Positions 1-64,000 of a DNA stretch of 64,000 nucleotides are shown here, in pieces. The position numbers were made by a program, and so were the translations under genes. Source of the stretch: Ministeria vibrans ATCC 50519 (Eukaryota > Protista > Filasterea); assembly GCA_943704425.1 (NCBI GenBank), contig CALSCP010001329.1, positions 27,755 through 91,754 of the forward strand, read 5' to 3'. The notes beneath the pieces are model-generated. The model worked only from the letters and a program-made list of their open reading frames with translations. It made no database searches and had not been told where the DNA came from. Position 1 is the stretch's first letter. Each line of letters opens with the position of its first letter.

Positions 1-250
1 TGCTCTTCATCTGCAGCATGGCGATGCTCAGAGCCAAATTCCCGTCGCTCATCGACAGGCAAAAGGGCGGTGCGCTGTCGTTTGCGTGGAAGGCGGCGCG
101 CGTCGGTACCAGAGTGGACCAAGCGGTTTTTCCATTCACACTTCACTCTCTCTTCCTGCTTCTTTTCCCACTTTGAATGTAGGCGAACGGCTCTCTCCGT
201 GGGTCTCTTTAGCATGCGTTGCCTTTGCCCTTGTAGTTTTGTTTGAGTAA
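1..250 (+). CDS. TMEM167: Protein kish (TMEM167), 3' part; gene starts before the window
   Basis: Splicing intron 106-182 (GT-AG) gives LFICSMAMLRAKFPSLIDRQKGGALSFAWKAARVGERLSPWVSLACVAFALVVLFE*, which matches the kish signature (PSLLDR..G..WK.ARIGER.SP.V). Not in the ORF track. Confidence 0.88.
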   Translation, partial: ALHLQHGDAQSQIPVAHRQAKGRCAVVCVEGGARRYQSGPSGFSIHTSLSLPASFPTLNVGERLSPWVSLACVAFALVVLFE

Positions 251-329
251 ATGTCATTTGCACAGTGTATTGTATTTTTTTTTCTTCTTCTCTCTCTCTT
301 TTCCGTCACTCTCTTTTCATATTTATTTT

Positions 330-2888
330 TTAAACTGAGTTGAGACACCTCGCTCGGAGCGGAGTGTCGGCAAAGAGTGCCTTAATAAGAGCGGTGATTT
401 CGGTGGCGGAGAAGTCGAGGTCGCCACGTCCGCCGTCCCATCGCTCAATGAGGTCGGCGAGCCCCAGCTCAAGGAGCACTGCCGTCTGGTTGAGACGTCG
501 CCACGAGGGAACGGCCTGAACGAGATCGACTGCATTTGCCGTGACAGTGTTGGTGGTGAACAGGGCGGGCACTTTGTCACGGAAGAGCGTCAGCAAATAG
601 TGCAGCTGGTGAGTCTCTTCGACGGAAATGTCGGTGAGCGCAAGGACATCGTTGCACAGGCGACGGGCACACACATCCACCAGACTCCCCAGTGACGCAG
701 TGAACACGTCACGAGGCAACACCAGCGACCACAGGTTTCCCACTGACACAAGCTGATGGAGCGCTTGCTTGACGGCACGCTCACATCGAGCCAGGCGCTC
801 GGGCTCGTGTGTGTCGGCGAGCGAGTCGCACGTCGCCAGTGCTTCAAGCAGCTGGGTGCGTTGCCGTCGCATCTGCCCCAGGTAGCACTCCTCCCCGAGC
901 TGTCGGAACACGGGAACCATGTCGACAAAGGTGGCGGTGGAGTCGAGGGGTGCGGGAAAGTGGGCGCGGAACTGATGTGCCAGGGTCAGCAGATGATGCG
1001 CAATGTAAAGGCAGTCGTTGTAAAAGAGCATCGCCAGCTGCGGAACAGTCTCAAGCGACTGGTGGTGGTGCGTAGGCACACACGCACGAAACAAGTCAAA
1101 CAGGTCGCGCACCGTATTGAAAAGCTGAACTGCACAGGCGGGTGTGGCCGTCGCCGCCTCGCCCATTGTCTCGTACGCCATGTCGACGACCGTCTGCGTG
1201 CGCTGCGTCACATGACACCGCGGCATCCGAAACATCCCATCGGCAAAGAACGATCCACTTTCGCCTAGAGCAGCGTCCTCACCCCCTCCACCCGCGCCCT
1301 TCTTCCCTCCACTACCACCACCTCCGTTGCCATGCTTGCGCGACGCCGTCGCCACCAAATCCGCCATGGCCTTCTGCTCGTGCTTGTCCAGTTTGCCCGT
1401 CGCCGCCGCGCGCAGCCCGCCACGCTCTGTCGCATCGCTCACCTCGACCGTATTGTGGTCCTCGGCCATCATAAGTTGCCGCGCCGTCACCAGCACCTGC
1501 TGCCGCTTCTTGTTGCCAAAGTGCACGTTAACATTGCGCGCATACGTCGACAGCGTTGTGTCCCCGCTGGGCGCCAGTCGCGTATCCTGCTGGTGTCGTT
1601 GCTCAAAGGCAACCGCCCCAGCCGCGGTCGGCCCGTAGGCGTCCAGTCCGCCCGCCGTCTCCGGCACACGCACCGCCAGAAACCCTTCTACGACCAGTGC
1701 CGTCAGGTCGCCCCACAGTAGTTCACCCAGCATCCCCGCGCGCTCTCCAACCAGACACTCCTGCATCATCGCCAGAACGGTATTGAGCTCGCCAAACACA
1801 TCGACAGCGCGACTGTTGCTGTTGCTGAGCGCTGCCTTGGTGGCATCCTCGAGACGCAACGTCACCGTCTGATTCGCTGTGCGCACCACTGCAACCAGTG
1901 TGCCCGCCGCCTCAGGCTCCTCCTCCTCCTTCCCACTATTCGCGCAAGCAGCAGGTCGTGCGTGTGCAACCAGAGGCTGAAACACCCGTCGCATCGCCGT
2001 CTTGACAAATGCCTGCAGCTTGGGCTCGAGTGCCCCAAGCGTGTCAAGAGCCCCGACCACTTGTGCCAGCGGAACTGAGCCACTCGGGCTGGTCGACGTA
2101 ATACTCAAAATGGCACCATCGCTCTCGTTCGTCTCGCTCCACACCACCGCCGAGCTCCACTGACGCGTCAAAATGGCCGAAAGCTGGTTGCGACGGCGTC
2201 GCACTTCACGTCGCAACATGTTGAATATGTTTGGATCGGTGCCGGCTGGCGCTACGGCACACGCCTCAGCAACACTTCCGCCAACAGAGTTCTCGTCGGT
2301 GGTGCCCTTGGCCGTTGTGGTCGATGACGATGTTGTTGAGGATGACGGAGTGGGCGCAATCGCGTCGAGACACTCTTTCATCTGCTGCGCCGCCTGCGCT
2401 GCGCCCTCGTAGTCGCCCGCATCGATCTTGGGCTGGAACGACAAAAGCCCCTGGTGAATGTCGCAAATGTGGCGCAGCACGTCAATGGAGGATGTGGTCG
2501 TCTTGAGCTGTGCATGGAGAGTCGCCGCCTCGTCCGTGCTCGTCTGCAACCGTTCGCGCAGTCCTGTGTCGCGTACTGACTGACACACTTGAGCGCACTC
2601 GCGTGCCAACGACTCTACCTCGCCCTTGAGGTCCAATGTAAACTCGTACGCCTGCAGAAACTCCTGGTGGTTCCGTTGAACCGTCGAAAAGATTGTGCCC
2701 TACAGTTTTTGAAAAATTAGTATGGAATTTTGGGTTCGCTGTCGTAGACACACAGCGATTGTATCAGGTAACGGTCGACAGGAACACACGCACGACACAT
2801 TGCCAGCGTCACATACCTTGACTTCAGCCAGCTTCTTGCTCAGCTGCGTCGTTGCTTCGCCGACATCCTGAGAGATTTCCAATGCCAT
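330..2888 (-). CDS. ZW10: Centromere/kinetochore protein ZW10 (RZZ/NRZ complex)
   Basis: Exon 2888-2817, GT-AG intron 2816-2700, long exon to 330. Motifs VPQLAMLFYNDCLYIAHHL, TFVDMVPVFR, DISVEET and C-terminal LIKALFADTPLRARCL are typical of ZW10. Confidence 0.92.
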
Positions 2889-3075
2889 TGTTTTGAAACA
2901 ACAAGAGAAAAAAAAAAGACACGATTGCGAAGGGAAGAGACGGGAGAAAAGAAGAAAGTATAGTGATCGTTCAAAAGGCGCACGAAAGAAGTAAAATCAA
3001 TATTCAATAAAAAATAATTCCAATAATAGTATTAGTTTTTCAAATTTTTCAAAAATTATTCAGTATTCTTGCCAA

Positions 3076-3728
3076 ATGACATCCCCATCCGAACAGGTTG
3101 CAAGTGCCCTTGGCTCGTTTGTGGACTCGAGTTCACAAGAACCCCAGGTATGGATGGATGCATGCGTGTGACAGAGAGTGTACCGGTCTTGCTTTGTGTC
3201 TTGTTCACGCAACTGTCACAATGAAAAATTCAAAAATTCAGCGTCTCACCTCGCCGCTCTCGTACGCTTAGTGGGTCACAAACGCATGGGAAAACAACTT
3301 TTGTGACTCGATTGTGTCTAATGAAGTGCCGGCGACACTCTCCGAGGTACTAGACGAGTGTGCGTTCCACAAGTTTCATCACTCGCTTTTTTTTTTTGAA
3401 TTTTATCTTCCATTGTTTAGAATCCTGGCGCCATTTCACGCGCCCTCGACACAGCCACAGTCAACATTGTCAAAGTTAAAACGCACTCTGAGACTGACGA
3501 TGCTGGTGCCAGTCCAGGTAAGGCACATTTTCCAAAAACCTATTATTGTTGTGAGTTTTCTCTCAACCGCTCTCTCTCTCTCTCTCTTTCTGTCACTTTG
3601 TTTCTTTCTCATTCACTCTCTCTCACTCTCTCTCTCTTTCACTCTCTCTCACACTCACTCTCTCACTCTCTATCACTTTGTTCACTCTCTCTCTATCACT
3701 TTGTTTACTCTCTCTCTATTACTTTGTT

Positions 3729-3818
<90 letters not shown>

Positions 3819-6800
3819 CTTCCGCTCAGGCGTTTGGGGTGCGCTGACGAGCTACGGCATTTGCCCGCGCTCGCTTGTGGCCCACCTCTTCTTCTCCATG
3901 ACGAGCGGCACCGTGACAGCAGGGCGACGCTCCGCCACCGTCTACATGCATCTCTTGGGGATGCCAGGGGCCGCCTCCTTTGGCCTGTTCCATCCCATGG
4001 TTTTCCGCGCCGCCGTCAATCTTCTCGACGGGTTTCCTGCCCCACAGTTGTTGACCGACAGTGGTGCGGCCAGTCGCAAGCGCAAAACCCCCTTGATTGC
4101 GTCCGGCAGTACATCCTCCTCTGCCACCACGAGCACACGTCGCAGCAAGCGCAGCAAGACCAGTACCACAAGCACCGCGGACGACAACGAAGACGACAAC
4201 AACGAGGACAAGCAGGATCATGATGATCCAATGGAGATGGACGACGAAGGCAGCCAGGAGCAAACAACTGCTTCTGGTAGCACCAAGACGAGCCGCGCCG
4301 TTGCCATGGAGCTGCTTCAGTCGCTGACGAGCGTTCTTCAGGCACACACGCCGCATGTGTGCGACGAAAGCAGCGTTCACGCAGCTACTATGCTTGTCAA
4401 GATTGTCCGCCAGTGTGCTGCGGAGAAGAGTCCCGAAGCGGTCACAGTGGCGCACCATGGTCTTGCGGCCGTCTGTGCCAATGTAACTCTTGTGGCGCGT
4501 GTTCTGCGCTCTCTTCTGCCTAACATTCTCATGACCAACAGTGGTCCGCTTGCCACGGGTGCCATTGTGCGTCCCGTGTCGCTTGCCGCAGAGCTCTCCA
4601 TGGCATTTGTCTGCGAGAACATTGTTCCGTCTCATGACGAAACAGTCGCGCACGCACTTCACGTGTTCCTTCAGCACGCCTGTGTCAAGGTTCCCGACCG
4701 TGCCGAGTACCGCACACGCGTCGCCTCGATGCTTGCACCCGCCCTTCTTGCTCTCGACGAGCCCCGTCGCATTCTCATGATGAATTGGCTCGCCAAGTTT
4801 GCCAAAAACGTCAAGGTGGCCTTCCGTCTCTTCTCCCTCGCCCTGTGCGAGGCACTCTTCATTGAGGCAAACAGCATCAACGAGCCGCTTCTCGAGGTGA
4901 TCATTGCACGTGCCTCCGACAAGAGCCCCGCCGTGCGCACCAAGGCGCTGTCGGTGCTTGCCACCCTCGCGCGCATTCCGTCCGTCGTCGACTCTCTCCC
5001 CTCTGCCCGTCTTGCCACACTCGCTCTGAAGCGTCTCTCTGATGACAAGTCGGTTGTGCGCAAAGCGACCCTGACGGCGCTCGAGGCAGGCATCACGACC
5101 GCCATTGACGAGACCCTTTTGCGTGCAATTGGCGTGCGGTGTACCGACACGGCCGTGAGCGTACGCAAAGAGGCTGCTCTCACCATGACTGCGCTGCTCT
5201 TGCGTCTCGAGTCGCACTCATCATTGGACGTGCGCCACGTTTGGCTTGACTCTGTCCTGCCCATGGCCATGGATGCCGAAGCTTCCGTCCAAGAACGCTC
5301 TTTTGCTCAAGTGCTCTCCATTTTGGTAGTGCCTCTGCAGTCCGACCAGACACAGCCTGAGGCTGAGGCACGTCGCACCTTGGCCATCGCACTGCTAGAT
5401 ATGGCGGTGAGCGACGGTCGTGACATGACTCGTTTTCTACAGCGTGCCTGCCATTACAGCATGACAAACAGTGAGTATGCGCTCTCGGCGACAGTCGCGT
5501 TCTTTTTGCTGTGCCACGTCGATTCGCATCCTGACGCTCCCGGTGCCTGGGCGCTCCTCGCCGAGATGTCCTTGCGCGTGCCCGAGCATGTTCCTGCCGA
5601 GCGCATTGTGCGTGCAATGCAACAGCAACATCGCGAACAGAGCGCAGCCGTGTCCGACCGATGCGTGCCAAACTTGCTGCGCACTTTGGGAGGTGTTGCG
5701 TCGAGCCTCGAGGCGCCTCATGTGGATGCGCTGGCGGAGCTTCTGTTGACACGTCTGCGCACCTTTGATGCCGAGCCCGTGCTCATCTCGACCATCATGA
5801 ACACACTGGTGCGTCTGTGGTGCAAACTCGAGCAGGCCGACGAAAAGTTGCGCGACGTCTGTTCGTCGCTACTTGTGCTGTGCGACGAGCGTCTTGCCGA
5901 AACCTTCTACTCGGGTGCGGTGCGCGACGGCTGTGCCATTGATGAATCCTCCACGCCGCGCTTTCTCTTCACCGTGGGCGAGGCGTGTCTGTACAGCCGT
6001 GCGCCAGTGCCCAAGCGCCTTGACATGGTCTTACAAACGCTCATCCAGCCGTCGGTGTGTGCCTCAACGACGGACGCTGCGCCCGTGGCGGTCCCGGCTA
6101 TTGTGCGTGCTCATGCCTTTGTTGCCCTCGGCAAGCTGTGTCTGCAGAGTGAGGACATGGCCAAGCGATGCATTGCAGCCATGTCGCGTGAACTCGAAAC
6201 GTGCACCGACCCCATCATCCGAAACAATGTCATTGTTGTCATGTGTGACCTCTGCGTGCGCTACACCTCCCTCGTTGATCGTTATGTGCCCGTTATTTCA
6301 TCATGTTTGCGTGACGAGTCGCCGCTGGTGCGTCGCCAGACGCTCACGCTACTCACACGTCTCATCCAAGAGGATTACATGAAGTGGAAAGGATCGCTCT
6401 TCTTTCGATTTGCTGCGGCACTCGTCGACTCGGACGTTGAGCTGCGACGCTACGCGCAGTTTTGTCTGCTCCACTTGCTCGCGAGCAAACAGGCAGGTCT
6501 TGTGGCCAGTCATCTTGTCGAGGCGGTCTTTCACTTCTCTGGCTACCGCGCACACCCCACATACAACCAGTTTAGCGTGTCGGCCCGCGAGACGGCTCTC
6601 TTTGACATGAGCACCGACGCCGGCGCCGCTCAACGCAAGAGCCTCTACGCAATTTTGCTGAACACGTTGCCCGACGAGCAGAAGTTCAATGTGACCACCA
6701 AGTTGTGTGCCGACGTGCTGGGCGGCTGTGTCGACGGCGGCATTGACGTGTGCAGTGACGCAGGCCACACACTTGTCACCGACACTCTCGAGCTGCTGGT

Positions 6801-7951
6801 GTCGCAGGAGGCCAAGCTCAGCGTGGCCACAGCCAAATCGCTTTCATCGTCGTCGACAACAGCCGATGACGATGCGGCGGACATGATGGCGGAGGCAGCG
6901 GGCGAGGCGGGCGGCACTGGTGGTGTTATGCAGTCGGCCAAGTCACGACTGTTGGCACAGATCATCAAGAAGAACGTGTCGGAGAACATTTTGCCGACTG
7001 TGATCGCGCTCAAGCATCAGCTCGAGGCGGCACATTCACCTCTTGTGCGCAACGTGATGATTTTCATCCGCGAGATCATGTCCGACTACCGACGCGAAGT
7101 GGACGAGATGCTGAGCGGCAACAAGCAACTTGCTGCCGAAATTGCCTTTGACTTGCGACGTTTTGAGGAGGAGCAGCGGGCCGTTGAGTCGCCCATGCCG
7201 ACGACGCTGTGCAACGTGTCGGCCGTGCAAGACCTCCATGCGTCACCCGTGCTCTCGCCGGGCACCATGCCCACCCCCAAGCAACCGCCCGCCTCGGCCG
7301 GTCGTCGTCTTGCCACCCCTGCACGTCTCAAGTCACCCGCCACGCCTCGCTCGGCGTCGACGCCCGCCGAGCGTCTTTCCATCCGCCGAATGGCACGACT
7401 CTCACTCGACCAATCAGCATCGGGTGCGTCGCCTCGTACACCTCGCTCGGCAGTTCCCTCACGTCTCCAAAACGCGGACCGCGTTCAAACGCCATCACGC
7501 GTTGCCCGTGCTCTTCTCGACGATGACAATGATGATGATGGCGATGACGACCTGAACAGCAACGACTGTGCCATGAACACGGCATCGAGCGAGAACACCA
7601 TGGAGCTGGATAACGCGTTGGCAACGCCCGTGCGTGTACGTCATAGCTCGGCTAGTGGACGACCTCTTCTGCTCATGGAAAGTCCGTTGGCCACTCGCTC
7701 GCCCGCCATGCGCAAGTGGAACGTCGAGTCGCCTGTGCGTCCTACCCGTGCACCCATCAGCGAAACGACCGGCACTGCCGAAGAGGAAGATGAAGAAATG
7801 GTCGCCGGCACAGCCAAACGTCGCTCCACTCGACAGAGCTTGGTAAGAAAAAAGCTCCCTTGTTGCAAAGACGAAACTAATTGTGTTGTTTTATTTGTAG
7901 GGATCTCCTTCGGTGTCAAAGGTTGTGACGCGACGACGTGTGCATTTGTGA
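3076..7951 (+). CDS. NCAPD3: Condensin II complex subunit D3 (HEAT repeats, Cnd1 domain)
   Basis: Three short 5' exons from ATG 3076, long exon ~3829-7842, last exon ending at TGA 7951. Motifs AHAFVALGKLCL, IIRNNVIVVMCDLCVRYT, LIQEDYMKWKG and S/T-P-rich tail. Confidence 0.92.
3566..3815 (+). repeat. Intronic (CT)n tract with embedded TATCACTTTGTT motifs
   Basis: Seen directly in CAP-D3 intron 3. Confidence 0.9.
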
Positions 7952-8449
7952 TTTCTTTTCTCCCCAAGATCAAAAATGAAATTTGAAAATTGACCAATGA
8001 ATATCGTTTGTATTCACTGCCCCCGACCCAACTAATCTGAACCCTCGGCATTATTATACATGGATCGGGGAGCTTTTTTGCTCCTAGTTGTAGATTTCAC
8101 GAGTTATTGACGGGTTAAATTTGATGTTTGTTTTCACACCATTTTCAAGGTTACTTGCGGTGTCATCTTCTAAAGTATCTAAACCAATTAGCTAAACTCC
8201 AACTGGGGCAAGTGAGTACATATTGTAGGATGTAACTGACACGCAACCGATGAAGCGATTAACTCCAAAGTCCAAGCAAACTGAACTGAAACAAACATAT
8301 TCATTTTTCACCACATATTCACACACACAGTCACACACACAACTTTTTTTTTTTGTAGCGCTGAGTTTCAGTGCGACTCTTGGTACGCAACATTGTACTC
8401 CGTGACACGTTGGTCCATCGTGTGTCACCCGATGTCGTGCGCCACCGAG

Positions 8450-11400
8450 ATGTTTCCACAGACCAAAATGGTGTTGGACGACTTTGTAAAGGAACTCTCG
8501 TGCTTTCTCTGGTACGTACACTTGCTCTCCGCCTTTGCTGTCTTCTGTGAGTGTGATTTTTGATGATGTGGTGTGCTTGTGTGAAAACTTGTGCCTTCAG
8601 AATCAGAAGCGAAAAACGGGCGCGAAACGAGTTTCTAACGGCGTCTCAATCTTTGTAGCCGCGAGATTATGGTGGATCCCGCTGTAGTCCAGGGTTGCAG
8701 CCATACGTTTTGCAGGTACTGGCTGCTTGGGAAAGACGCTTGAGCGTCAGACAATCCAGCACCAACTCCAAAAAAAAAACGTTTGTGTAGAAAATGTCTT
8801 GACGATCACATTGAGAAACACAGCTGTTGTCCCAAGGTATAGAGTGGCGGAGCGCTGTGCCTCTCGTACATGTCTGGAATAGACACATGATGACATTTTT
8901 TCGTTTTATTTTTCTGGTGCAGTGCCAAGTGCCGTGTTGGGCGCGCGATGTGAGTGCCAACCACCAGTTTCAGACATTTGTGCAGAGTGTACGCAAGATT
9001 ACTGCTGCTGTGCACGAGGGCACCCAGGCACACCTTTTGCGTCAACTTAGTCGTGGTGTCAGTCGTCTGTCGAACGGGAGTCGTGCGACGAGTCTTGTTT
9101 GGCGTGCGCCTCTTGTCGAAGACAATGAGAGGGAAGATGCGGCAGGGAAGGAACAGGAAAAGAAGGACGGCGAACTGGAAGATGTGGCAGGGAAGGATCA
9201 GGAAAAGAAGGACGACGAAGAAGAACTAGAAGAGCAAAAGAAGGGCGATGACGCAGCTGTGGCGTCCGTGAGCGTGTCCGGCGTTGAGAAGCCAAACAGT
9301 CAGTGTGAACCGCCACGAGCAGGCGTTGACACGACCATGTCATTTGAGCAGCTTTTTATGCGCGATTCGTCAGCATCTCTTGTGCGAGGACACACCCATG
9401 GGCACCAGGAACATGGTGTCGATGCCGGCGCTGAGGAGGAGGAGGAGGAGGAGGAGGAGGAGGAGGAGGAGGAGGAGGATGAAGTTGACTGCTCTCCTCC
9501 GCTTGTCGTTGTTCCCAAACATCGACGAGCAAAGCCCGTATCATCTACAACAACAACAATAGCAGCAGAATTAATAGCAGCAGCAACAACAACAACACCA
9601 GCAGCAGCAGCAGCAGCAGCAGCGACTTCCACAGTCTCGACGAGAAGGCGAGGGGTTGTTGCCAAGGATTCGCCCGCCATTCCTCCCAGTCCAGATCTCG
9701 ACGAAGAGTACTCCTCACCTCTCGTGCTCTTGCGACCCACCACACGCCCATCCAAGAAGGCGGACACCATCAACACAACCACGAAAGCATCCACCACCAC
9801 CGCGACCAACAGCGACAACAACGCCGACAACGACAACGACAACAACGCCGACAACGACAACGACAACGACAACGACGCTGTTAACAAAGTGGCCAGTGGA
9901 AAGCGTGCAGTTATCGACGCGTCCTTGTGCACGCCGTCGCCGGCGGCCGATCTCAGCTACGTGCCTGAAACGCTTTTTCCTTTTTCGGGCGCCACGAACG
10001 ATCTCACGCCCGTGCCGGGTCAGCGCGTTCCGTCGCCAGTGCGCACCACGTCCAAAGAGAGTACAGACCCCAACGTGAGTGGCGACGACGTTGTGACATC
10101 GTCGTCACGCCGAAAAGCACCTACCAAGCGTGGTCGTGCTGTCACACGCGACAAGTCTTTTGGCCGCTCACAGTCGTCGCTGCTTGCCATTGGATTGCCA
10201 TCAGCTGACAGTAGTAGCAGTGCCCGTACTACCAGTAGCGGTATGAACATTGACGCAGTGCCAGCATCACTGCCCAAAGTGGGCGAGTGGTGTTGCAGTA
10301 TGTGCACACTACACAACGCGGATCGTCGTGCCAAGTGCGAGGCGTGCGGTGCTGGTCGACCACGACCCACGTCTACGCGTGCTCTTGCCCCTGCGCGCGC
10401 TGCCGAAACAATTCGCATGCGTCAATTTGTGGCACTTGCGACGCCCACGCGCGTCCGTCGTGCACATCGCAACGCCGTTGGCGAAACGCCCCTCCACATT
10501 GCCGCGAAAACAGGCGACATTGATGAAGTTCGTCGCCTGTTGGAGGAGGGTGCGGACGTGCGTGCGACCGACAATGCGGGCTGGAGCTCGCTGCACGAGG
10601 CGTGCTTCAACGACCAGATTGAAGTGATCCCCTGGCTGCTCGCCTATGGCGCTGACATCAACGCAGTGGGCACAGCCAATCGTATGTCGCCCCTCCACGA
10701 GGCTTGCGATCGCGCTCTCGTCGACGTTGTGCGCCTGCTTTTGCAACACGGCGCGGACTCGACATTGGTCAACAGCTCGAACGAGACGTGCCTGTCCCTT
10801 GCCGGAGACAACACAGAAATCACCTGCATGCTACGCAACGGTGCATCTGCACTTGCCGCACCTCCACCACTTCCCAAGGTCACAGCTCCTACCGTCGCGT
10901 GTGCATCAGACCCCACTGTTCCCGTCGCCTGTGCTTCGCCGCCCATTGTCAACTCGACACCATCACCACCCTCTCGTTTGGCAGACAAAGAAGTGTCTCC
11001 CGAGTCTCCCAAGAGTCCACCTGGTACGCGCCGTCGTCGTAGTGCAGCTGTCGTGGCGAGGACTAAAAGAACAGCGGCAGCAGTGACAACCACGCCGGGT
11101 ACGGGACACAAGACAGTTGCTGCTGGTACTCCATCAACAGTGAGACCTGTGCGCACTCGCGGACGCCGCGCAAGCTCGTCGGTGGATACGGACAGGGGCA
11201 CACCTGTCAAGCGGAAGTTAGAGCCACTGAGTAGTTCTGACGATCACCAGCATCAAAACGAGGGTGGTGCGACCGGAGACGTGGAAGAAGTTCCGAAACG
11301 TTCGCCGGTTCGTGCAAAACGTGCTAGAGTCACTCCATCGAAAGTGTTGCCTCGAGTGACCACCACCACCACAGCAACAGCAGCAGCAGCAGCATCAACA

Positions 11401-12186
11401 ACTACAACTCCTACTACTACTACTACTACTACAGAAGCAGTAGCAGCAGCAAGAACAACAACAACTGCAAAAACAACAACAGCAACAACAACAGCAGCAG
11501 CAGCAGCAGTACCACCAATGTTGGTCACAACGACCGGCATCACATTAGAAGAACAAGATAGATTGGCCAGTGACGTCAAGCGGCTTGGTGGACGAACGGA
11601 AAAGGACTTTTCGGACCAGACGACACATGTTGTTGCTGCCGTCGACAAGGAAGGGCGTTGCCCGCGTACCCTCAAATATCTCCGTGCATTGCTTGCGGGC
11701 GTGCCTGTCGTTCGTCCCGAATGGATCTCAGACTCGTCGCGTGAAAAGGCAGCTCGACCGGTGGACGACTACCTGGTACAGGGTGACACCATGACGACGG
11801 CTGTCTCGCCTGTGGCGCGTGCGCTCGAGCGCAAGAAACAGCAACAACCTGGCGTCTTCTCAGGTTGCTCCTTTTATCTCGGACTGTACGAGCCGGTGCG
11901 AACGGCGGAGTTGAAACAACCTGTCGCAGGTGATTTGGAGCGACTCATCTGCCTTGGCGGTGGACAGCTACTGGATGCGCCGCCTGAAGAACACGTTGCA
12001 GACGGCGCGGTTGCCCCACTACACCGTACCCAGTCTGCCTTGGCGGTCGCTCACTTTGTGGTGTTGGGCAAGGAACGACGACGCGAGGTTGCGTCGCTCA
12101 CAGGCGACTCCATTGCCCCCGTACCTCCAACGTGGATTCTTGACTGCGTCTCGCATCAACAAGTCCTGCGTACTCTTCCACTGTAG
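8450..12186 (+). CDS. BARD1: BARD1-like protein: RING, RanBP2/NZF finger, ankyrin repeats, tandem BRCT
   Basis: Spliced exons rebuild the RING CFLCREIMVDPAVVQGCSHTFCRKC...CCPKCQVPCWARDV. Ankyrins (GETPLH, AGWSSLHEAC) and BRCT (TTG...RTLKYL...W; PTWILDC) follow. RING-ANK-BRCT order is the BARD1 architecture. Confidence 0.88.
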
Positions 12187-12375
12187 AGCAATAATAATAT
12201 TTAAATAATTGGGTTTAATTATTATGACTGTTAATTAGAATTTTTTTATACAAAATCAATGAAGACGTGCATAATTTTGGCGTGTACAAAGTTGTTTTTT
12301 TTTTTTGACGTATTAAATAATTGATCATCTCTTGACTAAGGCAACGACGAGCATGCCAACTCGGAGAGTGTCCCA

Positions 12376-13468
12376 TCATGTCTTGACAAAGACAATAACA
12401 AGCACACCGACGACCATGACACTGGCAGCTCCGAGTCGTCGTGTGATGTGGTCTTCGCCGAGAAAGAGCCAGCCAAATAGAACGGACACGAGCAATCCAG
12501 AGCGTTTGATGGCAATGACGTAGCTAACATAGGTCAGTTGACTTGCGCTAAGCTGGGCCCACTGAGCGAGCGAGCCTAGGGTGGCATTGAGGATGACCCA
12601 TTGCGGGACTGAGAGTCGCGCCGCGAAAATTCGGCTCTTTTCCGACACAGTCGTGTCACCCAAGGAGACGCGAGGAGCGTCGAGATCAGAAAACAAAGTC
12701 ACGGAGGTCGCCATGGACATGGAGAGTACTGCTGCAGGGACATGATCGCGAAGAGCAGTGTGGCGTAGCAGGAGAAAGAGGAGAGCGGAAGGAAGGGAGA
12801 CGAAGGCCTGGACGACGGCCGCCGTCAGTAAGGGCGGACCTCGGCTGGCGGAAATTTTGTCCAGAGTAGAGCTGAAACTCCATAGGAGCGAAACAAGAAG
12901 CATGTAGCGAACACCCGACGTCTGTCTTGATGTTGACGTGAGCGCAGCGTACAAAGTTTGAACGGTCTCGCCGGTACGGGAGACAAGGTAGCCGCCCACG
13001 CAGACAAGCAGCACGCCCAGGACAGCAAGTATAGGAGGCCGTTCGCCCAGGAACACATCAGCGACGACGAGGAGGAAGACTGGCGTGAAGGCCAGCATGG
13101 GAATGCACAGTCCAATTTGCGTCTGCTGCAGCGATGAGTAGTACAGCCAAGACGTCGCCAAATTGATAGAGCCCGTGGTCACAGCTGCATGCCAGTACGT
13201 TGATCCCGTTTCCGGGATGCTTTCGCCCAGTGCATAGGAGAGGGTCATGAGAAGAGGACTGAAACAACGGAACAGTGAGAAGTGCCGCTAAGTTGTGTGT
13301 GTGTGTGTGTGTGTCGTACAACGCGACAGAGCCACGTAGAGCAAGTCCTAGAAGGGGCGAAGGGATCCGACGTCCCAGAGCGGTACGCGACACATCACAT
13401 AGCCCGTTAGCGACGGAGGAGAGGGCGGCGAGAGCAATGCCCGACATATAAGAAAAAAAGTGAGACAT
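12376..13468 (-). CDS. Drug/metabolite transporter (EamA family) membrane protein
   Basis: About 10 hydrophobic segments; EamA repeat motifs FTPVF...FLGE and SYVIAIKR...FLGE; one intron at ~13319-13259. Confidence 0.8.
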
Positions 13469-14001
13469 TATTATTATTGTTATTATTTTTCCAATAATTA
13501 TTATTATATTTATGATCAGCACAAACGAAAGGCGACAAGGAAACAAATGAATATTGAATAGTTAATGATTAATGAAGTATTAAGTTATATTTAAGTATAA
13601 ACTATAAAGTGAAAAGTTTACTCAAGCTAATAAAAATAAAATAATTAAGAAAATAAATAGAGAATCAAGAGCTGCACTAAATGGGTTGTATTCTTCTTCT
13701 AATTTATATTAATTATTATTATTATTTTACTATTCATGAATATAAGTCATATTTATCATGCAACAAAAGCACAAGTGCGATCACTATCCCGTGAGGTACT
13801 GAGATAATAGTAAATTTTGCAATATTCTATACTCCTATAGTACTAGAGAAAATAAGAAGAGGCCAGAACTCTGACAGGCGGTAACAACTGTTGCGTCAAC
13901 AATATATAATCAATACAATTCTCCGACTCTTTAAATGAAATCTTCTAAAAAAAGTTTAAAAAATTGACATGACAAAGATCACACAATTTAAAAGCAAATT
14001 G

Positions 14002-14835
14002 TCATGTCGGGAGAGCTGTGCCAATGCGGTCCCCTGCAAAAAATTGAAGATTATTTTTAATTTTGGAAATGGTTTTGTTTGTGCTACGAACCCATTCGCA
14101 CAAGCGACTCAATAGCCCGACTGCTGGTGTCCAAGAGGTCGGAATCAAAGAGAACACGATTGGGCTGGAACACAACGAGAATGGTGGAGCCGCCAAAGGC
14201 AAAGTAGCCGTGCTCGTCGCCCTTGCGCACGGTCGACCCCACAGCCGATTCAGTGATGACAATAGAGCCAACCATGGTCGCGCCAATCGACACATAAAGC
14301 ACCTTGCCAAACACAGGCGACTCCAGCACAGCCACGTGCCGCTTGTTGTTGGTGTACACGTCAACTTACAAGGCAAATGCCATGGAAAGAAATGTGGAGT
14401 GAGTCAAAGCAAGCAGTGGATTCGTTTGAAATTCGAGCGTACTGGGTTCGCGCACCGCCATTGGATTGACCGTCATGAGAGCTCCATCAATGTCATACAT
14501 GTCAACAACCGTACCCGAGACGGGCCAGTGGAAGCGATGGTAGTCCTGCGGAGCCAGTCGGAAGATGGCAAGCGCACCGCCGTTAAACTCGCTAGCAAGT
14601 GCCGGACGTTGAGTCAACGACGCCAAGGTAAACTGTGATCCTTTGATCCACAGTGTCGTCGCGTCAGATATTCTAACAGTACGGTGAGAGAGGAGGAGAG
14701 AAAAAAAGAAAGAAAAATGAGAGAAAGAGAGAGGGAGAGAGAAAGAAACAAAGTGATAGAAAGAGGAGGTAGCAAGAACAAAGTGAAAGAGAGAGAGAGA
14801 GAGTTCAAGAGAGAGAGAGTTCAAGAGAGAGAGTT

Positions 14836-14896
<61 letters not shown>

Positions 14897-14983
14897 AAGA
14901 GAGAGAGAGAGAGAGTTCAAGAGTTCAAGAGAGAGAGTTCAAGAGTTCAAGAGAGAGAGTTCAAGAGTTCAAGAGAGAGAGTT

Positions 14984-15019
<36 letters not shown>

Positions 15020-15256
15020 TGTGTGTGTTTGTTTGTTGTTTGTGTGTGTGCGTGAGTCAATTATTTTCGAACGTTGCAAATGCGTTGCAGCGACAATCAG
15101 CCGCACTGACAACTACTGTGTCATCGTCTGCACCCGCAATCGGACGCGCACTCGGTTTCAACTTGCGATAGAAAAACTCATTAAAGGTCTTAAACGAGTT
15201 CACATCCTCCAACATTTCTAAGACAAGAAGAGATAATGAGCGAGAGAAAGAGAGAG

Positions 15257-15347
<91 letters not shown>

Positions 15348-15502
15348 AAGAGAGAGAGTTCAAGAGAGAGAGTTCAAGAGAGTTCAAGAGAGTTCAAGAG
15401 AGAGAGAGAGAGAGTTCAAGAGAGTTCAAGAGAGTTCAAGAGAGAGAGTTCAAGAGAGTTCAAGAGAGAGAGAGAGTTCAAGAGAGAGAGAGAGAGAGAG
15501 AG

Positions 15503-15557
<55 letters not shown>

Positions 15558-15688
15558 NNNNNNNNNNNNNNNNNNNNNNNNNNNNNNNNNNNNNNNNNNN
15601 NNNNNNNNNNNNNNNNNNNNNNNNNNNNNNNNNNNNNNNNNNNNNNNNNNNNNNNNNNNNNNNNNNNNNNNNNNNNNNNNNNNNNNNN

Positions 15689-15760
<72 letters not shown>

Positions 15761-17532
15761 AAAAGCGACAAAGAGAAACAAAGTGACAGAGGGAGAAACA
15801 CAGCGACGGAGAGAGTGACGCACCGTTGACATTGAGATTAAAATAGCGGATAAAGGGCGCAATGCGAGCGCGTGAGCGGGGGTCGTCAAAGGCACGTCCC
15901 TGTCGCTCTGACATGCGCTGCAGCACCCGCAGTGTCTGCTTCACTTTCAGCACCGACTCTCCAACGCGCGTCATGTACATCAGCCGAATTCCAACCTACA
16001 TTGTAACCGTTCATCATTTACTCTGTGTGCTGTCTGTGTTTGTTTCGTACCATTACAAAAGTGGCAATTTTCTCTTCAATGAGTGCTCCGGTGTGTCGGT
16101 TCTTGACGGTAATCACTCCATTTACATTTCGGTCCTAAGGCATGAAGCACAAAAGCACAGAATCAAAAAGTATGTCTCAACACATCACTCACGCAGAAAG
16201 ATACTAATTTATATCACTTTTTTTCTTTCTCCCTCCTCTCTCCCTCAGATTTGTACCACTGCCCTTCCAGCTGTGATGCGCTTTGAAAAGCGAGCGAGCC
16301 ATCCGCGCACCACACTGGCTTCGCTGACATGCGTCTCGGCAATCAGTCCTGCGTTCGCCTCGTTCGATGCGCCAAAAACCAGTGCTAGTACCGCAGAGTT
16401 GTTGAGCATGTCCCGCTGGTTGCCCGACGATAGAATGTCGTACACCTGTTTCGCAATAATTAAATAAAATGACATTAAATGACTTCTTCTTGCGTACTTC
16501 ATCGTAGGAGAATCTCTTGTCGGGGCACTGCGCGCAGCTCTTGTCCAAGTGACTTGCGTCAAGTGGGTACCCAACGTAGTCAAAGAAGGTCTCAACCTCT
16601 TCACGTGTCAGCTCACCCGGCTCCTCCTCAGAGCCCCACTGCCCCCAAACCAAACAAAACACCGCACGTCAGTCGTTTCGTGTTCCACAATCTGAATGTG
16701 TTTTGACGTACGTCTTTGATGACGGCCTTCCAGGCCTCGCGCTCAACTTGTGAGAGGGGAACATTTTCGACGCGCAGATGCAGTCGCGGCACACCACTGT
16801 CGGCGTCGTGGTCGATTGCATCGGCATCGGCATCGTACTCGTCCAGCGATTCAATGGCATACCCACCCTTGAGCATGGGCAGCCAAAATTCGCGCTCGGT
16901 CGACGGTTTGTCGACGAAGGAGAAGCGACGCAGAAGCGGCTGTGCGGTGCTCGGATGCTGCAAAAACAAGCGAGCAGACGCAGTGCACGACGCCAGCTCC
17001 ACATTGCGCGACACCTTCTTGCCATACACTGAAAACTTGACCTGGAAGTCCTCTTCGCCCTCGAGCACCACGCTAAGCAGCGTAACACGTCAGAAGGACA
17101 CAATAAACAAACATTCTCAGCGTACACATTGAAACTCTGTGAAAAGTCAAAGCGCTCGTCGTCGAGGGCCACGGCACGCGTACGAATCACATTCCAGCTG
17201 AAGGAGACAACAGCAAATGCGTGCATCCACACAAGCGTGAGCTGCGAGCCGCGCCGTGTGTGCAGACTGCGTCGCCATATCTCAAACACAATTGCCGTCA
17301 GCACAGCGGCCACCGTGTAAAAGCGAGTCGCGTCGGTCGTCGAGCCAAACACAATGGCAGCACACCAGAGGATGATGTATGCCAGGACAAACGAGGCAAC
17401 GAGGAGGTGTCCAGCGCGCAGTCCTTTCCCCGGCGTCAGTCCGGTCCCTTCGATCACAGTGAATTTGAGAACTCCTGCCATCTTTCTGCGCTCGCCTCCC
17501 GCGAGCCTCCCTCGGTCAAACGTGGCAGACAT
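14002..17532 (-). CDS. PSD2: Phosphatidylserine decarboxylase proenzyme, PSD2 type (C2 domain, EF-hand-like region, catalytic domain)
   Basis: Multi-exon gene. Motifs IFRLAPQDYHRFHWPV, IGATMVGSI, GYFAFGGSTI (GG/ST autocleavage site), FNEFFYRKLK and ADCRCNAFA. Confidence 0.9.
14690..15760 (+). repeat. Compound (AG)n / GAGTTCAA microsatellite arrays flanking a PSD2 exon; includes an N-gap
   Basis: Repeated GAGTTCAA units spaced by variable (AG)n at ~14800-14990 and ~15345-15485. Confidence 0.9.
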
Positions 17533-17908
17533 GTCGCCAAGGAAGATTTGTTGTTTTTAAATAAATGTGTGTCTGCGGAATGACTGGGTCTCACACGGGA
17601 GTGTGGTGAGGACGTGTCACTCAGTCACACTGACCAACCAATTCAAGTAATTACTCGAGTCAGAATTGAGAATGCCTGCCAGACCGCCACTCGTTCGCAG
17701 ATAAATCGCAGTGCTCAGAATGACGAATTGGCAAGTCTAGGCGAGACACTGGATGCGCTTCAGCGCAGTTTATTAGTATTATTACTTTATTAGTATTATT
17801 ATTATTATTACAGCTCTCAATTCTCTATTAATTTTATTTTCTTATTATTAGTATTCTTATTCTTATTATTAGTATTATTCCTACTTCTATTCCTAAAATT
17901 ATAAACTT

Positions 17909-20391
17909 TTATTGGTTCTTTTGCGCCTTGTACTGCGCCGACATCATCTTCATCACCTCTCCTTGCGGCATCCCCGGATGAGCCCGTTTCAGTTCTCCCA
18001 TGTGCTCTTTCATGTACAGTGCAAAGGCATTTGGCGGGCGACTTTTGCGCACTGAGCCATCTGCATTCAGTGAAGGCTATAATACAGATGTGCATTAGTA
18101 TTATTTGTACGTCATCATTATTGTTGTTCGTTTGTACAAGTAGTGTCAGACGACCGCCACAAGGACACCCTTGGCGCTCAACATTAATGGACTTGCTGTG
18201 GCGAGGGAAGATCTTGAGGCAGCCGCCACACTGGTACTGATACTTGTAGGCAATGTCGTATGAGTGGCACGTCGCAATGCTCAGGTGTGGGTAGTGGCGC
18301 ATGGCACGCGCCGCCCACGTCTTGAAGAGCGGTCCGTGCGGCGGCTTGCTCGAGTGGTTGATGAGCCAGGCGGCGACATGACACATCTCGTGACACAGAG
18401 TGTTTTGAAGCTTCTCGCGCGCATCAATAACTTTGGTACTCAGTTCAATCGAGGCAGAGTAGACATCAAGACGGCGACGCAGTTTTGCCTGGCCCGCCGT
18501 CTTGTTAAGCTTCTTGTTCCACACAATGCTAAGAGACGCCGGCAGTGCGCCCCCAAACACCGTATGGTTGTACTGGGCATAGAGTGCGCGCGCCTCCACT
18601 TCGCGCGTGCGAGCAAAGGCGCGTATCGCAGCCGAGGGCGTAGCCGTCCCCTTGGGTGTCGGCTGGGTCCACGCAGGCAGTGCATTGTCGGTAGTGTACG
18701 CTGGGGTGGCTGGCGGTGTGCGCGGCTCTACGACGGGTGCGGGGGGTGTCACACAGTCTGTAAAGCTCTCGTTGGCATCCGTGAACACATCCGAATCAGA
18801 GTCTGACTGCTTAGTCGCATCCTCATCCTCATCGTCATCGCTGAGAATCGAGTCATCCAGACTGGAGCAACTGTGTACATCATCATCTTCGTCCGTCACA
18901 AAGCCCTCTACCGTCCCATCGAGCTCACTGTCATTGTCCTCTTCGCTCGACGAGTCCACCACAATGCGTCGTCGTCGCACTCCACTTGCTCCCCCTCGAC
19001 GTACCCCAACACTCTCACTCTCACTCTCGTCACTTTCATCAGACACGTTTTCCAGTGCCGTAATAAGCGATACTCCTAAGCGACGAAAAAAAAAAAACAA
19101 AAAAAAAAAANNNNNNNNNNCCCCATGTCACTCACACAGTCACACATGCAAACACCTTCTTCTGTCCTTACCCCTTTAAATAATTAGTGTCGTTCTCACC
19201 GGGTCGCGCGGTGGTCATGAGCATCGACCGGCGTCCACGCGCAACGGGAACAACTGCATCTATGAATGTTAAAAAAAAGAAGAAAACAAAAACAAAGCAC
19301 TCAAAGTGAGTGCAGAGATACCACACATACAGTGCATCTTACGTGGCGAGCTAGCACCTTCGTCAATGACTTCACACACACCATCATCGGTTGAGTCTCT
19401 TTCCTCTCCATCAAAATCCTCCTCCTCCTCCTCCTCTTCCTCCTCCTCATCTTCTGCTTCCCAATCCCGCCCCCCTTCAGCGTGTCCATACGCATCTTCG
19501 TCTTCATCGTCCTGCACGACAAACGACAGGTCCTCCTCGTCGGCGTCGTCATAGTCGTCTTCGTCGTCCTCACTCCCTAACGTATCTACAAGCACAATAA
19601 AAAAAAGAAAAAAAAAACAAAAAGAAAGAGAAGGATACACTACATCAATCACACACCGCGCAAACCTGTGTGCCCTACCTCCATCTTCAGGCTCGCTCTC
19701 TATCGCTCCTTCTCCCTCCAACAACTCGTCGCCTTCCTCCGCTTCGTCAGAATGCACGGACCCTGCCAACTCAAGCTCACCGCCTGTCACAGACCAATTT
19801 CGTTACGACATAACAAAAAAACCCCCGTTAAACCCTTTGTTCACACGTACCAACCGTACACGCGTCGTAATGGTTTAAAATGGGCCCTTGCGGACCGTCA
19901 TCATCATCATCATCGACAAACTGACATCCTTTCAACAGGTTTGCCAGTTCGTCCGCACGCTCGCCATTCTCCCCTGCCGTTCCTTCCATTGCGTCCGTCT
20001 CAATTCCATCATGAATAGCCACAGATTCCATTGCGGCCGCAATCGAAGCAACCTCGTCCGTCGCGAAACAATCACTGGTGTCCGCAGCCTTAGCCAGTGG
20101 GGCGTCAGTCAGCGCCTCCTCCTCTTCGTCGCTGCTGTCGACAACACGACGACTCCGAGGTCGCACTCGTCCGGCCAGTGGCGAACACTCATTGTTCTCC
20201 TCCTCATGCTCAACGATCTCTTCGGACTCTGCAGTATTTGTCTGTGAGGGTTTGAATGTCAATAAGTTGAACGAACGCAATTTTTTGAAAAGAGCGCAAA
20301 CCTGGTCGTGATCGCCGTTCGGTACCATTTCACGGCTCCTGCTGCTGCTTGCCGAGTTTTCTTTGTTACGTGCCTTCCACCGAGTGGGCAT
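17909..20391 (-). CDS. GCNA: GCNA/ACRC: acidic disordered N-terminus, SprT metalloprotease, Zn finger, HMG box
   Basis: WNKKLNKTAG, TLCHEMCHVAAW (HExxH), CHSYDIAYKYQYQC..C, and last exon PNAFALYMKEH...HPG (HMG box). Long D/E-rich exons upstream; N-gap at 19111-19120 lies in an intron. Confidence 0.88.
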
Positions 20392-20744
20392 GTACTTCTG
20401 TTGGAGCACCACCTTCGCCAGAGTCAGAGTCAGACACTCTCAGTCGCGGTGTTTCTTTTTGAAAAAGTTTCGCCAACCTCTTTGAATTTCCGTTGCATTG
20501 TCGGCTCATTCCACTTCCAGCGAGAAGAGGCTTCCGTAAACTGATTGCGTAGAGTCTCCAGCCGAGAGTTCATGCTGGGGAGCGTTCCGTAAGAGTGGGC
20601 TGAAAGGTAAAAAATATTAATGAGTTATGAACTATGAATGGTGACAATGATCAATTAGATTTGACACTTACTTTCTCTTTATACTCTCTCTCTCTCTTAC
20701 TTGCTCTCTGTCTGTGTATCTTTCTGACTGCTCAGACTTCCAGC

Positions 20745-21566
20745 ATGTCGAAAATGTCAACAGGGAAGCGCGCGGTGACGTCTTCGACAAGTTCGCCGTC
20801 GTCTGGTCGCCTTCGCCGGCCCTCCCGCCAGCTCTCCATGAGCGCCAACGTCGTCAACCAGATGCTGGGGCACCACCATCAAACCTCGCGCGTTGCCTTT
20901 CACGACGCAATTGTGAAACCGTAAACTCGAACCCCAAAATTGTTATTCTCATGGTTTTGAAAAAACTATCTTCCACTCCGTTCGTCTGCTGGACGCTTGT
21001 TTCCCTCTCGTTTCACCTCTCCATATGGGACTGTATGTTTCATTGCACCCTTTGCGCCCTGCTATTATCCCCTCAGTCCGACTGTGATCGAGAAATATTT
21101 ACGAGCCATAGCAACGTCATCAAACCTTTTTTTGGGGGGAAACACTCTTTGGATGTGTGTGAAGCAACCCTAGCCCTCCCCATTGCGCATTCTCCACGCC
21201 GTGCACGACTCTTCTTCTTTTCCTGTATTCTCGTCGATTACATATTGTAGTTATAATATCGTTTTCGCTTGAAAAAAACGACGCTTGTCAAACCTTGGCA
21301 CAAAAAAAAAAACGTCTCTGGTCGTTCGTTGTGTGTCTCCTTGTCCTCTTCCTCACCTGTTCTCCTCTCCTTTGGATGTATCTGTGTGCCCTTTGGAACA
21401 GACGGACGGACCGCAAGCCGGAGGACATTGACATCATTGCGTCGGAGCTGCGCAAACTCGAAGCGATGGGCAAGTTTGCCGATGAGCTCATGCCGGCCGT
21501 CGCGCAGGTTGCCGAGCTTGTGACGTACGGCAAGGACAAAGTGGGTACGTCGCAGTGTACACTATG

Positions 21567-21636
<70 letters not shown>

Positions 21637-21657
21637 ATGCGTGTGTGTGTATGGGTA

Positions 21658-21740
<83 letters not shown>

Positions 21741-24700
21741 CAAGACACATTGTGTTAATCTGTTTGTGGGTGCAGTCTTTGAGATTGGTGACCAAGGCAC
21801 CGCATTCTACGTGATTGCCAGCGGATCAGCCGCGGTCGCCGTGCCGTCGCGTACCGACCCCAAGAGTGAGACAGTCGTGTGTTGTCTGTTCTCGGGTCAC
21901 GGTTTTGGCGATGTCGCTCTGATCAACAGCAAGCCGCGCAATGCGACTGTGCGCAGCCGCGAGTCGTCTCAGTTTGTGCGCATTCTCAAAGATGATTTCC
22001 TCAATATCTGGAAGAGGCAACGCGAAGTAAGCCATTGTGCATTGCGGACCTTTTTTTTCTTTTTTTCTAAACATACGTGCCGTATAGATTGAAGAAGAGG
22101 CGGAGAATGCGACGACGAAACAAGCGTCGGAGCGAGGGGCAGCACACGGTGTGAAGGAGCCGTCGGCGCGCGTATCACAGTTGCTAACCGTGCCAGGGGG
22201 TCCCACAGGCAGTCCCAAGCCGGGGCTGAAGCGCGTCTCGTCGGCTGTGTCCGTTTGTTCGTTTGAGGGCGACACTGCCGACGAGGCAGGCTCGTCAAAG
22301 CAGGACCAGAGTCCTAATGCGTCCATGGCGAGCATCGACTCGGTTCTGTCATCCCTTCGCAAAGAGTAACAAAAAAAAGCACATTAATTATTCGTATGTT
22401 TGTCTTGTTTTTTGTATGGTGTTTGTACTCTTTGATGTATTCATTTGGCTTTTTATGTGTATCTGACTATTTATTTGGCATTTGTGTGTATCTGATTATT
22501 TATGTGACATTTTATGTGTGTCTGACTTGTGTGGACTTGTTTAGACCGACCAAACGCGATGCGGAGGACATTGCGAACATTTTCAATGACATTATGCAGC
22601 TCAAGTCCATGTTTCACTTGTCTGCGTCCATCCGCAGACAGCTGGCGGCCGTGGTGGTTTTGGTTGAAGTACCGAATGCGGAGCACATTGGTACGTGGGG
22701 AGAAACACAGAGTGAAAATGATAATGGAGATAATCTGACGCGCTGTTTTCTTCTCTCCCGCTTAGTGTTTGAGCAGGGCGATCAAGGCGAAACGTGGTAT
22801 GTGATTCTGCGAGGCTCAGTGGATGTGGTTGTGAACGGCGTCAACGTGTGCACTCTGCGCGAGGGCGATGGTTTTGGCGAACTCAGTGTCATCAGCAACG
22901 ACCCTCGGTACGCGAGTATCATTTTTCCCCTCTCTTTCTCATGTGGTGTGTGTGTGTGTGTGTGTGTAGATCTGCAACCATCGTGACTGGTGAGCCTGGC
23001 TGTCAATTTGTCACGGTGCAGGCGAATGATTACAAGCGCATTCTGAAAGACTTGGAGGAGAAGACAGTGCGTTTAATGGAGCACGATAAGGTCACCATGA
23101 TCATGGAGCGCCTTAGCTTTGGTGTCGGAAAGGAAGGGTAATGTTCAGTGTTCGACACACTCTTTTTTTTGTGTATCTGGGACTATGTGTGTGTGTGTGT
23201 CTATCTCTCTCTATCTGTGACTGTGACTGTGTGTATGTGTGTTTGTAACTCACTGGCTGTGCGCATGTTAGGTACATTGTGATGGCTGGAACACCAGAAA
23301 AACTGACAGAGCACCTTGAGAAGGAGCATGAAGCCGGTGAGTTGTTGTGGTGGTGTGTTTATTTTTGCGTTGTCTTGTCTTATTCAGTTCTTTTTCTACC
23401 AAACTGCACAGACCCAAAGTACCTTCGGGACTTTTTACTGACGTTCCGGGCGTTTATGGAGCCATCAGCGCTGTGGAGGCATTTGATGGCGTCATTCTAC
23501 TACGAACCGCCGGTTGCCAGCACCGTCGACAATGTTGATCATGTTCTGCGCAACCAGCGCGACCGACAGGCCAAGTACACAGTGTTTGTGTTGGGACTGT
23601 GGGTCACTGTTTCGTGTGGGTGCATATATCTGTGTGACTGATGCCTCTGGGTCTTGGTGTAGGGTTGTCGTCGTCATTTACGAGTGGATGAATTGCTTTA
23701 TTGAGGATTTTGACGATGATTTGGAGCTGCAGGTGAAACAGTTTGATTGGACACTCTGTCTTTCCACTCATATCAACTTTGTGGTTTTTTAGGAGAATCT
23801 CATCAAGTTTGTCGAGTCGTTAAGGCAAGAGAAACTGGAGGATGATCTCGACCAGTTTCTGTCTGAGATGGAAGACGCAGTCAAAGACGACGGACAGAAA
23901 GCGACGAGGTACGAGCGACACAATATTCAAAATGGGATTCGCGCACAGCTCACACCCACTTGTTTGATTGTCTGTTTAGTGAGATGATGAAGAATGAAAA
24001 TCAGTATCAGGCGCAGGTGAGTAACTCGATGAAATATGTCTCTGTAGTACGCGATTTCACATTCTTCTTTTCGTGCAGTTGCGCGCCTCGTTCTTCCGCA
24101 AACTCTCCGAACTCTCTGTGGGTCTTACGTCCAGTGATTCCCTCTCTCGCAAATCAATTTCTGCTCCCAATGTGACACAAGAACTTGGTATACGACGAAG
24201 AGAAAACGCAATGAGAGATTTTATTAGTTCCTTTTGCCTCGTTTCTCTATCTCTTTTGTTTTTTTTTTTCACTCTCTCTCTCACTCTCTCTCACTCTCTC
24301 GCTTGCTTTGCAGAGCGCATCAAAGTATACCTAAGCGACGAGAGCTACAAGACACTGGCAGTGCTGAGCAACACGCCCGCACGGGAGATCATCCAGTTGG
24401 CCCTTGAGAAATTTCATGTTACAGACAAGTCTGTCAAGTGGAATCTCTGCGAAGTCCGTTCCGACGGTGGTACAGAGAATTTTTAGTGCGCTCGTTGGTC
24501 GAAACAAGACCTTTCCCTCTGATACTATTCCTTTCCGTAGCGGTGATTGTTCTTGCCGACACAGACTGCAGTCTAGGCGCGCGTCTGGGCCTCAACAGTC
24601 GTTACTATCTGCGTCACGAAGGCCAAGTGGAAATTGCTCTCCCCGCAAAATCGTACGCATAGCCACTGACACACTGACGCACTGAAAACGCACACTCTTT

Positions 24701-26074
24701 CTTCTTGCTCGTGTAGCTTTTCTGTTGAACAGCGTGTGGGACAGGCGTTTGTCGAGCTGGATGTGCGCGAAGTGACGCGGCAGCTGACACTGACTGACTT
24801 TGAAATGTACTCCAAGATTGATCCCACCGAGTACATCTACCACATCTTCAAAAAGGGCGACGGTTCGCGCTCCGTCAACCTCACTGCCTTTTCCAACCGC
24901 TTCAACGAGGTACATCATTGTTTCTCCCTTTCTCAATCACGTTGTTTCTTTTTTCACTCTTCTTTACCTCTTCTCTACCTCTCTCTACCTCTCTCTATCT
25001 CTCTCTACCTCTCTCTACCTCTTCTCTACCTCCCTCCCACGCACAACACAGATACATACACGCTAACTATATTAATTTTATTATTAGATTATGTATTGGG
25101 TTGCGACTGAGATCCTTGTGTGCTCGTCGATGCAGAAGCGCGCGCTGACCATCAAGCGCTTCATCAAGCTCGCTATCTGCCTGCGCACTGTCAACAACTT
25201 CAATGCTCTCTTTGCTATTCTCAGTGGTCTTGCTAATGTCGCTGTCAGTCGTTTGAAGCTCACATGGGAGGTAATACCGTACAAATCTTTGTTGTTCCTG
25301 TTTTTCATCTTTTCTCACTCTCTCCATCTTATGGTTTCTCACTTTCTCACTCACTCACTTGCTTTCCTTCTCTCTATCACTTTGTTTCTTTCTTCTCTCT
25401 TTCTATCACTTTGTTTCTTTCTCCTCCCTCTCCCTCTCCCTCTCTCTCTCTCCAGCGCGTTCCTGCCAAGTACGCAGGGAAACTGGAGGAACTTCAATCG
25501 GGCATGGATCCGTCGCGCAATATGCGCAACTACCGTATGATGTTTAGTGCGGCCGAGCCTCCTATGATTCCATTCTTCCGTAATGCTGAAACATCCCATC
25601 TTACTCATTTCACTCTCGACTGGTCCTGACCCACCACTATCCTACAACTTCTTTTCAGCGGTTCTCATGAAAGACTTGACGTTTATCCACGAGGGCAACA
25701 AGAGCAAGCAGGAAGGGCTGGTGAACTACGACAAGCTGCGGATGATTGCCAAATCCGTTGACCAGGCAACGAAGGCGCAGCAAACGCCGTACCGTCGCGA
25801 ACAGTTGCTCATCGAGGAGGAGAATGGTACCATTGGAGCTCTTCTGGGCGGAAAGTCCTTCCGGAATACATTGCGAGCAGGTCGACAGAAGCGGGTGCCA
25901 CCAGAGATGGGCGAGGTAATGCAGTTTACTCTCGCTCTTTTGTGCATCGCCTAATCATCTACGTAGGAGGCAAAGCGAGTACGCAAATCGCTTGCCGCAT
26001 TGCACGTTCTTGACGACCAGCGCATGTTGGGGCGGCTGTCGCGCGACGCCGAACCTCCTGCGTCGTCTCATTGA
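20745..26074 (+). CDS. cAMP-regulated Rap guanine nucleotide exchange factor (Epac-like): 2x CNB, REM, RA, CDC25 domains
   Basis: Many GT-AG introns. CNB motifs [17 protein letters not shown] and [17 protein letters not shown]; GTPEKL and DFLLTFRAF (REM); [11 protein letters not shown] and [17 protein letters not shown] (RasGEF). Confidence 0.88.
21568..21738 (+). repeat. (TG)n microsatellite in an Epac intron
   Basis: Seen directly. Confidence 0.95.
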
Positions 26075-26214
26075 CGGCCATTCTCGATTAATTTAAATAC
26101 CACGCTTCTTCTTCGCAATGAAAGTATACCCATCCCAATGCACAGAGAGACGCTCCCCACCGGATTTGAGAAAGAAAAAGAAGAAAAAAGAGTGCAATAG
26201 AACAATCAGGTCAA

Positions 26215-27013
26215 TCAGATGTCGAGAAGAAGACGACGGGGATCAGAGACTGCGTCGCAGATGGCCTTGAGAGCAGTAACAGCCTCACGTCCATCGATGA
26301 TGCGATGGTCGTACGTGAGCGCGACGTACATCATCGGACGGATCTCAACCTACACACACATTCATATACAAGGGGGTGTTGTGTGAGAGTTGGTTAATTG
26401 ATTCGTTTATGACACTCTACCTTTCCGTTGATGGCGACGGGACGTTCCTTGATGCCGTGCATGCCGAGAATGGCCGACTGGGGCGGGTTGAGGATAGGCG
26501 TGCCCATGAGCGAGCCGTAGACACCACCGTTGGAAATGCTAAAGGTGCCACCGCTCATGTCTTCCAGAGCCAGTTTGCCTGCGCGAGCCTGTCCAAATTG
26601 TGTGTATGTGAAGTGTGAGACAATGAGGAAACACAACGGTGCTTCAACAACGTTTTTACCTTCTCGCCCATTGCGGCAATACCCTTCTCGACGTCGGCAA
26701 AGGACATGTCCTGGCAGTTGCGCAGCACTGGCACGACGAGTCCCTTGGGCGTCGCCACCGCCACACTCACGTCAATGTAGTCACGGTACACAATCTCATC
26801 GCCGTCAATCACTAGGCAGCAACAACACGTGAATACAAAACAACAGGCTTCAAGAAACATGAGTCTTACCAGCGTTGACAGCAGGGACCTGCTGAAGGGC
26901 AGCCACGCTTGCCTTGACAAATGCAGACATGAAGCCAAACTTGATGCCGTGCTTCTTCTCGAACGTTGCCTTGTGCTCGTTTCGCATGGCCATCAGTCCA
27001 CTAAGAAAGAAAT

Positions 27014-27053
<40 letters not shown>

Positions 27054-28311
27054 GGAAGAAAGAAACAAAGTGATGGAGAGGGAGAGAAGAGAAGAGAAGA
27101 GAAAAGAAGAGAAGAGAAGAGAAGAGAAAGAAACACAGTGATAGGGAGAGATAAAGAGAGAGGAGAAAGAAACACAGTGATAGAGAAGAGAGAGAAGAGA
27201 AATAAAGTGATAGAGGGAGAGGAGAAAGAAACAAAAAAAAACAAAGTGATAGAGAGAGAAAGAAGGGAGAAAGAGACAATGGGAGAGTATTGTGAGTGGT
27301 GCAATTTGGATCAGTTGCATTGTACCTCATGTCGACTTCGTTGAAGGTCGTGAGCATTGCTGCCGTGTTTTGTGCGTCCTTGAGACGCTCGGCGATGCGC
27401 AGACGCATACGAGTCATTTTGACCCGCGTCTCCGAGCGCACGCCGCTACTTGCAGCCGGGGCAGAAGGAGCAGCAGCAGCCGCCGCCGCAGCAGCAGCAG
27501 CGGGTGCAGCTGCAACCTTGGGTGCTTTCGCCTGTTGAGGCGCCTCGGGTGCCTTTGCAGGCGTTTGGGGTGCATCAGCCTCTGGTGCGGCAGCGGGGGT
27601 CTCGACCTTTGGTGGTGGTGTGGATGCAGTGACTTCACCGAGCTCGAGTTTGAAGAGCGGCTTGCCGACGGTCGCGCGCTCACCCTCGGGCACACAGTGC
27701 TCGACAATGGTCCCACTCTTGGGCGAGTTGACGTCGATGTTCACCTTGTCCGTCTCGATGGAGCACACAGGCTCGTCGCTCTGAACCTGGTCGCCGACGC
27801 CTGCCAGCAACCATTCGGGTTAGAGTGTAGCAAAGAGGAGAGAGCGCAAAAAAAAAAAAAAAAAAAAGACAAAGGAAAGAACGAACCTTTCATCCAATCG
27901 GCAACAATACCGTCTGAGATGGAATCAGCGAGGGTGGGGCACATGATGGTCTCAATGTCAGCCCCTACGCGTAAGTGAAAGTGTGAGGAGAGCGCAGTGG
28001 ACTGTTTGAGAGAGAGAATTGGGAATAATTTGCATGAGGAGATGTGCTCAGAGACAAAAGTTGGCTGTGCTCTCGCAACAGAGCGAAATACAGCAAACGG
28101 GCGGGTAGACGCAACATATGCACATGTAAGGGACGTACACACGGCAGCGGAGGAGCGGAAGTTGCGAATGTCAAACAGTCTAGACGAAAGAGAAGGAATG
28201 ATCAAAAGACGAGCAGTGACACGCCTCCTCTTACCTGGGGCGCAGGGCCGCCTTAGCCAGCGACGGCGACTTGAGAGTGCGTGCCAAAAAGCCAGCAGAT
28301 CGACTTAACAT
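26215..28311 (-). CDS. DLST: Dihydrolipoyllysine succinyltransferase (2-oxoglutarate dehydrogenase E2), mitochondrial
   Basis: Transit peptide [11 protein letters not shown]; lipoyl motif IETDKV; [30 protein letters not shown]; [13 protein letters not shown]. Confidence 0.95.
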
Positions 28312-28400
28312 GATAGGAGAAGAAGAAAATTTAACAATAATGAATAAAGTGTAATGAGTCGGTATGAGTGATCAATCATCAACAATTTATTTGTAGTACA
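28312..28400. promoter_or_regulatory. Putative 89 bp bidirectional promoter for DLST and eIF2B-gamma
   Basis: Divergent ATGs; AT-rich, with tandem ATGAGTC/ATGAGTG at 28354-28370. Confidence 0.55.
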
Positions 28401-31204
28401 ATGTCTGCTCTCACCGTTGTGGTATTGTGCGACACGGAGGAATTCGAAACAAGCGACCTGAGCATTTGCAAAGGTACGACTGATTGTGTCGTCCGTTTCG
28501 TTCGCTCACTGACACTCGACCTGTCTGTTGCTGCAGGAGTCCCGCAAGCCCTGCTGCCGGTTGCCAATGAGCCTTTATTATGGCACGTCCTGCGTGCCTT
28601 GGAAGTTGCTGGTTGCAAGCGTAAGCGGATTGGAGAGAGAGAGAGAGAAAAAAAAAAAGCGTGAAAATATTTTCAACTTTTGTCACTCCTCTCTCTTCTT
28701 TCTTTGAGCAGACGCCATTTTGACATGTGGCGCTCCTGACTTCAAGCGGATCGGGGAGTACCTGAATCAAGAATGGCGCAACCGTGCGCTGTCGTGCGAG
28801 CTCGTCTCGGTGGACGAGACGGGCAGCACAGCGGACGCACTCCGGCACGTCGCCAAGAAGATCACGGTAGCGCTCTTGTCGCTCTTGTCGCCGCTCAACC
28901 CGCCCCTCGCCCCTCCTCTTTGCCCCGTAGTCTGACTTTATGGTGCTTCCGTGTGACCTGGTATCAACCGCGTCGCTGCCGTATCTGCTTGCGCAGCATC
29001 GGGTGCGCGACGCCTCACTCACGCTCCTTCTGGTACGCCCACCCCACCCCTCAACGTGCTGCAACGACGATCGCTCCCTTTTGCATTCTCACACGAACCA
29101 TGTGTTATTGTATTCGCACCGTAGGTACAGCAAGAAACAGCTCCGGAAAAGAAGAAGAAGCGAAGTGGTAAGGATACATAGGGTGTGTGTTTGTGGGCGA
29201 ATGAGAAACAATGTGATCGAGAGAAAGAGAGAGAAAATAAGGACGTGCGCACGGAGGTGTACTCAAACTCACACTCACACTCACATTGCAAATGGGGGTT
29301 TTTTTTTGTTTTTGTAGAGACGGGTGACTTTATTGGTCTGGACGACTCACGCACTCGACTGCTCTACCTGGGCAACGACGAAGATCCCTCAGAGCCCATC
29401 CGTCTCCCCAAAAATCTCATCAAAAGGTACAACAACAACAACAACAACAACAACAACAGCAACAGCAAAACAACTATATTCAGAACGAATCATTAACTTC
29501 TCCGTGTGTCTGTGTATCTGTTTGGTTTGTAGGTTTCCGCGAATACACTTTACGACGAATCTGGACGATGCACACTGCTACATATTCCAACGATGGATCA
29601 TTGATTTTCTGCTTGCGCGCGATGACATTACCAGTGTGCGTGTAAGTCAGACACAACGAGGAGAGAGAAAGAGAGAGAGGGAGAGAGGAGAGAGGTTGTG
29701 TGTGTGTGCGTCTGTGCGTATATGTCTGTTATTTAGTGTGTCTCAATGTGTATGTAGTATGAGCTTGTGCCGTATCTGGTGAAGAAGCAGTTTTCCTCGC
29801 GTGCGCGTCTGTGTGTGAAGCAGACGGGTTGTGTCTGTGCGGTGACGGGCAGCGGGGCAGACAGTGCGAGCGGAAGTCCCACTCCATCGACTACGAACAC
29901 TGTGGGGAGTGCAGAAGGGGGTACTACGGCTCCACTTGCTGCAACTACTACTACATCTACTACTATTGCGACCACTACTTTGAGTGGTGGTGGGGTGGCG
30001 TTGGGTGGGAGCAGTGGGAGTGGAAGTGCGATGGCGAGTGTTGATGATGCAGGTGATGCAGGTGCGTCGGAGGGCGATACTGCGCACGAAGGGAAGCGAT
30101 ACCGTGCAGGTGAGAGCACTTTCACACGCAAAAAGATGTCATTATAATAATAATTTTTCTTTTTCCTTTTTTTTTAAAGATGTGTTCAAGTTTGTTGAGG
30201 CAGACCATTTGATGGAGTGTGCGAAGAACATGTCGACAACTTCACGACTGGCGGACGATGCCATTGTGTGCCAGGTGGGCTAACTCACTCAGGCCCACCT
30301 ACCCACTCACTCATTTTTCATTGTGCTTAGGCGGTCACAGTGTCCACTGGTGATATCTATTGTGCGCGTGTGATCAACGTCCAAGCTTACCTCGAAGCCA
30401 ATCGCAATGTTCGAACATTCAAAGCGTGCCAAAAGCCATCAACTCACACTCCCCTCCTTTTTTTTTTTCTCTCGCACCGTCAGAGTCCCGCCTTCAAAGC
30501 GTTCTTTGCCGACAAAGCCATGAAGCTGAGTCGCCCCCCAAGCGACACTTCCACGCCCACCAGCACTAGCAACAGCAGCAGCAACAACACTCCCGCGCCC
30601 GGCACTACCGCCCAGCCGCCACCTCTCAATTCGAGTGCGACATCGAGCGAGAAGCAGCGCTTTGGTGCACTGTCGCTTAAAGACAAAAAGCGTATTTTGG
30701 GTCTGGGCAGTACGTGTGCCGAGTCCGTGCTGGTGGGTGACCGCTCGTCTATTAAACACTCGCACGTGGGCGAAAACTGTGTTATTGGCGACGGGTATGT
30801 ATCGCAAAGCGGACTGTGCCTGCCCACTCGCTTGCTCGTATTCATTTTGAATGTTCTGTCTGTAGTGTCACCATCTCCAACTCAGTGATTATGGCGGGCG
30901 TAACCATTGGAAACAAGTACACCATTACAGCTCCCCTCTCACAATATCACTCACATTTGTGTTATGCTTTTGTTGCAGGTGTACGATTGAGTCGTCGCTC
31001 GTGTGCAATGGAGCGACAGTAGGTGAACGCACGACACTCAAGGTACGACAGGCTCGCACGCCTCATGCGCCCCCTTGATACTTACGCTCTGTCCACTGTC
31101 TGCCTCGTTAGCAATGCCAAGTGCAGTCAGAATATGCGGTGGAGGAAGACACACGTGCCAAGGGAGACCGTCTTGAGGACTTTGATCTGGATGACGGCGA
31201 ATGA
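28401..31204 (+). CDS. EIF2B3: Translation initiation factor eIF2B gamma subunit
   Basis: Nucleotidyltransferase-like N-terminus (ALLPVANEP, GSTADALR, VLPCDLV, NLDDAHCYIF) plus C-terminal hexapeptide left-handed beta-helix (IKHSHVGENCVIGDG). Multi-exon. Confidence 0.85.
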
Positions 31205-31384
31205 ACGCAACACGCACACCCACACTTACAGACAACATAGGCCACGCAGAAGGTCACAGAGAGAAGGCACACATTCGTATTATACAAAGAAGAGGGGAAA
31301 AGGAAACGAAAGAGAAAATAGATGGAGAGAGAGAGAGAGAGAGAAAAAAAAACAAAGTGATAGAGAGAGAAAGAGAGACGGAGA

Positions 31385-32705
31385 CTAGAAGGAGTCATAG
31401 CCAGCAATGCGACGAAACTGCTCAAAGGAGAGCCAAAATGTGAGTGACCAGGGGGCCATACGGGCCCAGTTGAGCGTAGCGCCCTTCCACAGCGAGATCA
31501 GTCCTTCGTTGCGTGCGGCCGTCACCAGCACGTCCATTGTCGACCGGTACATCGTTCCTCTGGTGTTGATAAAGACGCACATCGGCATAAGTAATCTCTC
31601 TTATAAAACGTTGTTTCTTTCTCCCTCCTCTCTCGTTACCGTCCATTCGCGTCGAATTTCTGGTTCATGTAGCGGGTCTTGGCAAGGTCAGCGGGAGTCG
31701 ACACGGTGGCTGCAACAAGACCTATATAAATGAAAGTAAGGAAGAGAGCCGTGAGAATTCGGTATGGGCTGGAGGAGGGGATGGCGTACCAGCGCAACCG
31801 CTGGAGAGTGCGTGGACAATGGGACCGTCCTGGAGACCCACATTGAGGATGATCGAGCGCTTGGCCGTGTCATACGTGGCAAGTTCGCCCAGGTTCACTA
31901 GTGCTGCACGCTGCACATTGGGTACCCAACCACGCCAAAGAGCACGAATGCCACCAGTGGACACAATGGAGCAGAGTGCGTCCCAAGTGCCCTTGTGCCG
32001 TCGAGGCAAACCTTGCAACACACGCCGTCCCTCAATCTGCAGTTGCACCTTGATCAAGTCCATAGGCGACGCAATAAATTGGCTGACTGCACCCGAGGTC
32101 ATGCCACACACCGCCTTGAGATAGAGCGGGAAAGAATCTTTGCTCTCGCTTGTGCCATCCGCATTGGTCAACAATGAGTCTCGCATCCACTCGTACATAG
32201 CCATACGCGTCCCTGTATAGACTATATGGCGCATCACAGCAGGTGCAACACCATCCCACAAGGCAAAGACGCCCTCTTGTCGAACGGTGTCCGCTACACG
32301 AGCGAAAAGAAATCATGACAGAATTCAAAAAGACAAAAAAACACACACACAAATGCAAAACTCCGCTTGTCTGACCTGCCGTGCGAAATATACCCCGCAC
32401 TTTGGCGTCACCGTGCGCTTTCTCTCCCTGTATTTGCATCCGTGTCTTGGTCAGATCGATTGGAAAGGTGACTATGCAAGAAAGTTCACGAAAGGAAAGA
32501 AAAAAAAACGACGGCCGTAAGAAACCAATGGGATGCTGATGGTGACGACTGCGGTGCGACTGAACGTGTCGCGCGACAGAACATGCACCAGGAGCGGGCC
32601 CGTACCGCACTCGGCAATCGACGCGCTGGTCGCACTCAGGATGTATTTGGCAAAGAAGGTGCCGCGTCTCTCTCCTGCCGTAGGCGGCGTCTTGTCCGTC
32701 GCCAT
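31385..32705 (-). CDS. Mitochondrial carrier, uncoupling protein 4-like
   Basis: Three carrier signatures (FPIDLTKTRMQ, SPMDLIKVQLQ, TPADLAKTRYM); VPNVQRAALVNLGELATYD; WARMAPWSLTFWLSFEQFR as in UCP4/SLC25A27. Confidence 0.87.
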
Positions 32706-32952
32706 CACTGCGGTTGGTGTCCACGCAGTGCTTCAACAAGAGAGAGATGAGAAACAGCTTGGATTATTAAAAATATCTGCATCATTAGTATTTATTAATT
32801 ATTATTCAGTGCTTGGTCAACAACACAAGACGTATTGTTGACAGACGTATCGTTGACATAATTATTTTTCGTTGTGCACAATTTTTTTTAAAGAATTTGT
32901 AATGTACAATTGTGACTTGCCAGTCGAGCAGTCAGGTTCTGGAGGACGTAAA

Positions 32953-33386
32953 TTAAGAAGAGACGGGCCCCGTGACAAACACGACAACGACGGTGATGTT
33001 GTCAGTGGAGCCCTGGGCAAGGCTCTCCAGCAGCAGCGCATCGCTCGCCGCCTGCGCGTCGCCCTGGTGCTTCAGTGCAATGGTCACTGCCTGCTCGTCA
33101 CTCAACACATCCCATACACCATCGCACGCCAAAATCAAACAACTCCCAGCCTCGTCGAGCTCCGTCTCCGATGTGAACGGTGTGCTCGTCACAAAATCCT
33201 TCATGGCACAGTCGCCCAGACTGCGCGCGACTGCAAGCATCCCATTGACTCGCCCGCCAATCACAAAGCCCCCTTTGTCCTTGATCCGCTGCATTTCTGC
33301 CTCATCATTCGCCTTGTGGTCGTGGGTCAGTCGCGACACTGTGCTCCCTTGCCTGCAACAAATACCCCACATATCAAAATTGGACT

Positions 33387-33426
<40 letters not shown>

Positions 33427-33435
33427 AATTATATA

Positions 33436-33474
<39 letters not shown>

Positions 33475-34613
33475 TACACACACACGCACATACCCATACA
33501 CACACACGCATGCACACGCACACATACACACTCACTCACTCCCTTCTCTCGCTCTACTGCATACCCTAAAACAATCCGTGCGTCGCCTGCATTGGCACAA
33601 TAAGCAATGCGCTAAAAATACAACAATCAGAGACGTAAGGCGCGCGGCTACTCCATCACAGTACCTTGCGACAGCCCTGTCGTGTCTCCTCGCGCACCAG
33701 ACACGAAATGGCCGTGGCGCCCGAGAAGAGCACGTCCGCATTGCGCAGCGACTCATCCGTGTCCTCAAAAGACTTGGCAAGTGCCTCGCACACTGGCAAG
33801 GTGGGTGACTCCCCAATTATTCGAGCAACAGTCTGTTGAGACGCACAAAATAAGAATCGAGAAGAAGAATCAGAAACATTAGAAAAAAACAAAAACAAAA
33901 ACAAAAAGCGGCGCGTAAGGGAAGAGAGATGGAGCTTGAAGGTAAGAGAGAGTGGTAGGACAGACTGGGTTGTCGGCGCGACATGGGCTTGCGTGCAGGC
34001 GGTTGCTAGTGGCCTATTTGGGCCTTGCAAGCGAGCAAGCCATGGCGGAAGGGTCGACCAACGCCCCAAATGCGGGGAAGGAGCACTCGGCACGGCAGAC
34101 GCGCCGCACGAGCACACAGAGGGTCGCAGAAAATGGCAGTGGGCCTGCCCGGCCGCGCATATTTGGACCGGCGCACTGTGCAAGAGGACACAACGGGACA
34201 GACGGACGAGAGTGCAACCAGAGGAGACGAAAAAAAAAAGAGAAAAAAAGAAAAGAAGATATAACAAGAAAAGGCAAACTAGGTTGGAGAAGAGGCGAAG
34301 GGGCAGCAGCAGCAGAGATGGAGGGGGACGACGCACCTGAGGGAGAATGGTCCCCAGCAGCTCAGCGGCCTCTTTGCCGGCATGGCCGTCCAGCACGGTG
34401 AAGAAGCCCTGGCGCACGCCCGAGAAGTGTGTGTCGACGACATGGACATCCTACGCGGCGGCGGTGGTGTTTACGCCAAGTGTTATTATTCAAGCAGGGG
34501 ACAAACTGGGTCTGCAATCTGACACCTTGTCCTCTTTCTCTTCCACCTCGTACCTCCATTGATCTTCGAAACCGTGCGTTTCGATCACTAGAGCATCCTA
34601 CGGCAAACTCCAT
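32953..34613 (-). CDS. Protein phosphatase 2C (Ptc1-like)
   Basis: FRRSMED, VLDGHAG, SGATA, NAGDAR, DHKA, GMLAVARSLGD, ILACDGVWDV, GSTDNITV across GT-AG introns. Confidence 0.92.
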
Positions 34614-34931
34614 CCCACCCGTGCAAAGGAGGTCACTGGTCACTGAAATATATATAAAAATATGATAATTATTATTATGATTATCGAATGATTGATAATT
34701 CGAGTCATCCGTCGGTCGTCACCGTCGTCATCAGAGTCATCAAAGGGTCCGAGTCCGGCCTGATTCCTCGCCAGTCTCCAATATAGGTCATAGCAGAAGA
34801 ACCTAGTTCAGGTGTTAGGGCTACCTTCGTGAGGTGGCTCAATTTCTATCAAATAAATGTATATCTTTGAACTTTGAATGTTCAGTTTTAAAGTGCATTT
34901 TTTAAAGAACTCACCTGTGGTCTCCTGGCCA

Positions 34932-35985
34932 ATGGATAACGTCGACGACTCGACACAATGCGATATCCTACCAGCGTGCAACGTGCTCTCGACGCCAGCG
35001 GCCTCCCCGCAAGCTATCGGCGAATCCCTCGCGACAATTCTTCAGGCGCTCTCGGATGGTACGCAATCCTGTCGATCTGCAGCGCGCGCCTCCTTCTGAG
35101 CGCATCCTTGGCGTAGACGAAACCAGTGCACAGGCGTTCTCGATACTGCGCAGCGAGCTGATGGCCTCGTCGTTCTTCATTCGCTTTCTCACGTCGGAAC
35201 ACGACAGCATTGTCGAGGGTGCCTCGGCGATCATGGCGCATCTGTCGGGCAGCGGCGCCGCCGGCAAGCGATCGCGCACCTTTGTCGTGGCCCCGTCCAT
35301 TCCAAAGGTGCGCATCTTCGAGATGGAGTTCGCCTCGGCCGACGTGGGCTGGAGTGTGTGGCCAAGCGCCGTCACCATGCTCAAGCTCATGCAGACGCGC
35401 CAGCACCAACTGGACGTGCGCGATGCTCGTGTTCTTGAACTGGGCTGTGGCTGTGGACTCCCAGGCATCAGTGCCGCCTTGTTAGGTGCGAAAAGTGTGC
35501 TGCTGACGGACCACAACGAAGCGGTGTTGCGCACAGTGCGCGAGAGTGTCGCCGCCAACGACACCGCGGCTGAGCGCTGCGACGTGCGCCCACTCGATTG
35601 GTCAACCGTAGTGCTCGCGGATGAGCCTATTACACTCCATTGGAAAGACGGTGTTGACGCGCCCGCCGACATTGTGCTGGCGTCAGACTGCATCTACGAC
35701 GAAGGACAAGTCCAACTCGTCTGCAAAGTAAGCAAAATCATATTATATTCCACCACGATCATCCAAATTAGATGTTCACAATCCGCCACCAAACAGACAC
35801 TACAAAGTCACGTGCGTCGCGGGGGATTGGCGGCGATTGTGTGCGGGGAGCGGGCGGGGCGGGTAGGCACCACAGAGGTTCTGGAGAAACTGTGCTCTAG
35901 TGAGGGTGCGCCTGCGCGTCCTGTGCGGGTGCTGTGCGCTGCGCAGGACCATCGCGAGAGCATCTTTGTTGTGCGTCTCGATTGA
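34932..35985 (+). CDS. SAM-dependent protein lysine methyltransferase, family 16 (METTL21/EEF2KMT-like)
   Basis: VWPSA, VLELGCGCGLPG, LLTD, LDW, ASDCIY; two short introns starting at 35059 and ~35728. Confidence 0.85.
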
Positions 35986-36105
35986 CATCACTTCAGCAGC
36001 AGTGAGAAGAAGATACACACACAATAAAAACAAAAAGTAGAAAAAAAGAAAGTGGTGGTACATTTTGATAAAAAAAATATACAGGGTGTGAAAGAGAAGC
36101 ACTCA

Positions 36106-38293
36106 CTAACGTGTGTAGAAGAGCAGGTAAGCATCGCGACCAGGTACATGCGCTAAACAAAGAGATAGAAATAGAGAGAGGGGAGAAAAACGCACAGTAA
36201 TAGAGAGAGATTGTTAGTATGGCATTCGAAGCTTAGTCGTGACGTACTGAGGACATCGTCTGCCGAAATGTGCGAAATGTGCTCGTCATCAATGCAAAGC
36301 CAACAGCCATCGGAACGACTGGGGAGAAACCAAAAGAGGAAAGAAGGTCACACACAAAGAAACACACAAGGCAGAAATGCAGGAGAGAAAGAGAGTGACG
36401 TACCGGACATCACAGGTGTAGTGACCACCGGCGAGCCGCGTGCCATGGTGGTACACGACACTGCTGAGATGGTACTGGTTGAGAGCGCGTGGGGAACGCA
36501 CGGGCGAAGGCGCAGCGGGCACGGGCAGCTGTAGGGCCAGCGGGGGTGCTGTGCGTGCCCCAACCCCAGCCCCACTGCTGCTGGTGCTGGTGCTACAGGC
36601 GCCGCCGCTCCTGCTTGTCTCAGCCTTCTTCGTCTTCTTCTTCTTTGTGTCCACACTCACACTTGCTGCGTGGGCGTTGCTTGTGCTCACAGTGAGCAGT
36701 CGCAGAGGCATCGACAGCCACTCCAGAGGCGTCTCCAGTCGATGCGCATACCGAATGCGCTTGGTCACCTTTTGACTTCCATACGCGTCTGTGTATACAA
36801 AGCGCTTGAGGTGTAGCACCAGAACTGGCGGAAGGCGCTCAAACGAAAGCGTTTTGGTGGCACGCACGGGCATGTGCGAGCGCTCGCACGCAAACCCATC
36901 AATTGACTCACTCTCAACTAGACGCGCAAGCGCATCTTCAACGGAGAGTACCTGCTCGGCAACAATATCAAGGGGTACCGTCACAAACGGCTCCACCATC
37001 ACGCTGGAGGTGCGTGCTGCTCGAATCTCAGACCGTAACAATCCCCCAAACAGCGTTGAAATAGGCGACGTGTCGCTCTTGAGACTGCGCTTCACCGAAC
37101 GCACATTGCCCTTGCCCACTTCAGCCCATTCTCCACCAGAGTCGTTGTCGTCGTCGTCATTGGCGTTGTTGTTGCTACAGGCGTTGAGAACGTTGTCCTG
37201 CGCTGCCCCGTCGCCACTACTGTGCTGCCCATCTACATCCGCATCTGCTTCGCCGCTTGTCCCCCTACCCCCTTTGTCGCAGGCCAAAAACTCATTCACG
37301 TCACCCGCAACGCGCACTCGCAACGAGCGCTCCTTCACCACTTGCGAAAGTTCACGGTTCATCGACTCGAGCAAGAATGTGAGAAACTCTTCGGCATCCT
37401 GTTGGCGTGCCCGCTCCACGTCGTGTCGTTCGCTCACATACCATTGGTCGTGCACATACGAAGGACATAGGGATCCTCCAGCGCCGCCAGAGGTCGACCG
37501 ACTGTCGCTCCTCTAGACGTGCAAATCAATAAGACTGTAGAGCTGCTCTCATAGGTCGGCAAGACTCGACCTTTCTTACCTGTCCAACTGGAGTCAGATT
37601 GAACTCGCCCAAAAGCATACAGATGCTGTTGAGGACGGGTGTGTCGCCGTTCACAAGCGACGGCTCGTGCCACGAAATATTCTCGATGAGATTGACAAAG
37701 GCGTGACAGGCAAGCAACGATTGCAACACTACACGAGCAAACACCGTACGTTTAGCACATCGACTGCGTCCAGACACTGACACGACCACATACACACACA
37801 CACACACACGCACATACACTCCCTCTCCCTCACCAGCGTTCATGTAACACACAATGCCCGTGTTCGTGAAGCCACGCACTTGGACGTGCCATTTGCGACT
37901 CAAGTCGACGACAATTTCTACAAAAAAATGGTTTCGTCAGGCCTCCTCTGCTCCTATGCCTCTCCTATTCCAACGCCCACCTGGATGTACACGTGATGTG
38001 GGTGCACAGGTCACGGCGGCAGGCACGACAGCCGTCTCTGCAGTGTCTTGCTGCGCATCATTACGGTGGACGCTTACACGCCTGCACGTCGGCGCGAACC
38101 GCACCAGCTGTGTTGCCTTCCCTCTCACAATGGCGCGTATTTCAGCCACCGTCAGCGTCCCAAACGCGATGGGGGGCGCCTCCACGACGCTTGGGGGTGC
38201 TGTCCCTCCTTCTGCGGTTGACGATGAACCTGATTCCCGCTTAGGCGCCAACAGCGCCCCCAAGTAGTTCGACGAACCCCCAGTGGGACTCAT
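36106..38293 (-). CDS. Ubiquitin-specific protease, USP10/Ubp3-like
   Basis: Cys box RGFTNTGIVCYMNA, QQDAEEFL, VLVLHLKRF, His box VYHHG...GGHYTCDV, W..IDD, AYLLFY. Confidence 0.85.
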
Positions 38294-38390
38294 AACCTCT
38301 CTTGTCTAGTATGCAACAAATAAATGTTAAAGAAATAGAAAATAAATTGTGCGTGTGTGTGTGAAATGAATGTGAAATAGAGATTAAATC

Positions 38391-38467
<77 letters not shown>

Positions 38468-38477
38468 NNNNNNNNNN

Positions 38478-38557
<80 letters not shown>
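38391..38557 (+). repeat. (AAT)n microsatellite, intergenic, containing an N-gap
   Basis: Seen directly between USP10 and the UBR4 3' end. Confidence 0.95.
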
Positions 38558-38559
<2 letters not shown>

Positions 38560-38726
38560 TTAATTTATTATTATTATAGTTATTATTATAGTTATTATAA
38601 TAATTTTAATATTTTATGAGACTTGACTCACTTGAGTTTCAAAAATTGAAATAAATCATAAGATACATTTTATGGTCTGCTCTCTCTTCTCTCTCTTTCT
38701 TCTCCTCCAGCTCGCAATCTCTCTTA

Positions 38727-41700
38727 TCAAACATCACTAGACTTGGCTGCCGCACTGCGCAACGTCGCCTCAACAAACGCATCGGCGTCGGCATGGTCAC
38801 TGAGCACGTCCGCGAGAACCTCGGCGGCATCCAAAAGTTCGCCCATCGACTCGCAGGGCGCCAGTTCCTCCTCAAACATAGACAAAAGTCGTCCCCGACA
38901 CTCCTCGACCAACTCCAAGTCTTTGCTGACCAACCGATCGCGCACCGCCGCGAGTGTCTTGCACGAGCGTTTGCACACCTGCTGCAACTGATCGACCAAT
39001 GCCCAGAGCAGCACATTGGCACGGTACACGGCAAAAGGCGCAAGCACCAGGCGTGGCGCAGTCGCACTGTTGCCACCACTCGAATCAGGCAGACGCAAAG
39101 TACTCGTGGGCGATGAGCTGCGATGGCGCGTGTGTGCAGAGACGAGAAGGCGACGCAGCAGAACAAGTCGTGCTTTGGCCCACTCGTCAGGAGTGTGCAC
39201 CAGCAGTGACAAGACCGTCATAAAGCGCACGTCGTCAACCCGGTAAGCATGGTGTACCCACACCGACGGAGACTCCGCAAGAAACTCCACAAACGCCTTG
39301 GCATACGTGATGCGCTGCTGTTGCTGCTTGAGATCCAGCAGGTACGTGCCCAACTGCAGCACATACGGGATCATGCAAATGTTGCTCTCCGGTCCACCAC
39401 CCTGCGAGTCAACGCTAAACGATGCACCCGTTGCATAACGCTCAAGCAGCTGTCGTAGATCGTGCACAACAATACGAACACGCGACGCCTCCAAACGACC
39501 CAGGCCCGACAGGTTCTGAAAGTACCGCTCCACCGCCTGGCCATACGTCTCGTTGGGCACACGTTCGCCGCGCAAAGGCAACAGGTTGTTGCAGCGACTC
39601 TCGTTGCGAAGCGACGCTCCTTGCCACTCCTGCTGGCCCTGGCGTCGCGCCCGGTCCGCCCGTGCCGCCTCCATGTGACAATTGGCGTGTACCAGATGAA
39701 AGTGCGTCACCGTCGCACAGCCTTGTTCGCGACGACCGGACCCCTCGGCGCCCCCGTCCAGTTCAGTGCGCTTCGAAAAGGTGTACATGCCTAGCACTTC
39801 GTCAGGCTTGAATACGTACCCTTCGCGACAAATCATACACACGTGTCCTTCCTCCTCCGTCAACTCCTCTAGACCCGACATCTTCACAGACGCCACAATC
39901 CGATCGCCTCCACTCCTTGTCACGTCGGGCACCGCAGCAGCAGCAGCTGCTGCTACTTCGGTACCCTCACCAACACCACCAGAGGATGACGTTGTTGTAG
40001 CTGCTGCCGCTGATGATGATGCCAAGGATGCTGATGCTGCTGCTGCTGGCAATGCACCACCACCACCACCACCACCACCACCACCACCACCAGACTTGAA
40101 GCCAAGCTTGGCCATAATCTCCTTGCGTTTCTCGAGCGCCAGGCGACGTTTCTCCTCCTTGGTCGCAGCTCGAAGCGCATCAATCTGTGTCGCAAGCGCC
40201 GGTGCCTTGGCCATCTCTTCCAAAAGGTTCTCCGCGAGCGTGCCCAGTCGCTCCGACGACGACACATGCTCAAAGCGATGTACCAGCTCGGCCAGACGTT
40301 CGCGCAGCACAAACTCTTGTGTGTTCCCGTGGTCTTGCACGAGACCCGTCAGAATGCGCAGAACCAGCGGTACGCTCGGCTGTGCAAAGAACCGACGCCA
40401 GTGCTCTACAACCTCGCTCGTGGTCGCCTGCGACTGCGTGTCGTTGCTCATGCTCGGCGGCGCAGCCTTGGTTGGCATCGTCTCACGCAAGTAGTCGACC
40501 AGTCGCAGTGGCAGACCTTGTGTCAAAATCAGGTCTTTGAGGCGCGCGCCGTTGCGATCGGCACTAATCGCCTGGCAAATCAACGCAAAACACTCGAGCT
40601 CCGCTTCGTCCTCGTCCGAATGCGCCTGGTCGTACGCACGCGGGTTGGTGAATGACTCAAAGTGACGCACCAGCAGTTGCATCTTGTGCATCTCGCCAAA
40701 TGTGAGAAAGCTCAGAATGCGCGCCATTGCCTGCAGCAGACGCGGGTTGTGGCACACAAAGGGGCTCGACACCTTCTCGAGAAACACGGACAGTTGCGAG
40801 GCGTCCGCCGACACCATGGGACTCACAGAGACGACATCGGCGGCCATGGTCATGGAGGGTATTGTCGTCGTCGCCGTGGGTGTCGTCGCTCGACTCGCCG
40901 CCGTACTGCTGCGGTGACGCTCTTGCAGTGCCAGGTTCGCCTCGACAAGAACGCTCTCGGTGACAGAGAGCAGTCCCACCGAGATGTCGTTGGGCGCGCG
41001 TTGAAGAAATGCCTCCTTGAGCTTGTCCAGCAGAATGTTGACAGCGTCCAAGTTGGAGGCGAGCATCGCACGCCGGTTCACGTGAATCATGCTGCATTGC
41101 AACAGCTTGATGGCAAGCTCGGCGAGTGTCTGCTCATTCTCAAAGCTTCGCACGCGCTGAATTTGCACGAGAAGCGCCTGAAGACCGCCGCACTTGGCAA
41201 AAACGTCGCTCACGGCATAGGCAATTTCAGGGTCGATCTCTTCGCTCGTATCCGGAAAGGACTCCACCATGTCCTCGGTGGCGTCGCCGTCGAGTCCTTG
41301 CAGCCGGTATGTAACCGCCATGGGCGCGTCGGGCGAATCTGACTCGCGGCGCCACACGTTCTCGTACACATCGGCGACGCGCAGGTCCAGCTTGATAATC
41401 TTGTTGCACACCAGCAGCTCCATGCCAAAGTCGTCGTCAACCATGCCAAAGAGCTCCAGGTCGACACACACCTTGTTCTTGACGTCCCGCATGAGCTCGC
41501 CAAAGTCACTGCTCGGGTAGGGGTTGCGCGTCATCTGGCCTCGCACGTACTCCTCTTGCGATGCCTGCTTGGTCAGCACCAGTCGAAATTGCGACACCTC
41601 CTTGGGCGGACACACAATGCGACACATTTGCTCCAACACAAATACAGGCGTGCGACGATCGCTCTCGTCGGCCGACGTGCGTGTCAGCGTGAACACACAC

Positions 41701-43723
41701 GCCTCCAAAAACTGTCGCTTCTCGTTCTCCGTCCCTGTCGTCAGCATGTTCAACAGCGCCAAGAGAGTCTCTTCGCCCTCGTCGACCATCTTGGTGCGCT
41801 GTAGCACCACGCCCCGCAGTCGCAAGTAGCCGGACAAGATGAATTCCTGAAGTTGGCTGCGCTTAAAGTAGCGACGCACCGAATCAATAAGCAACAAGCG
41901 ATGCAGCTGCACGGTAAGCACCTGCACCGAGTAGCCTTCAAAGGGCGACACGGCCGCACTTTGACGGGCCCGAAGACGCTCAATCTCCTCGCCGAGCACA
42001 CGACACAGACGTGGAAGAACACCACGCGCCACAATGTACTTGCAGTCGCTCGCAGCAGTGGTGAGCTCGCGGAAAAGACGCACAAACGCCGTTGAGTTGG
42101 TCTGGGCACCACCAATATAATCGAGCATCGTCACAAGGACATCGAGCAGGCGACAGCGAAGCGCATCCGACGTGCGCGCGAGGGATCGCACAAGGGTGCA
42201 TGTTTCACGCCGAACGCGTGCCGAGCGAGATGTAAACAGTAGCGTCGCAAGCCAATTGCGAGGAGACTCGGACGAAGCCACTCCATTGGCTCTGCCGCCA
42301 CTGCCACTGCCACTGCCACTAGCGGCGAGCGACATCAAGAGCGTAGCAACGCTGCCGGGCTTCAAAGAACCTGTCCGAGACCACCATCGCATTGCGTACT
42401 TTCGCGTGAGCTGGCGAACGCCAGTATCGACTTCCTCATCGTCATTGTGGTCGCCATCGGCCTTCTCTGGCGCATCAGTCGCAGCATGGCCGCCGTTGCG
42501 ATGGCGCCATGCATCAAAGGACGCCGACCAAGGTGCCGCGCCAACGGCCCATTGCGCATAGCTCGCCAGGGGTGGGAGTTCAGCAGCGACAACGGCGGGT
42601 GTCGCAGAGGTCGCGTCGACGGCGGCAACTGAGTCTGAGGCAGTCGCGACTGGCGTGTCGTCAGAAGAACCTCCAAAAATTGCATAGGTGGCCTTCCAGC
42701 CTGTTTCGGTGTCGCCCTCGTCGTTGACCATAGCATACGAAAAGAGGTCACTGTGCACCGAGCTTAAGTGCTCACGCAACGTTCCCGCCGCATGCTCACC
42801 GGTGCAAATAGCACAAGTACCTGGTGATGCTGCGCTTGTTGTTGCTCGTGCTGCAGCAGAGGTTTCGGCAGTGCCACGAGACGGAGCAGCTGCCGCAGGC
42901 TCGGCAGCGACACTAGTAATGCGCGAGAGCACACGAAGACAAGGAAGCACAATGGCGTTGACAACGACACCCCTTGCCATGCACGAGGGCGTGTCGAGGA
43001 CACTGAAGAACAAGCGAAGCATTTTGCGCAGACGCACTTCCCAGTGAGCATCGTTGAGATCACACGCATCGCACAGCAGTTGAATGTCGGGTGCAACCAA
43101 CAATTCGGCCTGAAGGTCAAAGCGATCACGTGCCACGCGCAAGATGCGCTCGCAGAGGGCATCCATGACAAGAACCGACGCGCGTTCGTTGTTCCACATG
43201 AGTGCCGTGAGGACATCAGCGACGCCCGCATGCGGATCAGTCTTGCCTTCGTTGTTGCCTCCCACATTCGTCTTGGTGCTTTGTCCACCAAAGTCAAACG
43301 AGAGCATCGGCACCAGCGTGTCCACGATGCCAAGCGAGAGGAGCTCGTCGCGTAACACTTCGTTGCCTGCCATGTAGGCAAGGAGACGAAGCGAATTGCC
43401 AACAAATGTGCGGGCACACACGAAACAACGCTCGGTCGCCGTGGTGCTGTCGTCGTCGAGAGCAGCACGCTCAATGAGAGCGTCCACATCGGCAAGACGA
43501 CTTACTGCTCCAGGCTCCTTTGACAGATCGTACGCAATCAACGCCCGACGCCGTGCCACCATCAAGATTGCGCTACGAGCAAGTTTGGCCGACGCCGTGG
43601 CGCACTCACCCGTGTACAGCGACACAAGTGAAGACACGTCGGAACGAATTGACGAGGCAGAAGGCGGCGTCGTGGTCGTCTCTCCCGACTGTTGTTGTAG
43701 CTGTTGCTGTAGTTGTTGCTGTA

Positions 43724-43754
<31 letters not shown>

Positions 43755-46700
43755 TTGAACCTGCTGCATTCGTTCGCGGCGCAAACGACGATGGGCGTCA
43801 GCTTCTTCACGATCGCGTGATGGCTCGCCACGCGAAAAAATGTTGTGGAAACGGTGACCGCCCAAGAAGGGTGGTGGTTCGTCGTTGCCTCGCGGGACAA
43901 AAAGACCGCCAGTGTCCGTCGGGGGTACGACAAAGCCACCGGCGGCAAGTCGCTGTGAGAGCGAGGCAGCAGCAGCACTTGTGGGGTCCTCTTGACGACT
44001 GTTGTTGCTGTAGGGATAGTCGTTGTCGACCCCATCGTCGGCAACATCACCACCACCACCACCGTCGTTGAGCAACTCGCCAAACATCGAAGGGCCCGCT
44101 GAGGCACGAGCGTCAAGTTGACGCACGTGAGCGAGAACCTTGGAGCGGAGTACGTGCATGGCAGAGTGATTCCGCGCGAAGTTGGCCACGTCTGTGGCCG
44201 ACTCGTTGAGCACACGACGACGCTCCTCGTCGCTATCGATGGTGCTGGCTGTGTCGCTCACGCGTGAGTCAAACGAAAATTCAAACCGCCCAAACTTGGA
44301 GTAGCCACACTCGTTGCACTGGAATGCCTGGCGATTGCCATAGTTGATGTTGCGACACTCGCGACACTGGTTTGCATTCTCCCCACAGTTGCGACACATG
44401 CCATGGCGATCGGTGACCATATGGCTGCAGCGTGGGCACTGCAGGTGGTCGGCCAGGCCCAGCGACTCCTCGACATTCACATAGTCGAGGCGAATGTTGC
44501 ACGCCACAACGGGCAGCGCAAATTCTTCGCGAAAGTCGACAGACGATGTGCCCGTCGACGCGACGCTTGGCACGCGAATGGTGGCAACCTTCTTCCAAAG
44601 ATCCGGACGGTTTCGTAAATCGTTTGCATCCTGCACCGCCACCGACGTCGTGTACAGCACAATGTCGTGAACCGTGCGTCCGCGCTGCATGTCGGTGATG
44701 CGCACTTGAATGCCGCGAATGTCATATGCTGACTTGAGGCGATACATCGACGTGCTGTCCGTGTGTCGCTTCTCAACACGCATGCTGCGCAGACGTGTCG
44801 GCGCAAAGGGAACCGGCTTTTGAGGGCACATGAGGCATGCATTCGTGTCCAGGTGGTAGCTCATAGGTCGAGCACAGACAGCTTCAAGGGTTGCGTACGC
44901 TTCGCGGTTCGGGTGATGCATGAGACGGCGCGCATCCTGCGCGACGGCTTGCAGTGTCCTTTGTGCAACCATGCGTGCTTGAACACGTGCCTCGTCGTCA
45001 CCCAAACAAGTCGGCGATGCGTCATCTTGCTGCACGACAAACGCAAGAAGCTCAAAGTACTCTTCGGTACGCGAACCGGCCGTCACCGAGTCGGACAGCT
45101 CGTCCCACAGCAACGCAGTGATTCGATGACGACGCTGAGGCGTGTCTGCGCGCATAAGCAGCCAGTAAATAAAATCGCGTGCGTGCAATCGAATTGAGGG
45201 AGTGGCGCCGCCCAAAAGAAAGCGACGCACAAACAAGAGCAGCATCGACGCGTGGCTCTCTAAGACGGTGTCAAATACAGCGCTCAATCGTGAGGAGCTG
45301 GCACTGACCGTCGTAGCAGTAGTAGTGACTACCGGTGCCTCGACACTATCAACACCACGTGTAGTCAATGGTGGCGTTCCACTGCTGTTGCGTGCAGACG
45401 GCGTTGTCGCACCGCCACCAATGGTACGCAGTCTTTCACGCACAATGTCGAGACGTTCCGAGAGCCGTCCGTCCGTCGAATCGTCATTGAGTGGCGAGGA
45501 AGTTGACGTTGGGATGACGTCGCTCACCACAGGCTCAATGAGTGTAGGTGCAGTCAATGTTGACGTCCTTGTGGACTCTGCTGCTGCTGCTGCTGCTGCT
45601 GCACTCTGGCTGGAACCTGCCTCTTCACTGGTGGTGTCCGCAGTAAGAACAAGTGCGCGCGCTAGCAGGTTGAGGGCGTGCGGGACGGCGTCGTTGTGGA
45701 GAACGTGCACGGCGCGAAAGAGGATGGAAATCACGTGGGGATTGCGCTCACAGTGAACACGCCAGCTTTCCTCACGTGTGAGTGCCCCTCGAAGCATGCC
45801 TTGAAATATGCTCACCAGCTCAACGCTCTGCGTGTAGCTAGGAGCACAATCGGGATTGCGAGCAATGGTGGCCCAAGCAGACTCGGCACGCTTGGCAAGC
45901 ACCGACAGCTTGTACGCGTCGCGTTGAGCACGATAAACATCTTTGGAGAAGCAGACGGCACGCAGGAGCATGCGAGCACGTCGAAATGAGCCAAAAAACA
46001 TGAGATTCGACAGCAAATGGCACCAGGCATCGCCCGACACGTGCTCGTAGCCCGGACTCTGAGGGCGACCGAGCAGCGAGTGCAAATGACTCGCTACACT
46101 CAGTGCAGCATCCCCAAGTACGAGAGAAAATGTGGTGTGCGTGTAGAGGAGGCCATCGGAGCGAATGCACGCGTCACGTACGGCAGCATGAGTCGCAAAT
46201 GGAGCGCAACAGGGAGGCACGGCACGACGAGCGCGCAAAAGTGCACCACCGCCGTCGGGCGCAGCAACAGCTGCCTCCACGACAACGTCGCCTGCGCCTG
46301 CGCCTGCACCTGCACCACTGCCGTCGTTCATAGCAATCAGTCCCTCCACAGAGCGGTCGTCAGTAAGCGAAGCATCGTGCTCAACAAGGCCATTGACGTG
46401 CTCGAGAAGCTCACGGAGTACACGCGCTCCCTCGGCTTGGACGATCACATGGCACACGGTCGAGCGGACCTGTTCCGACACGACACGTCCTGTCATGAGC
46501 GACAGTGTTGACAGGATGGTGAGGCGCACCTCCGAGCGCCCACAGTGTTTCCACCGTTCCGCCACCCGCGTTGCAGCGGTCTCGTTCTTGTTCGCGTCCG
46601 TGGGCAGTTCTCCAGCGACCACTTTCCACAGTGCGGTGATACAGTCACGGACAGCATCAAGAGACGCACAGCGGACAAGTGCCATGAGAAGCGTGTCCGC

Positions 46701-48666
46701 AGCAGGAATGGCCGCGAGTCCATGTACTTCCTGATGACTCGCTGCATCGTCCTTGCTTGCCTGGTTGCACAACCAACGCGTCACAAACGGCACCAAACGG
46801 TCCACAACAGTTTCGGGCAGTGCCACAAGGGCACGTTCAATGCCGACCGTCGCGGCAACGGAAACAAAACCATTTTTGGCATAGAGCAGACGCGAAAGCA
46901 GTGTACATGCGTGATCAGTCTCGCTGGAGACGCAAGGAACGTTGATGGCAGCGAGAAGAATTTGTGCAAGGACGCTTGCGGTCGTACACGACGGGCTCAT
47001 CAAACTGAGCTGGTGTGTGGAAGCGGAGGCGGAGGAAGAGGAGCCACTTGATGAGGCACTGTACGCACGGCTCGAAGCGGTCAAGGTGGAGATATTTGCG
47101 TGGGTGTGTATCGTCCAAAATCGTTCGTAGAGCTGCGTGAGTCTTTGCATGCCTTCCTCCGTCGCAAGAGCACCCACCCAACGCGCGGGGTTGTACAAAA
47201 GCAAGTCTCTCAAGGCAACCACAACCCATAGGTACTGTTCGGCAGCCAGCTCGAGTGTCAACGACGCTTCATCACATGCCATGTCCACAAACCGTCGTAT
47301 CACCGCAATGTCCTCCACCATTTCAGCTGTGTCCGCGGTCACACAGCCATCGCTCTTTTTCTCGTCGCCAAGACACCCTCCGAGCGAGAGAAGGGCTGCG
47401 CGTGCAACGGCGGGTGTTTGGCGATCCCCGAGGACACGACGGAGGCGATCGTTGAGTTGGGACAAGAATTCGGATGACGTGCCGCAGGTGTCGTCGTCGT
47501 CTACAAGAGACGTTTGGAGACGCAGCAGGGAGAGACTGGCTACAACAAGAATGTTCTCGGCAGGCGAGGTCACGGGGGGGAGGCAGAATTTCTCAAACTT
47601 TTGCGCGACTTCGAGCTGGTGCTGACGGATGAGGGTCGCTTCGAGTTCCTGCAGAGCACTGGCTTGTGCCTCGGCGTCATGGGCCTTAATGTCGGGCCCG
47701 GGCAAGTTTTTGGCGGTTGGCCAGCCGTTGTAGGAGACGGGAAGGGCCCACATCTCAATCGAGTCTACGACAACCCCGTTGGCACGGGGTTGGAATTCAA
47801 TGGTAATGCTGTTGTTCAACGCGTCCGATTCCTCGCGCGACAAGGGAACATCGTACCAGCGAACCTTGTTCGGCAGCGTCTTCAAGGCAACAACGCCACC
47901 AGCAATGCGAATCGTTGTTGGAATGTGGCGTGGCGCGCTCTGTCCCACGAGTACGCGTACACCAGCGAGTTTCGAGTGCGATGCACAATTTTTCAGGGTG
48001 ATTGTCAGTCCACCACGACCCCGTGTAGCGATGTAGCCTGACTGCGACACGAGGCGCTCCTTCATCTGTCTTGGGTTGCACAGCGATCCCGGAGTGTCGC
48101 TGGTGACCACCATGGACGAGGTGACGTCGCGACACTCTTCGAAAAAGTCAATGGGAAAGCCCATGCGACGACCCACGTCATTACCAGCCAACGCGTCCTC
48201 GGCACCTCCACCATTGCCATCGCCACCACCGTCGCCACCGCCACCACCAGCAGTGGTAGCACGAGGAGTCATACCATAGCCACCCCCATAGGGCACGTAG
48301 AGACCAGACGTCGGCTGAGCAGAGACAGATCGATCTCCAAAGACACTGCCTCCACGCCCTGCACGCCCACTGGCCCTGGCGTCATACCCAGTCATCCTTA
48401 CAAAGAGGCTATCGTTCATGGGGCTGGGAACACCACTGTCATCAAAGTCCATGGAAATGTCTGCTGGCGCAACAAGCGGCAATGCCGTCTGGCTGCCTCG
48501 TGTTAGACCGAAATATCCACGACGACGTCGCGCCGACTGTGTCTCGTTGTTTTCTCCACTTGCATCATCAGTCGTAGGGATTTCCGGCGCCGAAGCAAGG
48601 ACACGCAAAACGCCAGAATCAACCTCGTTGTCAGCATCGACATCATCATCATTATCATCATCATCA

Positions 48667-48704
<38 letters not shown>

Positions 48705-51700
48705 TTCCTTTGCTTCCTCCTCCTCATTGCGATTCTTTCGACGTCTCAAAGGCGGCAAGGGGCTCATGCTCCTGTTGCATATCTTGGACGTCGTCACACC
48801 GTCAACCTTTGCTGGCACCGTGGCAGCAGCGGCCGCGGCTGTTTCGGTACTGGACGAAAAAGGCGGAAGCGGGGACGCTTCGGCAGCAGCAGTGACTGTA
48901 TGGACAGGCAAATCTTCAATAAAGGTGTCGGCAAGGGCCCATGCGACCAGGTGGAGATCGTTGGACGATGTGGTCGTCGAAGGCGCTGAGGTCGATGAGG
49001 CAAGCATGGCCAGAGTCATCAAATTCGAACTGGGAAACAGCGAAGTGGAAGACGCCTTGGCTTCCCGACTCGCCTTTCGTGCAAGGGCTCGAGACGACTC
49101 GGTCAGGGTGGTCGCAAGAATTTGACCGTCCTCAAGCAGGAGAAAAACCTCGGCGGAAGCAGAGGCAACCGCAAGACCCTCGACAACGCTTGAGGTGCGA
49201 AACACATCGACACGATTGCCACCAGTAACATTGGACACGGTATAGGCTGTGACACCGGAGGGACGCGCCGAGGCCATGCCAACCAACACGAAAGACTGCT
49301 CGGGATTGGAGGACGTAGCGGCGAAGGTGCTCACCATCGAAGTTGGTTCAAGAGTATGCCAGTGGTGGGCAACAGACCCTTGCGAGCCAAGCACACACGA
49401 CTCGGTCACTGCAGTCATGTCGGCGTTGGTGCGGAAGAGCAATACGCGACCACGTTCGGAGCCGAGAGCGAAGCATTGCCAGGCGTCGATGTAGCCGAGC
49501 GTGCGGCCATCACGACCCACCAAAGCCGAACCGACGAGGATGCGCTCGCCACCGCCGCGCGATTCGTCTGTCAACAGCATCTGACCCACGTTGCCGCTGT
49601 CGTCGAGGACCACGACGACGGGACAGGTATGACGTGAATCCCAGTGACAGACGACGTCAACAATGGTACCGCTCGCAACGGTAATGTAGTGCACGGGAGA
49701 CATGTTGTCCTCGGAGAGGTCGTACACGAGTACCACGGTGTTGGCAACGACCACAAGTTGGGTTTGGCTGTGTGGCACCCACTTGATCGAGTGAATGTAC
49801 GCATCGGGCGAGATAGCGTCGAGGGGCAAGACAAGATTGAGTTGGTCGGCGACACGGCCCGTCTCGTGCAGCGTAATCACGGCACAGTCACGCATGCCAG
49901 CGACCGCAACAAAGGCGCCCATGCACGGATTTGCAACAAGTTGTGTCAGCTCGAAGCCCATCATGGAAGTGCTCGCTATGGAAACGTGTTCAACTTTGCG
50001 TGTGACACCACGTGCAATCGGTGCGTCAGAACCGGCTGAGGCACGGCTCAGTCCCGACGCGTCTGCATCGATAACAGTAAAAGTCTCGCCATTGTCGGTG
50101 GCAGCGCACAGCAATAATCGACTGCGGTCGCCATGACGCGTCGAACACAAGACATTGCGACGAGCGCCCAACGGAAACTGACTGGCACGCAGACGGTTCA
50201 TGTACAAACCGCCGTTCTTGAGTTTGATATGAGGCAGTTGGCCAGCCACGAGCACACGGTCCACATGAAGAATATTCTCCGACAGACTACTCGACAGTAG
50301 CTTCGACAAGGTCGGCACGCCACCTGGGGCAGACGTTGTCGCCATAGTGGACGACGAGGAGGAGGGTGCGGCTGCAGCTGCCGCCGCTGCAGCAGACAAT
50401 TTCGAATCATTGGCAACCGTTGGCGGTGTGAGGGAATCGAGAGTAAACAGGATGAATCGCCACAGGAGTAGCATGGTGTCTCGCTGGCGCAGCAATTCGA
50501 CCACCGACTGTCGTACACCGGAAGGGAAGGCGAGCTCCTCTCGATGCTCCTTTTCCTTGTCGCCTCTGAGCATATCAATTAGCTGCTGCATGGCTGTGTG
50601 AGTAGACGCAACAGGACGCCCCGCTGGCCAAGTGGTGACAAGGGCACCCAAAAGCGCACGGACCTCGGGTGGCGCAACATCAAAGGGTGATGTGGACGAA
50701 TCAAAGATGAGAGGGGCACCCGATGGATCCTTGGACGCGAGTTTCGCGCGAATTTGATCCTCTTGCATCGCACGTTCCTTCTCACGCTCTTGAGGTGTCG
50801 TCTCGTTGGGCAAAGGTGAGTTTTTGCGTTCCGTCAAGCACTTGCACACGGTGTTTCCTTGGACGCCACAGTCGCAAAAGAAGCGACTACGACGCGAGAA
50901 ACGAACATCATGTCCCGCATGACAGACTTGCACGCACACGGAACAGCACCCTTCGGACGCAACCATTTTACATGTGTAACAGTAGTACCAGGGTTGTTCG
51001 ACAAAGTTTCGCGAGGTTGCGACAAAGGTACAGATGGACTGATAGGTGGCGGGACGCAGCGCAAGAAGCGGTCGCACCGATGCAGTCGCCGGGGTCTTGG
51101 CCGACACCGCATCCTTTGTGGCAATCGGTTTCTTGTCGTTTGACTTGCTCTTGGAGGAGGAAGAGGAGGAAGAGGAGCGGTGAATGAAGGAAGAGAGAAC
51201 GCCTGCCTTAGTTGTCCACGCGACCCCTTCACCATCAACAACGGTGTCCTTGTCGGCCTCAAATGACGTGGGTGCCTTTGTGGCGGGTGCCTTTCCGGCA
51301 CGGACAGCAACACATGCAACAGCAATGTCGCCCACGAGTGACGCCAGGCTTGCAATGGCAGTGGTGTGTGGTGTGGTGTCGGTAGAGGAGGATTGTGTGA
51401 GTCGCGCGATGGCACGATCAAGACGATCGAGGATGTTGGACACGAGATGAGTGGTGCCAACGGAAGTGCCGCGAGCGAGAGCCACACGAATCAAATCCAC
51501 CAGGCTCACAAGGCAAGTGGTGTCGCTCGTGAGAGCGTCGGCAGGGACGGTCGCGAGCGACGGCAGGATGATTTTTTTGACGAGCAGCTTGGCAGACATC
51601 TCGTGACCGGTCGCAAGTAGACGCCAAAACGACACGACACTTTCGCGATCCGCCACGGATCGCGATGGGTCCAACAGTGCGCCGAAACGCTCGATGGGAA

Positions 51701-54700
51701 AGGAGTCGGCGTTGAGCGCACGCCGCACATCGTCGAGAGCAACGGGATGCTGAGCGCAAATGGACGTGACAACACGAAGAAGGGCGTGAGGGACAACACT
51801 CGTACTCGAGCTGACTGCTGCGCGCACAAGGTCAGATAGATGGCATGTGGCACTGGTCGAGTCAAGGTAGACTGTCTTGAGGCTGCTAACGGCACGCGAG
51901 TCGGTGGCCGCCAGAGCAAGCGGACGTAGCAACAATCGTGACAGAGTGTCTGATGTTGCTGTTGAGGGATTTGCTTCTGCTGTCGATGTTGCTGCTATCG
52001 CCAAGTTGTCTTCATTCTTGGAGAGGGTGACAAGCAGACGATGGCTCGCTGAAAGGCAATGAGAAAATCGTGTGCGTACGGCAGCGGGTTCGCTGGAGCC
52101 CGCAGTGAAGACACCGAAGAGATGAGACGAGGCAAATAGAAGGCACTCGTTCGCGTAGAGGGGCAGCAGGGCGTTGCGCATGGTGTCGCCACCGCGGGCG
52201 CCCAACGACGAGCAGACGTTTAGACCACAGGTGAGGGCGCGGCGCAAGGTTTCAGTGAGGCCACCGTGGTGAGCACCGCTAAACTGGACGCTCAAAGCCG
52301 CCTGGAAGTACGCATTGCGACGCAAAGGATCGTTGCCAAACGCGTCAATGCCGCTCGGACGAACACGTTCGCCACCAAACAGTAACGACAAGTCTGACAC
52401 AATAGCGCTTGCCGTCGACTCTAACGGAGTGTGTGGCGGCGGCGGCGGTGGCGAGGGGCAGTAGGAGGTACAGGCAGTGCGCCATGGTGTACAATCAGGA
52501 GCCGGAACCGAGCTGGGGACAAGCGACCAGGCAACCTGCAAGGGCACACCTGCAGCGAGCGCCTCCTCAAAAATGTCAGTGAGGTGCACGGGGCAGTTAT
52601 CGGGGAGAATGGCTCGATGGATGGCACGTGTGAGAAAATGAAGCGTCTGAATGAGAGGCGGCACAAACACGGCAACAATGGAGCTGATGGAGTCGCCGTC
52701 AAGGTGAATCGCTTGTGCATTGGCGTACGCGAGACATGCGCCAACAATCGCCACGGCGCTGGTGGAAGGCGGGCATGCAGCAACAGTGGGAGTAGTGGTA
52801 GCGGACGCAGCGTCTATCGGTGCGGGGGGTGGGGGTGAGGAGGTGGTGCTAAGACTGGTGAGGGACGTGGCAAAGCCAAGATTGTCAAGTTGCTCGACAA
52901 CACCTGAGAGGAGCTGACCCACCAGACGCTGATGATCACTGAGCGAACGTGAAGCGAGTGTTTGTACAGCGGCGAGGGACTCGGCAAAGTTGGTGGTGGT
53001 AGTGTTCGCCGCCTCCGAGTACAATGCAATTGTTCTGTCACGCAGCAGGGGACGTTCGCGTATCTCGGATTGTTCGGCGCCGCCGCCGAATGAGACATCG
53101 GGGCGAACACACATAAACTGCGAGGCGAGCCACATCATGTGAAGCGATGCGGCGAGACCCGCCGAGAGGGCCATTGCAGGCATGGTGATTTCGTTGAGAG
53201 CGACCAAGACAGAGTGAGGAGGGGGCAACACAGCGAGGACATCCATGGCGGCGGCCAACAGTAGCGAACAGGAGGCTTCCCGGCGAGTGGTGAGCGTTGA
53301 TGGATTGCCGGCGATAAGGCTTGCGAGGGACACATCGGACGAGGTGGAAGTGGCATTAGTTGCGGTGCGTGTGTGCACATGGTCGGTACCACGCACGTAC
53401 AGCTTCAGGAGCGCACCGTACAGCTGTTCGTAGGCACTGGAATCGAGAGCGCTCAACAACGAGCCAATGCTGAGGGTGTGTTGGTGGGTCGAGGCGAGCG
53501 ACAGGTCGAGGAAGTCGAGCGGAAAGAGGATGGTGTCCGACAGGAGAGTGGTGGAGGAGACACGCAGCGGTAGGAGAGATGATATGCGTGAGTACCAGTG
53601 ACTATCCGGCGTTGTCGAGGGGGAGACTGAGGGGGAACACCCAAGGAGACTGGCCCGAAATTTGGCAATGAGCGAGGCAGGCGTGTCGCTTGAAGGTAGC
53701 TCGGCCACACGCAAATGTTGAATGAGGTGCAAGAACAACTGAAGGCATCGCGCGGTGAGGAGCACATGGTGTGGAGCGGGATTGGTTGCGTTCGAAAGAA
53801 TGTCGACCAATTGACAGACGATGTGATGTCGTTGGTCACTTGACAATTGATGATAGACGGTGAGAAGAATGAGGGCGTAGCGCTCGCCCGTGTCGGCATC
53901 TTCAAGAGAAAAAAGTGGTGCCATCTGATGGTCGTGGGCGGCACTGGTGCACAAAAAAGAATGGGTGGTGGCGAGAAAACGCTTCCAGGCGACAAAGGCG
54001 AGTGTGGTAGCGGACGATGACGACGACGACGACGATGGCGTTGAGGTACTCGTGGCAGATGAGGCGGGCAATTGGGCAAGTAGCACGCGGGCGAGGCAGG
54101 CAAGGGTGCCGTGCGCAATGACCACGGGCCAAAGTTGCGAGGAGACCTGGTCACCGTCGTCTAGCGCGACGCCTAATTGGCGCAGTAGCGACATATGCGA
54201 GGTTGACGGCAACGGTGTGGCCGAGGCGAGGAGTAAGGAGTTGAGGAGTGTTTCGAGTTGCAGCAAGATGCGAGCGGCGGGAGTGGCGCGTGTGTAGGCA
54301 GGCATCAAGATACTGTCGATGGCTTGTACAAGCGTAACGAGCGTAGCAATGGCCGAGTCGTCGCCAAGCGCGTGTAGGTGTTGTGGTTGGGTATTGAGAA
54401 GGGTGAGCAACTTGATGGATCGTTCGCAATAGCGCGCGTACAGCGTCATGTTTTGAATAGCGTTGTTGTTGTCGTCGTCGTTATTGCGAGATGTGATAGG
54501 TTGGTCCAGGATGACAGCCGGAGTAGGACTTGAAGAAGGTGATGCAACGGCGGGTTCGGGTGTGCCTGAGTCAAAGAGAGAGCCAAACATGCCTTGACCA
54601 TCATCACCGGCATCACCATCGTCACCTTGCACGACGGCCCTCGCGGGAGTCTCCACAGGTGGTGTTGCCTCGACAGGTGCCTTGTGATGAGGCACAGTTG

Positions 54701-57700
54701 TGGACGCATGCCAAGCGTTGACGCGCAACGTCTCATTGAGCGATGCTGCTTCGACAAGCGGCACAGTCGCGGCCATCAGTAGGTGACGAACAAACTTGTG
54801 ATGCGAGAAGGATTGAAGCCGTGAAGTGAGCAGAGAAACCGATACAGTAGACGGAAGCGGGTCCCATTGGGTCTGTTGGGTCCAGTCGATCGGCGGCGGG
54901 GTCTCTGAGACGGAAATAGATTCGCGACCCTTGAGTTTTGACAGCGACTCAAGCGCGTCGTTTGCCAGGCCGGCCGCAAATGAGTCCAGAAATATGTGCC
55001 TAATTAAGATAAAGGAAGGGAGGGAAGAACAAGATGGACGAGTTAGTTTCTCTTCATTTTTCAACATTACTCTTTCTCTTTCTCGCTCTTTCACTTTGTT
55101 TCTCTCTCACTCTTTTTACTCTCTATCATTTTGTTTTTTTTTTCTCTCCCCATCTCCTCTTCTCTTTCTCTTTCTCTCTCTATCACATTGTTTCTTTCTC
55201 CTCTCTCTCTATTATTTGTTTCTTTCTCCTCTCTCTCTCTCTAGTTTGTTATGTTTACTTGAGTGGAACTGTGTCAATGTGGAGAAGAAAGACATGCGCG
55301 AGGACGTCGACCAAAAAGCTGGCGTGTACTGTATCGCCCAGACCGCAACGAAGTAAGATCTTTTCGAGGTCTACTATGCACTAAAACCATGATGATAATA
55401 ATAAACAGACGATAAATTAACAATATATTTAATAATAATAATAATAATACCTGATGATCGCAAGGGCATGGAATGGATGCGGAGGCGATGAAATGGCGTA
55501 GACGGAGGCAGGCGATGGCGGCATCGTGCACAATGGTGGAAGGAGGTGAAGGCAAAAATGACCTTTCGAGAAGGGTGTGGGCTGTCGCAATGCAACGAGC
55601 GGACATGAGCAGCTCCGTGGATACACGCTGAATCGTTGCGGGAGTGCTTTCTGCGGGTGTGGAGCACGACGTGACGAGTTTCAAAAGACGCTCCACACCA
55701 TGGAGGTGGGTGGCAAAGCCGACATGAAGACGCGAACGCAACGAGAGTTTTTTCTCGTTCGAGTCAAGTTTCGGAGTGGGCGAGGCGAGAAGAGACTCGA
55801 CAACGCGCGAAAGGGATGAATCTGTGGCGAAGGGGTCCTTTGTCGGGTCCATCGATACTGTTGTCACCGTTGTCTTTGCCGCCGCCGACGACCCCGGCGA
55901 CGATGACGTTGCAGGTGACTGCAAGGGGAAGAGGGTGTTGAGGTCGCCGGGAAAGTCCTCGCGGCCAAGTCGTCGGCGCATTTGGACGTGCGTTCGCGAA
56001 GTGTCAACAGTGAGACACATTTCGAGCGCAGTCAGCAAAGACTCCTGAAAAGAAAACGGACAGGAGAGGGAGAGAGAGAGAGAGAGAGAGAGACAAGGAA
56101 CACACAGAGGTGAGTGAGTGGGTGTTGAGAGCGGTGACGTGAAGAGTCAACTTACGAATACAGGGCTTTCAAGTGACTGCTCGCGCGAAGCGAACCGCCG
56201 CTCAATATGATGCAACGCGTACTCGAGGATGTCGAGGACGCTGTCGAGGACGCTGTCCACAACTAACAATACCAAAGAAGGGCAAACATCAGAGAGAAAG
56301 AGAGAAGCGGAAAGGCGGAAGAAGCGCGAAAAAAAGAAGAAAAAAAAAACGAATACGGTCGAACGAATGGGAAAGTATCGACAGAATCAGAGGGAGGGTG
56401 CGCACGAGCATCGTGGCAGGCACAAGGCAGCAGACGGGCCACGAAGAGATGGCGCAGGGCGACGACGCGACAAGGGAATGAGAGCGCAGAGTTCTTTTTT
56501 CTTGTGCGTCTGCGGCTGACCTTGGCAATCCCAGGCATCGCCGCGCGCCGAGAAGCTCGACGCGGCGATCTTGACCAGGTGGGCCATGTAGACACTGGAT
56601 GCATCGTCGTCGGTGAGAAGAAGTCCCTGTCTCAGACGGACACTACAAGGAGAGAGAGATGGAGAGAGAGGGGAGAGATAGACACGACAAAAAAGACACA
56701 AGTCAGCATTTTTTTTTCGTTTTTTTTTTTTTTTTTTTTTTTTTTGTAGCGTACGTCGGGTGCTTTTTGGACGTTGGAGAGCGTCGCGACCTGTGGATTG
56801 AAAAGCATGGGCACAAGAAGCACACACCTACGACGTGCGTTGAGGAATGCAAACAGGCGGGCTATCGGTTTGCGGCTGTGCAGAATGGCGGCACTGACTG
56901 CTGGTGTGGGATGAAGTACGGTCTGTATGGCAGTGCGGGAGCCATCTGTGACAGGGCGTGTACCGCGGACAAGACACAAATGTGTGGCGGTTACCTTGCC
57001 AACGATGTTTTCATGACTGGTGTCGACATGGCTACGCCCAAGGGTCGAGTGGGTTGCTACAAGTCGGCAACGGACCCCTTGGCGGAGTTGAGTGCGCAGC
57101 AGTCGGCTGAAGTCCTGTACACACCTGTAACGTGCCCGGTGGCGTGTGGTCGTGCTGGTTTCAAGTATGCGGCTCTTCGCGAGGGCTCCAAGTGCTTTTG
57201 TGGCAACACGTATGGTGCGGCGGGCACTGCGGGTGCGCTGTGCAACTTGCCGTGCGCAGTGGACCAGTCCTATGTGTGTGGTGGCGCCACGAGTTGGGAT
57301 GTGTACCAGGCGACCAGTGAGACGCCTTCTGTGCCTGCCGGTGCCTTTGCTATGCCGATGCCGCTGGAGCACACTTGGCACGTGGACACTAATGGTGATT
57401 TTCGTCTCGTTTGAGAAGTGAGAGGAGAGAAGAGAGAAGAGGAGAGGGAAAGTGTCATTGAGGAATGAACTGAACTTAATCATTCATAAAATATTTTCAA
57501 AATAATCACAATTTTATTTTGATATTCATCAACCCTCATCAAAAGAAATGTCTGGATACCAAACTGTCGAATCGGGCTCGCCCAACACCCTTGAATACAA
57601 GGTTTACTTCAGTAAGAAAAGCGACTCTGCTCTTTTACCCTGGGTTCTCTGCTCTTCTATTTGTGGGCTGAGTTTCGTGCGAATCACGTGCAGGGCCAAG

Positions 57701-60403
57701 CGGCTCCTCTCTCCCCTCTCCTAGTTTGGTTTTCATGTGTTCACAGCCAATGGTGTGTGGTTCGTCGAGACAATTGGGTGTTGTGGGGAAAGGGATGCGT
57801 TTCGTTGAGGATGGCGATGATTTTTGCTAAACACTTTCGTTGTTGCATGTAGAGGATGCCTCTGGCGCACTTGTGAGTCCCTTTTATGATATTCCTCTGT
57901 TTGCCGTGCATCGTGGAAGCTCAATTGGTCTGGTTTCACGACTGCAATCTGAGAGCGGTCGCTGCTGCACACGACAAGCCACGCGAACACACCCTTACAC
58001 TCGGTTGGCGGGGTGTACGACGTCACCAGCTCGCGTGTCGCCATGTCCCACAGTGCAAGGTCACCGTCGGCAGCAAGCGAGACAACGGCAAGATCATCAC
58101 CGGGAATCGTAACCACCCACACCACGCCGCGCTTGTGATGCGCAAGCTTGCACAGCAGCGGTGTATTCGGTGGCTCAAGGCACGGCGGCTGTGCCCACGC
58201 AAGCGACATCCACAGCGGGATCGACTCGGCTGCCCGCTCAATCGAAGACATCAGACGCGCCACAACGTTGTTCTGCGCCTCGAGACCGCGCAAGCGGCCG
58301 TGTAGTTGGCGAGCAAGCGAGTGCCCGTTGTCAAGGTCGTTGCGCGACAGCCGCAGCGTCTTGACGAGAATCTCCAGGTCGGTGTTGACGTGAGCTGCTC
58401 CATAGGCCACATTGGCATCTTCGAGTGTGGACAGTGACACGTCGAGGCAGCGGCTCCACCACGCAAACTCGACGAGCAGCTCTTCGGCGTCATTCGTACG
58501 CTCGGCGCTCACCAGATGGTACACGTAGTGCTCGTAGAAGTAGTCGTCGTCCTCCGTCTCCCACAGGTCGCCCGTCGTACTCGCTTCGTACGCCGACAGC
58601 AGCTTGACGTGGCGCTGGCGGACATTATCGCAATAGAATGCGGCAAAGTCGTGTTGAAGATCATGCAGGAATACGGCTGAGCCGTCGGCATTCTCACGCA
58701 AAAGAGACCGACCGACGAGTTCGTCGACGACGCGGCGACCAAGGCGAAGACGAGTGCAGAGCTCCTCCTCGCTCCAGAGCATGTCGAGTGTGTCGCGTGG
58801 AATGGCGCCGCCACGCGAGAACACGGCGAGGTCGAGATAGCACTCTGCCAGGCCCGGCTCGTCGTCGAGGCTGAGCTTGATCGTGCTGTAGAGCGATACG
58901 TGTTGCTCATCCTCGATGGCCTCACCCCAAGCAAGCTTAGCATTGACCAAGTCCTTCTCGTAGTTGATCCACTGGAGATCGCGATGTCCGCGGAGCTGGG
59001 CGCCAACAATGCCGAGGGCGAGGGGAAGCCGGCCAACGGCCTCGATAATACTTGTGGCGATGCGTGGAAGCACGTCGAGCTCGGCCACACGCCGCAGCAT
59101 ATCTTCGGCGAGTTCAGGTGTAGGGACTTCGAGGGATAGACGGAACGTCTTGGGGAGGAACGAGTCGGAAATACGCGTTGTGACCAGAAGCGCACGACCA
59201 GGTGCGGCGGTCCAGTGGCGCTGCAATGTTTTCACATCGGCACAGTCGCCCGACCAGACGTTGTCAAGGACGAGCAGGGCAGGCGTTGATTCCGCGTATT
59301 TGCACAGCCAACGGCACATATCGTCGACCGACTGCATGGCTTCATCCGGCGCCTGCGTAGGAGCGCCGAAAAAGGACGCGAGCGTGGCGAGGGTGTGGAT
59401 GAACGGCTGTTGTTGCGGATCGTCGCGTCGCTTCAGAAGCCAGGCAACGCGCGTCTCTGTAAAATGTTCACTGACGCGCAGGTCTTGCGCAACGGCGGAC
59501 GCCAGTACCGACTTGCCGGTACCGCCCATGCCGGTGATGACAACAGTCTTGCCGCTGGTGCCGGTGTCAGTGAGCATTTCACTGACAATCATGTCCGTCT
59601 CCATGGCACGCGACGCGTAGTGGCTAAGTGGCGGTGGCAGCTCAAAGTCACAAATGCGCGGCGTCGCCTTGGCCTCGAGCTCGTCGACCTTTGCGACCAG
59701 TGCCGTGATGTATTGTAGGATTTCTTTGCTCAGCGGCGGGGGCGAGTCGATGAGCTCTTGAAATTCGCCCAGTACGTCGCAGTTCGCAGGAAGCGCCCGG
59801 TCGAGGAGCTCCCGGAGGTTGTCGGTGAACTTGTCGAGTGTCGCCTGGGACAGCCGCTTGTTTTTGTGCTTGTGGATCCACTTGTTTCGATCGTCAAGTG
59901 CTCTCCGGAGCCACTTGTCGAGGACACGCGGCGCGTCAGCAGCGTTGAGGAGAAAGTTGAAGACAAACGTCTCGTCGCCGTCGGCGGCGGCGTGCACGGA
60001 TGATTTGGTATTCGGAGCAAGAGCACTCGCAAGGGACCACGACAGCTGACTCTCGTCGGTCGCCCATGCGGCCGGGTCGACGTTGAGCAGGCTAGCGGAG
60101 GACGCGCGATTTGTTTTCGCTTTTTTCAACGCCGTCTCCCAGTGCTTCGCGGCGTGTTTTTTTTTTTTTTTTTNNNNNNNNNTTTTTTTTCGCGAAGAAA
60201 ATCAAGTGAGAGGAAATGGGTAGGGAGGAGTTACACGGGGAACAGGAAGATAGTTTAAGTAGGGAAAGAGATGGTAGAGGAACGAGAGAGCTGTTGCAGA
60301 AACGAAAAAAAAAGCATTTCGTCTACCTGAGAGCCGACGCCAAGAGACAATAGTGGTCATGTTCCGCGCACCCATCCGCGAACGCAACAGCCACTTTCTG
60401 CAT
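38727..60403 (-). CDS. UBR4: E3 ubiquitin ligase UBR4/BIG/p600 (model of 5764 aa)
   Basis: Model exons 60403-60327, 56642-56521, 56262-56156, 56044-55451, 55380-55259, 54999-38727; all GT-AG, phases consistent, total 17295 nt. UBR box (CTF...WYYCYTC...CCSVCVQVCHAGHD...FFCDCG), CPRC...CRECRNINY...CNECG, and C-terminal hemi-RING CMICREGY...HFHLVHANCH. Exon 1 assignment is inferred. Confidence 0.9.
56750..57414 (+). pseudogene. Terminal exon of a tandem WSC-domain protein; no upstream exon or start in the window
   Basis: Two WSC domains (YVGCF...C...C...GY.FAAVQNG..CWCG...C...C....CGG; VGCY...CFCGN...CGG) after a (T)26GTAG acceptor. Upstream DNA is the antisense of a UBR4 intron end. Confidence 0.75.
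57548..57905 (+). pseudogene. PPA1: 5' fragment of family I inorganic pyrophosphatase (exon 1, intron, start of exon 2)
   Basis: MSGYQTVESGSPNTLEYKVYF, intron 57612-57852, then KDASGALVSPFYDIPLFA; matches the IPP1 N-terminus (NTLEYKVY...SAFHDIPLYA). The expected NMVVEIPRW continuation is absent. Confidence 0.85.
57733..60156 (-). CDS. Truncated STAND NTPase / NLR-like protein: HEPN-like, NB-ARC, APAF1-like helical region, WD40
   Basis: Intronless ORF with Walker A GMGGTGKS, Walker B LLVLDNVW, LLVTTR, GRLPLAL, MHD-like LHDLQHD, WD40 (HHKRGV..V...DGDLALWD), and RNKWIH near the N-terminus. Cut at 5' by poly-A/N-gap; the last ~57 codons are antisense PPase sequence. Confidence 0.85.
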   Translation of the reverse strand, partial: HAAKHWETALKKAKTNRASSASLLNVDPAAWATDESQLSWSLASALAPNTKSSVHAAADGDETFVFNFLLNAADAPRVLDKWLRRALDDRNKWIHKHKNKRLSQATLDKFTDNLRELLDRALPANCDVLGEFQELIDSPPPLSKEILQYITALVAKVDELEAKATPRICDFELPPPLSHYASRAMETDMIVSEMLTDTGTSGKTVVITGMGGTGKSVLASAVAQDLRVSEHFTETRVAWLLKRRDDPQQQPFIHTLATLASFFGAPTQAPDEAMQSVDDMCRWLCKYAESTPALLVLDNVWSGDCADVKTLQRHWTAAPGRALLVTTRISDSFLPKTFRLSLEVPTPELAEDMLRRVAELDVLPRIATSIIEAVGRLPLALGIVGAQLRGHRDLQWINYEKDLVNAKLAWGEAIEDEQHVSLYSTIKLSLDDEPGLAECYLDLAVFSRGGAIPRDTLDMLWSEEELCTRLRLGRRVVDELVGRSLLRENADGSAVFLHDLQHDFAAFYCDNVRQRHVKLLSAYEASTTGDLWETEDDDYFYEHYVYHLVSAERTNDAEELLVEFAWWSRCLDVSLSTLEDANVAYGAAHVNTDLEILVKTLRLSRNDLDNGHSLARQLHGRLRGLEAQNNVVARLMSSIERAAESIPLWMSLAWAQPPCLEPPNTPLLCKLAHHKRGVVWVVTIPGDDLAVVSLAADGDLALWDMATRELVTSYTPPTECKGVFAWLVVCSSDRSQIAVVKPDQLSFHDARQTEEYHKRDSQVRQRHPLHATTKVFSKNHRHPQRNASLSPQHPIVSTNHTPLAVNT

Positions 60404-60522
60404 ATGAAACAAGAAAAAAAAAATGGTTACAGGTTAACTTAACCATTGAAGAGTTCCGATGAGAAATGAGTCACTTATGAGTGACATTTTTCTTTCTCTC
60501 TATCTCTGCCTCCCTCCTGACC
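60404..60522. promoter_or_regulatory. Putative 119 bp bidirectional promoter for UBR4 and RPC4, with TGAGTCA and inverted repeats
   Basis: Divergent ATGs at 60403 (-) and 60523 (+); TGAGTCA at 60467; GTCACT-tatg-AGTGAC and ATGGTTA...TAACCAT inverted repeats. Confidence 0.55.
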
Positions 60523-62410
60523 ATGTCATCGGCTGGTACTGGCAGTGGCGGTGATGGACACGGTGATGGAGATGGAAAGAGCAGTGCAGAATTTGTTCCC
60601 AAAGTGGTAGCGCGACGGACTCGACGAAAGCCTGATGAAACTGCTGCTGCTGCTGCTGCTGCCGAAGCGTCGTCATCAGCGACGTCGGATTCTCGAGGGG
60701 GGCGAGGGGGGCGAGGCGGTAGAGGACGAGGCGGCCGTGGCGGCCGTGGAGGCGCTGGGGGTAGCGGTGGGCGCGTGGAGGGCGGCGAGCGATCAATGGG
60801 ACTCTTTTCGGGGGTCTCCACGCCCGTTCCCAACAAGAGAGGGAGTGCCGCCCAGATTAATCCTAATGCTGTTGAGATTCTGGAGTCGAATCGAGCGCCA
60901 GTCGGCGGATTTCTTCGCGACGACGGCGAGTTGCTCGGCTCCTCGTTGATGGGTTCGTCGTCACGCAGATTCAAGAAGGAGGAGGGTGCTGCGGATGCGG
61001 CGGCGCAAGAAATTGACCGAAAGGCCCTGGAGATGAGTATGGTGACGTCGATGAGCGACTCGGAGGAGGATGTCGAGTCGGACTTCGACGGTGACAACGG
61101 CAACCAGAGCGAATTGCCACAACGCCTCACTGCCTCCGTCAGCCGTCCGCACAGTCGTGCCACAAGCCGCGCGACGTCGCCGACCAGCATGCGATCGCCG
61201 AGCAAAAAGATTTTGGGCGTCGCGAGTCCTTCAAGCAAACAACGGCGGCGTGTCGTCGACGACGACGATGACAACGACGAAGTACAGGAGCACGACGAGA
61301 CTGCGGCAGGGTCGACGTCTGGGCCCACACCAATGGACATTGACGAGGAAGGTCGCGCAACAGAAGAGGTTTGCGATGCAGCAACCGCAGCAGCAGCAGC
61401 AGCAGCAGCGGCGGCGGCGGCGGCGGTGGCGGCAGTACCTCTTGGGTACGTGCCTCATTCGCAAGTGCTCGAAGAACGCAATCGTGTCAAGCAACGAATG
61501 GATCCCCTCAATGACTTCAATGTGCAGCAGCACCCCTACATTGAGGACCGACCCGACAACTGGCCCGACTCTCGCGACGCCGACGGTCTTCTACTGGCGA
61601 CCCTGGGCGAGTCAGTTAATCTCTTTCTGCAATTTCCCGAACAAACGCCGCTCGAACGAGCGCCCGCCACCGCAACCACAGGAACGACAGCAACAGAAGC
61701 GGCCGCAGCAGCAGCAGCAAGTGGAGCGCAGGTCGCTGCAGACGTTGAGGCAGCGGCGCTCTCCATGGCAACGGCCGTCAAGATTGAAGAGGGGGCTGGT
61801 GGACCGGTTAGAGAAAGCGAGAAATCAGATAATTTTTTATATTTTTTTGTCGCGTAGAATCATCGGGTGGCTGAGCCGAAACTGAACACTGGCGATGTGT
61901 TGGGAAAATTAAAGGAGGTAGGAGAAGCAAAGTATACTAGAATGGATAGTGTAATGTGTGTGCATGTTTTTATTATGTAGGGTCAGATTGGCAGTCTGAA
62001 AGTGTACCGGTCGGGTCGAATGGTCATGGTGATTGACGGAACGGAAATGGAGGTAGAGTACAATTTTATTGAATATAGGAGAGGGAGAGAGAAATAATAA
62101 GAGGGAGGGAGAGAGAAATAATAGAGGGAGGGAGAGAGGAGGGAGAAAGAAACAAAGTGATAAAGAGAGAGAGAGAGAGAGGGAGAGAGATAAAGGAGAA
62201 AGAGAAGCGGGAGAAAGAAACAAAGTGATAGAGAGACCGTCGACGCTGACTAAATACACATTTTAAACTGTGCAGGTGCAAAATGGAGCGTCAAGTGGGT
62301 TTGTGCAGCGGACTGTTTCGCTGCGGGTGCCAGACAAGACACTCACGATGATGTCGGACGTGCGCTTCAACTACCTTGTCACGCCTGCTGTCAATGCTCT
62401 TACCAAATAA
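60523..62410 (+). CDS. POLR3D: RNA polymerase III subunit RPC4 (Rpc53)
   Basis: N-terminal F.PKV..RR, RGG tract, LFLQFPE, and C-terminal RPC4 domain GQIGSLKVYRSGRMVMVIDG.EMEVQNG...F.Q...LVTP. Confidence 0.85.
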
Positions 62411-62480
62411 TGGTCGCTTGTTTGTGTTTGTGTATACATTCTATCTAGGTTTCTTTTCTTTTTAAATTTCGTCATCACAT

Positions 62481-63651
62481 TTACAATACGACTGAGGAGC
62501 GCAAGGGACGCCCCTCAATCCCCGCTATGACATTGTCCACGGCAATTTCTACAATAAGGGAGTGTGTGTGAGTTTCGTCACTTGTCGATTGGCCCGATTT
62601 CCTTCCTACCTGCCATGGCGAGTCTCGTCTCTTCGGTTGCACTTCCAATCTAAGGTGGCGGGAGAGGGAGGGGACAAGTGAATGAGATAGTGTGTCTGAG
62701 TTGATGGTGTATCAAGGGGATGGCGTACGTGTGGAAGGACAACGCAATTAGGCAGCCGCAGCAACGGATGGTCAGTCGGCAGAGGCTCGGGTGTACACAC
62801 GTCGAGGCCCGCTGCACGAATTTCGCCCGAGGTCAGGGCGTGCACGAGCGCATCTTGGTCAACAATTGCACCACGACTAATGTTCACCAGAATCGCGGAC
62901 GGGCGCATCTGTTGGAGGAAGGCGGCGTTGACGAGCCCCTCAGTGTCGGGAGTGAGTGCACACGCGCACACAACAAAATCTGAACGAGCAAGCAAGTCTG
63001 ACATGCTCGTGCAAGTTGCACCAACACTCGAAGCCGCGTCGTTGGGACCATCACGTCGCGAGGTGTACAACAGATCGCCGATGTTGAAGGCACGCAATCG
63101 TTGAGCGACAGCCAGACCTATGCGCCCCAGGCCCACAATACCCACTGTTTTGCCTGACAATCCAACGCCAAGAAGCCATTGGGGAGCCCATGCACCCCAG
63201 TTACCATCCTTGACAGCGGCCACTGAAAGAGAAATATTTATATTGGCAAGTATAAGTTTTGTTTGTTTATCGCTCTCTCACCGCTCTCTGGGACGCGCCG
63301 CGCCGTCGCCAGCAACAAGGTAAGTGCCAAATCCGCAGTGGCATCAGTGAGAACACCGGGCGTGTTTCCTATAGCAATGTTGCGCGAGGCACAGGCGCTC
63401 TTGTCGATGTGGTCGTGCCCAACAGACATGGTCGAGACAACCTCCAGCGAAGAAGCCGCATCGAGGAGCTCCTGATCGATTTTGTCGGTGAGCATACATA
63501 GCAGACCGTGGCACCCGGTCAGCATGGAGAGAAGTGCCGCGCGATCACAGGGTCGGTCTTCAGGCCAAACTTTCAAGGTCACACTTTTTCGAAGCCTTTC
63601 TTCCGCCTGCGGCGCGATCCTCCGTGTCAGCAGCACAATTTTCGATGACAT
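62481..63651 (-). CDS. GRHPR: Glyoxylate/hydroxypyruvate reductase (D-2-hydroxyacid dehydrogenase)
   Basis: STMSVGHDH, NTPGVLTDATAD, GIVGLGRIG, VNISRG, AGLDVCTPEP, VLPHIGSAT; three introns. Confidence 0.92.
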
Positions 63652-63834
63652 TGTTTAATAGAATTCTTCTTCGCTTTCGGTCCTGGGCGATCGAGGCCGT
63701 CACGAAATGAGAATGAAAATAGAATGATTTTGATATTTTCTTCAAGATGATCATTGATCAGAATCGTGTCTCCCAGAGTCGAATCGGTCGAGAAAAGGAA
63801 GGTCATGACTCATTAGACGTAATGACGAATAATG

Positions 63835-63911
63835 AATAATAATAATAATAATAATAATAAGATAGAATACAACCCATTTATTAATGATAATTACTCCTCG
63901 TAATCATAATC

Positions 63912-64000
<89 letters not shown>
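63835..64000 (+). repeat. (AAT)n microsatellite upstream of GRHPR
   Basis: Seen directly. Confidence 0.9.

Follow-up and report, generated by a model that had tools for sequence, protein, structure and literature searches.

HEPN domains joined to STAND NTPases have been described in cnidarians, cephalochordates, bivalves and bacteria (PMC3710099, PMC8298618), and the use of an RNase as the effector of a STAND protein has been published before. The CXorf38 family (DUF4559) was assigned to the Swt1-like HEPN clade in 2013 (Anantharaman et al., PMC3710099), the RNase activity of its proteins being a prediction in the papers cited here. The Rx4-6H motif lies at the end of a helix or the start of the following loop (PMC3710099, section 7) and reads 162-RNEIMH in human CXorf38 (bioRxiv 10.64898/2026.05.28.728550). 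In the NACHT fusions of cephalochordates, cnidarians and bivalves this domain stands N-terminal to the STAND NTPase (PMC3710099, PMC8298618), as it does in the frame described here, found in a 64-kb stretch of DNA (the window). The likeness to the family (PF15112) consists of a significant Pfam match in paralogues of the frame and of an RNxxxH motif with an upstream Asp. Unlike the CXorf38-type fusions, which carry NACHT-LRR or dsRBD, the present frame carries NB-ARC/Apaf-1-like and WD40-type parts, and WD40 repeats occur in 0 of 16 sampled database homologues. In addition, the Zn-ribbon cysteines of the family are lost in the subclade of the window copy, and the host is a unicellular marine eukaryote.

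Anthozoan DZIP3-like HEPN-NACHT receptors (PMC8260672, PMC10236652) likewise form an expanded NLR-type family with an N-terminal HEPN domain and a presumed RNA-directed immune or death effector, but their HEPN family is PF18738 rather than PF15112 and their NTPase clade is different. Bacterial HEPN-STAND proteins follow the same logic, an N-terminal nuclease effector activated by STAND oligomerisation (PMC3710099). With Apaf-1, CED-4 and Dark the present frame has in common the order of NB-ARC, winged-helix, helical-domain and WD40 parts, as well as matches to APAF-1-like_WHD and APAF1_C; it differs in carrying HEPN where these carry CARD, and its window copy lacks the propellers. Since the effector is HEPN and not CARD, no caspase recruitment is implied. 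Avs-type anti-phage STAND NTPases also work by an N-terminal nuclease switched on by oligomerisation. Compared with the bacterial HEPN-STAND and Avs proteins, the present frame has a HEPN of a eukaryotic family and repeats of WD40 type; a PADLOC search found no significant match to a defence system.

A receptor-like frame within an intron of UBR4

From the letters of the window, the sequence-only reading had described an intronless immune receptor composed of HEPN, NB-ARC, APAF1-like helical and WD40 parts. The minus-strand frame 57733-60129 is indeed open over 798 codons, and its open reading continues upstream to an N gap in a poly-A run (Table 1). The first in-frame ATG is residue 176, and none precedes the P-loop. 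Searching the window by tblastn with the protein of paralogue C2424 aligned query residues 100-846 with 60141-57910 at 56% identity, in agreement with the search of the own genome, whereas C2424 residues 1-99 and 847-1409 had zero matches in the whole 64-kb window. Judged by these alignments, the fragment keeps just the middle ~745 codons of a ~1,400-codon gene design, and the truncation is evident when it is aligned with four full-length paralogues. The locus encodes no working receptor: the fragment is devoid of a start codon, of HEPN helix 1 and of the WD40 array.

Table 1. Features of the NLR-like fragment and of the block in which it lies (positions in the window)
Feature	Position	Strand	Basis or remark
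UBR4 intron, 3,684 nt, GT..AG	56643..60326	-	RNA contig joint; holds the whole mosaic
WSC-domain gene last-exon copy, two WSC domains	56744..57414	+	PF01822, E 2e-29
Inorganic pyrophosphatase copy: spacer, exon 1, intron 1, first 54 nt of exon 2	57415..57906	+	C1986 alignment, parent translation
Non-homologous tail of open frame, 59 codons	57733..57909	-	Antisense of pyrophosphatase fragment; GC3 0.41
NLR-like gene fragment	57910..60141	-	Homologous to codons 100-846 of G000:C2424 1,409-codon frame
WD40 array remnant, about two blades	57910..58149	-	Weak beta-propeller/WD40 matches, residues 661-752
Apaf-1-like winged-helix and APAF1_C helical domains	58438..58845	-	Pfam
APAF1_C helical domain, residues 505-564	58438-58617	-	PF17908, 23.2 bits (cut-off 22.8)
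Winged helix, residues 429-495	58645-58845	-	PF21296, 25.9 bits, just below cut-off 27
LHD (MHD-type) motif	58671-58648	-	Within winged helix
NB-ARC NTPase, residues 183-422	58864..59583	-	Pfam PF00931, E 3e-13
GRLPLAL (GLPL-type)	59034-59014	-	Motif reading
TTR	59190-59173	-	Motif reading
Walker B LLVLDNVW (D-N as in paralogue C1982)	59277-59254	-	Motif reading
Walker A GMGGTGKS	59532-59509	-	Motif reading
Partial CXorf38/DUF4559-type HEPN	59710..60141	-	PF15112, paralogue alignments, AlphaFold model of fragment
Poly-A run, holds 9 N (60172-60180)	60146..60182	-	Directly upstream of NLR-like fragment

Within these limits most of the proposed architecture was recovered. The NB-ARC module is complete with all its motifs, as had been claimed, and the APAF1-like helical region is supported by the Pfam winged-helix and APAF1_C matches, the former reaching 38.4 bits in paralogue C1982. 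The WD40 assignment held in part, as the first blades are present but the fragment ends after about two of them, where homology to the paralogues stops (57910), without the C-terminal propeller(s); WD40 matches are strong in C1982 and weak in C2424 and C2574. The GC3-rich look of the frame was also real (0.72 in the fragment, compared with 0.62 in the adjacent UBR4 exon and 0.64 in the closest paralogue).

The fragment lies in the 5' intron of UBR4, a minus-strand gene (PF13764, E 2e-241). In runs X1 and X2, RNA-like contigs connect 56642 with 60327 (CT..AC ends on the plus strand) at a depth of 103-136, a joint not found in DNA run X5. The intron holds a mosaic bordered by poly-A runs. Its plus-strand part, 56744-57906, is 80% identical in DNA to G000:C1986:30637-31767, and the differences in the WSC exon copy fall 25/9/50 by codon position. 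The pyrophosphatase copy has its ATG at 57548, the end of exon 1 at 57611 and intron 1 at 57612-57852, and adjoins the NLR fragment tail to tail. A spliced contig of run X1 joins 57552-57611 to 57853-58070 with GT..AG ends and continues into the antisense of the NLR fragment; the captured pyrophosphatase promoter is still active. The fragment might be kept as a template for antisense RNA from this promoter. A kinetoplastid-like polycistronic origin was dropped, given the neighbouring genes on either strand and the presence of cis-spliced introns with GT..AG ends.

The truncation could in principle be an assembly artefact, a complete gene being masked by the poly-A/N gap or by a chimeric join. 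The assembly is fragmented (2,860 contigs), nine N lie in the homopolymer, and contigs of DNA run X5 stop inside it from both sides; the gap could hide sequence. However, independent DNA contigs covering 57227-57747 and 57718-60145 span the 57906/57910 breakpoint with no mismatch, the RNA joint from 56642 to 60327 has canonical splice sites, and upstream of the gap CT-rich non-coding sequence is followed after 144 nt by the UBR4 5' splice site. Moreover, the missing codons have no match on either side of the gap or elsewhere in the window. We consider an artefact highly improbable.

We also considered that the fragment is a functional nested gene, which either starts at the internal ATG and yields a HEPN-less NB-ARC/helical protein or is spliced to an unseen 5' exon, and which regulates the full-length paralogues or serves them as a decoy. 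In line with this, the 798-codon frame is intact, as are the P-loop, Walker B, GLPL-type and LHD motifs, the acceleration of its rate is modest, and RNA contigs of low depth cover 58641-58886 and 59683-59896. Yet the depth of these contigs, whose strand is unreadable, is 2-4 versus 103-180 on the flanking UBR4 exons, as expected for pre-mRNA, and no contig joint linking the fragment to any exon was found in the RNA runs. Furthermore, no ATG lies upstream of the P-loop region, the frame ends in antisense-pyrophosphatase codons of low GC3, and both the sensor and HEPN helix 1 are missing. A nested gene is thus quite unlikely. The fragment has neither a start codon nor a spliced or bounded transcript of its own, and the block is removed as a UBR4 intron. 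The reading that we prefer, and hold to be probable, is that of a truncated, probably non-functional copy from a lineage-specific HEPN-NB-ARC-WD40 family, residing with its block in the 5' intron of UBR4, the mechanism being one that we infer for the family.

The N-terminal HEPN domain

The sequence-only reading had drawn attention to an R-N-x-x-x-H motif behind the string GDETFVFNFLL. The string is located at 59979-59947 and the motif reads RNKWIH at 59889-59872, exactly where it had been placed. The partial HEPN of the fragment retains both this motif and the conserved Asp (59976-59974), while helix 1 (equivalent of residues 10-45) and the Zn-ribbon segment are absent. PF15112, for which the significance cut-off is 27 bits, matched the fragment with 20.5-26.8 bits alone and 27.2 bits with its in-frame neighbours (profile positions about 64-188 of 305), and matched its N-terminal part alone with E 3.7e-4 (positions 83-188 of 305). 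Paralogue C1907 reached 44.6-47.8 bits, and five further loci exceeded the cut-off in a genome search. All 16 proteins sampled from the 368 profile-search matches were DUF4559 proteins. HEPN_Swt1 of Pfam matched the motif helix below threshold in 5 of 6 domains, and HEPN_DZIP3 had no match in the domains scanned. The proposed HEPN identity was right on this family assignment: the N-terminal domain, by its profile matches, belongs to the Pfam family DUF4559/CXorf38, which is assigned to the Swt1-like HEPN (PMC3710099), and is a putative RNase.

Loss of the R or H among paralogues had been named among the findings that would refute the assignment. In an alignment of 10 paralogous N-terminal domains (A1), R, N, H and the upstream Asp were invariant, and in 76 homologues (A2) N and H never varied and the conservation of R and D was at least 90%, at a mean column identity of 14%. 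Because these residues are conserved in paralogues and homologues alike, RNxxxH is no chance match. Other family features are less stable: the cysteines (CxC...CxxC) of the Zn ribbon, an insertion within the HEPN domain of the family, were seen in the A2 consensus and in paralogue C879, but C2424 and C2574 lack them and the whole segment is missing from the window copy, in which, as in its two closest paralogues, E122 and K125 of the E-x-x-K motif (at least 90% conserved family-wide) are replaced.

AlphaFold predicted the N-terminal domain of C1907 with a pLDDT of 90 and a pTM of 0.87. In this model a helix at 161-175 closes with R171-A175, H176 opens the loop and a helix at 184-199 follows, a predicted placement that agrees with PMC3710099 section 7. 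A homodimer model of the family HEPN domain gave an ipSAE of 0.68 versus 0.01 for the best of 3 controls; among proteins whose solved structures are pairs of one chain, 21 of 30 attain this ipSAE mark, against 0 of 23 among those solved as single chains (17 of 29 and 0 of 30, respectively, for eukaryotes). The homodimer runs share at least 56% of contacts with a partner pLDDT of at least 82, and the predicted interface comprises residues 1-26, 142-145, 175-180 and 219-230, with 175 contacting 175. Helix 1, as modelled, supplies a large part of this interface.

Strict conservation amid low identity is usual for catalytic residues. That R, N, H and Asp are so conserved at such low column identity argues against a non-catalytic role for the family's domain, as a helical adaptor in oligomerisation or RNA binding only. 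The models point the same way, with the motif at a HEPN-typical position and the His loops predicted to meet at the two-fold axis. On the side of an adaptor are the replacement of E122/K125 described above, the fact that the cited papers predict, and do not report, enzyme activity for the CXorf38 family, and the fold searches, in which no solved HEPN structure was prominent. Foldseek with the N-terminal model had zero matches in the PDB at E<=0.001, and the A2 profile found only coiled-coil noise, from the C-terminal extension, among PDB sequences. VIA-align over 48,161 chains scored HEPN of Cas13a, AbiF and AF0298 at Z 5.1-5.4 and generic helical bundles at up to Z 6.7, matches that stayed at noise level. 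Taking both sides, an adaptor is unlikely, and we retain the domain as a putative RNase.

Complete paralogues and the fate of the window copy

The search of the genome for full-length paralogues and the comparison of their WD40 arrays, suggested from the sequence, were fruitful. Other contigs carry at least four complete HEPN-NB-ARC-repeat genes, each in a single exon, with full-length open frames of 1,354-1,457 aa on C2424, C2574, C1982 and C1907 that differ in WD40 strength. DUF4559 was found at 8 loci, and it is joined to long open frames on several further contigs. A homologue search with the full-length C2424 protein returned just two distant NB-ARC proteins (25-29% identity), indicating that close relatives of the family with a comparable length are absent from the collection.

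Neither the assembly nor DNA run X5 contained a parent copy of at least 90% identity, and X5 had no second contig of at least 90% identity on the NLR part. The idea of a recent duplication from a parent within the assembly was rejected, as the best DNA matches were 69% for the NLR part and 80% for the WSC/pyrophosphatase part. A long neutral decay after insertion was rejected as well, given the open frame, the small rate excess and the mainly third-position differences in the WSC exon. The lineage of the fragment has 73 versus 50 unique amino-acid changes. Decay is therefore slight, since the frame is open over 798 codons, the NB-ARC motifs are intact and the excess of changes is modest; judged from these features, some function of the fragment may remain.

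The sequence-only reading had proposed that WD40 sensing triggers RNA cleavage. The window copy in its present form is incapable of this because it has no start codon, no HEPN helix 1 and no sensor, and the proposal could apply just to the complete paralogues. For these, the most likely mechanism that we infer is as follows. The repeat array would keep NB-ARC off until a ligand binds and the nucleotide is exchanged; the resulting oligomerisation would pair the N-terminal HEPN domains as dimers. A composite RNase site, independent of metal, would then arise from both RNxWAH loops together with the conserved Asp and cut RNA of the cell or of a virus. Taken as a whole, this view would make C2424, C2574, C1907, C1982 and the other complete paralogues oligomers of Apaf-1-like type that sense through WD40 and carry a CXorf38-type HEPN RNase as effector, a unicellular counterpart of the animal HEPN-NLRs, and would make the fragment a by-product of their birth and death; it is possible and is put forward tentatively.

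For the locus itself, the consequence is that what looks like an intact one-exon immune receptor is an intronic gene fragment, and neither an annotation nor a count of receptors should include it. The mosaic insertion, with its poly-A borders and captured promoter, illustrates how such families shed fragments. In this marine protist the N-terminal effector position of an NB-ARC-WD40 family is taken by the CXorf38/DUF4559 HEPN, which widens the taxonomic range of HEPN-NLRs, the effector role in NLRs being already known in cnidarians, cephalochordates and bivalves. Human CXorf38 is an uncharacterised immune-cell protein, and the R, H and D residues of the single-exon paralogues are open to RNase testing. 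If the proposed mechanism is true, the complete paralogues would offer a tractable way to test the predicted RNase function of human CXorf38 and its family.

A truncated NLR frame within a UBR4 intron

Examining the minus strand, we found that the frame 57733-60129 is open over 798 codons and continues open 5'-ward, through the poly-A run, up to the N gap at 60172-60180. The two strings quoted in the sequence-only reading, GDETFVFNFLL (59979-59947) and R-N-x-x-x-H (RNKWIH, 59889-59872), were confirmed in this frame, and its NB-ARC module is complete as claimed, with a Pfam match and all five motifs, Walker A, Walker B (D-N variant), TTR, GRLPLAL and LHD, found. Likewise, the GC3-rich look of the fragment was borne out (0.72 versus 0.62 in the adjoining UBR4 exon). 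The open frame, strings, domains and motifs being present, the observation therefore stands. Of the proposed C-terminal parts, the APAF1-like helical domain was recovered, together with an APAF-1-like winged helix, and the WD40 array was not, stopping after about two blades. Alignment of the protein of the closest paralogue (C2424, 1,409 codons) with the whole window by tblastn placed codons 100-846 at 60141-57910 (minus strand), while codons 1-99 and 847-1409 had no match anywhere in the window. [quoted passage not shown] The final 59 codons of the open frame are non-homologous (GC3 0.41) and correspond to a pyrophosphatase fragment read in antisense. Given that only codons 100-846 are left, with no ATG before residue 176 and with helix 1 and the WD40 array missing, the proposal of an innate-immune receptor at this locus fails; the window copy is a relic and not a receptor.

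We compared contigs assembled from two sequencing runs taken as RNA from their behavior (X1, X2) and from a DNA run (X5) with the window. Contigs of X1 and X2 joined 56642 to 60327 at a depth of 103-136, with CT..AC ends that read GT..AG on the minus strand, and carried a second joint, 56262 to 56521. Neither joint was present in X5, in which a single contig spans 57718-60145 with no mismatch. As the RNA joint is absent from DNA, its splice sites are canonical and the large frame lying downstream matches UBR4 (PF13764, E 2e-241), we concluded that 56643-60326 (3,684 nt), holding the entire NLR fragment, is a 5' intron of UBR4. The UBR4 start codon (MAHLVK...) is likely within exon 56521-56642, so that this 3.7-kb intron would lie within the 5' UTR. 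Within the NLR fragment only contigs of depth 2-4 were found, the level that would be expected of pre-mRNA. In the region 57548-58070, one X1 contig (depth 4.45, no mismatch) is spliced on the plus strand from 57611 to 57853 (GT..AG) and then reads 165 nt of the NLR fragment in antisense, forming a chimeric antisense RNA; the pyrophosphatase promoter captured here is therefore weakly active, with exon 1 transcribed at a low level.

Features of the window copy and its surroundings
Feature	Position	Strand or frame	Evidence
UBR4 small 5' exons	56155-56262, 56521-56642	-	RNA contigs
UBR4 first exon, long	from 60327 to past 60900	-	RNA contigs
WSC-domain gene, last exon copy	56744-57414	+	PF01822, E 2e-29; C1986 alignment
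Spacer, followed by exon 1 and intron 1 of a pyrophosphatase gene and the opening 54 nt of its exon 2	within 56744-57906	+	C1986 alignment
NB-ARC	residues 183-422	minus-strand frame	Pfam, E 3e-13
APAF-1-like winged helix	residues 429-495	minus-strand frame	Pfam, 25.9 bits
APAF1_C helical domain	residues 505-564	minus-strand frame	Pfam, 23.2 bits (cut-off 22.8)
Beta-propeller matches, weak	residues 661-752	minus-strand frame	Pfam

Origin of the intronic mosaic

The stretch 56744-57906 is 80% identical to G000:C1986:30637-31767, a locus of the same genome, and at 57906/57910 its pyrophosphatase piece abuts the NLR piece in tail-to-tail orientation. On the WSC side, homology to the parent gene begins 6 nt within that gene's last intron (TTGTAG). 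The copied WSC exon and the C1986 locus (L027:1501-2171) differ at 25, 9 and 50 first, second and third codon positions, respectively, with the frame kept; these third-position-heavy differences argue that C1986 is probably not its direct source. No copy at least 90% identical to either the NLR or the WSC/pyrophosphatase part was found in the assembly or in X5. Using the paralogue C2574 as outgroup, amino-acid changes unique to the window lineage numbered 73 versus 50 for C2424 (chi-square 4.3). Together, the third-position bias in the WSC exon, the intact NLR frame and the 73 versus 50 changes suggest that most of the divergence is older than the insertion, that the true source loci were lost or are unassembled and that little neutral decay has taken place so far. 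On the minus strand, the 5' border of the block (60146-60190) carries about 37 nt of poly-A including 9 N, and the 3' border (56700-56745) carries 26 A, CG and 9 A in that order; the element common to the two borders, CG plus 8-9 A, resembles a target-site duplication. Such borders fit either target-primed retroposition from a chimeric template or an insertion that landed in an A-rich tract.

A CXorf38-type N-terminal domain

Searching the genome of the same organism (29.7 Mb, 2,860 contigs) revealed many paralogues of the NLR fragment, four of which (C2424, C2574, C1982 and C1907) are single open frames of 1,354-1,457 aa from a methionine. Another NB-ARC paralogue (C138; L020:2239-7767, minus strand) has a 1,843-codon frame in which a caspase-like N-terminal region (GHG ... 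DACKAG) replaces HEPN, pointing to effector swapping within the family. C2170 (L036:1315-2058, minus strand) holds a HEPN-only open frame of 248 aa, 83% identical to the C2424 N-terminus and then diverging, and C2414 (L025) holds C-terminal family pieces divided between two frames; these broken members reflect birth-and-death turnover. Right past the stop of the complete C2424 paralogue (L016:7023-9500, plus strand), a new frame with a P-loop (GAPGCGKST) enters a long N stretch, either masked or withheld sequence.

With the N-terminal 170 residues of the window copy alone, the sole notable Pfam match was DUF4559 (PF15112; E 3.7e-4, under the cut-off). In the C1907 protein this match is significant (residues 6-248, 44.6 bits, E 1.7e-11), and a six-frame genome search with PF15112 gave eight loci, of which six reach or exceed the cut-off. 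DUF4559 has been tied to CXorf38 (PMC4554924), introduced as a new HEPN family of the Swt1-like clade by Anantharaman et al. 2013 (PMC3710099); the human CXorf38 motif is 162-RNEIMH, for which an Asp-His dyad has been proposed (2026 preprint, bioRxiv 10.64898/2026.05.28.728550). HEPN_Swt1 (PF18731) gave sub-threshold matches in 5 of 6 domains (E 0.006-0.26), and these coincide exactly with the helix that carries the motif. An alignment of ten N-terminal domains, all from this genome, shows no variation at W, D, F, L, R, N and H, the motif being mostly RN-x-W-A-H (RNKWIH in the window copy, RNQSAH in C716). A search of 1.84 billion representative proteins with this profile (E<=1e-3) gave 368 matches; all 16 that were domain-scanned carry DUF4559 and none of these 16 carries WD40, their architectures being NACHT-LRR, multiple dsRBD, NB-ARC-TPR, NB-ARC-DUF7779 and glycosyltransferase - TRADD-N - DUF4559 - NPHP3_N. 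In a wider alignment of 76 sequences (mean column identity 14%) N and H remain invariant, and conservation reaches at least 90% for R, D, two W and an E-x-x-K pair. Thus R and H, whose lack of conservation among paralogues would have refuted the sequence-only reading, are conserved.

AlphaFold2 with the 76-sequence alignment modeled the C1907 domain at pLDDT 90 and pTM 0.87, with a long helix 1 (residues 10-45), a small hairpin at the family's Zn-ribbon position, a helix 119-127, a helix 144-153 with the conserved Asp as its cap, and a helix 161-175 that terminates with R171-A175, H176 opening the loop before helix 184-199. The predicted motif placement agrees with the published HEPN scheme (PMC3710099). 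Solved structures did not separate HEPN from other folds: Foldseek returned no match for the N-terminal domain model at E<=0.001, PDB sequences searched with a profile gave coiled-coil noise only, and VIA-align ranked the HEPN chains Cas13a, AbiF and AF0298 at Z 5.1-5.4 amid unrelated bundles (best Z 6.7). The homodimer prediction for the C1907 domain passed its controls (ipSAE 0.68 versus 0.01 for the best of 3 controls), a mark reached by 21/30 proteins solved as one-chain pairs and 0/23 solved as single chains and, among eukaryotes, by 17/29 pairs and 0/30 single chains. Runs shared at least 56% of contacts, with partner pLDDT of at least 82. The predicted interface comprises residues 1-26, 142-145, 175-180 and 219-230, with 175 contacting 175, so that both His loops and the Asp would converge on the two-fold axis, the arrangement of canonical HEPN dimers; this is support from a model and not proof.

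Relation to known HEPN-STAND designs

Joining a HEPN effector to a STAND NTPase is a design already published in several groups and is not new: CXorf38-NACHT and bacterial HEPN-STAND proteins have been described (PMC3710099), as have DZIP3-type HEPN-NACHT genes, up to 83 per anthozoan (PMC8260672, PMC10236652). In a clam, DUF4559 occurs in 45/99 NACHT-containing NLRs, whereas in the M. vibrans family it is joined to an Apaf-1-like NB-ARC and WD40 (PMC8298618 for the clam). What is somewhat new is the combination of a CXorf38-type HEPN with an Apaf-1-like NB-ARC and WD40 in a unicellular eukaryote, and its presence there as an expanded family.
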